Positions 1 through 64,000 of a stretch of 64,000 nucleotides of DNA are shown one piece after another. This DNA is from Eledone cirrhosa (Eukaryota). The DNA is taken from contig CAXHJY010000529.1 of assembly GCA_964016885.1 (NCBI GenBank), positions 39,025-103,024 on the forward strand, written 5' to 3'. Positions within the stretch are counted from its first letter, which is position 1. Every line of letters starts with the position of its first letter. The position numbers and the translations under genes were made by a program. The notes under the pieces are model-generated. The model had not been told where the DNA came from. It saw only the letters and a program-made list of their open reading frames with translations, and ran no database searches.

Positions 1-150
1 GATACTCTATAGAGTACAACAACAATGACAAACACAGCATTGCTTAGCTAGCAGCGATACTCTATAGAGTACAACAACACTGACAAACACAGCATTGCTT
101 AGCTAGCAGCGATACTCTATAGAGTACAACAACACTGACAAACACATCAT
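1..150. repeat. 55-bp tandem repeat (~2.7 copies, truncated by the window edge)
   Basis: gatactctatagagtac recurs at 1, 56 and 111. Confidence 0.95.
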
Positions 151-1177
151 TGTTATTGTTGTTGTCTATCGAGATAAGAGCCATACTGATACTTTTGTTG
201 AAGCTAACGAGGAGACTTCCACTAACCAGAAATAACAACTAAATCTCTCTCAAATAACACACGACCGTTATACTGCAATAAAAAAAAATGATAGCATTAT
301 ATCATATAGCCTTTCATCTTTACGGGGTCGATAAAATAAAGTACTAGTAATACACTGAGTAATTGCTGGCCTTGTGCCAAAAGTAGAAACAACTATATAA
401 TATATCTCTAGATACGTCATCTGAATGAAAGACGGGATGTTCATGAATGGAAAGCCTTCATTCACACATGTTATTCACACATGTCTACTCTTGCTTTCTT
501 CTAACATTGACACAAGACAAGTAATTCTTAAAGTGCGAGATCGATTAATGCTTGATTGGTATTTTACTTTATCGATCCCGTAAAGATGAAAGGCAAAGTT
601 GACCTAGTTAGGATTTGAACTCAGAACATAAAGAGCCAAACCAAATACTGCTAAGCATTCGTCCGATGCCCTACCGACTCAGGCAATCCACTGCAGTTAA
701 GTTACAATAAGAATAAAAATGAAAGTCCTGCTTTATCTGGCTTTGATTAGTCATTGATAAAAGAGGAAGTATGACATCGTAGTCCTCATTTGAGTTTATT
801 GTGGTGGGTATATATGGTTAACTTGGACAGCAGGATGTCTCGAGATACTTGTTGAATATATCTAGAGCCACTCCCTGGAGATCTATTGAATTTTTTGATT
901 GTATGATTAGATACACAAAAACAAGCTAACACATACACAGACAAACACGTACACAGTCACAGACGAACATACACACACACACATACGTATTTTTGATTTC
1001 TTTCGCTACATTCGAATCAACATATCTAGTGGGACTGGCTACCTGTGAAACCGAGGTCATGCCCAAGAGAGAGCCAGTATAAACAATAGTTGCTCCAAGA
1101 CAGTTTTTGAGGGAATCCATTCAATATTTCTTTGAAAAAAAATCATTTTCTGCAGAAGAGTGACTTCTATCTTTTAA

Positions 1178-1611
1178 TACTTTAGCATTTAAACCGGCCA
1201 TATCCGGCCAGAATTATCTCACCTCTTTCTATTCAAACCAGCTGTAACCGACTGCTCATACTGATGTTAAGGTATTGTTCTCAAAATAAATAATATCAAA
1301 ATCTCATAGATTCAAAATAAAGTTAGATAATTATGTAAGGTAAAGCCTTTACTATGAAACTATAATAGTATATATAGAGTAATGTAAATGTTATGTGATA
1401 TTTATGTAAGGTAAAGCCTTTACTATGAAAATATAATAATATATATAGAGTAATGTAAATGTTATGTGATATTTATGTAAGGTAAAGCCTTTACTATGAA
1501 AATATAATAATATATATAGAGTAATGTAAATGTTATGTGATATTTATGTAAGGTAAAGCCTTTGCTATGAAAATATAATAGTATATATAGAGTAATGTAA
1601 ATGCTAAAGGG
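1178..1611. mobile_element. piggyBac-like MITE containing a 71-bp tandem array
   Basis: TTAA flanks at 1174-1177 and 1612-1615. TIRs tactttagcattt / aaatgctaaaggg. Confidence 0.6.
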
Positions 1612-1919
1612 TTAAGAGGTCCCGCAGTCACTACCCTAGGTTTCTAACTATGCTGTAATCACGTACTTTGTGACACAGACTTCATAATCAACCTTATCGA
1701 AGGCCCTTGTAAAGTGGAGATATAGATATCTACGTGTGAGCCTTTTAGTAACAGTTTCAACAGGCAGTTATAGTGAAATAAACGTTGTGTAAGTTGGAAG
1801 ACATGTCTGTTAACAAGTCATTTTATTTTAGGAACCTGATAAGTTCCTCCCTGATAACTCGTTCTTTGACTTGATATATACACACACACTATATATATAC
1901 ATATACATACATATACACA

Positions 1920-1962
<43 letters not shown>

Positions 1963-1976
1963 CATACATATACACA

Positions 1977-2015
<39 letters not shown>

Positions 2016-2093
2016 CATACATATACACACACTATATATATATATATATATATATACATATACACACACTATATATATATATACACACACACA

Positions 2094-2144
<51 letters not shown>

Positions 2145-2584
2145 ATATATATATATATATACACATACAACATATATAAACATATATATATACACACATA
2201 CAACATATATAAACATATATATATATACACACATACAACATATATAAACATATATATATATACACACATACAACATATATAAACATATATATATATATAC
2301 ACACATACAACATATATAACCATATATATACACAAATACACACACAACACATATATATATATACATATATATATACACTCACATACATTATACACACACA
2401 CACACACACACATTATATGGCAGTATTGGAGGGTCAGACATGCTTTCCAGCGTAGTTACGTCCCTTTACGATCTGAGTTCAAATCCCGCCGAGGTTAACT
2501 TTGCCTTACATCCTTACGGGGTTGATAAAATAAAGTACCAGTAATGTACTGGTTAATTTCTGGCCTTGTGCCAAAAGTAGAAAC

Positions 2585-2627
<43 letters not shown>

Positions 2628-3129
2628 CAAAATCTGTTTTAAGCAATTTGAGATAAGAGTCTCTTTCTTGCCTTACAAAATGTAAAACCTTTTTTTACAA
2701 CAGACACGTGATTGAAATATCAAATATTTGTACGGAAGGTAGAATTTATCGTTGAGTTCAGCTAAGTTCAACAACAACGACTACAACAACAACAACAACA
2801 ACAACAACGACTACAACAACAACAACAAGGACTACAACAACGACTACAACAGCAACAACAACAACAACAACAACAAGAACGACAGAAACGAAAGTCAATA
2901 TGATTAAAAATAAAACCACCAAAGACACGGCTTTCTGAGACTGACGCGCCTAAAATAACAAAATCATAGATTATGACAGTAAAGTAGAGATAGAGAGAAT
3001 GTGGTGGTGGTGGTGGTGGTGGTGAGGGGTGGGGTGGGGGGGGGGGTGAGATGTTACAGAAATGAGATGGTAATTTCTTTAAAGGAGAGAGAGTGAGGGA
3101 CATGTTATGGAGTGAAGGAAGATATTACA

Positions 3130-3172
<43 letters not shown>

Positions 3173-3237
3173 TAAGGACAAGCAGACATTTTAGAATAGC
3201 TAATTACAGAGCTAAATGTGAAGTGTGAAAACACTCC

Positions 3238-3660
3238 TTGGAGAGTCTAGCTTTATTATAGAGATACGTTGGAGAGTCTAGCTTTATTATAGAGATACAT
3301 TGGAGAGTCTAGCTTTATTATAGACATACATTGGAGAGTCTAGCTTTATTATAGAGATACGTTGGAGAGTCTAGCTTTATTATAGACATACATTGGAGAG
3401 TCGAGCTTTATTATAGAGATACGTTGGAGAGTCTAGCTTTATTATAGACATACATTGGAGAGTCGAGCTTTATTATAGAGATACGTTGGAGAGTCTAGCT
3501 TTATTATAGACATACATTGGAGAGTCGAGCTTTATTATAGAGATACATTGGAGAGTCTAGCTTTATTATAGAGATACATTGGAGAGTCTAGCTTTATTAT
3601 AGAGATACGTTGGAGAGTCTAGCTTTATTATAGAGATACGTTGGAGAGTCTAGCTTTATT
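3238..3660. repeat. 31-bp minisatellite (~13.5 copies)
   Basis: Unit ttggagagtctagctttattatagagatacg. Confidence 0.95.
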
Positions 3661-3804
3661 TTATATTTTTACTACACTAGTGAGGTCGACATCAAAGTTA
3701 TACAATTATACAAAAAACAAAACCTGACAAAGGGCAGAAGAACTCATAAGAGTCAACGGCTATCCGAAAGTGTGTAAATATGTATATACACATGTACCGC
3801 GCGA

Positions 3805-4060
3805 TTAAACCACTGGGAGTGAAGGACCCCTAGCCTTTGTCAGGGCATTCTTCTAGGAGAAAGCAACTCAGGAAACTGGGATAACTCCGACATAAAACCT
3901 GCGGCTCAGTAGTTACCGATGATGTTGATCTTTTTTTCTTTTCGGGTTATAGCTACTGTCTCTCAGAGAGTGGGATTGGCTCAGTGCACAGTCTTTCCTC
4001 ACTTTAGGAAAATATCTTCACGCACAGGCATTGCACGATAGAATTAACTAATAATTATTA
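3805..4060 (+). mobile_element. Possible RTE-type LINE 5' UTR fragment
   Basis: gggcattcttctaggagaaagcaactc...taaaacctgcggctcag...ctttcctcacttta resembles RTE 5' UTRs as I recall them. No ORF. Confidence 0.35.
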
Positions 4061-4119
4061 ATAATGGTATATCGTGCAATGGCCATACTCGATAACGAGG
4101 GACCAGCCATCATATATAT

Positions 4120-4975
4120 ATAGTGAAAAATTGAACGGGAACAAAACAGAGAGGCAATACGAACAAAGGTTTATTAATTTCACGCTCTTGAGAGTGGGGT
4201 GGTGGTGGGGAACGACGTTTCGGGCATAAGCCCTTCTTCAGGTGAAAAGTGTGTGGGAAGAGAGTTCAAAGGGTGTGTAGGGGAGTGGTGGAGAGACATA
4301 TAGCAAAAAGGGGGTGAGAGGAAACGGTGCAAATGAAATTAAAAATAAAGGCATGATCAAAATATAATTAAAATGAGGTAAAACAGGTGGTGGAAGGGTG
4401 TGGGGCGTGTAGGGGTGGTGGCGGGTGGAGTGGGGAGAGGGAGACGGGGTGTCCGAGCGGGGAGGGCTGAAGGTGGTGTGTGTGTGTAGGTGTACGTGTG
4501 TATGTGAAAGCAAGGGTTGGGGGAAGAACGGGGTTGCATGTTCAGAAGATGTGTGTGGGATGGGGTGTAGGTCGGAGTGTGCGCGCGTGTGTGGATAGAG
4601 GATTCCGGAGGCTGAATGTGTAAATGTGTGGTGGTACGCACGTGTGTGTGTGGTGTTTATGCGTGTTGTGTATGTTGGTGGCGTGTGGGAAAAATATTTT
4701 TGGGGGGTGTATGTTGGGGGGTGAGTCGTAAAGGTATTTCCGTAAAAAGATGTGGTGGAATGCTGAGTAAAATCCTTGGGATGCGGTAGATTCTCGGGAT
4801 CAAGGTTCACACATGTGTAATCCGTGAAGAGATTGGCCGGAAGATGGGAGATGTGGGGTGCGCGCGCAACAGGAAGTGGTCAGAGGGTCAAGGCAGGAGG
4901 AGGGTTGTGTGTCTGTGTGTGCGGGGAGGTGGTCAGAGAGGCATAGCAGCACTAGGGTAGAATGCTAAGTGAAGA
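4120..4975 (-). mobile_element. 5'-truncated Penelope-like element (PLE) end with a minimal hammerhead
   Basis: Bounded by (TA)n on both sides. Contains the HHR at 4214-4241 and the gcgtgaaattaata tail motif. Visibly homologous to 63420-63618. Confidence 0.65.
4214..4241 (-). ncRNA. Minimal type-I hammerhead ribozyme
   Basis: Minus strand reads CTGAAGA-A-GGGC-TTAT-GCCC-GAAAC-GTC: intact core, 4-bp helix II, palindromic ACGT helix III, GUC cleavage triplet. Confidence 0.8.
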
Positions 4976-5225
4976 AAGTATATATATATATATTGACGGG
5001 ACTAGCATAAGGTTTCCCTGCTAGTAGCGGTTGCATCTCAGCGCACTCAATATATATATATGTATGTGTGCGTGTATGTGTGTGTGTATGTATGTGTGTG
5101 TATGTGTATGTGTGTGTGTATGTGTGTAGATAGAGAGAGAGAAATACAATTACATACATGTGACATTCTATTTATTAATTACATAATAAAGAGAAACGTC
5201 ATTTACAGTGAATGGCGATCAAACC

Positions 5226-5530
5226 GAGACATGTAGGTAGAAGACATGTGGGTAGGTAGAAGACCTGTGGGTAGGTAGAAGACTTGTGGGTAGAGGGAGA
5301 CATGTGGGTAGGTAGAAGACTTGTGGGTAGAGGAAGACATGTGGGTAGAGAGAAGACTTGTGGGTAGAGGGAGACATGTGGGTAGAGGGAGATATGTGGG
5401 TAGGTAGAAGACATGTGGGTAGAGGGAGACATGTGGGTAGAGGGAGACATGTGGGTAGGTAGAAGACATGTGGGTAAAGGGAGACATGTGGGTAGGTAGA
5501 AGACATGTGGGTAGAGGGAGACATGTGGGT
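5226..5530. repeat. 18-19-bp minisatellite
   Basis: Units agacatgtgggtagaggg / agacatgtgggtaggtaga. Confidence 0.9.
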
Positions 5531-6034
5531 TGATAAAGACATGTACAAACAGACTGTCAATTTATTGTCGAGTTTCGATTAATTCATAAAGAAAGCAGTC
5601 AATAGGAATTATGACGTCATCCAATTGATCTTTAATCATATTGGGCCATCATTCATTGTCATTCAATACGTATTTGATCACATTAGGTCACCGTTTACAA
5701 TAATTCCGTCCATCATATCGATCTCAATTATTATTTTAATATAGTACATACTTTATTGATTTGTAGTTATTGAACCTCTACATTAATCGATAAAAAAGAG
5801 GTTTTTAAATATCATAAACACAGACACATCCATAATCAGTTACCTGCAGGTTTAGGGTCCTTCAGATTTAGGTATTCAGCTCCCTGTACCAAGAGGACTG
5901 AATATAAGTATATACAATTATATAGCCTGTTTGTAGGTCAGACAACAACATTTATGAGAGGCCATATGCCCTGGGTGGTCGGGTGACCCAAGACTGAATG
6001 TCTTTATATAATTGTTTATTGTGCATACAAATAT

Positions 6035-6235
6035 ATAGCCTGCTTGTAGGTCAGAGAACAGCATTTTGGGAGAGGTCATCCGTCCTTGCTAACTTGTTTG
6101 TAGGTCAAACAACAGCATTTTGGGGGAGGTCATCTGTCCTTGCTAACTTGTTTGTAGGTCAAACAACAGCATTTTGGGGGAGGTCATCTGCTCTTAATAA
6201 CTTGTTTGTAGGTCAGACAACAATATTTTGGAGAG
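6035..6235. repeat. 54-bp tandem repeat
   Basis: Unit ttgtttgtaggtcaaacaacagcattttgggggaggtcatctgtccttgctaac. Confidence 0.9.
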
Positions 6236-6928
6236 ACCTTTGTGGATCTGTGAGGGCTCCTCAGTTAACCTTAGATATTCAGTTCACTGTAACAGAATGA
6301 TTGAACACCTTATATATAATACTATATGTATCTGTTACCTATCTTAAACCGCCTTAACCTTAATATAGTAACTTGTCTTTATAATTCTTCTTTCATCCGA
6401 CACCTTTGTGGTAAATAAAAAGAAAAATCGTCATCGACATTATTAGTACCAGTAACAAACTGGGGTCGGTTTAATCGACTTTCCCGTCCCCAAAATTGCT
6501 GGCCTTGTGCCCAAATCTGAAACCTGTATTAGTATTAGTATTAATCGTATTATGGTTCTACATGATAGTATTTCATATTTCATTCATGACACGGATAAAT
6601 AGATAGAGAGAGAGTGAGAGAGAGTGAGAGAGAGAGTGAGAGAGAGTGAGAGAGAGAGAGAGAGTGAGAGATAATAAAGATAAGAGAATGTTAAAGTTAA
6701 AGTGAAGGGGAAAAAATAGTCACGAAGCAATTTAACAGATTGAGAGGAGTGGTGGGAGGAGGTGTCGTTAGAGAAGAGGGGTGGGGAGTGTCAGAGGAGG
6801 GGGTTGGGGGATAGAGAGGGGAGGGGAGGGGGAGCGGTATGTGGGAGGAGGAGGGAGGCATGCAGGAAAGGAAATGTTGTAAGATTAATGAATAATGTAT
6901 ATAAAACAAAAACGAAGCTAATTGCGGA

Positions 6929-6951
6929 TAGTAGTAGTAGTAGTAGCATAA

Positions 6952-7005
<54 letters not shown>

Positions 7006-7006
7006 C

Positions 7007-7050
<44 letters not shown>

Positions 7051-7098
7051 CATAATAGTAGTAGTAGTAGTAGTAGCATAATAGTAGTAGTAGCATAA

Positions 7099-7140
<42 letters not shown>

Positions 7141-7395
7141 CAGTAATAGTAGTAGTAGCAGTAGTAGTAGCATAATAGTAGTAGTAGTAGTAGTAGTAGT
7201 AGTAATAGTAGTAGTAGTAATAGTAGTAGTAGCAGTAATAGTAGTAGTAGTAGTAATAGTAGTAGTAGTAGTAATAGTAGTAGTAATAGTAGTAGTAGTA
7301 GTAATAGTAGTAGTAGCAGTAATAGTAGTAGTAGTAGTGTAGAGTGGTAGTAGTAGTAGTAGTAGCAGTAGTGAGAATGTGAAATAGTAGTAGTG
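6929..7395. repeat. (TAG)n microsatellite
   Basis: Directly visible. Confidence 0.98.
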
Positions 7396-7675
7396 GTTAT
7401 GTGGTTCTATTTAGATATAAATGTTTCCGGACATCGTTAAAGAACGAACCTATATGTACTCACTTGACCTGCTAGAAATAGCAGTCAAATCTCGACTTCC
7501 ACTAAACCATCATAGAAAAAAATGTTTGGTTTAATTGAAATAGTGTTGTCCTGGAAACGAGGACTGACTATGAAGGAGTGATGCTAGAGTTGTAAAATCT
7601 TGAATGCACCAATTTCAACTTATCTTATTAATAACTGCATTGTTTCTTTCCAGGGACTATGTTGAAAAATAACCC

Positions 7676-7963
7676 TCATTTGGTCATTCCATGAGAATAT
7701 CTTGGTCAGCCTATGAAATTTTTAAAAAATAAATTTCATTTCGTCATTCCATGAGAGTATCTTGGTCAGCCTATGAAATTTTTAAAAAATAAATTTCATT
7801 TCGTCATTCCATGAGAATATCTTGGTCAGCCTATGAAATTTTTAAAAAATAAATTTCATTTCGTCATTCCATGAGAGTATCTTGGTCAGCCTATGAACCT
7901 TTTAAAAAGTATACTTCATTTGGTCATTCCATGAGAGTATCTTGGTCAGCCTATGAAATTTTT
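7676..7963. repeat. 60-bp tandem repeat (~4.8 copies)
   Basis: gtcattccatgagaatatcttggtcagcctatgaaatttt recurs on consecutive 60-nt lines. Confidence 0.95.
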
Positions 7964-8960
7964 AGCCGACCCATGTACACTATGTGTAAAGGAAAAAAAT
8001 TCAGGAGGATCGTGGCTTGAATTTCCCGCTTAAATTTGAACCTTACAATGAACCGATGTTAAAATAATATAAGTTACAATGTAAACCTCAAGTAAGTGTT
8101 ATGTTTCTAAACAGAACGGAGTGAAACTACGAAGAAATGTTTAAATATTCGGCTGGATTACGTTACAGCGCCATCTGCCACTCTTCCTACGGATGTATTC
8201 AGTTAAAGGCGTCACATTTATTTAAACATTTGAAACAAGAAGCTGAAGAAGTCATTTAAAATTTTGTTTCTCGTGGATGTTTTTGAAAAGTTCAAGAAAC
8301 GATCTAATTAGTATCCATAGCACTTGCACAGCAGACAAATCAGCAAGTACTGAGACATCACGGCTGCATTGGAATTTCAAACACCATTCAAGGGTTTCAT
8401 AGAAAGGTAAATATCAACTAAGTCTTTTACATCTGTCGCCGACAAGGATACGAAAAACGATACTACAAACCAACTACCGCTGATCTCCAAGGGTTCTCTG
8501 ACACCACAACTAGATAGGAATTGGCAGCAACTATATATATATATCAAACTAAACAAATCAAGTTTGTGCTAGTACGCCGAAATTTCTCACTCAGTGGGAC
8601 GGGGGTGTATTTTTGTTAAGAGGTGCCTACTGACTGTAGGTTTCGCTTTGTACTTAGGCAAGGCGGGTCTTATATATACTAATAATAAATGTGAAGACTA
8701 AAATCCAAAGAGGGCTCGATAAGGATAAATATATATCAAATATATAAGAAACTTAGAGCAAATATTTATTAAAATAACAGATTAAAGTTTAAGCAAAGAA
8801 TCGCTGCTTTCACCCTTAACGGGAGTTTCAGACGATCCCGTTAAGGGTGAAAGCAGCGATTCTTTGCTTAAACTTTAATCTGTTATTTTAATATATATAT
8901 ATCTATATATATATATATATATATAACGTTGTGACAGATAACTCCATTAATTCGGGAATC

Positions 8961-9053
8961 CACAAGTCTGATGAGCTAGCGATTCCAGAGTCAGGCATGA
9001 TCACTCCTGATCGTACCTTGAGTTGATCGATCGTGAAACGCGCGTCGCGTGTG
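8961..9053 (+). ncRNA. Hammerhead ribozyme with expanded (60-nt) domain II
   Basis: CACAAGT-CTGATGA(8968)-60 nt-GAAAC-GCGC-GTC-GCGTGTG. Helix I pairs 6/7 counting G-U, helix III is the palindrome ACGCGCGT, and AATAAA follows immediately. Confidence 0.6.
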
Positions 9054-10845
9054 AATAAACACAATGATGTTATGTTGATACTTCTTTCCTACTCCATATA
9101 TGTGTGTGTGCGTGTGTGTACAATATATATATATATGTATATAATAGAATATAACCTATAATACACCACACGCACCCACATTTATATCTGTGTCTTGTTT
9201 ATATATATATATGTATCGTACTAAAGTTATAATTAGCCGTTTACACTCTACTAAGACCAATTATAAATAACAAATAAAAAAGAGCCAACCGGTGTAAAAC
9301 AAGTTACAAACGTCACCCCATAATATGCCCGGAGAACAAATATCAATGTTAATATGTCTGTACCAACAAGCTGAATCACTGATAACAATGATTAATAATG
9401 TTAAAAACTGACTAAAATTCCGGTTTGAAAATAAAAAATATTAAAAGCAGATGTCTAGACGAATTAATTTATAAAATAATAAAACATTTGTCTTAAACGT
9501 AACCAGCGATTATAAGACTGTAGAAGCAGCTTTTAATGTGTATTTGTGTTTGTGTGAAAGTGCGTGTGTGTGTGTGTGTGTGTTTTTGTTTGTTTGTTTG
9601 TTTGTTGAAATTTTATAGCTGGAGTTGTAATAATGGAAAGTAGTGTAATAATTATTATAAGAGGCAACCGAAATTTATAGCTAAATCAAACCGGTTATCC
9701 ACTAGAATTGGTTTACCATACAGATATAGTCATTATAATTTAAAATTGATAGCTATATGCTGTAAGACTTGTAGCTGAGTGGTTAGAGAATTGGATTCAC
9801 TACCGCGAGGTAGTGAATATGATTCCCAGCTCGAGCGATGCGTTATGTTCTTGAACAAGATACTTTATTTTACGTTGCTTTTTTCTGCCAGGAGTTGCGA
9901 CAGGGAGATTGTATAAGTATATTGGAAAGACTAATGGACACATTGTTTCATTGATCCAATCTGACGAGTTCCACTCCACTCGGTATACGAATGAAGTCTG
10001 GGGTCTTGTCGTTCATTGGTGGATGTACAGATATGCTGTAACATTTTCTAAGAGTTCATTTATCAGTGGTTCTCTTGCATAAAATCACGTAGACTTCATT
10101 CTAGGTTCTAGTAGGTAATGACGTCATTCCATTCCCAAAACTATGTAGATTACGAGGTAGCATTTTCCGCCTTTTTCTTAGCTGCGTTCCAAAAGAAACA
10201 GGCGTGCTTATGGCACCGGATATTGAAATTATTGGTAATTACCTCAATGTGTTCCTTCTGCGTGGCTAAGGTATTAACAAAATATATTTATACAGTTCTA
10301 TTTACTCTTTTATCTGTTCCAGCCATCCGGCTGAGGCCATGCTGGGGTACCGCCCTTATTTAGTTATGAAAGTTTAGACAATTTCAATTATCATTATTAT
10401 TTCTGTTAATTATTTAATTCAACCAAATTAGACGAAGCAACAATATTCAGGGCTGGATTAGGTACGACAGAGATAGTTTCAGGTTATTTCTATTAGATAT
10501 TCCTTGTATGTATTTATGTCGTAAATATACCTCGGTCCTAGGTGGAGCTACTGTAGAGATTCTTAAAGTGGGCGCTACAACCCCCCCCCCCCGGGTGAGA
10601 AGCTCCAGGGGGCCCCGTAAAAATGATATAATAGTATATTAAATATCAATCGATACATATTACAGTAAAATTCCGTTATAACGAAATTCACGTGGTATAA
10701 AAAAAATTCGCTGTAACGAAAAATTCTTCATAACAAGATCAACCTAACACATTGAACGTGTGTGTGGTCGGGGGGGGGGGATTTCATTTAGACATTATAG
10801 TATCTATATATATATATATATATATAGACACTATAATGTCTAAAT

Positions 10846-10889
<44 letters not shown>

Positions 10890-10989
10890 TATATATATAT
10901 AACGAAGAAAATGTGGTAAGGAACCAGGTGGACCATAACGCACCAAAGTACTCAATACTTAGGGTAGTAGAGTGGGGTCCTACTCGTTC

Positions 10990-11020
<31 letters not shown>

Positions 11021-11118
11021 CTATATATATAGTTAGAATTAATACATAGAGCACTCTTTTTTCCTTTGATTTTCCTTCGGAATTACCTATATATATAGAT
11101 AGCGTCTATCTCTCTCTC

Positions 11119-11151
<33 letters not shown>

Positions 11152-13877
11152 CACTATGTATGCGTGTGTGCCTGAAGCACTAAAAGATATGTAGGAAAAG
11201 GTAGGGGGGGGTATGTATTGTCATTAACGGTAATGGGTTGTGTTTGCTTATTGCACATTAAGTTTCCCAGGAATCAGACTCCAGTCACTCAGTCTGACTG
11301 ACTGCAAGGTTATCAATATATTTGTCATCAGTTCGATCAGTACAGCAATCATTTACATAATCACTTCTCCTCTTAGGAGAAGTGATTATGTAAATGATTC
11401 ATAGCGTTATTGTTGCTGTTGTTGCTGTTACTGTATTTTGTGTTTGTGTATATATATGATGGTGGTATGGTGGTAATGGTGGTGGTGGTATGGTGGTGGT
11501 GGTGGTGATGGTGGTATGGTGGTGGTGGTGATGGTGGTATGGTGGTATGGTGGTGGTGGTGGTAATGGTGGTGGTGGTGGTGGTATGGTGGTGGTGGTGG
11601 TGGTGGAATAAAGAATTGCCGCAATGACAGGCAGACAAGGTGGGGTGGGGTGGGGTAGGAGGGTGGTGTGGGTGAGAAGAAGGAACGTGAAATGAAATAT
11701 GGCAGCTGGAAAGGTGGTGATGGTGATGGTGATGATGGTGTATGGTAATGGAATGAGAGACAGGGGGGGGGGGACATTAAAATGACGTCTATAGCGTAAG
11801 AGTAGCAGTGAGAGAGAGAGAGGGAGGGGGGAGAATAAGGGCTAGAAGGGAAACTTCAAGACGTCAGATTGATAGAGAGATAGGCAGGAGAGTTAATCCG
11901 GAGAAAGAGACAAGGGGACAGAGGGGGAAGGAGAGGGAGAGAGCAGGAGGGGGAGAGAGAGGGAGAGAGCAGGAGGGGGAGAGGGGCGGAAAGGGAGATC
12001 AGTCAATGCGTTTAAAATGATACATGAAGGTGACTGGTGGCGCTGCGGTGCTAGAGATGCTTATTATTGGTTATTGATTGACGTCTTAGGATCAGACACG
12101 ATAGAAACTTTACCCCCACCTCCACCAGGCACGATAGAAACCCTCCACCCCCGCTACCAACCATCACCACCACCACGATAGAAACATTCCGCTCTCCACC
12201 ACCACCACCACCATCATCATCACCACCACATTAGGATCAGACACGATAGAAACGACCCCCCCCCCCCTCCACCACATATATATTACATAAGGTCACTAGA
12301 AGAAGAAAGAAAAAAAGAACGAGAAGCGGAAGAATAAATAAGAGAAATGTGAAAAAGAAAAAGAAGGATAAGGAGAAAGAGAAGAAAGCAAAGAAGAAGG
12401 TAAAGAAGGCAAAGAAGAAGGTAAAGAAGGCAAAGAAGAAGGTAAAGAAGGCAAAGAAGAAGAAGGTAAAGAAGGCAAAGAAGAAGAAAAAAAAGAAAAA
12501 GAAGAAAAGCGGAATAGAAGGTAGGAGAAGAAGGAAACTGTGGGAAGGGAAGTTACCTACTTCTTTTGTTTGTTGTTGTTGTTGTTGTGATGATGGAAGG
12601 AGAAAAGTAGATTGAAAAGATCGACATAGTTAGATAAGGATATGGCGGGGGGGGGGGGGGTGACGTAATAGAAAGATGGGGAGGAGGAGGAGGAGGAGGA
12701 GGAAGGTAGTAGAGAAAAAATAAAAAACGAACGATAAAAAAACTAGGAGAATGTGAGTGGTGAGGGTGGTGGTGGTGTGATGGGGAGGGGGAAGGTAGTG
12801 TGTGGTAGTGGAGGGTGAGGGTGGTGGTGGTGGGATTTTGTGATAGGGGAGGGAGGTGGTGGTGTGTCGGTTACGGTAGAAGCAGTATCGTAATGAAATA
12901 GAGAACGAACTTATAACTGAAGAGATAGTGGAAACTGGGTATAGTGATATTGTAGTGGGGGGTGAGGTATAGTGGTGGGATGGGGAAAGACGATAATATT
13001 GGGTGTGGCAGATTCCCTGTGTGTGTGTGTGAGTATGTATGAATGTGTATATGTGTGTAATGTGACAAAGTTCAGGAAACAGATTGCAGTTTTTCGGAGA
13101 GAGGGGAGGGATGCTGTTACGTAGTTGATTTTTTTCTAAAACCCATGTTCTTTTATTTTATAAATCCTCACCCTCAACCCACCAAAAAACCAGCCAACCA
13201 ACCATCCAGCCCACCCACTAACCCACCAACCAACCAACCCATCATCTATCCCATCTACTCCCCCACAAACCCACCAACACACCAGCCAACCAATCCACCA
13301 TCCAACGAACCTACCAACCCACCCACCTGTCAACCTCCCAACCAACCAACCAACCAACCCACCTACCTACCAAACCCCAGCCAACCCACCCACCAACCAA
13401 CCAATCCACCTACCAACCCCCAACCAACCCACCCACCTGCCAACCCACCAACCAACCAATCCACCTACCAACCCCCACCTTCCAACCCACCAATCCATCT
13501 ACCAACCCCCCAACCAACCAACCTACCAACCAACCAAGCCCCCAACCCACCCCCAAACCTACCAACCACCAGCCAACCAACCCTACTAAAAAATGATAAA
13601 CGTGGAAAATATGCAGAGTCAACAGTTAGTAATGTAATTAAATGAACGTAAAGAAAGAGAAAAAAAAAGAACAGAACAAAAAAAAAAACATGCCTTCCGC
13701 GTTTCTCGGTTTTATATAGGCTACACATACACACACACACACCCACACACACACACATTTGCGACACACAGACACACATTTGCGACATACACTCACATGT
13801 ATTTGCGACACACACACAGACACATACATTTGCAATAGACACATGTATTTGCCACACATACACACACATGTATTTGC

Positions 13878-13909
<32 letters not shown>

Positions 13910-14959
13910 TTTGCAATAAACACACACGTATCTGCAACACACACATACACACATTTGCAATAAACACACACGTATCTGCAACACACACATACACACATTT
14001 GCAATAGACACACACGTATCTGCAACACACAGACATCGTATCTGCTAAAATCGAATTATTTCTCAATTGCTCTATATTCGCCTGTCTACATATATATGGT
14101 TCTTTTCTACCCCTCCCTCCTCTCCCCCACCATCCCACCACCCCACACTCTCTACCTCCCCCCACCACCCCACACTCTCTATCTCTCCCCCTCCTATCCT
14201 CTATCCAGAATTGGCAGTATCGGTAGAGTGTTGGACGCCATGCTTTCCAGCATAGTTACGACCCTTTATGATCTGAGTTCAAGTCCCGCCGAGGTTAACT
14301 TTGCCTTTCACCCTTACGGGGTCGATAAAAATAAAGTACCAGTAATGCACTGGGATAATTGCTGGCTTTGTGCTAAAAATAGAAACAATTATTATTATTA
14401 TGCAATATATAAGGTGGTATCAGTATCGGTAGAGCGCTGGACAACATGCTTTGCGGCATATGGTTACGTCCCTTTATGTTCACCCTTACAGGGTCAATAA
14501 AATAAAGTACCAGTAATGCACTGGTGTCGATTTAATCGACTTTCCCTACACTTCCACCAAAGTTGCTGGCCTTGTGCCTCAATCAGAAACCAATATTTCT
14601 ACATCAATTCAAACATTAAATGTGTTGTTGGTTTTCTTATTTCCTAAAACTAATAATTATTCACTTCAGACTTGAAGACGAGGCAAAGTAAACATTCTGA
14701 CCTCCAGTTTTGTATTTTCTGTTTGTTTCATTCACGAGTGACGTAAATGGTAAGAGATTAATTAGTTTCCAATTGGAAGCAATTGTAATGATATATAGTC
14801 AGAATCTCGCTCACTTGAGGCTTATCATTTCATCTACGGCCGCTTGCCACCACGTAAAATACAGTTGAATTGTTTCTAACTTTGTAACTAGATAGGACAT
14901 TTTAGGAGGGATGAAAAGTAGTGAATTTCTTCTAGGAAAGAATTAAACACAATATCTAA

Positions 14960-15550
14960 AACGTATATATAGTGTATATATATATAGCTATGACTTCTAA
15001 TACGTATATATACAGTGTATATATATAGCTATGACTTCTAATACGTATATATATAGTGTATCTATAGCTATGACTTCTAATACGTATATATATATATATA
15101 TACAGTGTATCTTATAGCTATGACTTCTAATACGTATATGTATAGTGTATATACAGTGTATATATAGCTATGACTTCTAATACGTATATACAGTGTATAT
15201 AGCTAAGACATGCGATGCCCCAGCACGGCCTCAGCCGGGTGGCTGGAACAGGTAAAAAAATATATATAGTGTATATATAGCTATGACTTCTAATACGTAT
15301 ATATACAGGGTATATATAGCTATGACTTCTAATACGTATGTATGCAGTGTATATATAGCTATGACTTCTAATACGTATGTATACAGGGTATATATAGCTA
15401 TGACTTCTAATACGTATGTATGCAGTGTATATATAGCTATGACTTGTAAAACCTATATATACAGTGTATATATAGGTATGACTTTTAAATAATATATGTA
15501 TATATGGTGTAAACAGCTAAGACATGTAAAACGTATATATACAGTGTATA
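14960..15550. repeat. ~39-bp minisatellite, interrupted by a SINE tail
   Basis: Unit tatagctatgacttctaatacgtatatatacagtgtata. Confidence 0.9.
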
Positions 15551-15940
15551 TAACCAACTTCTGAATAATAATTAACCATATACAATGTATGTAGTTAAGA
15601 TTTCTAAATAATAATAATAATAATAAAACCGTAATTATATTATCTTAAGTTTACCCTAACCTTCAAATATTCGCTGTATTCTTGTATAAATATTACAATT
15701 GAATTATGTCACCAAACGTATGAGTGCCATGTAAATTAATGTGAACATTTAAGATATTCCTTATGACATATTTAATAATGTATTCGTCATATACTTCCCT
15801 ACACGGAATCGGAGGGGGGGGGGGGTAAATATTTATTCGCTGACGAGGATGCAATAACGTCGGAAATGCTTTATGTAACTTGTCTTTGTAATGCCCCCCC
15901 ACCCCATTCGGTGCCCTAGTGGAAAATATAAGAAATCTTT

Positions 15941-15990
<50 letters not shown>

Positions 15991-16459
15991 ACGCATTAAA
16001 AACAAACTCAGGCTAAAATAACCAAAGCACTAAACACAAACGTCAGTTGCTCTCACAATGGTTGCTAAGATTGTAACTTATCTGACGGACATAAATGTTA
16101 CTCGGTCACTGATAATATTCACTTCTAAAGCTGTATACACACACACACACACACTTACAGAGTAGTGTACAATACACGACACACACATTCACACACTTAC
16201 AGAGTAGTGTACAATACACACACTCACTCACACGACACACACTCAGTCACACACGACACATACACATGACATATATCTTAGCAACTAAGGAAGATATTCG
16301 GTGACAATGACAATCGGTTTAACGCCTAAATATAATCTGAAGTATTAATCGGAAGTAAACAAATGAAGCTGCCTCTCGTTCAGAAAACCCAGCTTACTAT
16401 AGACAGAGGATCATTATATAGGTTTACAGGATTTAATACAGAGAGAGAGAGAGAGACAG

Positions 16460-16493
<34 letters not shown>

Positions 16494-17896
16494 AGACAGA
16501 GACAGGGAGTGCGCATATAAATATCAGCAACTTATACTATGTTTAGAGACGGTAAATTGGCAGAGTCGTTAGAACGTCAGATAAAATGCTGTGTGTTATT
16601 AGTTCCAGATCTCTACTCTCTGAGTTCAAATCCTGACGAAGCTAACTTTGCTTGTCATCGTTTCAAGACCGAGGGGAAAAATCTACCAGTTTAATACTGG
16701 GGTCAAATCTTCCCCCATATCTCTTTCTCATTTTCCATTCTCTCAATCTCCCTAACTTTCTCTTGAATAAATCTGGCGTATTCAGATATGGAGAGGTTTT
16801 TTAATGTCCTAGAAACGTCCTATGTCAATACGGTGGCAGTCGTAGGGGTGCCGTATTGACATATGGCTATCGCAATGATATATATGCCTGGGTGGGGGTA
16901 AAACACCCAAGGAGTGCAGAACACCAGGCGCAAGCCCGTTCATGGTCACAGCAGACAGAACAGAGAAAGTGTTACCCCACCGGAGGAGAGCGACGAGGGA
17001 GACACATTGAAATAACCATCCCAACTCGCGAGGGTCACTCCGGTCGATGGTCAACTCCTCTCCAATACCACACAGCTAGTGTGGAAATGGTTCAGGTTCA
17101 GGGGAACCAAGAAAGCCAGAAAGTCTCCACCATTATAGAGACTTCAGTCTGCCGGAAATTAACGTGAAATACAAAACGAGGCATTGAAAGAGAAACCTAA
17201 ACAGACGAAATACGAAATATCACCGAAAGAAAGACTAAAACAAAAAATAATAATATAGGCTCTCACACTGGAAACATCAGCAAAATATTGAATTTTATAG
17301 ATATTGAGATAAGCAATAAAGCATCATACATCACATGAGCTTGAACCAAAAAAAAAACAAGAGAAAAATGAATAGATCCATGATACTACTACTACTACTA
17401 CTACTACTACTGTTACTATTATTAACACACAAAAATATGTAAATATGCATATGTGTCTGTGTGTCTATCTATGTTAGTAAGCCAAATGTAAAAATATATA
17501 ATAATAATAATAATAATATATAATAATAAACTAACAAAGAAGTTTGAGTGAAGTAAGGCTATCGGGTGACATAGAAAAACAATGTAACTCTTTATGAGGC
17601 GATTCTCTGCGTGTCAGACAGCAGTTTCAAATGCATCACTGAACGGTTTCATCAGTTGTAAGAGAGAGAGACACAGCTGTTGTTGTTGTTGTTGTTGTTG
17701 TTGCTGCTCTTTGTAATGGTTGTTAAGAAGGATTTGTTTTTGGAGTGCATAAAAATATCCCAAGTGCATTTGGCAATCTGAAACCTTACCCAAAACTAGA
17801 TTGCTATGGCTTTTAGTCTTTCTCTCTTTCTTCTTCATCTTCTTCTTCCATACAAATGAGCTGGCTGTGCGTGTTTGTAGGTGTATGTAACTTACG

Positions 17897-17932
<36 letters not shown>

Positions 17933-19548
17933 ATGCATGTAGGCATGTGTATATATATGTTATGTATGCATGTATATGTATGTGTTATGTGTGGGTGGAT
18001 GCATGTATATATATGTTATGTATGTATATGTATGTATGTGTATATATATATATATATGTTATACATATGTTATGTATGTATATATGTATATATATGTTAT
18101 CTATGTATGTATGGTATGTATGTAAGTATATATATGTTACGTATGTATAAATGTTATATATATGCCTGTTATGTTATGTATGTGTTGTGTTATGTTGACG
18201 AGGTGTAAGAGATAGTAAATGTTTCATTCTGTTGATCAAAAGAGTCAGGTAACATTGCCAAGTAGTCTAAAAGAATGAATGTACCTGTTAATGAATGAGA
18301 CAAGGTAGACCAACGTAAAGTCGGCCGCTCTTTCATTAACGTCAACAAAACAATGATTCGCCGCCTCCTCCACCGTAAGAATGTCTAATGAAACAAATAT
18401 AGCATTTATCCACCCCGTCACAGTAGCTTTCAAACACGCAAACACATACACACATACACTCACACACATACACTCAAATACACATACACACATACACTCA
18501 CACACATACACTCAAATACACTCACACACATACTCTAACACACAAACACACTCATACACTCACACAAACACATATACACTCACAAGCTAACGAGGAAGTC
18601 TCTGCGCTGTCAATTTCTTTCGCAAGAAACAGCAGCTAAATATCCATTGAATCTCAGCCTACCGTGTCTTTACAAAACAAACAACAAAAGGTGGCGAGTG
18701 GGGCAGAAAGAACGCTGGATAAGGTAATTCTGGAAACTGGATAACGAAGTGGGACCAAAGATCTCCCCGAGACTTTGTTTAAAAAGGTATCTAGGTTGAC
18801 AAAGGTATCTAGGTTCGTTAACTTATGATCTATTGTGGTCGTACTAGTCTAACCCATTTCTTAAATGAAATAAAATGTTTCGCTGTTGAGGTCTTATAAG
18901 ACCAAAACATGTCCATTGTCATCACCAAGATGGCCGTCTAACATCTTTATATCCGATATCAAGCTGGTTATATATGAAGACTTTAGGTATTTTTTTGTCA
19001 CTCATTCTGATGACATGAGCAGCCCAACATAGTTGTGATTGCATGAGAAGGTACCATCGTATGACGATGATGATGATGACATTAGCAAACTTGCACATGG
19101 AACAACGAACACAAAGGAAGACAAACTAACACTCACACCCACTGTGGTTAGGGGAGGGCCGGGGGGGGGGGAGTTTGTCTTGTTATATTCAGATCGTAAA
19201 ACACCTTCAATAAAATATGGCGCTCAGACAGTTTACTGCTAGAGAGGGGGGAGGTGGAGAATACGACTAATGCAGCAAACACCTGTGCAGTTGTTGCACT
19301 TGTTGCAGTTGTTGTCTATAACCTTTTATGTCTATAACTAACATACACAGACTGTATTAAAGTAGTTATGTGCATGGTAAACATTTATAGAATTGACAAA
19401 CGTGTCTGCAAACGTGGAGTGTGTGTGTAGGTGGAGATGTCTGTAGGTGGCGGGCTCACGACTTGCAAGAAATAGCAGTTATATCACCCTCAGTCCACAT
19501 TGCCCCGGCCTTAGGAATGAGGCTCATCGGAGATACAGAGTGAATGAA

Positions 19549-19587
<39 letters not shown>

Positions 19588-19596
19588 AGAAAAGAG

Positions 19597-19644
<48 letters not shown>

Positions 19645-19682
19645 GTGAGTGAGTGAGTGAGAGAGAGAGAAAGAGAGAGAGT

Positions 19683-19758
<76 letters not shown>

Positions 19759-20700
19759 TACTATGCAGGAGTTTGTAAAATTGTGAAAAGTACGCGTGTC
19801 GCAACGATCAAGTGTGTGGTTTATAGCAGACAGATTTTAAAAGGTCGCCTTTGTAGAACTGCTTGCATGTGTCGGGTGGAGGTGGAGGTGAAGGTGTCGG
19901 GTGGATGTGAAGGTGTCGGGTGGAGGTGAAGGTGTCGGGTGGAGGTGATGGTGGCGGCAGCAGGCGGTGGTGGAGACGGGTATGGAAACAAGGAACGGCG
20001 TGCGCTTGCTATTTCTTCGCACAGTATATAAGAAAGATATTTGAAGAGATTGAGGATGTGTGAAAGAGGGGGTGGAGGAAGAGATGGAAAAAATAAGATA
20101 AAATGAGAGAGATAGAGAGGGAGAGAAAGAGAGATAGAGAGGGAGAGAGAGAGAGATGAAAGACAGAGCTGACGTAAGAGAAAGATTGACGTAAATGCTA
20201 GGCAGCCTTACGTGTCGTTCTAGTTTACTTCAGGTTTGCCTGCTTCTTAAATTACGACAGTAATGGAAACAATAATAATAATAATAATTGTTTCTACTTT
20301 AGGCACAAGGCCAGCAATTACCCAGTACATTACTGGTACTTTATTTTATTGACTCCGTAAGGATGAAAGGCAAAGTTAACCTCACAGGATTTGAACTCAG
20401 AACATAAAGGGCCGTAACACTATGCTGCAAAGCACGGTGTCTGACGTTATATCGATACTGCTAATAATAATAATAATGTTTCTACTTTTGGCACAAGGCC
20501 AGCAATTACCCCACTATATTACTGGTACTTTATTTTATCGACCCTTAGTAATGATATTAATAATAAAGAAGAAACGAAGAAGGGAGAGAGAGAGAGAGAA
20601 AGAAAGAAGGACATAGAAAGAGAGGAGTGAGAGAGAGAGAGGGAGATCTGTTGATAAATATCAGTAAAGAGAGCAACGATCTAAAAGTAAAACTCGTTGA

Positions 20701-21590
20701 AACCACCATCACACAAACCACCATCACACAAACCACCATTACATAAACCACAATCACACAAACCACAATCACACATCACACATCACACAAACCACCATCA
20801 CACAAACCACAATCACACAAACCACAATCACACAAACCACAATCACACAAACCACAATCACAATCACACAAACCACAATCACACAAACCACAATCACACA
20901 AACCACAATCACACAAACCACAATCACACAAACCACAATCACACAAACCACAATCACACAAACCACAATCACACAAACCACCATCACACAAACCACAATC
21001 ACACAAACCACAATCACACAAACCACAATCACAATCACACAAACCACAATCACACAAACCACAATCACACAAACCACAATCACACAAACCACAATCACAC
21101 AAACCACCATCACACAAACCACAATCACACAAACCACAATCACAATCACACAAACCACAATCACACAAACCACAATCACACAAACCACAATCACACAAAC
21201 CACAATCACACAAACCACAATCACACAAACCACAATCACACAAACCACCATCACACAAACCACCATCACACATCACACATCACACAAACCACCATCACAC
21301 AAACCACAATCACACAAACCACCATCACACAAACCACAATCACACAAACCACAATCACACAAACCACAATCACACAAACCACAATCACACAAACCACCAT
21401 CACACAAACCACCATCACACATCACACATCACACAAACCACCATCACACAAACCACAATCACACAAACCACCATCACACAAACCACAATCAGACAAACCA
21501 CAATCACACAAACCACCATCACACAAACCACCATCACACAAACCACCATCACACAAACCACCATCACACAAACCACCATCACACAAACCA
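20701..21590. repeat. 15-bp minisatellite
   Basis: Unit aaaccac(a/c)atcacac. Confidence 0.97.
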
Positions 21591-21864
21591 CGATCTACGT
21601 GACTATCCCTATCGATCAGATCGTTAGTGACCGCGGGAGGCTTATCAACACTTGTATGGATAACGAGTGTGTCTGTGTCTGCCTGTGTGTGCCTATCTAC
21701 ACACGTACGGATGTTGGTGTGTGTGTGTGTGTGTGTGTGCCTATCAACACACGTATGGATATATATGTGTATGTGTGCCTATCAACACACGTATGGATGT
21801 GTATGTGTGCGCGCGCCTATCAACACGCTATGGATATATATATGTGTATGTGTGCAGTTGTTTA

Positions 21865-21930
<66 letters not shown>

Positions 21931-22057
21931 ACAGAGGAAATATTTATTAGAATGCTGTTGAAATGTCTATACATATTTTGAGACACCCTGCACTTCCACC
22001 AAGCGTGAACCTAATATAACTGTACAATTGCCGTCTTTTGTTTGTTCATTTTTCAAC

Positions 22058-22143
<86 letters not shown>

Positions 22144-23003
22144 TGATGGTAGCTAAGATGCTTCCATATCTATCTCTCTCACACACTTACACCTCTCCAA
22201 GACAATGTCACTGGACCGAGATCTTTGGCGCTACGCAGTAATACAGAAGACCCGCCTTGCCTAAGTACAAAGCGAAACCTACAGTCAGTAGGCACCTCTT
22301 ACCAAAATACACCCCCGTCCCAACCCTACCCCCATCCCCATCTACACCACCCCTTTCGATGTAAAGCTATGTTGGCACCACAACATCCAGTCCTAAATAA
22401 ATGAGGTCGTGTAGGTGTCACGACAAAAAGTACACACAGTCCACGCTGTAATGTGGCCGTGTAGGTAACACGGTAAAAACCTCCCAGTCCACACTGTAAA
22501 CGTGGTTGGTGTTAGGAAGGGCATCTAGCCGTAGAAAACCCGCCAGACAGTTCTGAGCAAGACAACCAATCTTGCCTCAAGTGGGACAATTTCCCGTCCA
22601 GACCCATGCTAGCGTGGAAAATGGACGTTAAACGATGATGACGATGATGATGATAGATATCAAACCTAGTGTCGTTGGTAGAGTGTCAACCGCCCAGGAC
22701 AACCTTTCAGTTTACACCACCTACACACAACACAACATATTTCTGGATTATACAAAATAACCGAATGTACTCCCCACCCCCTCTCATACACGCACACGGC
22801 CCCTAGCTTGGCTGCTGAACCAAAAAGAAAAACCTAAAGTACCCATTCTGGGGTTAAAAGGGTTAGAAAGAGGAAACAACGGTGTGTTTGGAGAATTTCA
22901 CTGAAATTCTTTGTGTATCTCTATCGTTGATCTACCGATTTAGATAGATCTCATTCTCTCCCTCTTTCTCCTTTTCTGTAAGACAGATATATATATATAT
23001 ATA

Positions 23004-23194
23004 TAACAAAGGAATTGTGGTAAGGAACCAGATGGACCATAACGCACCAGAGTACTCAATACTTAAGGTAGTAGAGTGGGAAATAGGAAAAAGTATGACC
23101 CCGACGGCAGAGCTCAAGCCGTTTCGACGGCTATTTCTGGTCCAGAAATAGCCGTCGAAACGGCTTGAGCTCTGCCGTCGGGGTCATACTTTTT

Positions 23195-23199
<5 letters not shown>
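23004..23199 (-). mobile_element. Short (TA)n-embedded PLE-like element with a 58-bp fold-back
   Basis: Related copies at 10901-10976, 48383-48507 and 48590-48675 share the gagtactcaatacttagggtagtagagt block. All abut TA tracts. Confidence 0.55.
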
Positions 23200-23242
<43 letters not shown>

Positions 23243-23287
23243 TGAGATTCTACAGGACTAGAACTGTTTCATTCTTTAGAAATCAAC

Positions 23288-23321
23288 CTGATGATTTCTA
23301 AAGAATGAAACAGTTCTAGTC
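23288..23321 (+). ncRNA. Degenerate minimal hammerhead inside a fold-back palindrome
   Basis: CTGATGA-T-TTC-TAAA-GAA-T-GAAAC-AGTT-CTA. Helix III is imperfect. Confidence 0.5.
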
Positions 23322-23414
23322 CTGTAGAATCTCATCTATATTAAAACTTTTATACTCTGCTATGTATTGAGTACCTTACTTACTGTGGTTACCTCCGATT
23401 CAACCCGGAATAAC

Positions 23415-23489
<75 letters not shown>

Positions 23490-24394
23490 TCCTTGTCTGT
23501 CTATCTCTGTCCACACACTCCCTCCATATACCCTCTCTTCTTCTCTGTCTCCCTCTCTTCACTCACACACTCCTTCCATATCCCCCGTCTTCCTCTCTCT
23601 CTCTCTCTCTCTTTCTCTCTCCCTGTATGTGTGTGTCTCTCTGTCTCTCTCTCCCTGTCTGTGTGTGTGTCTCTCTCTCTCTCTATCTGTCTCTCTCTCC
23701 CTGTCTGTGTGTGTGTGTGTCTCTTTCTATCTGTCTGTGTGTGTGTGTCTCTCTCTCTCTCTCTGTCTGTCTGTGTGTCCCTCTCTCTCTCTGTCTGTGT
23801 GTCCCTCTCTCTCCCTGTCTGTGTGTCTCACTCTCTCTCTCTCTGTGTCTCACTCTCTCTGTCTGTGTCTCACTCTCTCCCTCTGTCTGTGTGTCTCACT
23901 CTCTCTCTCTGTCTGTGTGTGTCTCTCTCTCTATCTGTGTCTCACTCTCTCTCTCTGTCTGTGTGTCTCACTCTCTCTCTCTCTGTCTGTGTGTGTCTCT
24001 CTCTCCCTCTCTCCCTCTCTCCAGTCACCTCAGTCATAACATATTATTACATGGAAGAGGGAGACAGCAGCAATGTTGTTTGAGAAGCAAATCACGATTC
24101 TTCTCAGAAACTCATTTGAAGCGTGCTGAACATCATAGTAGTATTTACTGGGACATACATACACATACACATATATTGACATACACACACACACACACAC
24201 ATATATTTACATATATATATATTGACATACATACATAGACACACACGCACATATTTACATATATATATATATTGACATACATACATAGACACACACACAC
24301 ATATTTACATATATATATATTGACATACATACATAGATACACACACACATATTTACATATATATATATATAGAGAGAGACATACATATGTACAT

Positions 24395-24485
<91 letters not shown>

Positions 24486-25464
24486 TATTTAATGGGACAT
24501 ACATACATATACACACTGGCAAGTACGCACGGACACCTATGGAAGCACGCAAGCAAATATACATACACACACACAGATAGATAGATAGATATATACGTAC
24601 GTACACACAGACACACATATACCCACACACACACACACACACACACAAGCACGTACTACTGCTGTATGTCCTACGCTAGAGTCGAGTCGTTTAAAGTCAC
24701 GCACGTTCAGCTGAAACGGTCAGTCGACGATAGTAGAGAGAGAGAGGAGGCGAGAGAGAGAGAGATAGAGCAGAGAGAACAGAGAGAGGGAGGAGAGAGA
24801 GAGAACAGAGAGAAGGAGGAGAGAGAGAGAACAGAGAGAGGGAGGAGAGAGAGAGAGCAGAGATAGGGAGGAGAGAGAGTTGTAATTAATTGAATAGCTA
24901 CTTGCATTATGTCTGTCCCAGTATTTTGTAGGCTCCAGTGAAATTTCTATGATTTATTGTTGCTAACTTCGCTAAGAATAGATGCCGATTAGATTGCTTC
25001 CTACAACTGACACTACACTACTACACATTTCACACCATTCTCCCTACCTCTCCTATATAAACTGCTATAGCTACCACCACTACTACTATTACCAGCACCA
25101 TTACCACCACTACCAGCACCACTACTACCCCCACACCATTTATATAAATACGTATATAAATAAAATCCATCAAATCTTTCCTTTCCTATTAAAAAAATAA
25201 TAAAATAAACTAAAGAACAAATAAACAAACAAATTTCTTCAGTCGTCAATCTTCAAGTTAAGTTTTGCGACCAACATAGAGAGAGGATACACACATACAC
25301 ACACACACACACAGATATACACATATATATACACGCATACTAACGTACGTGCACACAAGCACACTAATACACACACACACACAGAAGCTTTATATAAATC
25401 GACAACATTATCAACAAAATAAAACGAAACTGCTAACTTAAACAACGACAATATCCAACCAGTA

Positions 25465-25577
25465 ATGGCGTCCGTGTTTGCGAGGCGTCATACAAATTTC
25501 AGCCGTTCAGCCATCTCACTGAGATCAGTAATGGAATGTCATCCTATACATTTATCTTCATTCTGCTCCTGTGTTTT
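25465..25577 (+). CDS. Candidate first coding exon of a plus-strand gene (MASVFARRHTNFSRSAISLRSVMECHPIHLSSFCSCV, or MSSYTFIFILLLCF from ATG 25536)
   Basis: ATG in agtaATGG context, open frame to a strong donor TTT|gtgagt. Preceded by unique UTR-like sequence. Confidence 0.4.
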
Positions 25578-28500
25578 GTGAGTTAGTTGCGAAAATGTAA
25601 AAAGTAATTGCCAGGAATTAGCTGATGTTTCAAATCTGAACACACTAGGCTGTCAGAAATGTGTGATCAATACAAGAATTGTCTTGTGTCTTTGTCTAAA
25701 GCAATATATTTGTAAGACAAGAATGATTCTTGTGTTGTTTTGGGGTTTTTTTTTTTTTTTTGTTCTCAAAGCAATACGTGTTTAATAGAATTACGCTTAA
25801 TGTCTTTAAGAAATATGAGTTAAATCCATGAAATCCTCTTTCTTGTTTATCCAAAATAAAAATAATGTATCTAAAGTAATAAGATTTAATGTAAAGTTTC
25901 GAGATGTTGGTCAAACAAAAGCTTCCTCTTAAGTAATAGTAAGCCATCCAGTGTTGACTGAGGCAAGACAAAAACTTGTAGCATATTCTAAAGCAAAACA
26001 CGTGAGTTATCTAGAGAACTAGATGTATAACATCTACCATATTCTAAAGTAAAACACGTGAGTTATCTAGCTAAATAAATAGATATATAACACAAGACTA
26101 TATCATTAGAAATGCATTTCTATTCAGTTAATTTCTTATTCCCCGTTTTTCCTCGTTACATTTACATCCTTTTTACATCTACACTGTCGGCGTTAGGAAG
26201 GGCATTCAGTTGTAGAAACCAAGCCAAAATATAGATCCGTCTGAGCAAGACTGTAACGTGTCGCTGGACCTGACTTGCTTCATAACGTGACAACCCGTCT
26301 AATACATGGAAACGTGGAAACATAGACGTTACATGATGATGATGACTATATAAAATATATTTTTTATATTCTAAGACAGGAATGAAGAATTCCGTTAGTA
26401 CTTAGGGCGAAACAAAAGTGCATAAGAATATGTGGGGACAAAAATAAGTGAATCTTTAATATTACAAGAGGCGGCGAATTGTCAGAGTCGTTAGAACGTC
26501 GAATGCTTTGTGGTATTCGTTCTGGTTCACTGCAGACCGAGTTCAAAACTCGAAGAGGTTGATAAAATAAGTACCTGTCCAATACTGGGCCCGATTCTTT
26601 CTCTCAGAAATCAGCTGCGTTCAGACTTGGATAGAGGATGGGATGCACCAGGTTTTAAAAAATGTCCAATATACTACGGCGTAACTACGACTTTATCAGT
26701 AATTGTGGCTCCACACACAATTTTACAAATTCATAAATATGTAATTTACATTAAAATTGTTATATTATATTTATGGCATAAATATCTAATTTATTCCAAA
26801 ACTATTCTTTTATTGTTATGGTATAAATATTCAATTTATATCAAAACTATTATATTAGTAGTTACGGCATAACTATGTAATTTATATCAAAACTATTATA
26901 TTAGTAGTTACGGCATAACTATGTAATTTATATCAAAACTATTATATCAGTAGTTTTAATATAAATTAACAAACGATTGCCATTTACTTTTGAATCGTTT
27001 TTGTTTTTACATTTGAAAAGAATTTAATAACCCTGAAGAAATATATTGAAATAAATTGGGTAAAACTATTACTTTATTTTGTTTGTCATCATTTACCATT
27101 TATATAGTTCTACCACATTGTATCAGCTTTTTTATATACTTAGCACTCATTTATTACTATATTACTGTTATGGCACAAATATACAATTTCTACTAAAGCT
27201 ACTTATATTATATAAATAGGCTTTGTTTACAAACGGCTAGCAAATAAAAAAAATTAGGTAGTAACATGTGCTTACGCCGTATTTGACTACATAGAGTTAA
27301 GTCTGTTAGTTGGGATTTAAAAAACCCCTCTGAATGGAAAAAAGGATGAGTATTGACATACATGGGACACAAACCCAATGTGTTACCATAGTAACACATT
27401 GGACCAATGTGTTACCATAGTAACACATTGGTCCGGCAAACCAAAGATGCGTCCTATGTACGTCAATATTCATACTTATATTAGATTTATGGTTACATGA
27501 GATTTTCTTACACGTGACGTTTTGGAAACCTCGATAGTGGGTAGCCTCAATGTTGAATGTGGGCAAATCTTTTTTCCCCGCAAGCGAGTTTCTTTAAACT
27601 GTCTCCATAAGAAATACTTTAATTCTCTCTAACTGTCGTGTACACTGTTCTAAGAACACTCCAGTCAGGCGGGTCTGTAATATTTACGCTACATAAATTA
27701 CTTCAATTCTAGAACAGGTTTACACAACTATAGTTATAGTTTCTTTAGTTTCTCTAAACAGAAACGAGACTGAACACCTAACGGCGTCAATTCTATCTCG
27801 TAGCCTTAATTTACTTCCACTTTTTCCCGCTAAAATTTGCATCAGCCATTTGTATCTACGTCAAACAGTCACTTTTCTCCCTCGCGTACTAAAGGAGATG
27901 GGATGCGGATGGAAACACACACATCACACACATACGAACAAACAAACAAACACATCTCTTTCAAAGCTATTTTCTGAGCTCATTCCTCTTTGCCTACATT
28001 TAATAGATGAAAATCAGGCTGTTTAGTGAGGGGAAAACAACAACAAAAGTGAAAAAAAAACATTTTAATAGTTATTTTATGCAGGAACGCCTAATGTGAA
28101 ATGAAACCGTCTTCACCCACCGCCGTCACACCCATACCACCACCCACCACCGCCATATTGGTTTAATGTTAATGTGTAAAGGCAACGAAGCAGCAGAAAG
28201 AGCAGAGCATCAAATGAAATACCAAGCAGTGTTTAGTTTCATTCCTATCTTCTGTGTTCAAATCCCACCAACTTAGAGTTGATTGAGCCCTTAATAGCCC
28301 AATAAATAAAGTAAGTATCAGGTATGTATCTTTTAGCAAGAGGAGGAGCAGCATCAACAACCCTTTAGGTTTCGGGGGTCTCCGAGACTGGTGGTGGTGG
28401 TGGAGAGAGGGGTGTTGTTAGGAAGATATCCTAAAATCTGGAAACCTAATCTGAGTGCTTGCAACAGAATAACAGAATAGTTTTTTGAAAGGTACCACCC

Positions 28501-28737
28501 CCAGGGGCCATGTGATAGAGTTAAACCGGGTGATAGATTAAACATACCAAAAATATGAGTTCACGACCGGATTTACTTTCAGAATGTAAATAGGATTGAA
28601 ACAAATACGGCAAGGCTCTAACATTGCTGTTAATGCCCCACCCTTAACTGGTACTTTGTTTATCGACCACGTAATATAAAATAGGTTTTGTTGTTGTAGA
28701 AGAAACGGTTGTTTTTATAATGAGAAATCCTTAATCG

Positions 28738-28920
28738 CTACCATGATGGTGTGCAGGGGCGTTCTCTTGTACGTAGGAGCCCATGTGCCGGTCGCCTCGT
28801 GGCCCCAACGGAGGACAGAATGTAGAGAACGTTGCCCCGGAAGATGGTAAGGGGGACACGATGGAGCATCCATTCTGATTGGCGGAGCTCAGTCATGCGG
28901 GAGGGTAACTCCATCCCCAA
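28738..28920 (-). mobile_element. Second 3' fragment of the same RLE/CRE-like LINE type
   Basis: The ORF reads ...SEWMLHRVPLTIFRGNVLYILSS..., and shares ggacagaatg with 56320. Confidence 0.6.
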
Positions 28921-29407
28921 TAGTAGTGATTAGTGTGGTGGATTTATAGATTTTTTTATTGGATGTTTATGTCAGAAACTAATATATTTACATGTGATTG
29001 TTTGCGTCATAGAAGACACTGAAACCATTCCTGAGGTAAACATCCGCATATAAACATCAGTTTTTGACTTACCACGACTTACTACAGTAAACCAAATTAG
29101 CAAGACATTCTTGAGAAGTACAAAACAGCATTAAGACTGCATCACATTAAAAATTCAGGTCTTTATTCTCTAATATTGCAAATTTTCACAACGATCTGTC
29201 CACTAGTAAAAATACTATAAACATTTGAATTAACAACCCCTGAATTTTTAGATATCTTCTACTAAATCATGATGCGATGTTAAGAGTTAAACACAACAAT
29301 GTTTTTGCATCAGACCTTTTCTTGCATAATATACAAGTAGTAGTAGTAGTAGTAGTAATGGTAGTCTACGTTAGATGCGTTAAGGACTAATGTTAAAAGT
29401 TCTAGAG

Positions 29408-29599
29408 CAGGCATGTTAAACTGAGCGTCCCCCAAAAACCACATGGGTCACATATGTGTTGTCTGAGGGCCACACATCGACAACTAATTGCACACATTAC
29501 AACTAATTTTATTTATTTTTTTATATTACGAAGATAAAACATGCTCGCGCTGTAAAAACCTTTGTATGTTTGTAAAGGGCCGCATGTTTGGCATGCCTG
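29408..29599. mobile_element. hAT MITE
   Basis: TIRs caggcatgttaaac / gtttggcatgcctg. 8-bp TSD ttctagag / ttccagag. Confidence 0.85.
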
Positions 29600-29749
29600 T
29601 TCCAGAGTATCTCCTGATAACAAACAAGGAGGTTGCTTTCGCTGAGCAGGATTTCAAATGTGATTGGAACAAAGAGAGAAAAAGAAAGAAAGCAACAAAG
29701 AAACTGTAAAACAACAACAAGAACAACAACAAAATTAACTGTATAATTA

Positions 29750-29917
<168 letters not shown>

Positions 29918-31304
29918 CTAGAAGGAAAACAAAGTAGAAGCATTAATTACCTTTCATTTTGTGTTGTTTTGTTTTGTAACGTAATATTGCCGCAAGTATA
30001 GCTATTTACACATACACCCTATGGCCACCTAGCGAGCTATTTACACATACACCCTATGGCCCCCCCAGCGAGCTATTTACACATACAACCTATGGCCCCC
30101 CCCCCAGCGGTCACGAATGACTATAGTTTTACACCTAGAAAGTTCCCCTGCAAGGCACAAACCTGGGCAAGGTTTGTTTGTGGAAGACCAGCAGTCACCC
30201 ATGTATACCAGGTTCCCCTCTCCATGCCACCGATGTTGTCCCAGAGAAAGTCAATGGCCGATACATCTTGGCATCAGTGACATCGTAACTTATTTCTACA
30301 GCTGAGTAAACTGGAACAACGTCTGCCTGGCCCGTCTCCGTAGCCTCCGTGAGAACAACGTCAGCCAAGGGCCTTGTTTCAGGGGGGGGGGGGGGGGGGT
30401 TACCAGGGGACAAGTCCCCCCCCCCACACACACACACACACAGACACACTTTTTTGCTTATTTGATATAATAAATTCTTTTAAAGCTTATTTTTTTATAA
30501 CTGAATTTCATTTGAATATAAAAAAATTGAATTGGCGTAAAACTTTCCTCATGTGATAGGGTCCGGGGAAGGCACCGTAAGCAATACTAACAGGCTCCTT
30601 TAAGGACCAACAAATGTTGGTTTGTCCCCCCCCCCCTCACATTTTAAAGGTTTGTCCCCCCCCCCCCCCCCCCGCCCTCACATTTTAAAGGCAACGAGGC
30701 CCCTGACGTCAACAATATGAAAATCAAGAATTGCTGAAGCAAGATGGTTGGATAACATCGATATGGTCGGATAGATTCGCTCGAGGATCCACTCGGATCA
30801 TTTGGAGACGGTTGTTTCTGATATAACTCTTTCTTTGGAGCAGGAGAGGGTGAATGTCCAAAAGACTCTGCTGTCCATTCCACACGGAAATAAGTATTCA
30901 AAGAAGAAAAAGAAATAAGGAGCAAGACAAAAAGAATGAGGAAAGGACGAGAAGTAGAAATAGTACTACTACTAGTGGTAGTAGTAGTGGTTATAGTAGT
31001 AGTAGTAACAGTAGTAATAACAGTAGCAGTGGTAGTAATAGTAACAGCAGTAATAAATATTGCCGAAAATAGTAGTAGACAAGGGCGAGACTAAGACCAG
31101 TCAGGCAGCTAGTGTAAGTTCACAGACATAAACAACTGCCATTAGTAAATCGGGGAGTTGGCAGAAATACAACAATTACTGCTTCATTCCAAACATCGGA
31201 ATTTATTATTATTATTATTATTGAAAGCTTTGATGATTTCCGTAATCGGTGACTTAGTAAATATATCTTGATCTTCTGTGGCTAGCAGGGAAAAACTGAC
31301 GTTA

Positions 31305-31641
31305 GATGATGATGGTGATGGTGGCGGTGGTGGTGATGATGGTAGTGGTAGTTGTGGTGGTGATAGTGGTGATGGTAGTGGTGGTGATGGAGATAGTGGT
31401 AGTGGTGGTGGTGGTGGTAGCGGTAGTGGTGGTGATAGTGGTGATGGTGGTGGTGGTGGTAGTGGTGGTGGTGGTGGTGATGGAGATAGTGGTAGTGGTG
31501 ATGGTAGTGGTGGTGGTGGTGGTAGCGGTAGTGGTGGTGGTGATGGAGATAGTGGTAGTGGTAGTGGTGGTGGTGATGGAGATAGTGGTAGTGGTGATGG
31601 TAGTGGTGGTGATGGTGGTGGTGATAGTGGGGTAGTGGTGG
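31305..31641. repeat. Degenerate (GGT)n microsatellite
   Basis: Directly visible. Confidence 0.95.
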
Positions 31642-32330
31642 TCTGATAACGATTGTCTTAAGAGAGCTGGAAGCGGGTAGGAAAGAGCCAGACAAATCAT
31701 CATTTTTACGTTCATATTTCCATGCTAGCATGGGCTGGAAGAGAATGTTTTACAGCCGGATACCCTTCCAGACGCCAACCTTTTTAGTTGCCTCTTACGA
31801 CACACAAGGAGACGGTGTACGACGCCTCAATACCAAAGGTTTGTAGATTGCCAAATGTTGGTTGATTTCAGGGTATTTGGCCGACGATCGTAAGTTCATG
31901 AGTTCAAATCCCGGCGGCGCGATGTGTCCTTGAGTAAGACACTTTATTTCACGTTGCTCCAGTCCATTCAGATGGCAAAAACAATGAGTTATACCTGTAA
32001 TTCAAAGGGCCAGCCATGTCATATTCAATCTCGCGCTGAATCTCCCTGAGAACTACGTTAAGATTACATGTCTCAACCACTTACACGTTAATTTCACACA
32101 CAGTCTGTTCCGTTGATGCGATCAACCGGAACACTCGTCGTGGTAACCGACGGAGTGCCAAACGTGGAGGGGATAGACGGGGATGGGCAAAGAAAATTAA
32201 ATCAAACCCGGCGCACTTGACTGTTAATATATTTTTATAAAGTACCAGTAATATACTGGTCCTAATAGAAGAGAAAAACAAAGGTGTGAATGTCAAAATA
32301 TAAAAGATTTACTAATATATCCTGTTAGAC

Positions 32331-32516
32331 CAGTGATTGTCAACCAGTGTGCCGCGAAATTTTGAACGGCACACAGCGAACAAAAATATTATATATGAAA
32401 CAGTTAATAAATATATATGAAAAATATTATTTTTCATATATATTAAGCCAGGTATGCCGCTATTTTTTCATGTGTTCCAAGGTGTGCCGTTGGCAAAAAA
32501 GGGTTGAGAACCACTT
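32331..32516. mobile_element. hAT (Charlie-like) MITE
   Basis: TIRs cagtgattgtcaacc / ggttgagaaccactt. TSD tgttagac / cgttagac. Confidence 0.85.
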
Positions 32517-32772
32517 CGTTAGACTAACCTGATAACCACAACGGGCAGATCGGTGTAAGAGCGTTTCACCAGAGTTCTTATTTATTGCTAATCTGCGAAT
32601 TTCAAGTGGCATCGGAATACTGTTACTCGTCTGTAAGTAGAAGAAGAAAATAGATGAGAAAAGAAAGAAACATTATCATAATTCAAGATATTATATTAGA
32701 AAGATATTCATTATTTTTTTTTATTACATGTTCTGTTCTGTCACTAACCTCTCGCCTATATCTGTCTATTTT

Positions 32773-32801
32773 CTGATGAAAGGACTGGCGTCCGAAACGT
32801 T
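32773..32801 (+). ncRNA. Minimal type-I hammerhead ribozyme in a PLE end
   Basis: CTGATGA-AA-GGAC-TGGC-GTCC-GAAAC-GTT, followed by gcgtaaaaccaata and then a TA/CA tract. Confidence 0.75.
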
Positions 32802-32992
32802 AAGACCATCTACCTATTATATAAAGCGTAAAACCAATATATTTTTTCGTTGTACTGTGTCGTTTGCCTTTTGCATATGCATACATACATATATATATAT
32901 AAATATATATATGTAAGTCAAGGAAATACGAAACGAACGAACGAATAAGAAGATGCAATAATAAAGTGTATTAGTTTCACGCTTGGAGAAAG

Positions 32993-33044
<52 letters not shown>

Positions 33045-33370
33045 GTTGTGAGTTTGATTCCTGGACCGGGCGATGCGTTATGTCCTTGAGCAAGACACTT
33101 TATTTCACGTTGCCCCTTCTACCTGGAGTTGCGACCGATAGATAGTATTAGCAATTGGAAAGACCAATGGAAACACTGTTTCCTCGGTCCGATTTGACGA
33201 AAGTCGATCGTTAGGAATATATATATATATATATATATATTTATTTATTTATACAGAAATATATAGATTAAATATATGTTGGTCGTTTCTGTAGAGATGT
33301 AGGTCAGGTTGTTAGCCTCACGCCCCATCCCTTCTCCTCCCATCTCAACACAACACAGAGCGAAAATTAC

Positions 33371-33436
33371 CCTCGCTCTTCTTAACCCATGACTAGAGGG
33401 GGCGAACCCACTCGAGGAACAGTCAGAGCCGGACAT
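33371..33436 (-). CDS. Candidate first or alternative coding exon (MSGSDCSSSGFAPSSHGLRRAR)
   Basis: GC-richer unique island. ATG at 33436, open to donor AGG|gtaatt (phase 0). The other two frames are closed. Confidence 0.3.
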
Positions 33437-34206
33437 AGCCGAGCTTGGGAACAACTCCTCAATGTACATAGTATCATGTACGTAAACAGAGATAGAATAT
33501 ACAGGAGATTATTGAAACAAAACAAACAAACAAACGAAAAAAGGAAGTGGGTTTCGGGTGTGAAATTTATGCACGTGTGCAATCTGTTTGAAGTAGTGTT
33601 ATTGAAGGGGAGCTGTTATTCCACACAAATCCCAATATAAATAGGTGTGAACCCCCCCCCCCCCCCCCCCCCCTCAACAAAAGCAAAGTAAATGAGAGGA
33701 AAAGAGGAGAAAGAATAAAGATAGGGGAGAAAGGCAACACGTGAACAGATTGGTATTAGGGGACAAGATAACAATCTAGTTCGTTAATATTGCATAAATA
33801 GACTTGCATTATATATTACAATCTGTCAGATACAACGTAGCCGTCGTGTATATGTTTGTATGTGTATATATGTGTGTGTGTATATGTATATATGTGTGTG
33901 TATATGTATATATGTGTGTGTATATGTATATATGTGTGTGTATATATATGTGTGTATATGTATATATGTGTGTGTATATGTGTACACGTCTAAGGTTTTT
34001 TATGTAAGTATTTATGTGTATGTATATATGTATGTATGTGTTTACATGTGTGTATATTTAGGCAATATTAACAAAGTAGCTTGATATGTGTGTATATGTA
34101 TATAAGTATGTTTGTATAGACGGCTAATATTTTAAATGAAGGTATATTCGGTTTAATAAAACATTGTGTGTGGAGAGAGAGAGAGAGATGTGTATATATA
34201 CAACAC

Positions 34207-34265
<59 letters not shown>

Positions 34266-35922
34266 GTGTATATATACAACACACGCAATATATATATAGA
34301 GAGAGAGAGAAATACATAGAGAGACTTATGTATTATAAACATTACTAGTGAAATACTTCTGTTTATTAACAAATATTTTCTATTTGTAATTCTAACACAA
34401 TTGCTTCACGTATTGTTTACCTATTTACCTATGTATTTTTTACACTGAAAAAACAACAAAAAACTGTTTCTTGTGCAGCGATAGATTAAATGGAATCAGA
34501 AAAGTCAAAATACTGACAGCTGTTCGGTGAAATTGGTAAATACAACAAGGTAGATAGATACCTTTTGAAACAATTCAATAATAGAGAAGAAACAGAGAAC
34601 GGAGAGTGTGGTGGTGGCGGCTGGAGGGAGAAGTGGTGTTTTATGGACGTGTAATCGATAGAGATTGATCAGGTGCAATTTATCAAATTAGCTAACTCGA
34701 TAATGGTTTCTTGCTTTATTTGGCACAAGGTCAGAAATTTACAGTGGAGAAGGAATGGAATGTCTTGTGATTGTGTCCAAGTATTTCTCGATAATTTTAC
34801 AGACGTCAGAGGAAAAAGAATAGATTTTAAACTGCTACTCAAAATAAAATCTTGCAGACCTCTATGTGACATGACGAACGTACGTACCTTTTAGTCCAAC
34901 ATCTCCCTCTCTCTCTGAGATGCTGTCGACATATATCTAAGTACGGTCTAGGGACAAAGAGACGGCGATAACACTCAGCAATCTCTCTCTCCCTCTCTCT
35001 CTCAGCTAAACATACGGCAAGAAGAAGACTCTCGCGCAGGGCCTATGAGAGGGGGGGGGGGCGGTACTTTGTTCCGGGGCCCAAGAGCTAAGAAGGCTTC
35101 ACAGCAACCACGCAACATCCATTTTGAGAAAAATCTTTGCCTGCTTCGGGCCCGAAAGGGGTCTTGTACCACCTTGCAAAATTTCTCTTGGAGGCCTTGC
35201 TCTCACGTCACTTATGTGACCACCTTATGTTGTATATAGGACAGTAGACAAAATACACCTCCGACAGTAGACAAAAGTACCACCGACACCACAATTGTGT
35301 ACCAATAGAGTCATACTGACTGTTATACAACGTGACCTCAGTTATTTCATTTCTACTAATATACTCAACAAGCTACACTAGGGTCGGACATTCACCTGCT
35401 AAAGCCCTAAGCTATATGAAATTTGAGACCTTTCTCTAAGAAAATTCCGGTTAAAAAAATCTGAAATAATTAAAACATGATTATATTTTATATATATATA
35501 TAATCATTAGTTTTTTTACGTAACACTAAATCTTCAAAAATTATATATATAAAAATGTATTTTTTCAAAATGTGGCCCCCAAGGGCATGTTGCCCTAAGC
35601 TGTAGCTTATCTAACTTATAGGTAAGCCTACCAGTGTCAATATGTAGCCCTAGACTGTAGCTTATAGGTAAGCCCAGCAATGACTACAATCAGACCCCCG
35701 GGGGTATATTGCCCTAAGCTGTAGCTTATAAGTAAGTCCAACATCGTAGATGTACTTCTTAAACAGTCCTTTACAGAAAAGACTGTAACACAAACAAAAG
35801 AGAGTCCGTGTTATAGGAAGAAACAGAATTAAGTGATGTATAATAAACAGGAAGTTTAGTCTAATGTTTCAGTAACTGAAACTAAATTGTTTAGTATTCC
35901 ACGACAGACGTATGTTAGTGAA

Positions 35923-35996
<74 letters not shown>

Positions 35997-36182
35997 GAGA
36001 GAGAGAGAGAGAGTATATCCTGTTGCTTGGTGGAAATATCAACGTTATGGTATGATAACACGATAGATGAAGTTAATTATAACTAAACACTGTTACATTC
36101 TGGTTTAATAACCTAGAAGTGTGTGTAAATTGGTGTGGCAATCAGTATGCAGATATGCGTAGTACGTACGTTCGTACACACA

Positions 36183-36223
<41 letters not shown>

Positions 36224-36327
36224 AGACACACACATAACACAGAGATTACTTTCTGTTGTTACTCTGAGTTTTGCGGATTATCGCCGATCACGCAACCTTT
36301 TTCTCGTTTTTGTAAGCCTAAAAGTAA

Positions 36328-36363
<36 letters not shown>

Positions 36364-36399
36364 CAAACGAGTTGAATATTATTATTAATATTAAGAAAA

Positions 36400-36433
<34 letters not shown>

Positions 36434-36990
36434 TTTTTCTAATATTAATAATAATATTCAATTCGTTTGCAATTATGCAAACAACGTCTTAAGCCATGTC
36501 AGTATTTGTTATATATATATATATATATATACAATACATATATATATATATATACAATACATAAACAGAGAAAGCCTTAAGCGATACTCTGACCAACTCC
36601 ATCTCACTCAACAAACATTAGGATATACTAAAGTATAATCCCAATTATTTGGGGTGCTAACTAATCAGTATTTCGTGGATAATTGGTTGTATTATTTTAT
36701 ATGTATTATTTTATATGAGACACTATTAAATAAATATCTCATTTCTTCCATATATATAATTTTGTTTATCGTGAACTCGTGCGCCGATTTTTCGATACTC
36801 GATTATTCTACTATATATATATATATATATATAGTTTTGATATAGAAACTAGTAAAAAAATGTTATCGATCCCATAAGGGTGAGAGGCGGGATTTGAGAC
36901 TTGAACTCAGAAATTAAAGCACCGTAACTCTATGCTGCATGTTGTCTGACATTCTACCGAAACTACAAATCCGCCACGCTCACACCGCCC

Positions 36991-37025
<35 letters not shown>

Positions 37026-37314
37026 TAAGCATCATAGGGTAGATCAAATCGCTACTTTTCCTTGTTGATAATTGAGATGCAACATCTGAACGTTCAGCAA
37101 TCTGATCTGCTCTTCAAACACACACACACACACACACAGACACACACACACACATATACATATATATTGATTGCTGCACAATGCTGTCGACATATATCTA
37201 AGTGCGGTCTAGGGACAAAGAGACGGCGATAACACTCTCTCCCTCTCTGTATATATATATATATATATATATACAGAGAGGGAGAGGTGTGTCGGCAACA
37301 TCGTGCAGCTATAT

Positions 37315-37345
<31 letters not shown>

Positions 37346-37602
37346 GCTGCACGATGTTGCCGGCACATCTCTAAGTACGGTCTAGGGACGAGGAGAACGA
37401 CGATGACGATGCCGTTCTCAAATTTAAAACTTCACATAATGGGTAAATTTGAAATGAGTTGACGGAGTACATTGCACTCGTCAAAAGAAGGGGGTAAATA
37501 TTAAATTTGTGTTAGTAAAGTTAATGGGCAGCATTGGCTGTCGGAGTTGTTTGAACATGCTATAAATACCGATAGCAGCGAGCGGTGCAATGGCTTTCAA
37601 AC

Positions 37603-37679
<77 letters not shown>

Positions 37680-38017
37680 AACGAACTCCTTGGTGAAATG
37701 AAAGTTTTACGATCTATATACACATTATATATACATATTATATACACAATCTCTGACGGTGGTACAGCACTGGTGCTATATACCAGCTTGTGTATTATAT
37801 ATTATATATTCATCAGCACGCAAGCATACCACGCAGACATATGCGCACACGCACACACACAAATATATATATATACACACACACACATTCCTCATCACGC
37901 AAGCATACACGAGACATATATACACTCAGTACTGTAGGATATATATATATACTATATATATATATATAGTCATCTTCACGCGAGCATACACAGACACATA
38001 CACTCACATAGTAAGAT

Positions 38018-38048
<31 letters not shown>

Positions 38049-38676
38049 CAGACACATATCCACGTACAATTACACAGTAATGTGTGTGTATGTGTATGTG
38101 TATATATATGAGTGTGTACGTGTACACACACAATATCGGAGACTGTACTTAGTTCACCAGGATAAAGAGTAGGGTTGCTGTAATCGTTATCTGCAGAAAT
38201 AGAACGCCAGCGAGCGGCGCCTCATGTCAGAAATAATTCACTCGTGATCTTCCCGAGAGACATTAGAAGCGAAGTAGGAGGAAGGGGGATAAGATGGGTG
38301 ATGGTATCAGCAATGAATAAATAGCATAACTGAATATAGAGAAATAAAGAAATGAAAATTCGACTTTTATTTATCGCTTAAATGAGTATTTTGTTTTTAT
38401 TTTATTTTAGATTCTTAGCTTATTTTATTTCATTTCATTTCATTTTATTTCATTTTATTTTATATTTTTAACTATCTTTCGTTTGACCCAGCGGAATATC
38501 TGGTTACTAACTAACAGCTGTGTCGTCGTCGTTGTTGTTGTTGATGTATTATTAACTTGGGCGAAGGAAGAGGAGAATTATTGGAATAGGAAGCAGAAGA
38601 CAGATAAATAAATAACTTTACTATGTATGGCCTGAAAATATGTTCGATTTATTTTCTGCAATTTGTTTCATGCAAC

Positions 38677-38812
<136 letters not shown>

Positions 38813-39227
38813 GTGTGTGCGCGTATGTGTGTGTAAAATAAAGAGGATAAATCACACGTGACATGTGGTAAGGCGTGGCATCTTCCAGATTCCTGAAAAA
38901 GCTGACTGGGCTAAATACAACCGCCGTTGTCTTACTTCTTACGGGATGGGACGAGATGGAGTGGAATCAGTCGGGGAATTTTTTTGCAGATATTGATTGG
39001 ATTTCAGAATTTTTTTTTTTTTCCTTCGGTCACGAATTATGATGGGATTTGCACCTAGAAAGGTTCCCCTCCGAGGCCCAAGCCCAGGCCCAGGCAAGGT
39101 TGTTTTTACCATTAGAAGACCATTAGTTACCCATGCTTGCCAACCGATCTTCTCTCTCTCTCCCTGTCCACGCCACCAATGTTGTCAGAAAGTATACATT
39201 AGTTATCAAAGATAGTCCTAGACATAC

Positions 39228-39271
39228 AACTCAACAGAACTGGTGTCATTAATGGAGTCAACCTTTTGGTT
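39228..39271 (-). CDS. Candidate small exon (44 nt, NQKVDSINDTSSVE+TT)
   Basis: Acceptor ttccttctcttcag|AAC and donor GTT|gtatgt. Open in phase 0, so it could follow the 50728 donor. No homology support. Confidence 0.35.
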
Positions 39272-39510
39272 CTGAAGAGAAGGAACCAATCTTGTAGAAT
39301 CAACAGAACAATGGCAATAAAAATAAGATTTTTCACTATTTTGGTTGCAATCATTCCACTGTCTCGAAGAGTCTTGGCGATCATGTCAACCCCTCCACCC
39401 CAGTACTTAATCTATTTTGATTTCTCGAACTACATACAATGTTACAAGACAAAACCAAGAACACACACACGAACACAGAATATAAACGTATTTCATATAT
39501 ATATATATGA

Positions 39511-39722
39511 AGGCGTGTGGCTGAGTGGTTAGAGAATTGGATTCGCAATCGTATGGTTGTGAGTTCGATTCCTGGACCAGGCGATGCGTTATGTCCTTGA
39601 GCAAGACACTTTATTTCACGTTGCTCCTTCTACCTGGGGTTGCGACCGACAGATAGTATTAGCAATTGGAAAGACCAACGGAAACATTGTTCCCTCGGTC
39701 CGATTTGACGAAAGTCGATCGT
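39511..39722 (+). mobile_element. tRNA-derived CORE-type SINE
   Basis: A box tggctgagtgg, B box gagttcgattcc, core gtccttgagcaagacact. Other copies near 9770-9965, 31860-32060, 33042-33212, 48940-49098(-), 53685-53768(-) and 56090-56240(-). Confidence 0.85.
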
Positions 39723-39751
39723 TCCTTTATATATATATATATATATATACA

Positions 39752-39851
39752 CAGGGTGTCCCCAAAAAATGTATACATACTTTGATTACCTGTACAGGCA
39801 ATATTTATCAGAATACTGTAGAAGTACGTATACATTTATTGGAACATCCTA
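39752..39851. mobile_element. Tc1/mariner-type MITE
   Basis: TIRs cagggtgtccccaaaaaatgtatac / gtatacatttattggaacatccta in a TA context. A partial relative lies at ~21912-21990. Confidence 0.7.
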
Positions 39852-39993
39852 TATATATATATATATTTTTGTGTGTGTTGTGTGTTGTGTGTAAAAGGTA
39901 AACGGAAATAACAACACAATCGGTACAGTATATGGAAGGAATATATTAGTTTAACGCTTGAAATAGCAGGAAGAGGGTCCTAACGTTTCAGAC

Positions 39994-40047
39994 GCTAGGA
40001 TTCCACGCTCTCGCCGCGGTGGCCGGGTTCGTTTCCCCACTTAGGAA
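39994..40047 (+). pseudogene. 5'-truncated tRNA-Glu(CTC)-derived sequence (pseudogene or SINE head)
   Basis: gctaggatt-ccacg-CT-CTC-GC-cgcgg-tggccgggttcgtttcccc matches the D-arm end, anticodon arm and T-arm of metazoan tRNA-Glu. The acceptor 5' strand is missing. Confidence 0.65.
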
Positions 40048-40127
40048 AGTCTTTTTTTTCTTCTTTTTGTAATGACGGTGCCCCAGCATGACCTCAGCTT
40101 GTCGGCTGAGGAACACGTAATAGAGTA

Positions 40128-40166
<39 letters not shown>

Positions 40167-41305
40167 TGTGCGTGTGCGCGCGTGTGTGTATAAAAACTGG
40201 TGGGCGGAGACAACGGAAAAAAGGGGGATGAAACACGACTCCCTTCTTCTCATCAGTCGACCGCTGGAGATAAGTATCACCGCAGTCATCATCTAACGTA
40301 CGTCCTTCTTCCCTGAAAGCAAGGGACTAAAAACCTAGCGCACGCATAAAATATCTTAAAAGACCTTAAAAGGCTCATAGATAATGATTTACATAAATGT
40401 GTATATATATGTCTGTATTAAATTGTACGTATGTATATATGTCTGCATTAAATGGTGTATATATGTACGTATTAAACTGTGTGTGTGTGTGTGTACATAT
40501 ATATATGTATGTGTGTCTGCATTAAATGGTGTATATATGTGTACGTATATATGTATATATATATATATATATATGTCTGTATTAAATGATGAATATATGT
40601 ATGTATGTATGTATATGATATATGTATCTCTCTGTGTGTATATATGGGTGTGTATGTGAGAGAGATAGAGAGAGTATTTAGCGTTATTGGATGTGTTTGT
40701 TATGTCTTCTAACTTGCCTTCCGGTTAAACAAAGCTGTAGTAAAGTAGTGAACACAGATATATAAATATATAAATAAATAAACAGTGAAGATACAAAAAT
40801 ATGCAAATAAGTAAGAGGAACATTAAAAAGAAAGTAGGAGAGATAGATAAGAGATAGAGAGAGGGAGAGAGAGAAAGTGTGTTTTCTTGTAAGTATATAG
40901 TGATGAGAATCTGAAACTGTTAGATAGCGATACAGTTTATTGAATAATAAACAAGGTAAGTGGAACTGGTGAAGAGAAGAAGAAGAACAACAATAATAAT
41001 AAAATAATAGAAACTAAGAATAGATAGTAACAAGAAAATATTTCTAAAAAAAAAAAAAAATGGAGGAAAAAATACGGTAAAAATGTGAAGAAAAAATAAT
41101 AAAAAAAGAGAAAGAGAGAGACAAAAACATAAAAAAACGAAACGAAAAGAAAATAGAAAAAAACTGCAATTATATAATAGAGCTGAATTAGAAGAATGGG
41201 CTTAGTAACAGAGGGAGGATGTCTGTCTGATGGAACTAACGCCTGACGTACAGACAAGCTTCTGCTGCTGTTTCCAGTGAAAACACTTCCTCCCTCCACC
41301 CTTGC

Positions 41306-41337
<32 letters not shown>

Positions 41338-42544
41338 GCTATATTACAACTTGTTTCTTATCTCTTCTTGCCGTTCATTATTAGGTTTTAGGATTAGTGT
41401 TATTATTATTCTTTATTTTTCTATTTTATTGCTACTCTATATTCCCCTACCGCCGCCTCCTCCCACCACCTCTGCCACCAACATTTCACTCATTTTTGTT
41501 ATGATTCTTTTTCTTTCTTGTTTTCTTTATATATTTTTTTCTGTTGGTTTATTTATTTTTCCTTCAGTGACCTCTTTCCTCGTCTGATGAACGAGCGATC
41601 AGGCCGAAAATTGCCTGGGAATGTCAAGGCTATGGAATAGTAGTGAGAAACAGGAGAGAGAGAGAGAGGTGAGGAGAGAGAGAGAGACTGAGGAGAGATG
41701 TGAGGCGAAAGAGAGAGATGGGAGGCATAAAGAGGTGATGGAAGAGAGATGAGGCGGGAAGAGAGGTGAGAGAGAGGTGAGAGAGAGGTGAGGTGGGGGA
41801 GGTTATATAGAGCAAAGAGAATATTTGTTTAAAGAGAAAAGAAAACAGGACGGGAGGAGATGGTAGTGGTGGGGGGAAAGAGACAAGTGAGTAAAGAATG
41901 AAATAGAGGAAAGGAGAGAGAGAGAGTGTGTGTGTGTGAATTAAAAAGAAGACCCGTTAGCAGATGGAATCGTTTAGTACCTACACAAATACACACACAC
42001 ACCCAGTAACACCCACATTCATTTGTATTTAAACTGTATCTATCAAGGCAACCCTTTTCCCCCCACAAAAACAACAAACAAAAAGCACAGTAATCCACCA
42101 CCATCACCACCTACCAACCATATCTCTCTCTCTCGTTTTTTCTCTTCTCTTTCAAATCCAACACGCTTTATATAAACATAGGACGGTAGTAGAAAAAAAT
42201 AAAGAAAAAAAAAACAAAAAAACTACGCCGACATCGTCACCTTCACAATCGTTATAGTTATAACCCGATGTTATTAATATCCGCTTATATTATAATGAAA
42301 AAGCCAAACAAAGACAGCCAAGTTTCTGTCGATCAGTAAAATAAAAAAAATAAAAAAAAAGACGTTATCGAATCTAGTTTGTATTTAGACGAGAGAGAGA
42401 AAGATAGGAAACCTCAGCGTAACCTAGGCTAGTAGGAAGATAAAGAGGAAAAAAACCGGCGACGTATTGAATGAAATTAGTTGTCCTTAACAAAGAGGTC
42501 ATCACCGCTGATGGAACAGACAGTAGGTTGGTTCTAGTTGTCCA

Positions 42545-42588
42545 ATGAACGGAACAACTACCCCAGCGCCACCTCATCAAGTTTATGT
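42545..42588 (+). CDS. Candidate first coding exon of a plus-strand gene (MNGTTTPAPPHQVY+GT)
   Basis: ATG at 42545 open to a perfect donor |gtaagt at 42589 (phase 2). TATATAAA at ~42169 upstream. Confidence 0.4.
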
Positions 42589-42711
42589 GTAAGTGACTGA
42601 GCATTCCACAGACACGTGGACCCTTGACGTAAATATCAATGAGATTCAACAAGACAGTGTTTGTGTATGTGTGAATGTGTATATGAGTGTGTGAATGTGT
42701 GGATATGTATG

Positions 42712-42907
42712 TATATGTGCGTGTGAATATATATGTATATGTGTGTGTGAATATATATGTATATGTGTGTGTGAATATATATGTATATGTGTGTGTGAAT
42801 ATATATGTATATGTGCGTGTGAATATATATGTATATGTGTGTGTGAATATATATGTATATGTGTGTGTGAATATATATGTATATGTGCGTGTGAATATAT
42901 ATATGTA
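42712..42907. repeat. 24-bp tandem repeat
   Basis: Unit gtgtgaatatatatgtatatgtg(t/c). Confidence 0.9.
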
Positions 42908-43410
42908 TCTGTGCGTGTGCATTTGTATGTATATGTGTGTGTGTGTGTGCAAATGTACGTATATATGTGTGTGAATATGTACGGTATGCATATGAGCACG
43001 TGTGTGTAAGTATGTGTGACTAGAAAGACCCTTTAAATTACAGGTACAGTTCCACCGACGGGCTTCCACACAGTTTCCGTCTACGCAATATCACCCAGAA
43101 ATGAAATGTCGACCGGAGGTTACGGTAAATAACACAAGCCCAAGATACCACCATACAGTGGAATCGAACCCGTGATCAGATGATTCAACCATGTCACAAC
43201 CACGTTAAACATCAATATCTGTTTGTTGTATGATGGATAAGTTAGTTGACTTATGAATATTTGAGCAGAGCAAGCGGATAAATTACTCTTTGTACTGTAA
43301 GAGACTGAGTCCCAGAAAATAACCTCTAATACGAACAGAAACTGCTGGAGAGAAGAAAATAGAAATAAATACTATTTGAGCCGTTTCCTAATTCTATATT
43401 GCTGCTAGAA

Positions 43411-44260
43411 AGGCGGAGAATTGACAGATATGTTAGAACGCCAGATAGAATTATATTTGCAGTCATCGTTCCAGATCTCTGATCTCTGAGTTCAAATCAC
43501 GCCGAGGTCAACTTTACTTTTCATTATTTCTAGGGCGGTGGATTGGCAGTATCGGTAGAGGGTAGGACACCATGCTTTGTAGCATAGAGTTATGGTCCTT
43601 TACAATGTGAGTTCAAATCCCACCTAGGTTAACTTTGCCTTTCATCCTTACGGGGTCGATAAAATAAAGTACCAGTAACGTATTGGGGTCGATTTAATCG
43701 ACTTTTCCCTCCCCAAAATTACGGGCTTTGTGACTAGAAATCATTTCTGGGTCGATAAATAAAAAGTACTGTACCATTCCATTATTTGCAGAATATTTTC
43801 ATGAGTGATAGGGAAATAAACAAAAACTATGTTTCAGAATCTAGGGGTCCAAAAGCTTTTGGACTATCGGTAGAGGGTCGGACGCCATGTTTTTTTAGCA
43901 CAGTTACGTCCCTTTACGGACTGAGTTCAAATCCCGCCGAGGTTAACTTTGCCTTTCATCCTTACGGGGTCGATAAAATAAAGTACCAGTTATACCCTGA
44001 GATAATTGCTGGCCTTGTGCCTAAAGTAGAAACAATTATTATATAGGGCGGTGAATTGGCAGAATCGGTAGAGCGCCGGACATGCTTTGCAGCATAGAGT
44101 TGCGGCTCTTTACGTTCTGAGTTCAAATAACGCCGAGGTTAACTTTGCCCTTCATCCCGACGGGGTCGATAAAATAAAGTACCAGTAATGCACTGAGGTC
44201 GATTTAATCGACTTACCCCTCACCCCAAAAGATTGCTGGCCTTGTGCCTAAAATAGAAAC
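43411..44260 (+). mobile_element. Cluster of about four tandem tRNA-derived SINEs (Meta/MESC-like central domain)
   Basis: Repeated ggcggtgaattggcagaatcggtagag (A box), gagttcaaatcc (B box) and gcctttcatccttacggggtcgataaaataaagtaccag. Other copies near 300-390(-), 555-690(-), 2418-2586, 14208-14592, 16550-16705, 20287-20545(-), 26469-26590, 36860-36990(-), 47113-47300(-) and 49695-49950(-). The domain name is from memory. Confidence 0.85.
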
Positions 44261-44305
44261 ACTTATTGCTGACATCTACGGCATCTGTCCACGCACACAC
44301 ACACA

Positions 44306-44353
<48 letters not shown>

Positions 44354-44591
44354 AGGGAGTGTAACGTGGAGTTACTGTAGGTTCACCCGGGTGAGCACTC
44401 AATGTTTAGGTTCACTTCAGTGTCGAGGTGTAGAGCTAGACAGAGTGTATTATATTGAAAAGATAGGGTAAGATAGGTAAAGAATCGGGTTAGGTCGATA
44501 CAGATCGAACCTTGAGCTGATCAGTGGCGAAACGCGCGTCACCTGCCAATAAATGTAATGAAGGAGTAACCAATCGTCCTTGTTATCCTTT

Positions 44592-44650
<59 letters not shown>

Positions 44651-44875
44651 TGTATACACACTGAGGGAAATTACTGTAGAACTGAGGAAGATAAAAGACT
44701 TCTAACAGCTGCGACCTGATTGGATAAATTTTCTTTGCAAAAATCAGTGTTGCCAACCAGCAGAGGAACCGTCGTGGGGGAGACAATTGCAGATAAAGAA
44801 AGATATATTCACAAACGACTACACTGATACACACACACTGATAGCTGAGTGTGTGTGTGTATGTATATATATATA

Positions 44876-44954
44876 TTGGGTTGTAACATAAATTCCCGCC
44901 GTTGTTATGAAACTTCTTAATAACATAACGGCGGGAATTTATGTTACAACTCTA
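44876..44954. mobile_element. 79-bp mariner-type MITE
   Basis: 28-bp TIRs ttgggttgtaacataaattcccgccgtt / aacggcgggaatttatgttacaactcta, flanked by TA. Confidence 0.75.
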
Positions 44955-45026
44955 TATATACATATAAGTATTTGTGTGTGTGTGTGTGTATGTGTGTATG
45001 TGTACATACATACATACATACATACA

Positions 45027-45059
<33 letters not shown>

Positions 45060-46706
45060 CTAAAACACCATTGAATGAAATCGAGACAGAAAACAAATAG
45101 CGTGCGCGTGTATGTATGTTCATATATATATGTGTGAGTGTGTGTGTATGTATGTTTATATATATATGTGAGTGTGTGTGTGTGTGTGTGTGTGTATAAT
45201 TGAGAAAGGGGAATGTGACTTAGAAACCAGTGTGGTATAGAAAGAATGTCTGCGACATTACTAAAGGAAGTGGACAGGTCAATTTGCACGACAGGGTATC
45301 AGGTTAGGTGAAATTTTTTACATCAGTATGTGGGTGTGGGTGTGTATGGGGGGTAGGAAGAGGGGGGTGCCTAGGAATGGGAGGTAGGATGAGGGGAGGG
45401 GTGTATACCAAACAGGAAACCGAAATGAGGGAAAAAGAGCAGGAGATTTAAGTTAGATGTGGTTGTTTGGTGGGTTTGGTGTGGCAGCACTACAATAGTG
45501 TTAAACCTGCTGACGACGAATATCTCCAGTTTCTCACGACATATCTTCACCAGACCTACCACTAATGTGTAATAAGATAGTAACATACTTGATATAGAAT
45601 ACACACACCTCACTACACACACACACATCTCAATACACTCATACCTCACTACACACACACCTTTCAATACACTCACACCTCACTACACACACACCTTTCA
45701 ATACACTCACACCTCACTACACACACACACCTCTCAATACACACACACCTCTTACTACACACACCTCTTACTACACACACACACACAGGGGGGAGAGAGA
45801 GGAAGGGCGTCAAAAGTCACGTGAGATATATAAGATTTCTGAACCGCCCAACCTATACTTTCGTCGTTAAACTAGAAAATGGTGATGTCGATAGTGATGA
45901 TGATGGTGATGGTGAAGACAATGGCGATAGTGATGGTGGTGATGATGATGATGATGCTGATGCTGACGGTGGTGATGATGATGCTGATGATGATGCTGGC
46001 AAGGATGACATAAGATACATAAACATCATAATACTGAAACAAAAGTAGAATAAAACTTGAAGCCAGTGTATATTGATCATATAACGGAATATTATATTAA
46101 ACATACATGCGTAAATATATATTTGTAAATACCTGACATATATTGCCAAACATATCGACACAGACGCACACACACAAATATACATACATACATATAAACA
46201 AAATTCACACAGAAACACACACACATATATATATATCATCATCACCGTTTTAAGTCCGTTCTTCCACGCTAGCATGGGTTAGACGGATTGTCCTGTTGTG
46301 GGCAGTGTCCGGTCGGCTGACCTTGTCTTGCTCATACAGGAACTGATTCTGGTTTGGTTTCTACAGCTGGATGCCCTTCCTAACACCAACCTCATCTACA
46401 GTGAGTGCTGGGTGCTTTTTTTCCGTGGCACCTCCATGTCCACTTTACAGTGGAAGGGGGTGGGGCATATTGTCTATGTGTCTAGATTTGTGAAATCTTG
46501 TTTACGTATACATGCACACAAAGCATTTCCTATTCCAGTCATGTTGCTACAATAAGATGTTTCACTTTCCAGCCACAAGGTCCTGGGTTCTAACCCTACA
46601 TTTGTCCCTGTAAATATTTAATTCTCCAAATTTATGTAAATTATATCCTAGAAATAAATTAAAATATTCAACTTAATAAAAGCCGACCGTACCCAATTGC
46701 ACCTCT

Positions 46707-47102
46707 CAAAGGCGATGACACACGACCGTGACCTCTGGCGTCACATAGTAATACAGAAGACCCGACTTCCTACGGGTACAAGCCGAAGCTGAAGCATATA
46801 GACAATATGCCCCCGCCCCCTCCCACTGCAAAGTGGTCGTGGAGGTGCCAGGGGAAAAAAGCACCCAGCCCACACTGTAAAGTGGACATGTAGGTGCCAC
46901 GGAAAAAAGCACCCAGCACTCACTGTAAAGGAGGTTGGTGTTAGGAAGGGCATCCAACTAGAAATCAAGCCAGAATCAGTTCCCGTATGAGCAAGACAAG
47001 GTCAGCCGACTGGACACTGCCCACAACAGGACAACCCGTCTAACCCATGCTAGCATGGAAGAACGGACGTAAAACGGTGATGATGATGATGATGATGATG
47101 AT
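46707..47102 (+). mobile_element. SINE with a LINE-derived tail ending in (GAT)n
   Basis: ggtgttaggaagggcatcca...aacccatgctagcatggaagaacggacgtaaaacggtgatgatg. Copies near 22200-22653, 26185-26345, 46237-46478(-), 48727-48925(-), 49995-50110(-), 50617-50695(-), 51990-52280(-), 54560-54760(-) and 55909-56080(-). Confidence 0.85.
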
Positions 47103-47519
47103 GTATATAATAATGGTTTCTAATTTAGACACAAGGTCAGCAATTTTGGGGGAAGAAGAAAGTCGGCTTAAAGGTTCCCAGACGGTTACTTTATTTATCG
47201 ACCGCGGAAAGATGAAAGTCACAGTTGACCTCGGTTAGATTTGAACTCAGAAAGTAAAAGACCCGTAGAAATACAGTAAAGCACTTCGTTCTACGCCTCA
47301 ATAACCCCCCCCCCCCACCACCACCACCACCACCACACACACTTCACTATTATATAACAATGTGTCATACTCTACATATATAGATAAATCCTTGATGAAA
47401 GACTTAACGCCGGAAATATTTTTCCTGCTGTTTAAAGCGTTAAACTAATATATCTCAACATTGCACCATATTGTTCTCCTGTGAAGCTTTTCATCGTTGA
47501 CTTTTCGCAACACACACAT

Positions 47520-47572
<53 letters not shown>

Positions 47573-48354
47573 GCGTGCGCGAAAAGCACCAACCTTCGCT
47601 TTTTGTTTTCATTGTTCAGCACACGTGTGTGTGTGTGTGTGTAATTATCTAAATATTTTCTTTTCCCTGTTGAAACAGAATCTAAGTATACTCTTTAAGT
47701 AGGTGTAAAGCTAATATATATATAGATGAGTATTTAAACTTTATTTTATTCTGAGTTAAGGCTCTATTGATTTTTCCCTGGATTTCACAAAATTCTGTGG
47801 ATAAATGACTTAAATTTTTTTTAATTGAGTTTGAATTATTTCCCCACATCTTACGTTAACTATTTTTCCATTTTGACGTTATAGTCACTTATATATTATG
47901 GAATACTGTTGGCTTCACCCTCACAATAATTTCTATATTTTCATATATATAATATATATATATATAGGTTAACTTCACACCTTTTATATATAATCTGGCT
48001 GGAAACGTCCTTCCTTGTCGACTGTCCATAACTAATCTGACAGAGAGATTTGTGGGAGATGTATTTTCGAGATAAGAAGCCGACTAGAATGTTTACTTTG
48101 TTTATCAGCACGGCTCCACTCTTATCAGATGTATAAAGTGTTGAAAGGCCGAAAGCAGTTGAAACCAACTTGTCCTCTTCATCAATAAACAGTTCACATT
48201 AATAGTATTCTGTCTTGGCCTTGACACGGCTGGTTTCCTCATCACAACCGGGAGCCTGCCGACCCCAACTGTGGTGTGATGGGAAGCGCCCAGACAGGAA
48301 ACAACCTTTTCCGAGTAATCTGGGACGCTACATGTTGCGGACACGTTCTCTCTC

Positions 48355-48385
<31 letters not shown>

Positions 48386-48550
48386 CAAAGGAATTGTGGT
48401 AAGGAACAAGATGGACCATAACGCACCAGAGTACTCAATACTTAGGGTAGTAGAGTGGGAAATAGGAAAAAGGCTTGAGCTCTTCCGTCAGGGTCATACT
48501 TTTTCCTATATATATATATATATGGGATAGTCTTAACGCACGGTGTTGTG

Positions 48551-48582
<32 letters not shown>

Positions 48583-50106
48583 ATATACATCAGATATGTT
48601 GTGGTAAAAATCTGTTAGACCATATCCCACCAGAGTACTCGATATTTGGGGTAGCAGAGTGGGTAATATGAAAAGATTCAGTCAGGACCCCTGAAAACAC
48701 TTCATATATATATATATATATATATATCATCATCATCACCGCTTTACGTCCGTTCTTCCATGCTAGCATGGGTTAGACGGGTTGTCCTGTTGTGGGCAAT
48801 GCTCATACGGGAACTGATTCTGGCTCGATTTCTACAGCTGGATGCCCTTTCTAACACCAACCTCATTTACAGTGAGTGCTGGGTGCTTTTTTGCCATGGC
48901 ACCTCCACGACCATTTTACAGTGGAATGATAGGAAACCGCAGTCCCTATCATCTCATTTCTACAGCTGAGTAAACTGGAGCAACATGAAATAAAGTGTCT
49001 TGCTCAAGGAAACAACACATCAGCCGGTCTGAGAATTGAACTCACAACCTTTCGATTGCAAGGCCAATGCTCTAACCAATAAGCCATGTGCCTCCACCTA
49101 TATTAAACTAAACTAAGAAAAGTTTGTTCACTTTTAAAAATTGTCCTGTGACATTCTGTGAATTTTCTATGAAAACTAACAGAAATATATTCTATATTAG
49201 CCTATTTCAGTTCCACCTACAACCCTGCCCTGTCGTGACCCCGTAGTTTCCCTGGTGTCAAAAGAATCCTATCATCTATCGTTCTTACTAAGACTTTTTA
49301 ATCTTTGCTAAGATTACTAAAGCAAAGAGACTTAGGCCGTGCGTGTGTGTGTGTGTGTGTGTGTCTACGTGCGTGTGTGTGAGTGTATGTGTCTGTCTGT
49401 AGCGTTCTTGTCCATGATTAATTACCGAACAGTCCTGTCGTATCAAGCAACTCATACTTAACTACTCAATATATATACATGTAGGTAAATAAAGGGATTT
49501 GTATCTCTAGGGGACTCATGCCATTATGAAAAGAAAAAAAAAATTCACAATAACGTTTAATGTATCTAAGGACTTTTAACACCTGATTGAGTTGGAGGGA
49601 CCGCTAAAGTGACATACAGTTTCTTGGGTACTTTAAAACCTTGAAGAGGCAATCGCAGAGATAGAGATAGAGAGAAAGCGAGAATGAGATGAAGATTCGA
49701 CCCCAGCGCGTGACTGGTACTTTATTTTATCGACCTCGAAATAATGGTTTCTCATATAGGCACAAGGTCAACAATTTTGGGGGAGGGGGAAGTCGATTAA
49801 ATCGACCCCAGCGCGTGACTGGTACTTTATTTTATCGACCTCGAAATGATTAAAGTTAAAGTTGACCTCAGCGGGATTTGAACTCAGAGAGCAAAGAGCT
49901 GAAACTAATACTGCAAGTCATTCCATCTGATGTTCTAACCACTCTCACAATATACGTTGTTTTCTAGAATATGTAAATAAAATACGTCATATATCATCAT
50001 CATCATCATCATCATCAACGTTTAACGTCCGTGTTCCATGCTTGCATGGGTTTGGACAGGGGTAGTCCCACTTGAGGCAAGAGTGATTGTCTTGCTCGCA
50101 TAGGAC

Positions 50107-50141
<35 letters not shown>

Positions 50142-50217
50142 CGTATTTTATTTACATATTCTAGAAAATATAGTGACGAAGCATAAGTCAATTGCATGAA
50201 CTCATAATCCTTTATTT

Positions 50218-50272
50218 ACTGCTTTATATTTCGATGATAGCCATTGAGTGGCTATGACCTCATCAGGCAGTT
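50218..50272 (-). ncRNA. Hammerhead ribozyme in a PLE-like end
   Basis: Minus strand: ACTGC-CTGATGA-GGTC-ATAGCCA-CTCAA-TGGCTAT-CATC-GAAAT-ATA-AA-GCAGT, then AATAAA. Perfect 7-bp hairpin in helix II. Helix I is offset by 2 nt. Confidence 0.65.
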
Positions 50273-50330
50273 AGTCAGTTCTTAGATATGCCAGCTCTGT
50301 GTTTATGGTGTTGATTGTATCAGAGCCTTG

Positions 50331-50366
<36 letters not shown>

Positions 50367-50480
50367 TAGAAAGGAAAAATATTTTTTCAGTGAAATTTCA
50401 AAGCATTAATTTATTTACAATATGTAAATAAATTAATGCTTTGAAATTTCACTAAAAAAACCTCTTCCTTTCTACTATTT

Positions 50481-50528
<48 letters not shown>

Positions 50529-50727
50529 GTAATAATAAATGTGAGTTTCAGAAGATCCCGTTAAGGGTGAAAGCAACGATTCTTTGCTTAAACTTTAATC
50601 TGTTATTTTAATATATCATCATCACCGTTTTACGTCCGTTCTTCCACACTAGCATGGGTTAGACGGGTTGTCCTGTTGTGGGCAGTGTCCGGGAACTACA
50701 CACATATATATAATTTGATTGTCTTAC

Positions 50728-51287
50728 CCCACTTTCTGCTTCTTCATCACGAGCTTCAGCAGAACGCTGCTGTCTTCTCCGTAGTCTCAATGAAGGTGAC
50801 GCTCGTATCCGCCTTATTTCTGTCCACTGGATATTTCGTGAACCATATCGTTTTGGTAGTAATTTACTTCGGACAGAGAGAGAATGAGTCTGGTAATATG
50901 AAAGCATTCGATACGTCCTTCGATCAGCAACACGATACTTCTGCGAGAGCCGTTTAGGTCTCCAATGTAGAGTCATCATTAGACCACCCCGCTTCTTACC
51001 AGAGCTGCCACTTGTACTGGCGTTCGAGCTGTTCGCTTTCCTGCGAAGTTTTAATGCGGGACTGTTGCTCTCGATCTCCCAACAACCCGGCAAACTTTCT
51101 TCTTCTTCACTGTCTTTTTCTATAAGAGCTCCACGTTCCGGTCTGGCGGCTCTCGGCCGAAGACAGAACTGGTGCTCTTGTGATGAAGATTTACGAGTGC
51201 TAGCTCTTGTAACAATACTACGCTCTTGCTTCTTCGATTTACTTTCGACCAGTTCGTTGCTCACATCTTGACAAAATGTTCTTTTAT
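50728..51287 (-). CDS. Coding exon (560 nt, K/R/S/E-rich) of the same gene
   Basis: Within ORF 50659-51297. Acceptor tttatgtttgcag|AT completes T|AT=Tyr, and donor GGG|gtaaga is phase 0. No stop codon, so the gene continues toward lower coordinates. Confidence 0.88.
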
Positions 51288-51914
51288 CTGCAAACATAAA
51301 TATAAATATAAATAAAAATTGAAATGCAAAAACATAAATGTATTAAATCTGATATATATAAATATATATGTATAGTATATTTGGCAATATACCGTATGTT
51401 TAATTAAAAACATTTAGAAGACCATACGCTATCAATTTTAAAGTAGCGGCTGTCATTTACTTCTTTTCGGCGAAAGAAGGGAGAGAAGCTGACAGTCTGT
51501 TTCACAAACATACGGTATATTGCTAAATATACTATACATACATTCATGTATACATCGCTATTTCAGAGCACCAATCCTAATACCATATATATATATATAT
51601 ATATACACATATATAAAGTTTACAAAAAACAATCGAAATAAATTTAATCTAATAAAAAAAAAATTAAAGATTTTATGGGAGAATTTTATGTATTATTACT
51701 TGGAATATATTTCTTAAGACTCCCATTGGTCACTAATGACCATGGTTTTGACCGTACCCGTAGACGGGGTACCTGTGAGACGGGGAACCTGAGACAGGAT
51801 TCTCAATGCTAAAATATCTTTGATAATGGGTCTTCTTGATAAAGGAGGACCAGGGCATGAATAAATAAAATAAATAATAAGATAAATAAATAAAACAAAA
51901 AGAAAAATACTTAC

Positions 51915-51957
51915 AAAGAATGGATCTCATTACAGCTTTACGTTTGAGTTCTTCTGC
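51915..51957 (-). CDS. Coding exon (43 nt, AEELKRKAVMRSIL+T) of the same gene
   Basis: Acceptor ttttttattacag|GCA and donor CTTT|gtaagt, phase 0 to 1. Matches the phase-1 acceptor of the next exon. Confidence 0.85.
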
Positions 51958-52391
51958 CTGTAATAAAAAAGTGAAACTTTAATATATATCGCCATTTTAC
52001 GTCCGTCTTCCACACTGGCATGGGTTCGACGGGTTGCTATGGTCTAAGACTAGATGGGTCAGAGTGACCTATGACCTACATTGCTCATACATTCCATATT
52101 TGACATTGCTTCTATGACTGGATGCCCTTTCTAACATCAATCTCCTTACAGGGTGTACTTGGTGTGTTTTGTTTCATGGCACCATAACTAAAACTTTACA
52201 GAGAGTACTGGGTGCATTTGTTTTTCTGGTATCGACATTAACATATTACAGAGTGTACTGGGTGCGTTTTCTCTTGGCATCAACAGTAACACTTTACATA
52301 AAGAAATTTTATTGTGGTACTAGAGAAGGTGCCATATGTTGGGTTAAACTGAAGGTTCCTCAAATCCCATATTGTCTCCGTTCAATTAGCA

Positions 52392-52504
<113 letters not shown>

Positions 52505-52597
52505 GTATGTTCACACACACACACTCATGTATACACACGCATGCATACAGTCATATATACCCGCACACATTAAAAATATAACTACACAACTACTTAC

Positions 52598-52672
52598 CAT
52601 TCGTCGAGTGTTCGTCTTGCTTTTTTGGAAATAAAACTTTCCTTTCTCTTTGATAATTGCAGCATTTAATTT
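52598..52672 (-). CDS. Coding exon (75 nt, KLNAAIIKEKGKFYFQKSKTNTRRM) of the same gene
   Basis: Acceptor ctctctttattatctttcag|AAA and donor ATG|gtaagt, phase 0 to 0. Compatible with the flanking exons. Confidence 0.85.
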
Positions 52673-54135
52673 CTGAAAGATAATAAAGAGAGGAAGACAC
52701 TTGAGGGGTGGGGGGTAACAGTTAAACAAATATACTTCGGGTTTTTTAAAACTCTAGTTCTTCACTGCTACTTATTTGATCAACCTGGAAAGTAAGAACA
52801 TAAAGTGGTTATTCTCAGGATTGGGGCCTCAAGACGTAAAAAGATCTTTACATTAGCAATAATTTATAGCCCAACCCATGCCAATATGGAAACGAAATGG
52901 ACGGTAAGTGATGATGATGGTGGTGATGATGATGATGATGATGATTTTAAAATATCTGATGCGCTCCCACTCTCCTTCTACTTTCTAAGATATGTGATCC
53001 AAAGTAGAATTGAACCTTAGGAAGAAAACCTAATGAATCATGATGGAAGAGAAGTGGTGGTGATAATGCCCTGTTGAAAGATATTGGGTGATATGAAGTA
53101 ACACACATCATCATCACCACCACCATCATCATTATCATCATAATCATCATTTTACGTCCGGGTTTCCATAATTGCATGGGTTGGACGGGTTTTCCCTCAC
53201 AGCATTCCTCCATTGTAAATTGGAAATAGAAAACCAGTTGACGACTGAAGCGCGTTATTGCCTCTTCTCTGCAGTATTGGCCACTCCTGTTGCTGGCTTT
53301 GTTTAGCCCAAGGCAGGGTTTGATTAAGCAGACCTAGGAATACGGCGTCCAATATGTCTTTCTAATTTCAAGACGGTGTAATGTGATTTGAGGAAATTCG
53401 GTAGCTTTTACTAGCATGTCACGCGACCAGTTAAGAGAGCATTGTGGGTGAGTGGGTGGGTGGTAACAAACTTAGTTTTTGTCACGAAAAGGAAATAAAA
53501 TCTTTAAAATAATAATTATAATAGTAAATAGTTGAACATATTTTAAGTTGCACTAGATGACCTATATAATAACACGATATATGTGATGGCATTACAAGTG
53601 TGTAAAAAAAAAAATTCAGAATATTATATATTCTGAATTTATATAAATATATATATTGCTAATATATCGTAAACCCAGGTAGAAGGAGCAACGTGAAGTA
53701 GTGTCTTGCCTAAGGATATAACGCATCGCCCGAATCCAATTCTCTAACCACTCAGCCACGCACCTTCATTCAAACAAAATCAATACAATATATGACAATA
53801 AACATAACAAACATCTTCCTTCAGTATCCACCAGTAACAATGACACGTTTCTGAAGACAAGGTCATTAAGTACTTTGTAGCACACTACCACAGCTAATTA
53901 AATGCCTGCTGAGTTCTTTCATTTCCTAGCCTCTATACTTATACACCAATACGCCCCAGTGCGTCCAAACGGTTCAATATATTGTTGCAATATATCAATC
54001 ATTGTGATAGTCTTGTAGGGTGGGGTTTGGAAGATAAAGTCGACTCCACGTGTATTAGGAGACTTATTTCATTTTCTTAACCAAGAAAGAAAAGCAAAGT
54101 CGATTTTAGTGGAAATACGAACTGAAAACGTAGAT

Positions 54136-54416
54136 CAAGCATGGGCAACCTTTTTCGAGAAGGGGACCGCATGAGATATGGCTCATCAAGCACTAATTTA
54201 CATTCGTGCCCACATTTAAAAACAAAAGGGTGGTAACTTAGGTTGTTTTGATTTGTTTCTTCAGAATTCGTACACGTTGTTTTCCTCGATCGTAAAAATG
54301 ATAGAAAAATAAATTATGACTGAAAAGGTTGGGGTAAAAAAATCAGAAAGATTTCACTTAGGTGACTTAGGCGAGCCATTCAGAAAGCTTCGCGGGCCGC
54401 AGATTGCCCATGACTG
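54136..54416. mobile_element. hAT MITE
   Basis: TIRs caagcatgggcaacc / gattgcccatgactg. TSD acgtagat / gtgtagat. Confidence 0.8.
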
Positions 54417-55421
54417 GTGTAGATGAACCGAAATCAAACGCCAACATCAGTTTAAGAAGACATGCCTTTCTTATCGTTTTCATCTACACTGAAAGCTATT
54501 TGTGGTCTTTTAAAACAAATGACCAACATCACGAACACTATCAACTTCAGTTTAAAGTATCATCATCATCGTTTAAGGTCCATTGTCCACGCTTGCATCG
54601 GTTAGACGAGTTGTCACGTTATGAATGAAACAAGTCAGATCCAGAGACCACGGTATTGCTCATACGGATCTGTATTTTGGGGCTTGGTTTATGTGCCCTT
54701 CCTAACACGAACCACGCTACAGTGTGGACTGGATGCGTTCTGTCGTGTCACCAACACGACCATCTTGCATCCCTTTCTTAACGTTTTCATCTACACGGAA
54801 AGCACTCTGTGGTCTTTTGAAACAAATGACCAGCATCGAAATCACATCAAGATAGGAATGATATTAAATCATTAATAAATATTGAATTTACTGTTAGATA
54901 AAATTGACAGACACTATAACAACTATCAAAATTACCACCAGGAAGTCGCTTGTAAGTAATAAATTTGAAAATATCCTGGGGGAGGGGGTCATATTGGAGA
55001 GGCAATAAAGAGAAAACTGCTGACAAATATGTAAATTAGATCGCAATAACTGATTTAAGAAACACTGCCTGCGGATAGAAGAAATTAATAACCATACTGG
55101 GTAAAAGGAAAGAAACGAAGGCGACTCTGATAATTAAAAATAAAATGTATGATGTGTATAATATTTAAATAGAAATGTACTTAGATATAAGTTTATAGCA
55201 ATAGTAACAATGAGCAATGAAAGGCAAGAATCAAGAACAAGTGAAAATGACACTATTATAAACGAGGGAAGACAGCTAAATCTAAGTATCAAATAGCTGG
55301 TCAAAGGGATCGTGTTTACTTTCAGCGTGAAACTAACTGGTTTCAACGTAGCTGTTTCTAACACTGGCGACTGGTTGTGGCTGGCTGAAATTTCTTTAGA
55401 TCATGTTTGCTCCAACACACT

Positions 55422-55464
<43 letters not shown>

Positions 55465-55772
55465 CAGAGAGATATTTAATTTATTGGTCATTCAACAAAT
55501 TTATTTATAACAGATTCGAAGCACTCTACAGTTTTCTTCTGGAGTATAATATATATATATATATATGGGATAACAAGTTATCATTATAGGTAATCCAGTT
55601 AGAGGTTGTGAGTACTCTGCGTCGTGGATAGTTTTAACGGACGGCTTTGTTTGACTCAACAAGAGGTTTCCATAGTTATGTAGCGAGTTCGCGAGAATTC
55701 TTATGTAGGTTATACTTGGAGTAATAATAGTGAAAGATTGAAGAATAACATGGTCGGCTGTACAACAAGGGG

Positions 55773-55908
<136 letters not shown>

Positions 55909-56294
55909 CATCATCATTCATCATTTCACGTCCACTTTTCCCTGCTTGCAAGGGTGGGACGGGAACTGATTCTGGCTTGATTTCTACAGCTGGATGCCCT
56001 TCCTAACACCAACCTCATTTACAGTGAGCGCTGGGTGCTTTTTTGCCGTGGCACCTCCACGACCACTTTGCAGTGGAATGATAGGGACCCCAGTCCCTAT
56101 CATCTCATTTCTACAGCTGAGTAAACTGGAGCAATGTGAAATAAAGTGTCTTGCTCAAGGAAACAACACATCACCCGGTCTGAGAATTGAACTCACAACC
56201 TTTCGATTGCAAGGCCAATGCTCTAACCACTAAGCCATGTGTGTGTGTGTATAAAAACATCTGACTGATAAAATGACAAGTCAGTCAATCACAT

Positions 56295-56475
56295 TGGTGG
56301 CCTCCCCACAGCCCCGGCGGACAGAATGGAGAAGGCGTTTCCATGGAGGACCGCGAGTGACTGGCCAGCTCAGCGCCTATGGTGGTGAGTAGGGAGGTAC
56401 CCCTTGGGCCGAGGACACAAGAAGTCTCCACTGCCAAGGGTACACCGCAAACCTGTCGGAGAGCGACCGGTATTT
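56295..56475 (-). mobile_element. Decayed 3' fragment of an RLE-type (CRE-like) non-LTR retrotransposon
   Basis: Across frameshifts it reads KYRSLSDRF / VPLAVETSCVLGPRGTSLLTTIGAELA / SLAVLHGNAFSILSAG. This matches the KY..L...P.AVET.G..G and S.A..RGNA..IL C-terminal endonuclease pattern. Confidence 0.7.
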
Positions 56476-57541
56476 GAAGAGATGTGGCTAACTGCTGTGA
56501 AATATCTGAGCTAATGTTTTAACCATTTAGCTATTTTCCACTATACGAAAAGCTGCTTTCATTTAGCGTAACACTGTTTTTAATAGAGCCAACGGCGCTA
56601 GATTGCCTTTAGGGTAATAACTTCACAGTAGAATATAAAATAGATGAGTCATCTAGTAATAAAGTTGTGTGATATAATAACGAATTGATAAAAAAAAAAA
56701 AAAGAAATCTCTTGAAGTTTTTCTGTTAATGTAATTTTCATTCTACTCTCTGCAGACGGTGAAATAAAAAGAAGAAAAAAAAGAAAAACTAAAAATGTCT
56801 ATAATTAATATAAGTTATGGTAATTTTAAACACTTGAGGCCAGCAAATAAATAATGTTATGTTCCATAATTTACAGAAATGCTTTTTCAGAGTTTTCTGT
56901 CTTTTTCTTGGCAACATGTAAAATCGCCAACAATTAACAGAATGTTTAAAAGTGTTTTGGGAAAATGATATCATCTGCATACCGTGGAAAATGTTTGATA
57001 CATGTGTAATAATTATATATTAGCTATGTACTTTGTAAAATATGTGAGACATCAATGTTTGATACAGGAGAGAAAAAAGAAAGAACAATACCCAGTGGGA
57101 AATGGAGGTTAGGAATGAATAAACCATGTTTTGAATTTTGATAGAAAGATAGAAAGGAGATATTTTGGTGGAAGTAGATAAACCATTAGGAAAAGGCTTG
57201 CTTACTACGTGACTTTATCTTACTTCAGTCGTGAAAACAACCTTAATTGACAGAAGGCATTACACTACTAGCGAAGTAATAATAGTAGTCGTAGGCTGAT
57301 CTACAAAAACGTGCTTCACTTGATTAACAAAAAAACAACTGAAATCTTATCCTAGATAAAGTGGCTTTGACGTAATATTTTGATTAGTTCTCTGTAACGC
57401 CAAGAAGCTGATTAGAACGAAACTAAGTCTGAAATAAAAATAAGCACATGTTACTAGAACGAACAGCTGATAACATTTCAGACAGCAAATAATTAAAAGA
57501 AAAGAAACGAAAATAAAAAAAAAACAGTTTTTAGAATTTAC

Positions 57542-60500
57542 CTCTACATGTTTTCTTTTATTCAAAGTATTTGTGGTATCCCAGGGAAATTTCTCCTTCT
57601 GACAAGGTATTTCCGTAAAACTTCCTGAGTGTTCAGCAGAAATATGAACGGCAGATGATGATATGCGAGAATGATGCTGTGGTTTATGGGAATTTATAAA
57701 TTGGTCATCGGTTTCGTTCCACCGGTAATAGGAATTGGCTGCTGTATGAGACGAAACCTCATTGACAGAAGCCAACAGTTCCTGTTTGAAATGGTTGTGT
57801 ACATCTCGTTCATTCGGAACGCCGTTTTGTTGTAGTTGTTGTTGTTGTAGTTGATGAAAGTTGGAATAATCAGATGCAGCGATAACATCGTAATTACTAT
57901 TTAGTTTTCCAATCGACTGTTCCTTTAGGGTTTTCTTAAAATCCGATGTTGCGGGTTCATCGGGTCTGGATATCGTTTCAGTACCAGTAATAACAATGTC
58001 GTCATCATCATCATCGTCAACGTTGACCTTCTGGAAAGGATTTTCAATTATTTCAACATCGCTAGATTTAGATGAAGACATACACGAGGAAATTTTATCC
58101 GAACTATCCGTGTCTACGTGTAATTCCTGGCAATGTTTCTCAAGCAATGTGTTTATAGCATCTTTCAACGACATTTTACCTTTCGGTGTGTCAGCATCAC
58201 AGCACATCTGTACTGTAGATTCTAGAATATTGTCACTGTCAGAGTTTTGAATCATTGATATGATATTTTTGGTAGAGAAAAATGTGCGTGGCATTGGAGG
58301 ACTGACTTTATCACTGGCGTCTCTGCCTTTGTTGGCACATTTCGTAGAGTCCGTCGTATTAGATCGTCGACTATTATTATCGGTAGATACAGAAATTATT
58401 TTAGGTTCCTCTGAAGGGCTTGTATTGTTGCTGTTGTTACTATTCAAGTTATTTTTGTTGTTATTGTTGTTGTTATTGTTATTCATGATAATACTACTAT
58501 TGATATTACTGTTATTATTATTATTACTAATGTTGTTGTTGTTGTTATTAGTATTACCATTATTAGTCCGGTGATTCACATGAATGTTATGGTTAACGTT
58601 AACACTATTGTGAAGAAGGCTGTTTGAGTTCATTGCAGATTTGTGGTGTTGTTTTACTTGAACTATTGGTGCCACATTAGCAACGGGAATGTTTTTGTTG
58701 CGTATTGTACTACGCCCAGTGAAACCATCACGTTTATCTCTCATACTGTCCATGACAGTTTTGGGATGTCTAATGCCATCCTGGAGTCTATTTGTCTGGA
58801 GAGGAGAGTTCTCTGTTGGCAAACTAATCGGCATATATGGAAGATGTAGGTTTGGATTATTGAAAGCTGACGGATATGACATTGGGTGACCGTACATCGA
58901 ATGGGGAACTTCATGATGTGGAGGAAAATGAGGGCGAAACATAGATTCATGTAGATATGGAATTGAAGGTTTTAGATTTTGAGGTATACCGTTTGTTGAA
59001 TTCCGTTTCATTTCTAGAGATGGCCTCATTATTATTTCAGCATTGTCTTGGATAAATGCATCTGGGCTTGAATTGTCTACAAAAGTTGCTGAACTAGGTT
59101 CCAGCGGAGGAGGTTCACTTGTGGATGGTGAATCAACTCGAGGTGGATTTTTGTGTTGTGGACTTAGTATTGGCATTTTAGGCGACGGCGTGGGACTAAT
59201 ACTGATAAGAGAAGATTCTGATATGCTTTCTTCGTGCGGGTTTAGGGTAACAATTCCGTTCTCCACGTGGAACACCTTTTTCAGCGCTTCATCTTGATTG
59301 ACAGCATTCATTATAATATGCTTCCTAGAACCAAGTTTTGGATCTTTGCTCTCAGAGGCAGATTTAGTTATTATAACATCTGCTTTCTTGTTACTGGCTG
59401 AAGATTGTGAGGCTTCTGAAGATATATCACTTGGGATGTTTATTGACAATGGAGTACTATATGGTGGAATAGAATCAGCAGCATTCGATGAGTTCTGGTA
59501 CTCCTTGGAATTAGCACCACTACTACTACTATTGTTCCCATAGACAACCTTCAGTGAATTTCTCTCAGATGCCGAACTATTCGACTCTGAAATCACGTTG
59601 ATAATTGGAACATCTTTAGGCTGTCTGCTACTACTGGTTGTGGGGCTGATGATTCTTACATCATCGTTAGAATCAACAGATTTCCCTGAATCCATTGCTG
59701 AATGATGCAATGAAGATTTCATATTTAGGTGATTATTGGTTGTCATGGTAGTCGAGGTACTGGCGCTGCTGTTGTTGTTGTTACTGCCGTTGTATGCGAC
59801 ATCAACACCAGAAGCAGCAGAGTAATGCGACTGACCTCCTCCAAAAGACTGTTTTTGATGTTTTTGCACACCGTGCTGAAGCGAGGATTTTGAAATGTTG
59901 AGGACGGATGTAAGCGAAGTTGAATTGACATCAGTTGTGGTTGTAGACGAAGACAATGATGGTGATGAAAAGGATAAGGGAACGGGTGGTGCAAAGGGAG
60001 ACTGGTTAGACATATACATTAACCTTTGTTGTTGCTGTTGTTGTTGTTGATGGTATGAGGGATATGCTTTATTTAGTTGTGATTCCATCATCAGAGCTTG
60101 CTTACTTGGTGACAAGGAAGTCAAAGCTCCACTACCGTTTGCATTATGTCTTTTAGCATTTTCTGAAACATGTTTCTGTGAAGACATTGACTGGTTCACA
60201 GAAGCTGGTACATACATCTTCTGTTGTTGATGTTGGTAGGAAGATATAGATGCAAGAGAGCTAAGCTTGTTTGAAGAACTTTTACCAGCCTGCATCAATT
60301 GAATATTGGCTTTTTCTTGGTTTGACATATGCATTTGGGCAGCCATTGGCGTCAACTGTTGTTGGTGACGCTGGAGAAGACGAGCTGTTGACTGTGGATG
60401 TAGATCTGTAGAGTTACGTTTAGTTATAGAACAGTTAGTGCTGTCAGGGCTGTAGCGAAGAGATGTCAAGTCAGCCCCTATACCATTTGAATGGGATTTA

Positions 60501-60702
60501 CCAGTTGGAGAACAATTTTCAAACTTTTTAGGCTCCATTTGATGGAAGGGAAATACTTTCGCTGACATACTGTTGATGTTGCCAACGTCGGTGTGACTAG
60601 CTGCCCTTCCTGGCAATATATTTGAGATACGTGCAGAGGAAGTTGTAGAGGGTGAGGAAAGAGATGATGTTGATGTTATTGTCACTGTCGTTGGCGAAGA
60701 CA

Positions 60703-60738
<36 letters not shown>

Positions 60739-61121
60739 TATGAAGAGGAGATGCTTGGTGGCGATGAGATGCATAATGTTGTTGATAACGTTGTTGTTGT
60801 TGTTGATGATGTGTGATCTGTTGTTGTTGTTGTTGCAGCCGCTGTTGTTGTGACTGCTGTTGATGGTGTTGAGAAAGTTCTTGATCTCTCAAGCGATGAT
60901 GGTGTAGTGAAGGTGGTAACTGACGTTGAGAGGATGTCAATGTTTGCGATGACTGAGTAGGTCCTGGCAGGTAAGGGCTTGATGTTTGTTGTGAGAATAG
61001 TTGGCACCTTTGGTTGGTTACCTGCATCTGTCGTGAAGTTTGATGTGAGGTTTGGTGCGGTTGATAATGTTGTTGTGATTGTTGTTGCTGTTGCCTCTGC
61101 TGATTGTATTGATATTGCTGC

Positions 61122-61164
<43 letters not shown>

Positions 61165-62080
61165 GCTGCTGCTGCTGCTGGTGATGTTGGGATGAATGAG
61201 AACGTGCTGCTGCTAACGTTAGACAGTGCTGTGAATCGTAAGTTGGTGACGTTGTGTGCCCTGAAGTTGCTTGAAGATTTCGCTGAGATTTTAGTGAATC
61301 AGCTGGGAAATCCCGCACAGTCGGAGACATTTGTAAACCAGAACGAGCATCAGGGTGACCCAAAGGAGATTTACTAGAGAGAGAGGGCGGCGATGAAACG
61401 CTGCTAGTTGTTGGTACAAATATTGGAGGATAGCCAATGTAACTTGCGCCTAATTTTAATCGATTAACCGCTTGATTATTAGCCAATCGATTATTATTGA
61501 CAGTATCTGACATGGATTTTATGGGGCTAGGAACTTCTTTACACTTGGACGGCTTGTTAGATTTTGGTTTAGGTGATACTGTCTTCAGTGCCGCAGTTTT
61601 GTACACGTAAGAGTTCTGCACAAGAAATGGTGGGGCCATCATACTTCCATGCATTTGTTTGAAAGGAGAGTTCTTGGTTTTAGTTAAATCCAGAGGACTA
61701 GGAGGGGCAATTTGGGGGTGAACTTTGGGTCTCTTCATTGGTGACAATCCACTGAGGAACGGATCGAATATTGTAGTGTCGGGACTACGCTTACGTGTTT
61801 TAACGGACAGGTCAAGAGGACTGTCAGCGTTGCGTAGAGCATGAACAGAGGGGAATGGAGAGACCTTCTGGATCTGTTGCTGTAACTGTTCCGTGTCCGA
61901 GCGAAAGTCTTTCTTAGGAGGAAGCCGTATCTGACTGGCATGTTGTTTAGCCATAGTGTCACCGTTTATCTGAGGGGGCTGTTGACAATCAACTTCAGAC
62001 GGTAGTCCACCTTTTGATGGTTGTCTAACAGGCATATTAAACACCCTTTCTTTGTAGCTGCAACTCATGTTTGGAGTTAC
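57542..62080 (-). CDS. Giant internal coding exon (4539 nt, 1513 codons) of a large low-complexity nuclear protein, putative transcriptional co-regulator
   Basis: Lies within the 1583-aa ORF 57347-62098. Minus-strand acceptor ...ttttttctttgcag|GTA (exon starts 62080) and donor GAG|gtaaat (ends 57542), both phase 0. Contains PLDLS and PLDLT motifs, basic clusters (KTRKR, KRPK), PxLxP motifs (PILSP, PPLEP) and polyQ/polyS/polyN tracts. Confidence 0.92.
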
Positions 62081-62159
62081 CTGCAAAGAAAAAAACAAAC
62101 AAACAGATCAGATACAGAATAAATAAATAAAACAAGCACGTACGTACAATTCGTTACTG

Positions 62160-62235
<76 letters not shown>

Positions 62236-62332
62236 CAGTACAAGGAAGTTAACACTGGGAAAGGCAAAGACGCGTTTTGTTGAGCGAACTTATTCAACTT
62301 GCTCTATACCTCGCATATCTTTATACATTCAT

Positions 62333-62364
<32 letters not shown>

Positions 62365-63386
62365 TGTGTGTGTAAGAGTAAAGTAAGAAGCACTGAGAGA
62401 TTATGAAGTTCATAGAAAATGTAGTATGTTCAGACAGAGAAAAATAACTGTAAATACAGTCGGTTGGTATAAAAAAAGGTTAGTAATTCGGATAAAATAC
62501 TCCTTATTGAGGGGAAACAGTTTGCCACCTTGGGTAAATGTGAATATGTTAAAAATATTAATTTCATTCTTTCCTTCTAAAGTTTAAATTGTTCCTTTCT
62601 TTTTTGTTTAGTCAAAAGAAACCACTTAACCAGTATACTACTATTAGAAATCATCATCGTCATCATGAGTAATAGTAGGAGAGAGAGAGGGGTTACGGCA
62701 GAGACGCCAGAGAGAGAGAGAGGGGGGGACCGACCAGAGAGGTAGATAATTCTCTGTCACTGTATTTCATCACGATTCTCCAGTTTCTATGTTCAAATCC
62801 CAGTAGAGTCGCCTATATCTCTTCAGTTGGGAATCTATAAAAGATAGAACATGCCACCCACCCATCCAGCCAACATGCCATGCTCCTCAAGACCAAAGCA
62901 TATTCAATCGACCATATCTTTCACTTACCTGCAAATTTGTGGCCTGGTATCAATAGAAATCATAGTGCTAGCTGTTATTTTGTATTGTATGTGTGTGTGT
63001 GAGTGTGTGTGAGCGAGTGAGTCTATGTGCCTGTGTGTATGAATGTGTGTACGTATAAATAGGTATTGTTAGCGCTATATATAGCCAGTGAGTATAGGAA
63101 CTAATTATTTTATATATGAAAGGAAAATAAATAGACCGTGTGTGACAAAAGCTATGCAAAGGGCAGAGACGGAATGCAAACGACCAAGGTTAACAAATAA
63201 GTGGATATGCTGACTGCTCAATGAGTGAAAGCAGGCAAACAGGATATACATTCATACGAACAATTTCCCACCTCTCTCTCACTGTGTATGTGTGGGTGGG
63301 TGGGTGTACACACACACACACACACACAGATTGGGCCAAAAGTCACGAAAGAATTTTAATATTTAATTGCTTTTTATCATTAAGAG

Positions 63387-63419
<33 letters not shown>

Positions 63420-63421
<2 letters not shown>

Positions 63422-63618
63422 CTTTTTAATTTTTTCCTTCCCCTCAAATTCCCTCCCCCCTTTTAATGGCTTTCCACAACTCCCCCTCACACCCTCGGAA
63501 CTCTTCTCCTGATGAAGGGCTTATGCCCGAAACGCCGTCCCCCACCCCCTACTCTCAAGCGTGAACCTAATACTAACACTTTGCACTGCACTCTTCGTTA
63601 TTGTTTTTTGTTTTAACC
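63420..63618 (+). mobile_element. PLE 3' end, same family as 4120-4975
   Basis: Shared actcccc..cacaccct..gaactct upstream block, HHR and ctctcaagcgtgaacctaata motif. Ends in (TA)n. Confidence 0.65.
63509..63536 (+). ncRNA. Minimal hammerhead with a mutated cleavage triplet (GCC)
   Basis: CTGATGA-A-GGGC-TTAT-GCCC-GAAAC-GCC. Same helix II as the copy at 4214-4241. Confidence 0.7.
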
Positions 63619-63689
63619 TATATATATATATATTTTAATATCTGTTATATATATATAACAGATCTAGCTGTCGAAGCGGCCGGAGCTCA

Positions 63690-63758
<69 letters not shown>

Positions 63759-63840
63759 GCCCCGACCGCTTCGACAGCTAGATCTGTTATATATATATAA
63801 CAGATCTAGCTGTGAGAAAAGTTGCTCCGAACGAACTGTC

Positions 63841-63931
63841 CGTGTCCGAAGGAACCTGCAGCCGTAGAATCAGCCAGATCCATACAGTGATCATGTATCG
63901 AGCTACCTGCCGGCGAAACAATTGTAACACG
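63841..63931 (+). ncRNA. Hammerhead-like motif with expanded (61-nt) domain II and a variant core
   Basis: CGTGT-CCGAAGGA-61 nt-GAAAC-AATT-GTA-ACACG. Perfect 5-bp helix I, palindromic ACAATTGT helix III, AATAAA at 63933. Confidence 0.5.
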
Positions 63932-64000
63932 CAATAAACTGAGTCCAGATGCATCACTGATTTTTCGTTTTTTTATACTATATATATATATATATATATA

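Follow-up and report, generated by a model that had tools for sequence, protein, structure and literature searches.

A conserved 14-nt box in a family of probably PLE-derived repeats inserted in microsatellites of Eledone cirrhosa

Seven repeats found in 64,000 nt of microsatellite-dense animal DNA from Eledone cirrhosa (the whole stretch analysed, hereafter the window) form one family, and each of them carries an exact copy of a 14-nt box, GCGTNAANNNAATA. Taken as a whole, our reading is that of 5'-truncated, probably Neptune-type ends of a Penelope-like element (PLE) lying in TA/CA microsatellites, with the box serving as an RNA motif bound by the RT-endonuclease, and we give it about an even chance of being right in all its parts. 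Published work already covers the targeting of microsatellites by PLEs, their 5' truncation, their tails and their hammerhead-bearing ends; what may be new is one undescribed sequence motif within this known element class. A description of the box was not found in the literature and supplements searched, and Repbase or Dfam, which lay outside that search, may already show it.

The longest copy occupies about 840 nt of the reverse strand (4123..4965, the 5' limit being approximate) between TA runs at 4111-4122 and 4979-4993. It combines a G-poor body (9% G upstream of the ribozyme) with a hammerhead core, the box at 4172..4185(-) and a T-rich tail of 49 nt (4123..4171, -) that ends in (TA)n. 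A copy of about 195 nt at 63425..63618(+) (hammerhead 63509-63539, box 63559-63572, tail; E 1.9e-12) also lies between two TA runs and is of the same subfamily type (73% over 128 nt). Hammerhead sequence, box and tail were likewise seen at 32767..32875(+) (hammerhead 32773-32801, box 32826-32839; leave-one-out E 1.2e-15), at 39891..39999(-) (3' half of a hammerhead, box 39944-39957, tail ending in CA and then TA; E 2.4e-11) and at 47387..47510(+) (decayed hammerhead 47392-47420, box 47437-47450, tail running to CA/TG repeats; E 1.8e-8). Two short copies consist of box and tail, one at 21990..22057(+) (box 22003-22016, ending in TA and then (TG)n; leave-one-out E 1.7e-5) and one at 32913..32996(-) (box 32969-32982, TA repeats on both sides; leave-one-out E 8e-6). 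When each copy was sought with a profile of the other six, all were recovered at E values from 1.7e-5 to 1.2e-15, and the best non-member reached 0.36-0.87. With the full family profile no eighth, box-less member was detected in the window; thus, as far as this window goes, the box is not an artefact of sampling box-bearing copies from a larger box-less family. A short second (inverted) arm was seen at none of the seven copies.

Some features of the surroundings deserve mention in their own right. Between 32826 and 32996 two members of different subfamilies stand tail-to-tail; the TA-rich tract that they share is short, and a host exon lies some 140-370 nt away. The two short copies seem to start only 13-14 nt upstream of the box (21990-22002 and 32983-32996), which may be a preferred truncation point. 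At 39995-40045 an element that we take to be a tRNA-like SINE head abuts the 39944 copy and seems to cut its ribozyme. The host exons belong to a gene on the reverse strand (29750-62107). One exon is very long and of low complexity, and ankyrin repeats lie at the C-terminus, a layout that may recall BCOR-type corepressors. Over residues 14-260, the long open reading frame of this gene (57350-62107, -) shares 90% identity with an Octopus sinensis ankyrin-repeat protein, a counterpart named only as a putative mediator subunit, and the exons were placed at 62068-58565, 52675-52598, 51285-50716, 32630-32529 and 29995-29750. According to this exon map four of the seven copies (32826, 32969, 39944 and 47437) are intronic, two on each strand. 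The window also contains long fold-back palindromes (8726-8925, 23083-23199, 23236-23341, 37281-37374, 50382-50460 and 63639-63806), some of which adjoin or surround TA runs; these gave rise to false miRNA matches in the Rfam search.

All seven box sites listed in the initial annotation were recovered with their positions and strands. In 100 dinucleotide shuffles of the 64-kb window the box occurred 0.08 times on average and twice at most, against seven exact matches in the window itself. If the A preceding the box is included, the seven copies agree completely in 11 of 15 columns, compared with 1 of 43 among the remaining columns; this figure is descriptive, as the motif was defined on the same seven copies, but five of these carry ribozyme sequence as well. 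The data support the view that the box is under constraint while its flanks drift. All four bases occur at its fifth position in one copy or another, so that GAAA is not kept, and the idea that the box is a second hammerhead half was rejected. A one-mismatch box at 47703-47716(+), with TA repeats directly after it and GAAAC 26 nt upstream, was not picked up by the family profile and could be a decayed short arm.

A distance of about 15-30 nt downstream of the hammerhead had been proposed; the box starts 25-31 nt past GAAAC in four copies and about 19 nt past it in the decayed one. GAAACG was present 15-45 nt upstream of four of the seven boxes and of only 0.7% of random positions, in agreement with the proposed co-occurrence of box and hammerhead above chance. 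On the other side, the initial annotation had the copies ending about 40-60 nt later in (TA)n or (CA/TG)n, and indeed the element has a fixed 3' end: in all seven copies the first dinucleotide run with at least three units begins 45-59 nt past the box. Among 20000 random positions, 11.3% had a run 30-65 nt away, which places seven out of seven at 2e-7, so the claimed enrichment of dinucleotide repeats in the 3' flanks holds; under a looser null that accepts any distance up to 65 nt (34.8% of random positions) the value is 6e-4. None of the outcomes that had been named as speaking against the initial interpretation (chance co-occurrence, unenriched flanks, linkage to a non-PLE element) turned up.

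The ribozyme of the longest copy (4214..4241, -) is a minimal type I hammerhead core with a GTC triplet, helix II GGGC/GCCC and an extra A after A9. Intact cores of the form CTGAnGA...CGAAAC are present at 4217-4241(-), 32773-32798(+) and 63509-63533(+), a decayed core at 47392-47416(+) and a truncated 3' half at about 39982-39999(-), the inventory that had been reported. The broader notion of a hammerhead at the family ends thus stands for five copies, where it is intact, decayed or partial; none is recognisable in the 22003 and 32969 copies. Helix II reads GGGC/GCCC in two copies and GGAC/GTCC in the 32773 copy, i.e. one compensatory pair, and the two GGGC/GCCC copies, being identical, count as one observation. 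It therefore does vary and yet stay paired in the three intact cores, as had been noticed. After A9 one unpaired A is found in two copies and two in the 32773 copy. A local helix I can be formed only in the latter (4 bp, -3.9 kcal/mol) and is absent in the 4241 and 63509 copies; this subfamily has kept core and helix II, with pyrimidines on both sides at the place of helix I. Since two intact copies lack helix I, self-cleavage would not be expected from these sequences as written, and the copies in the window are probably inert. In Rfam searches a hammerhead match was absent for two copies tested alone and among the 150 of 228 whole-window matches listed.

Other hammerhead-like sequences were seen in the window. 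A different hammerhead at 50215-50270(-) has a 5-bp helix I (ACTGC/GCAGT), a long helix II and no box; it belongs to an island some 200 nt long with a TA run at either side. At 41584-41610(+) a near-match to the hammerhead core follows a long pyrimidine-rich stretch, also without a box.

To follow the family beyond the window, four public runs (X1, X10, X5 and X7) were matched to positions 4105-4975 at 80% likeness. This gave 4497 of 16.3 million X1 contigs, 3311 of 12.5 million X10 reads, 49 X5 contigs and 16 X7 contigs, part of the matches being confined to the low-complexity CA-rich middle. Summed depth in X1 fell about 100-fold, from 283000 at 4165-4194 to 900-2900 at 4705-4824; in X10, where depth is uneven because the library is a reduced-representation one, it fell more than 30-fold, from about 1430 at 4195-4224 to below 45 at 4705-4944. 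Loose ends at 4112 enter TA/CA-type repeats (60 contigs and 194 reads; 24 of 443 loose-end entries were listed), and related contigs and reads span 4112-4951. Thus, the family has many copies that have lost 5' sequence; depth gradient and loose ends together reveal 5' truncation with a fixed 3' end for one subfamily. The repeat ends of all seven copies and the loose ends also bear out the microsatellite targeting that had been suggested, an insertion bias that is not exclusive to Neptune. Among the 40 of 125 variants listed, changes fell at free position 7 of the core (4237) and at the free position 4177 of the box, and none in helix II or at fixed box positions; for the 5' portion of the 4172 copy, variants within the family come from the top entries listed. 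X5 and X7 bear other organism labels, and one X7 contig, which has TA at its end, runs through the ribozyme, the box and the tail.

We consider it very probable that the seven repeats are 5'-truncated PLE ends. Minimal hammerheads of PLEs are marked by an extra nucleotide after A9, a G10.1-C11.1 pair and a palindromic ACGT at helix III, and mostly occur as single, truncated copies (Cervera and De la Pena 2014, PMC4209133, as far as its available text goes). The ribozyme described here carries these marks, which belong to hammerheads in the pseudo-LTRs of metazoan PLEs (PMC4209133), and the minimal type I form with an extra nucleotide after A9 was found in all three intact cores. It differs in its shorter helix II (4 bp, against 7-8 in Schistosoma), in the missing helix I of the 4241/63509 subfamily, unlike the published PLE minimal hammerheads, and in the downstream box, none being described for those hammerheads in the available part of PMC4209133. 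The initial annotation had left the choice between a PLE and a retrozyme lineage. PLE-type ends are borne out by ribozyme marks and repeat targets, whereas the retrozyme alternative is not supported here, as no copy stands in a tandem array. Animal non-LTR retrozymes, thought to use PLE enzymes, are non-coding and have a type I hammerhead like the present copies (PMC7229834; bioRxiv 10.64898/2026.07.22.740005, both available in part). They are, however, built of tandem units each with a hammerhead (PMC7229834), and at the seven sites of the window the copies are single, never tandem, and do not show this retrozyme trait.

PLE membership falls short of proof because no RT or GIY-YIG gene is linked to the copies. 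Pfam returned neither domain in 280 of the 298 stop-free segments of the window (at least 45 residues; a search without positive control), the 18 omitted segments being those inside the long exon. An RT and a GIY-YIG in one open reading frame were not found at the window copies, which reach about 840 nt at most. Protein searches (P0001) yielded no PLE protein, only nothing or chance matches to zinc fingers, and an RT-motif scan of viral contigs gave 0 matches. Two coding candidates were rejected: an endonuclease relic at 4760-4975(-), Neptune-like by eye over two frames, ranked outside the top 8 when its motifs, in order, were sought throughout the window and in 20 shuffles, and its fragments led to nothing relevant as search queries, and a coding-like stretch upstream of 32773 is the host exon 32529-32630 on the other strand.

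With respect to the clade, we favour Neptune as the likeliest, at somewhat better than even confidence. Hydra-1_Obim and Naiad_Obim/Ovul of Octopus share host group and (TA)n targets with the repeats analysed here (PMC8557442, available in part). Hydra hammerheads, however, have a helix III of 3-4 bp and a full helix I, neither of which applies to the present cores, and that of Hydra-1_Obim differs from them in sequence; Naiads are described there as lacking canonical hammerheads. This leaves Neptune, Poseidon or Nematis. Neptune-clade PLEs have hammerheads, and a microsatellite insertion bias has been attributed to them (Craig et al. 2021, PMC8557442), which would tip the balance towards Neptune; the likeness consists of hammerhead and microsatellite bias, and the clade itself is defined by RT phylogeny and a CX2-5CxxC linker zinc finger. 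Five spellings of the box were absent from the available supplement of PMC8557442 in a string search, in which line breaks can hide matches.

What the box might do is suggested by a studied PLE. In PAc, a Poseidon element of Anolis carolinensis, reverse transcription begins at two internal RNA sites with the tail between them, and a protein-binding motif, as yet unmapped, has been hypothesised to lie within the initial 172 nt of its ORF (Frangieh et al. 2024, PMC11167929, available in part). The hammerhead cuts PAc at +26 and the main RT start is at +111-118, i.e. 85-92 nt further on; from cut site to insertion end we measured 74, 79 and 91 nt in the three intact copies, so the distance from hammerhead to end is fixed in both (PMC11167929). 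The box lies between ribozyme and end, in the counterpart of PAc's presumed protein-binding segment. AT-rich targets are common to both as well, and hammerhead cleavage is dispensable in PAc, which fits the loss of helix I observed here. The two differ at the RT start, which in PAc is an AC-rich stem-loop inside the ORF start and here a non-coding, U-rich stretch with no supported structure (PMC11167929).

From this comparison we tentatively propose, at slightly less than even confidence, a protein-binding role of the box. The RT-endonuclease would bind the box in read-through RNA as single-stranded sequence, and the bound protein would nick a dinucleotide (TA/CA) repeat. The cDNA would then start where the U-rich tail ends, some 45-59 nt past the box, and copying would usually stop early, most copies measuring 80-200 nt. 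With such early stops, hammerhead, box and tail would be the part that survives.

Several other explanations can be weighed against binding by the RT-endonuclease. One, which we regard as unlikely, accepts PLE ends and takes the box for a 3'-end processing signal, made up of a poly(A) hexamer in variant form and a GU/U-rich element downstream of it. AATAAA, AATATA and AATACA are variants of the poly(A) signal, and the hexamer starting with AATA reads AATAAA in one of the seven copies, AATATA in four, AATACA in one and AATACT in one; moreover, the tails are 48% T with an excess of GT (29 vs 20). Nevertheless, a processing signal leaves the invariant AGCGT unexplained, the two bases after AATA vary, a poly(A) tract is missing from all seven copies, and the element extends 45-59 nt past the hexamer. 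In a look-alike locus from outside the window (L014, see below) the hexamer is AATAAC.

The box could also act as DNA at the ends of a PLE, either as a promoter element of the pseudo-LTR or as a site by which the endonuclease recognises its own sequence, a view we find distinctly unlikely. Transcription start lies in the pseudo-LTRs of PLEs (PMC8557442, available in part), recognition by the D. virilis endonuclease depends on the DNA of the tail (cited in the available part of PMC11167929), and conservation of the box as sequence rather than structure would suit a DNA site. The fixed distance from box to end, however, is explained more simply by positioning of the RT.

It is improbable, in our judgement, that the repeats are a non-coding, non-autonomous family of the retrozyme or SINE type, dependent on the machinery of PLEs or of other elements. 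In its favour, none of the coding relics considered passed a test, the 4241 ribozyme is preceded by 720 nt of low complexity with little G, and such PLE derivatives have been published (bioRxiv 10.64898/2026.07.22.740005, available in part). Against this stand the missing tandem units at all seven copies and a depth that declines in the 5' direction as it does with a long template. A non-autonomous family would not conflict with a box that serves as the protein's grip.

CTAAT-like motifs serve as branch points, and together box and tail might be read as splice signals, branch point plus pyrimidine tract, of an intron at the junction of pseudo-LTR and body, which seems quite improbable. Junction introns are known in Penelope and Chlamys-3 (PMC8557442, available in part), and the tails have a single AG where 6.7 are expected (P 0.002). 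Yet AG is depleted upstream of the 4241 ribozyme too (7 vs 15, P 0.005), the tails also lack GG, the tail of L014 does contain AG, and AGCGT would again have no explanation.

A pairing role for the box within the RNA, either with helix I as the initial annotation had suggested or with the tail, is hardly credible and is contradicted on eight sequences: the 6-bp complement to helix I exists only in the 4241 copy (-5.0 kcal/mol, against -1.3, -0.1, +1.1 and -2.4 in the other four tested copies), and roughly half of the X10 reads have a T-to-C change at 4246 that breaks it. Box-tail hairpins are predicted in most copies and look good in single folds, but the native energy sum of -46.5 was no better than that with shuffled tails (-53.0; 91% as good or better) or with swapped box-tail pairs (-48.4; 73% as good or better), and the hairpin was rejected. 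What is conserved in the box is thus its sequence and not a helix.

Pattern scans for hammerhead plus box outside the window returned 26 metagenome loci, 4 + 4 viral loci and 9 loci in prokaryote genomes. Helix II had 0-1 bp in 42 of these 43, which were taken as chance matches, and 4 bp only in the metagenome locus L014; a core-only scan gave four loci, of which the three listed are all without a box. L014 has two inverted arms, each with a hammerhead and a box 31 nt after GAAAC, that end 14 nt and about 54 nt past the box between AGACAT repeats, and the third position of its helix II contributes two further pairs, C-G and T-G. The two-armed layout matches the published PLE footprint of an inverted truncated copy plus a one-sided tail of 30-40 bp (PMC8557442, available in part). 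Scores against the window family profile are marginal (E 0.084 and 0.57); with these weak scores, and as one of 26 metagenome matches chosen by a pattern that includes the box, L014 may be a chance match. We treat it as a lead that falls short of proving a motif shared across phyla. The source looks like an animal, with sparse microsatellites (0.2 per kb against 5.3) and repeats that give us the impression, as an assumption, of cnidarian origin. In addition, a repeat at L014:3814-3993, 74% alike over about 100 nt to 48991-49081 and 56132-56232 of the window, is probably a widespread SINE. A far-reaching extension, which we hold to be rather unlikely, is that an entire PLE clade, with hosts ranging from cnidarian-like animals to cephalopods, uses the box as its cis-acting RNA address, read by the RT-endonuclease in single-stranded form and setting two internal starts about 14 and 50 nt downstream.

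PLE proteins are the closest relatives of telomerase RT, and the box may bear on how they choose their RNA and internal start sites. A single in vitro study narrowed binding of a PLE protein to about 150 nt, with no motif named in its available part (PMC11167929). Being short, invariant and at a fixed distance from the insertion end, the box is a direct candidate for mutation, and it could tag highly divergent PLE ends as one lineage. If the clade-wide address were true, no template-recognition motif of a PLE would have been mapped before it, and PLE copying could be grafted onto foreign RNA.

Follow-up and report, generated by a model that had tools for sequence, protein, structure and literature searches.

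Between positions 8961 and 9059 of a 64,000-nt stretch of the Eledone cirrhosa genome (here called the window), a CUGAUGA element, a 60-nt domain II, the sequence GAAAC-GCGC-GUC and AAUAAA follow each other in this order. Which kind of RNA is this, from which element does it derive, and does it serve for cutting or for something else? In the numbering used for hammerhead ribozymes the 5' core reads C3 U4 G5 A6 N7 G8 A9, and the 3' core consists of G12 A13 A14 A15.1 and the U16.1-H17 triplet. We consider it very probable that the segment is a type I hammerhead motif at the 3' end of a Penelope-like retrotransposon (PLE).

Hammerhead copies in the window

The features of this copy and of two further ones are compiled in Table 1. 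An initial annotation of the window had described CTGATGA at 8968 and GAAAC-GCGC-GTC at 9035-9046 as exactly 60 nt apart and closed by a helix I. Both statements hold: the spacer is 8975-9034, and 6 of the 7 positions of helix I pair (8961-8967 with 9047-9053), with one A.G mismatch and a U.G wobble adjoining the core. The nested GATC hairpins proposed for domain II were not recovered, as it folds into a single unbranched rod with bulges. Correctly observed, too, were the AATAAA within 8 nt of the triplet in all three copies (7, 6 and 7 nt) and the TA tract some 40 nt later, which lies 36–40 nt past AATAAA and begins at 9096 in the 8961 copy. The 3' half plus AATAAA occurs three times in the window, compared with a mean of 0.025 and a maximum of 1 in 200 dinucleotide-preserving resamplings. 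By fold energy the whole stretch 8955-9060 is no better than its shuffles (z -1.0, 33/200); domain II alone reaches z -1.9 (5/200). The 8961 copy is an old, truncated insertion without an ORF and probably inert.

Table 1. Positions of the hammerhead copies and their parts in the window
Feature	Position	Strand	Remarks
Family A copy, very probable 3'-end remnant of a Penelope-like element	8926..9095	+	5'-truncated, between (TA)n tracts; 5' limit approximate
Helix I, 5' strand	8961..8967	+	Window sequence, covariation
Intact hammerhead 5' core C3-A9	8968..8974	+	CUGAUGA (CTGATGA in DNA)
60-nt domain II	8975..9034	+	Covarying 8-9 bp basal helix, bulge, conserved inner motif, GAUC/GAUC apical hairpin
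Inner motif, 5' strand	8986..8995	+	YAG-AR-UC-RG; mean agreement 0.89 over 14 groups
Inner motif, 3' strand	9016..9025	+	CUYGA-G-CUR; mean agreement 0.89 over 14 groups
3' core GAAA, palindrome and GUC triplet	9035..9046	+	GAAAC-GCGC-GUC; predicted cut after 9046
8-nt palindrome	9038-9045	+	Predicted dimer helix III
Helix I, 3' strand	9047..9053	+	
AAUAAA	9054..9059	+	Kept across subfamilies, downstream of predicted cut
Terminal segment	9060..9095	+	Element ends 49 nt past predicted cut, at TA tract
Family B copy (young Hydra-clade family)	63812..63978	+	Ends 52 nt past predicted cut
Family B copy, helix I	63841-63845 with 63927-63931	+	
Family B copy, variant 5' core	63846-63853	+	CCGAAGGA
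Family B copy, 61-nt domain II	63854-63914	+	
Family B copy, GAAAC-AAUU-GUA	63915-63926	+	GAAAC-AATT-GTA in DNA
Family B copy, AAUAAA	63933-63938	+	
Family C copy	44482..44592	+	Truncated inside domain II, inner motif retained
Family C copy, GAAAC-GCGC-GUC	44529-44540	+	
Family C copy, AAUAAA	44548-44553	+	
Inverted tail and 3' end of family C	44352..44467	-	Joined to the truncated copy, typical PLE 5' inversion; limits approximate

The copy at 63841 had been credited with the same layout. This is true for helix I, the 61-nt insert and the 3' core, but CUGANGA is missing; its core is CCGAAGGA, i.e., U4C plus one additional base after A6, which is the state of family B (25 of 30 copies). The copy had also been called unrelated-looking; it is in fact homologous, having the inner motif of domain II in common with the others and falling into one tree with them. 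In the third copy, at about 44490, the 5' core is indeed absent, yet not by loss of the core as such: truncation has removed its 5' part, and an inverted tail adjoins it. Relatives of this copy carry CTGACGA or CCGTCGA.

Some further observations concern the surroundings of these copies. The 3' strand of domain II contains a CUGAUC (9023-9028, and equivalents in family C) that is one change short of a second 5' core, and single mutations in it account for many short-insert matches. A near-perfect, MITE-like inverted repeat of ~83 bp (8798-8880) lies just upstream of the 8961 copy, and another inverted repeat (63640-63812), enclosing a long (TA)n tract, immediately upstream of the family B copy. 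Other repeat families contribute hammerhead-like motifs of short or minimal form at 4218-4241 (-), 63509-63532 (+), 32773-32797 (+), 41584-41609 (+), 15840-15866 (+) and 50229-50266 (-), the last with a 27-nt domain II followed by AAUAAA; CUGANGA...GAAA has 11 matches in the window, 2.9 being expected.

Copies and families in the genome

The initial annotation had proposed a genome-wide search with a long helix II. In the 3.0 Gb genome a descriptor with a 54-66 nt insert gave 4,007 exact intact-core matches and none in the reversed control. Inserts of 24-53 nt were matched 630 times (control 3) and those of 4-23 nt 134 times (control 2), many of the latter being decayed or deleted long copies. 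Thus the long class makes up 4,007 of the 4,771 intact-core matches, inserts up to 66 nt counted. When the pattern relied on the inner motif and fixed only C3 and G5 of the 5' core, the number rose to 9,857, again with a control of 0. A first look by homology yielded 1,694, 1,860 and 1,828 candidates for the three window copies, 40 of which were scored for each.

Among 112 distinct instances ~14 clusters can be recognized, family B contributing 40 instances. Family A is old, its copies differing by 12% from the commonest letter, and family B is young (2%). Model R1 scores the window copies at 92, 69 and 59 bits, the first two being part of its training set. The supposition that existing searches miss this motif proved right: at gathering score Rfam has 0 matches in the 64-kb window, no hammerhead family is found among 98 Rfam matches at E<=1 in 8 loci, and the motif is absent from the list of Hydra-clade hammerheads as far as published with PMC8557442. 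In other organisms the motif pattern produced 6 metagenome matches, none of them convincing under R1 (best 20.9 bits, with a broken 3' core), and 0 matches in viral contigs.

Other hammerhead-like motifs of this genome possess unrelated long rods as domain II (L223:4199-4322 (+), L220:6245-6372 (-), L224, L163, L165:1495-1585 and L169:1495-1575). Rods of ~96 nt (with a U4C core) and 91 nt follow Hydra-like ORFs; the others measure 31-36 nt or belong to a 47-nt and a 38-nt family, of which the 47-nt family is common among the 24-53 nt insert matches; the fold z is -2.5 for L220 and -3.4 for L169. It seems that domain II has been lengthened repeatedly in this genome.

Structure and covariation

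For the analysis of structure 43 of the 112 instances were aligned, picked to cover the clusters, and the structure was set by hand. In this alignment, in which kinship among the copies inflates all covariation measures, pairing cells amount to 81%, compared with 72% in shuffles (0/500) and 29-36% when the structure was slid, and double-change cells to 162, compared with 66 (0/500); two of the five measures fall within the shuffle range (41 and 48 of 500). Double changes are found in helix I at 6 of 7 pairs, in domain II at 13 of 23 and in the palindrome at 2 of 4. Examples are the helix I pair 11-97 (AU 18 / GC 16), the palindrome pair 89-92 (AU 22 / GC 15) and the basal helix II pair 25-79 (UA 16 / GC 14 / CG 5). 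Moreover, palindrome and triplet changed in concert, GCGC going with GUC in one branch and AAUU or AUAU with GUA in the other. Covariation was seen in helix I, at the 8-9 bp base of helix II and in the palindromic helix III, the arms of a layout that is open at helix I; for helix I this had been named beforehand as a check across genomic copies. A conserved CUGANGA had been named as well. It is retained whole in 17 of 29 family A copies fetched by homology, but not in family B nor in 60 of the first 100 relaxed matches listed.

All 43 copies, having been selected by pattern, carry a 3' core, with GUA as cleavage triplet in 23, GUC in 19 and GUU in 1; the palindrome is a perfect 8-mer in 30. 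Conservation of the core is circular in the pattern-selected clusters; in family A the 3' core columns are kept in 25-28 of 28 copies. The core-compatible fold lies 6.2 kcal/mol above the minimum-energy fold in the window copy, as it does in the median of the 43 copies, and the palindrome duplex (-3 to -13 kcal/mol) offsets this penalty in 28 of 43.

Could the motif be a chance arrangement, or something other than a hammerhead, for instance a simple hairpin repeat or an RNA of the box C/D kind? Family A has UGAUGA and a downstream CUGA, and in several copies the whole motif folds no better than shuffles. However, clusters 3, 4 and B lack the CUGA, position 7 is as free as a hammerhead N7, the three-helix layout covaries and the controls of the genome searches were 0. 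This explanation is largely refuted and we regard it as extremely improbable. Inspecting the alignment of the 43 copies by eye, we also dismissed the box C/D and kink-turn readings.

In this lineage domain II is 57-63 nt long and keeps its inner motif. Over the 14 groups the mean agreement is 0.89 in the inner motif, 0.71 in basal helix II, 0.61 in helix I and 0.48 in loop III, and the identity between groups is 45-90%. The inner motif AGAGUC/GAGCU is conserved in sequence and not by covariation. Since the inner helices are nearly invariant, their pairing is predicted, with little support from covariation; RNAalifold recovered just 6 basal pairs. One might therefore think of the inner motif as DNA, i.e., a promoter element or an endonuclease site in a pseudo-LTR, with the surrounding hammerhead decaying. 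Such a role would agree with conservation by sequence, and PLE pseudo-LTRs are described as containing promoters (PMC6765202). Against it stand the fixed place of the motif within a covarying RNA helix and a few inner changes that preserve pairs (33-74, CG to UA; 40-67, AU/GU/GC), and we find it very improbable.

Changes in the 5' core

Among the first 100 of the 9,857 relaxed matches, sorted by eye, 40 have an intact CUGANGA and 60 a deviant core: 14 have U4C alone, 25 have A6U (24 of them also U4C), 12 have an extra base after A6 and 9 differ otherwise. Trees were built with the 5' core left out, from 39 rows including the mis-hit L011 and from 36 rows without it (134 columns, midpoint root). 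In both main branches the intact cores are placed toward the root and the variants toward the tips. A single origin is rejected for the CCGUCGA core (p-AU 3e-81) and for all deviant cores together (p-AU 3e-38), the groups for these AU tests having been named after the listing was seen. In single copies CpG decay can turn CCG into CTG, which blurs the direction of change. Judged from the aligned copies, the deviant 5' cores have at least two separate origins.

All four bases (U, C, G, A) occur freely at position 7, as expected of N7 in a hammerhead, and in most variants G8, A9 and the GAAA half are still present. Because of this persistence we read the core change as attenuation and not as loss. 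U4C and an A6a insertion are reported as natural low-activity hammerhead variants, U4C being tolerated in vivo in a viroid (PMC3088659), and it is changes of these types (U4C, A6a) that the young families carry. By analogy the variant cores would have a lowered activity. In both CCGUCGA lineages (L249-L251, L112, L261) we noted by eye that the new CGUC could pair with the GGCG running into G12, a pairing that would seal the junction and prevent the active fold.

The parent element

Walking upstream from family B leads to an ORF with an RT followed by a GIY-YIG EN (translations of L086 and L082). It contains DKT, CxCX5C, CxxC and CxH, of which the last two flank the E and N of the EN; the EN is C-terminal and the target of family B is (TA)n. 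DKT in place of DKG, the CxCX5C linker and CxxC/CxH at the EN are marks of the Hydra clade (PMC8557442). In 6 of 8 long family B loci the motif is found on the same strand 1.5-3.1 kb downstream of the EN, and an intact-core copy of cluster 3 lies 1.7 kb downstream of an EN that is 62% identical to that of family B (L238/L240). Thus, family B and cluster 3 are located downstream of Hydra-clade Penelope-like ORFs.

Searches of the ORF in Pfam and PDB gave no match, and it was recognised by its motifs and homologues. The protein search with the RT found 16 homologues at 26-53% identity, the named ones in Argonauta and Octopus at 43-49%; among viral and prokaryote contigs RT queries found no relative, and the search with the EN alone returned nothing. 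Further traits of the Hydra clade are an N-terminal RWK motif, the lack of CCHH and a length below 3 kb. Family B copies are 5'-truncated before RWK, which homologues P0009-P0011 carry, and because of the long 3' UTR the family B elements exceed 3 kb. This UTR (1.5-3 kb) is rich in microsatellites and far longer than in the Hydra elements as published in PMC8557442, and in the ORF (L082:3057-4808 (+), L081) long low-complexity insertions separate RT thumb, linker and EN. Further traits of PLE copies are present: 5' truncation, an inverted partner on the 5' side (L081, L083, L084, L088), an optional tail and, in L086, a same-strand upstream copy as a partial tandem layout.

For family A, to which the 8961 copy belongs, we infer membership in the Hydra-clade Penelope-like elements from the shared motif, the tree and the same pattern of truncation, inversion and tail. 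Its copies are old and truncated, and a walk of ~450 nt upstream past the query found no ORF in register. Hydra-like ORFs occur near family A copies at L213, L219 and L202, none of them followed by a family A end. Likewise, tying copies of family A and clusters 2, 4 and 6 to neighbouring ORFs failed, these ORFs belonging mostly to other Hydra families with ends of their own.

Three other assignments were considered and dropped. Half cores of hammerheads have been flagged in octopus and squid Naiads, in which the EN precedes the RT (Craig et al., PMC8557442); a Naiad origin was rejected as the EN is C-terminal here and not N-terminal. The label Neptune was replaced by Hydra on account of DKT and CxCX5C. 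A non-LTR retrozyme was discarded, since the loci read contain single copies or inverted pairs and no tandem array of short units.

Ends of the copies

The window copies end 49 (A), 52 (B) and 52 nt (C) past the predicted cut. This distance recurs: of the 30 family B copies examined, 25 have their end at 52 nt (range 47-57) and the other 5 continue into a tail of about 80 nt, and among the 112 instances the 53 with a TA tract within 75 nt have a median of 52 (10-90% range 50-58). In clusters 2-5 and 13 the instances with a TA tract no more than 75 nt away end at 47-54 nt; in clusters 6, 8-12 and 14 the ends are more scattered or lack a near TA tract. The sequence past AAUAAA differs between the two main branches, so it is the spacing that is kept and not the letters. 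In most of the subfamilies measured the ends lie ~52 nt past the cut site, from which it follows that the templates were uncut and had read through AAUAAA.

The initial annotation had suspected a coupling of self-cleavage to 3' processing. This we could not substantiate: the cut lies upstream of AAUAAA and the copies run ~52 nt past the site. With this order, cleavage would strip AAUAAA from the ORF-bearing RNA, and one may ask whether the motif is a switch between cleavage and polyadenylation, in which a cut 6-8 nt upstream of AAUAAA removes the poly(A) signal, lowers expression and is tuned by domain II. AAUAAA adjoins helix I in all clusters with an agreement of 0.93 (partly selected by the pattern), family B has a U-rich stretch after it, and the Clec2 hammerhead offers a precedent (PMC6765202). 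The copies, however, end in the (TA)n target or an 80-150 nt tail and not in poly(A), their templates read through the signal, and the fixed spacing of ~52 nt would be left unexplained. We therefore judge such a switch improbable.

If cut products were the templates for insertion, 5' junctions should accumulate at the cut site. In family C, counted by eye and in small numbers, no pile-up is seen there, and the two following positions have junctions at a similar frequency: ~8 of 15 non-C matches at the cut site join foreign DNA, and at each of the next two positions ~4 foreign junctions occur per 100 listed of 172. These counts are without a denominator, as the fixed first letter of the patterns left out unmutated full copies. 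Cut products as insertion templates were rejected, there being no clear excess at the site in these counts.

Comparison with known hammerheads

With the hammerheads of the Hydra clade as presented in PMC8557442 the lineage shares the ORF motifs, the (TA)n target, a sense-strand type I motif near the 3' end, a palindromic stem III and, in many cases, one additional base on either side where the core meets stem II. It differs from them in its domain II of 57-63 nt, its 3' UTRs of 1.5-3 kb and the deviant cores of young families. For the Hydra-clade hammerheads, Hydra-1_Obim included, File S2 of that study (Craig et al. 2021, PMC8557442) gives a stem II of 3-7 bp and loops of 3-10 nt; Hydra-1_Obim itself has 7 bp and an 8-nt loop. 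The minimal PLE hammerheads (Cervera and de la Pena 2014, PMC4209133) are likewise of type I, with a short helix I, a palindromic helix III implying dimers, a basal helix II of 7-8 bp, and truncated single copies and inverted pairs, but the text of that paper, descriptor figures aside, describes no long domain II for them.

A domain II of ~50 nt does exist in PLE-X1_sMoe and PLE-X1_sTam from Selaginella (PMC8557442, File S2). These elements, in contrast, are EN-minus, rDNA-targeting and Chlamys-related, and their sequences as listed there have neither AGAGUC/GAGCU nor the palindromic 8-mer. The claim of the initial annotation that this is a distinct hammerhead architecture is borne out by the conserved ~60-nt domain II, the covarying helices and the thousands of copies. 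It is to be restricted to distinctness as a Penelope-type architecture, as long domains II are already present in PLE-X1 and in other families of this genome (31-96 nt).

Outside these clades, the hammerhead of PAc (Poseidon, Anolis) needs protein, its core mutants still insert, and the RT starts inside the RNA (Frangieh et al. 2024, PMC11167929). Like PAc, our copies have two 3' ends past the hammerhead, with and without tail, an AT-rich target and an uncut RNA template; unlike them, PAc belongs to another clade and has a standard domain II, and here the tail is 80-150 nt long and the main end ~52 nt from the cut. The discontinuous hammerhead of Clec2 (PMC6765202) also has a large insertion within the ribozyme and a cut between stop codon and poly(A) signal, but the Clec2 insertion comprises hundreds of nt in one host gene, and here we deal with a structured, conserved 60-nt arm in a transposon. 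In the PLE and hammerhead literature covered (including passages of PMC13725137, PMC13282606 and bioRxiv 10.64898/2026.07.22.740005) no description of this architecture was found. The novelty lies in the conserved ~60-nt arm together with the repeated attenuation of the core; the class of PLE hammerheads and long domain II insertions are already known.

Possible function

How could a conserved arm, an attenuated core and a constant distance to the 3' end go together? Our favoured explanation, to which we would give an even chance, is a weak, dimer- or protein-dependent ribozyme whose long arm docks the RT and thereby sets initiation ~52 nt away. The hammerhead would cleave weakly, as a dimer or with the help of protein; the conserved inner motif of domain II would dock the element's reverse transcriptase; and the RT would start copying ~52 nt downstream, on uncut RNA. 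Cleavage as a dimer is suggested by the 8-nt palindrome and by published PLE hammerheads, for which a palindromic helix III is a known sign of dimer dependence (PMC4209133, PMC6765202). Docking of the RT is suggested by the conservation, the spacing and the in vitro work on PAc. As the ~60-nt arm is retained where the core has changed, it is likely to be a docking site for the RT more than part of a cutter. The persistence of G8 and A9 counts against this main mechanism in that it fits continued catalysis.

Continued catalysis would be required if the motif were a fully working dimeric ribozyme, whose cut frees unit-length or circular RNA from tandem read-through transcripts and whose inner motif makes a tertiary contact to helix I that offsets the core changes. 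That is the published model for PLE hammerheads (PMC4209133, PMC6765202). It agrees with the covarying and mostly perfect palindrome, the GUA, GUC and GUU triplets, the lasting G8, A9 and GAAA half, the tolerance of U4C in a viroid (PMC3088659) and the partial tandem layout of L086. It is at odds with the junctions in family C, which by eye show no pile-up at the cut site, with the inverted partners, which outnumber tandem ones and, lying on opposite strands, cannot dimerise in cis, and with the PAc system, where insertion is independent of cleavage (PMC11167929). We hold a fully working dimer to be unlikely.

Returning to the docking of the RT, one may go further and suppose that the hammerhead has turned into a structural RT-docking domain, catalysis having been repeatedly selected down and the CCGUCGA core having arisen twice. 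This stronger version is possible, though doubtful. If true, a ribozyme would here be caught in becoming a scaffold resembling a telomerase RNA, which would explain why PLEs retain hammerheads that cut poorly (PMC4209133).

Conclusion

At least 4,000-10,000 hammerhead-like motifs in a single animal genome escape Rfam and descriptors with a short stem; therefore the counts of hammerheads in invertebrates are probably too low. In Penelope-like elements hammerheads are poor cutters (PMC4209133), and in the sole in vitro system, PAc, insertion does without them (PMC11167929). The lineage described here represents a natural experiment, in which ~14 subfamilies can be compared separately for core, inner motif and distance to the 3' end.
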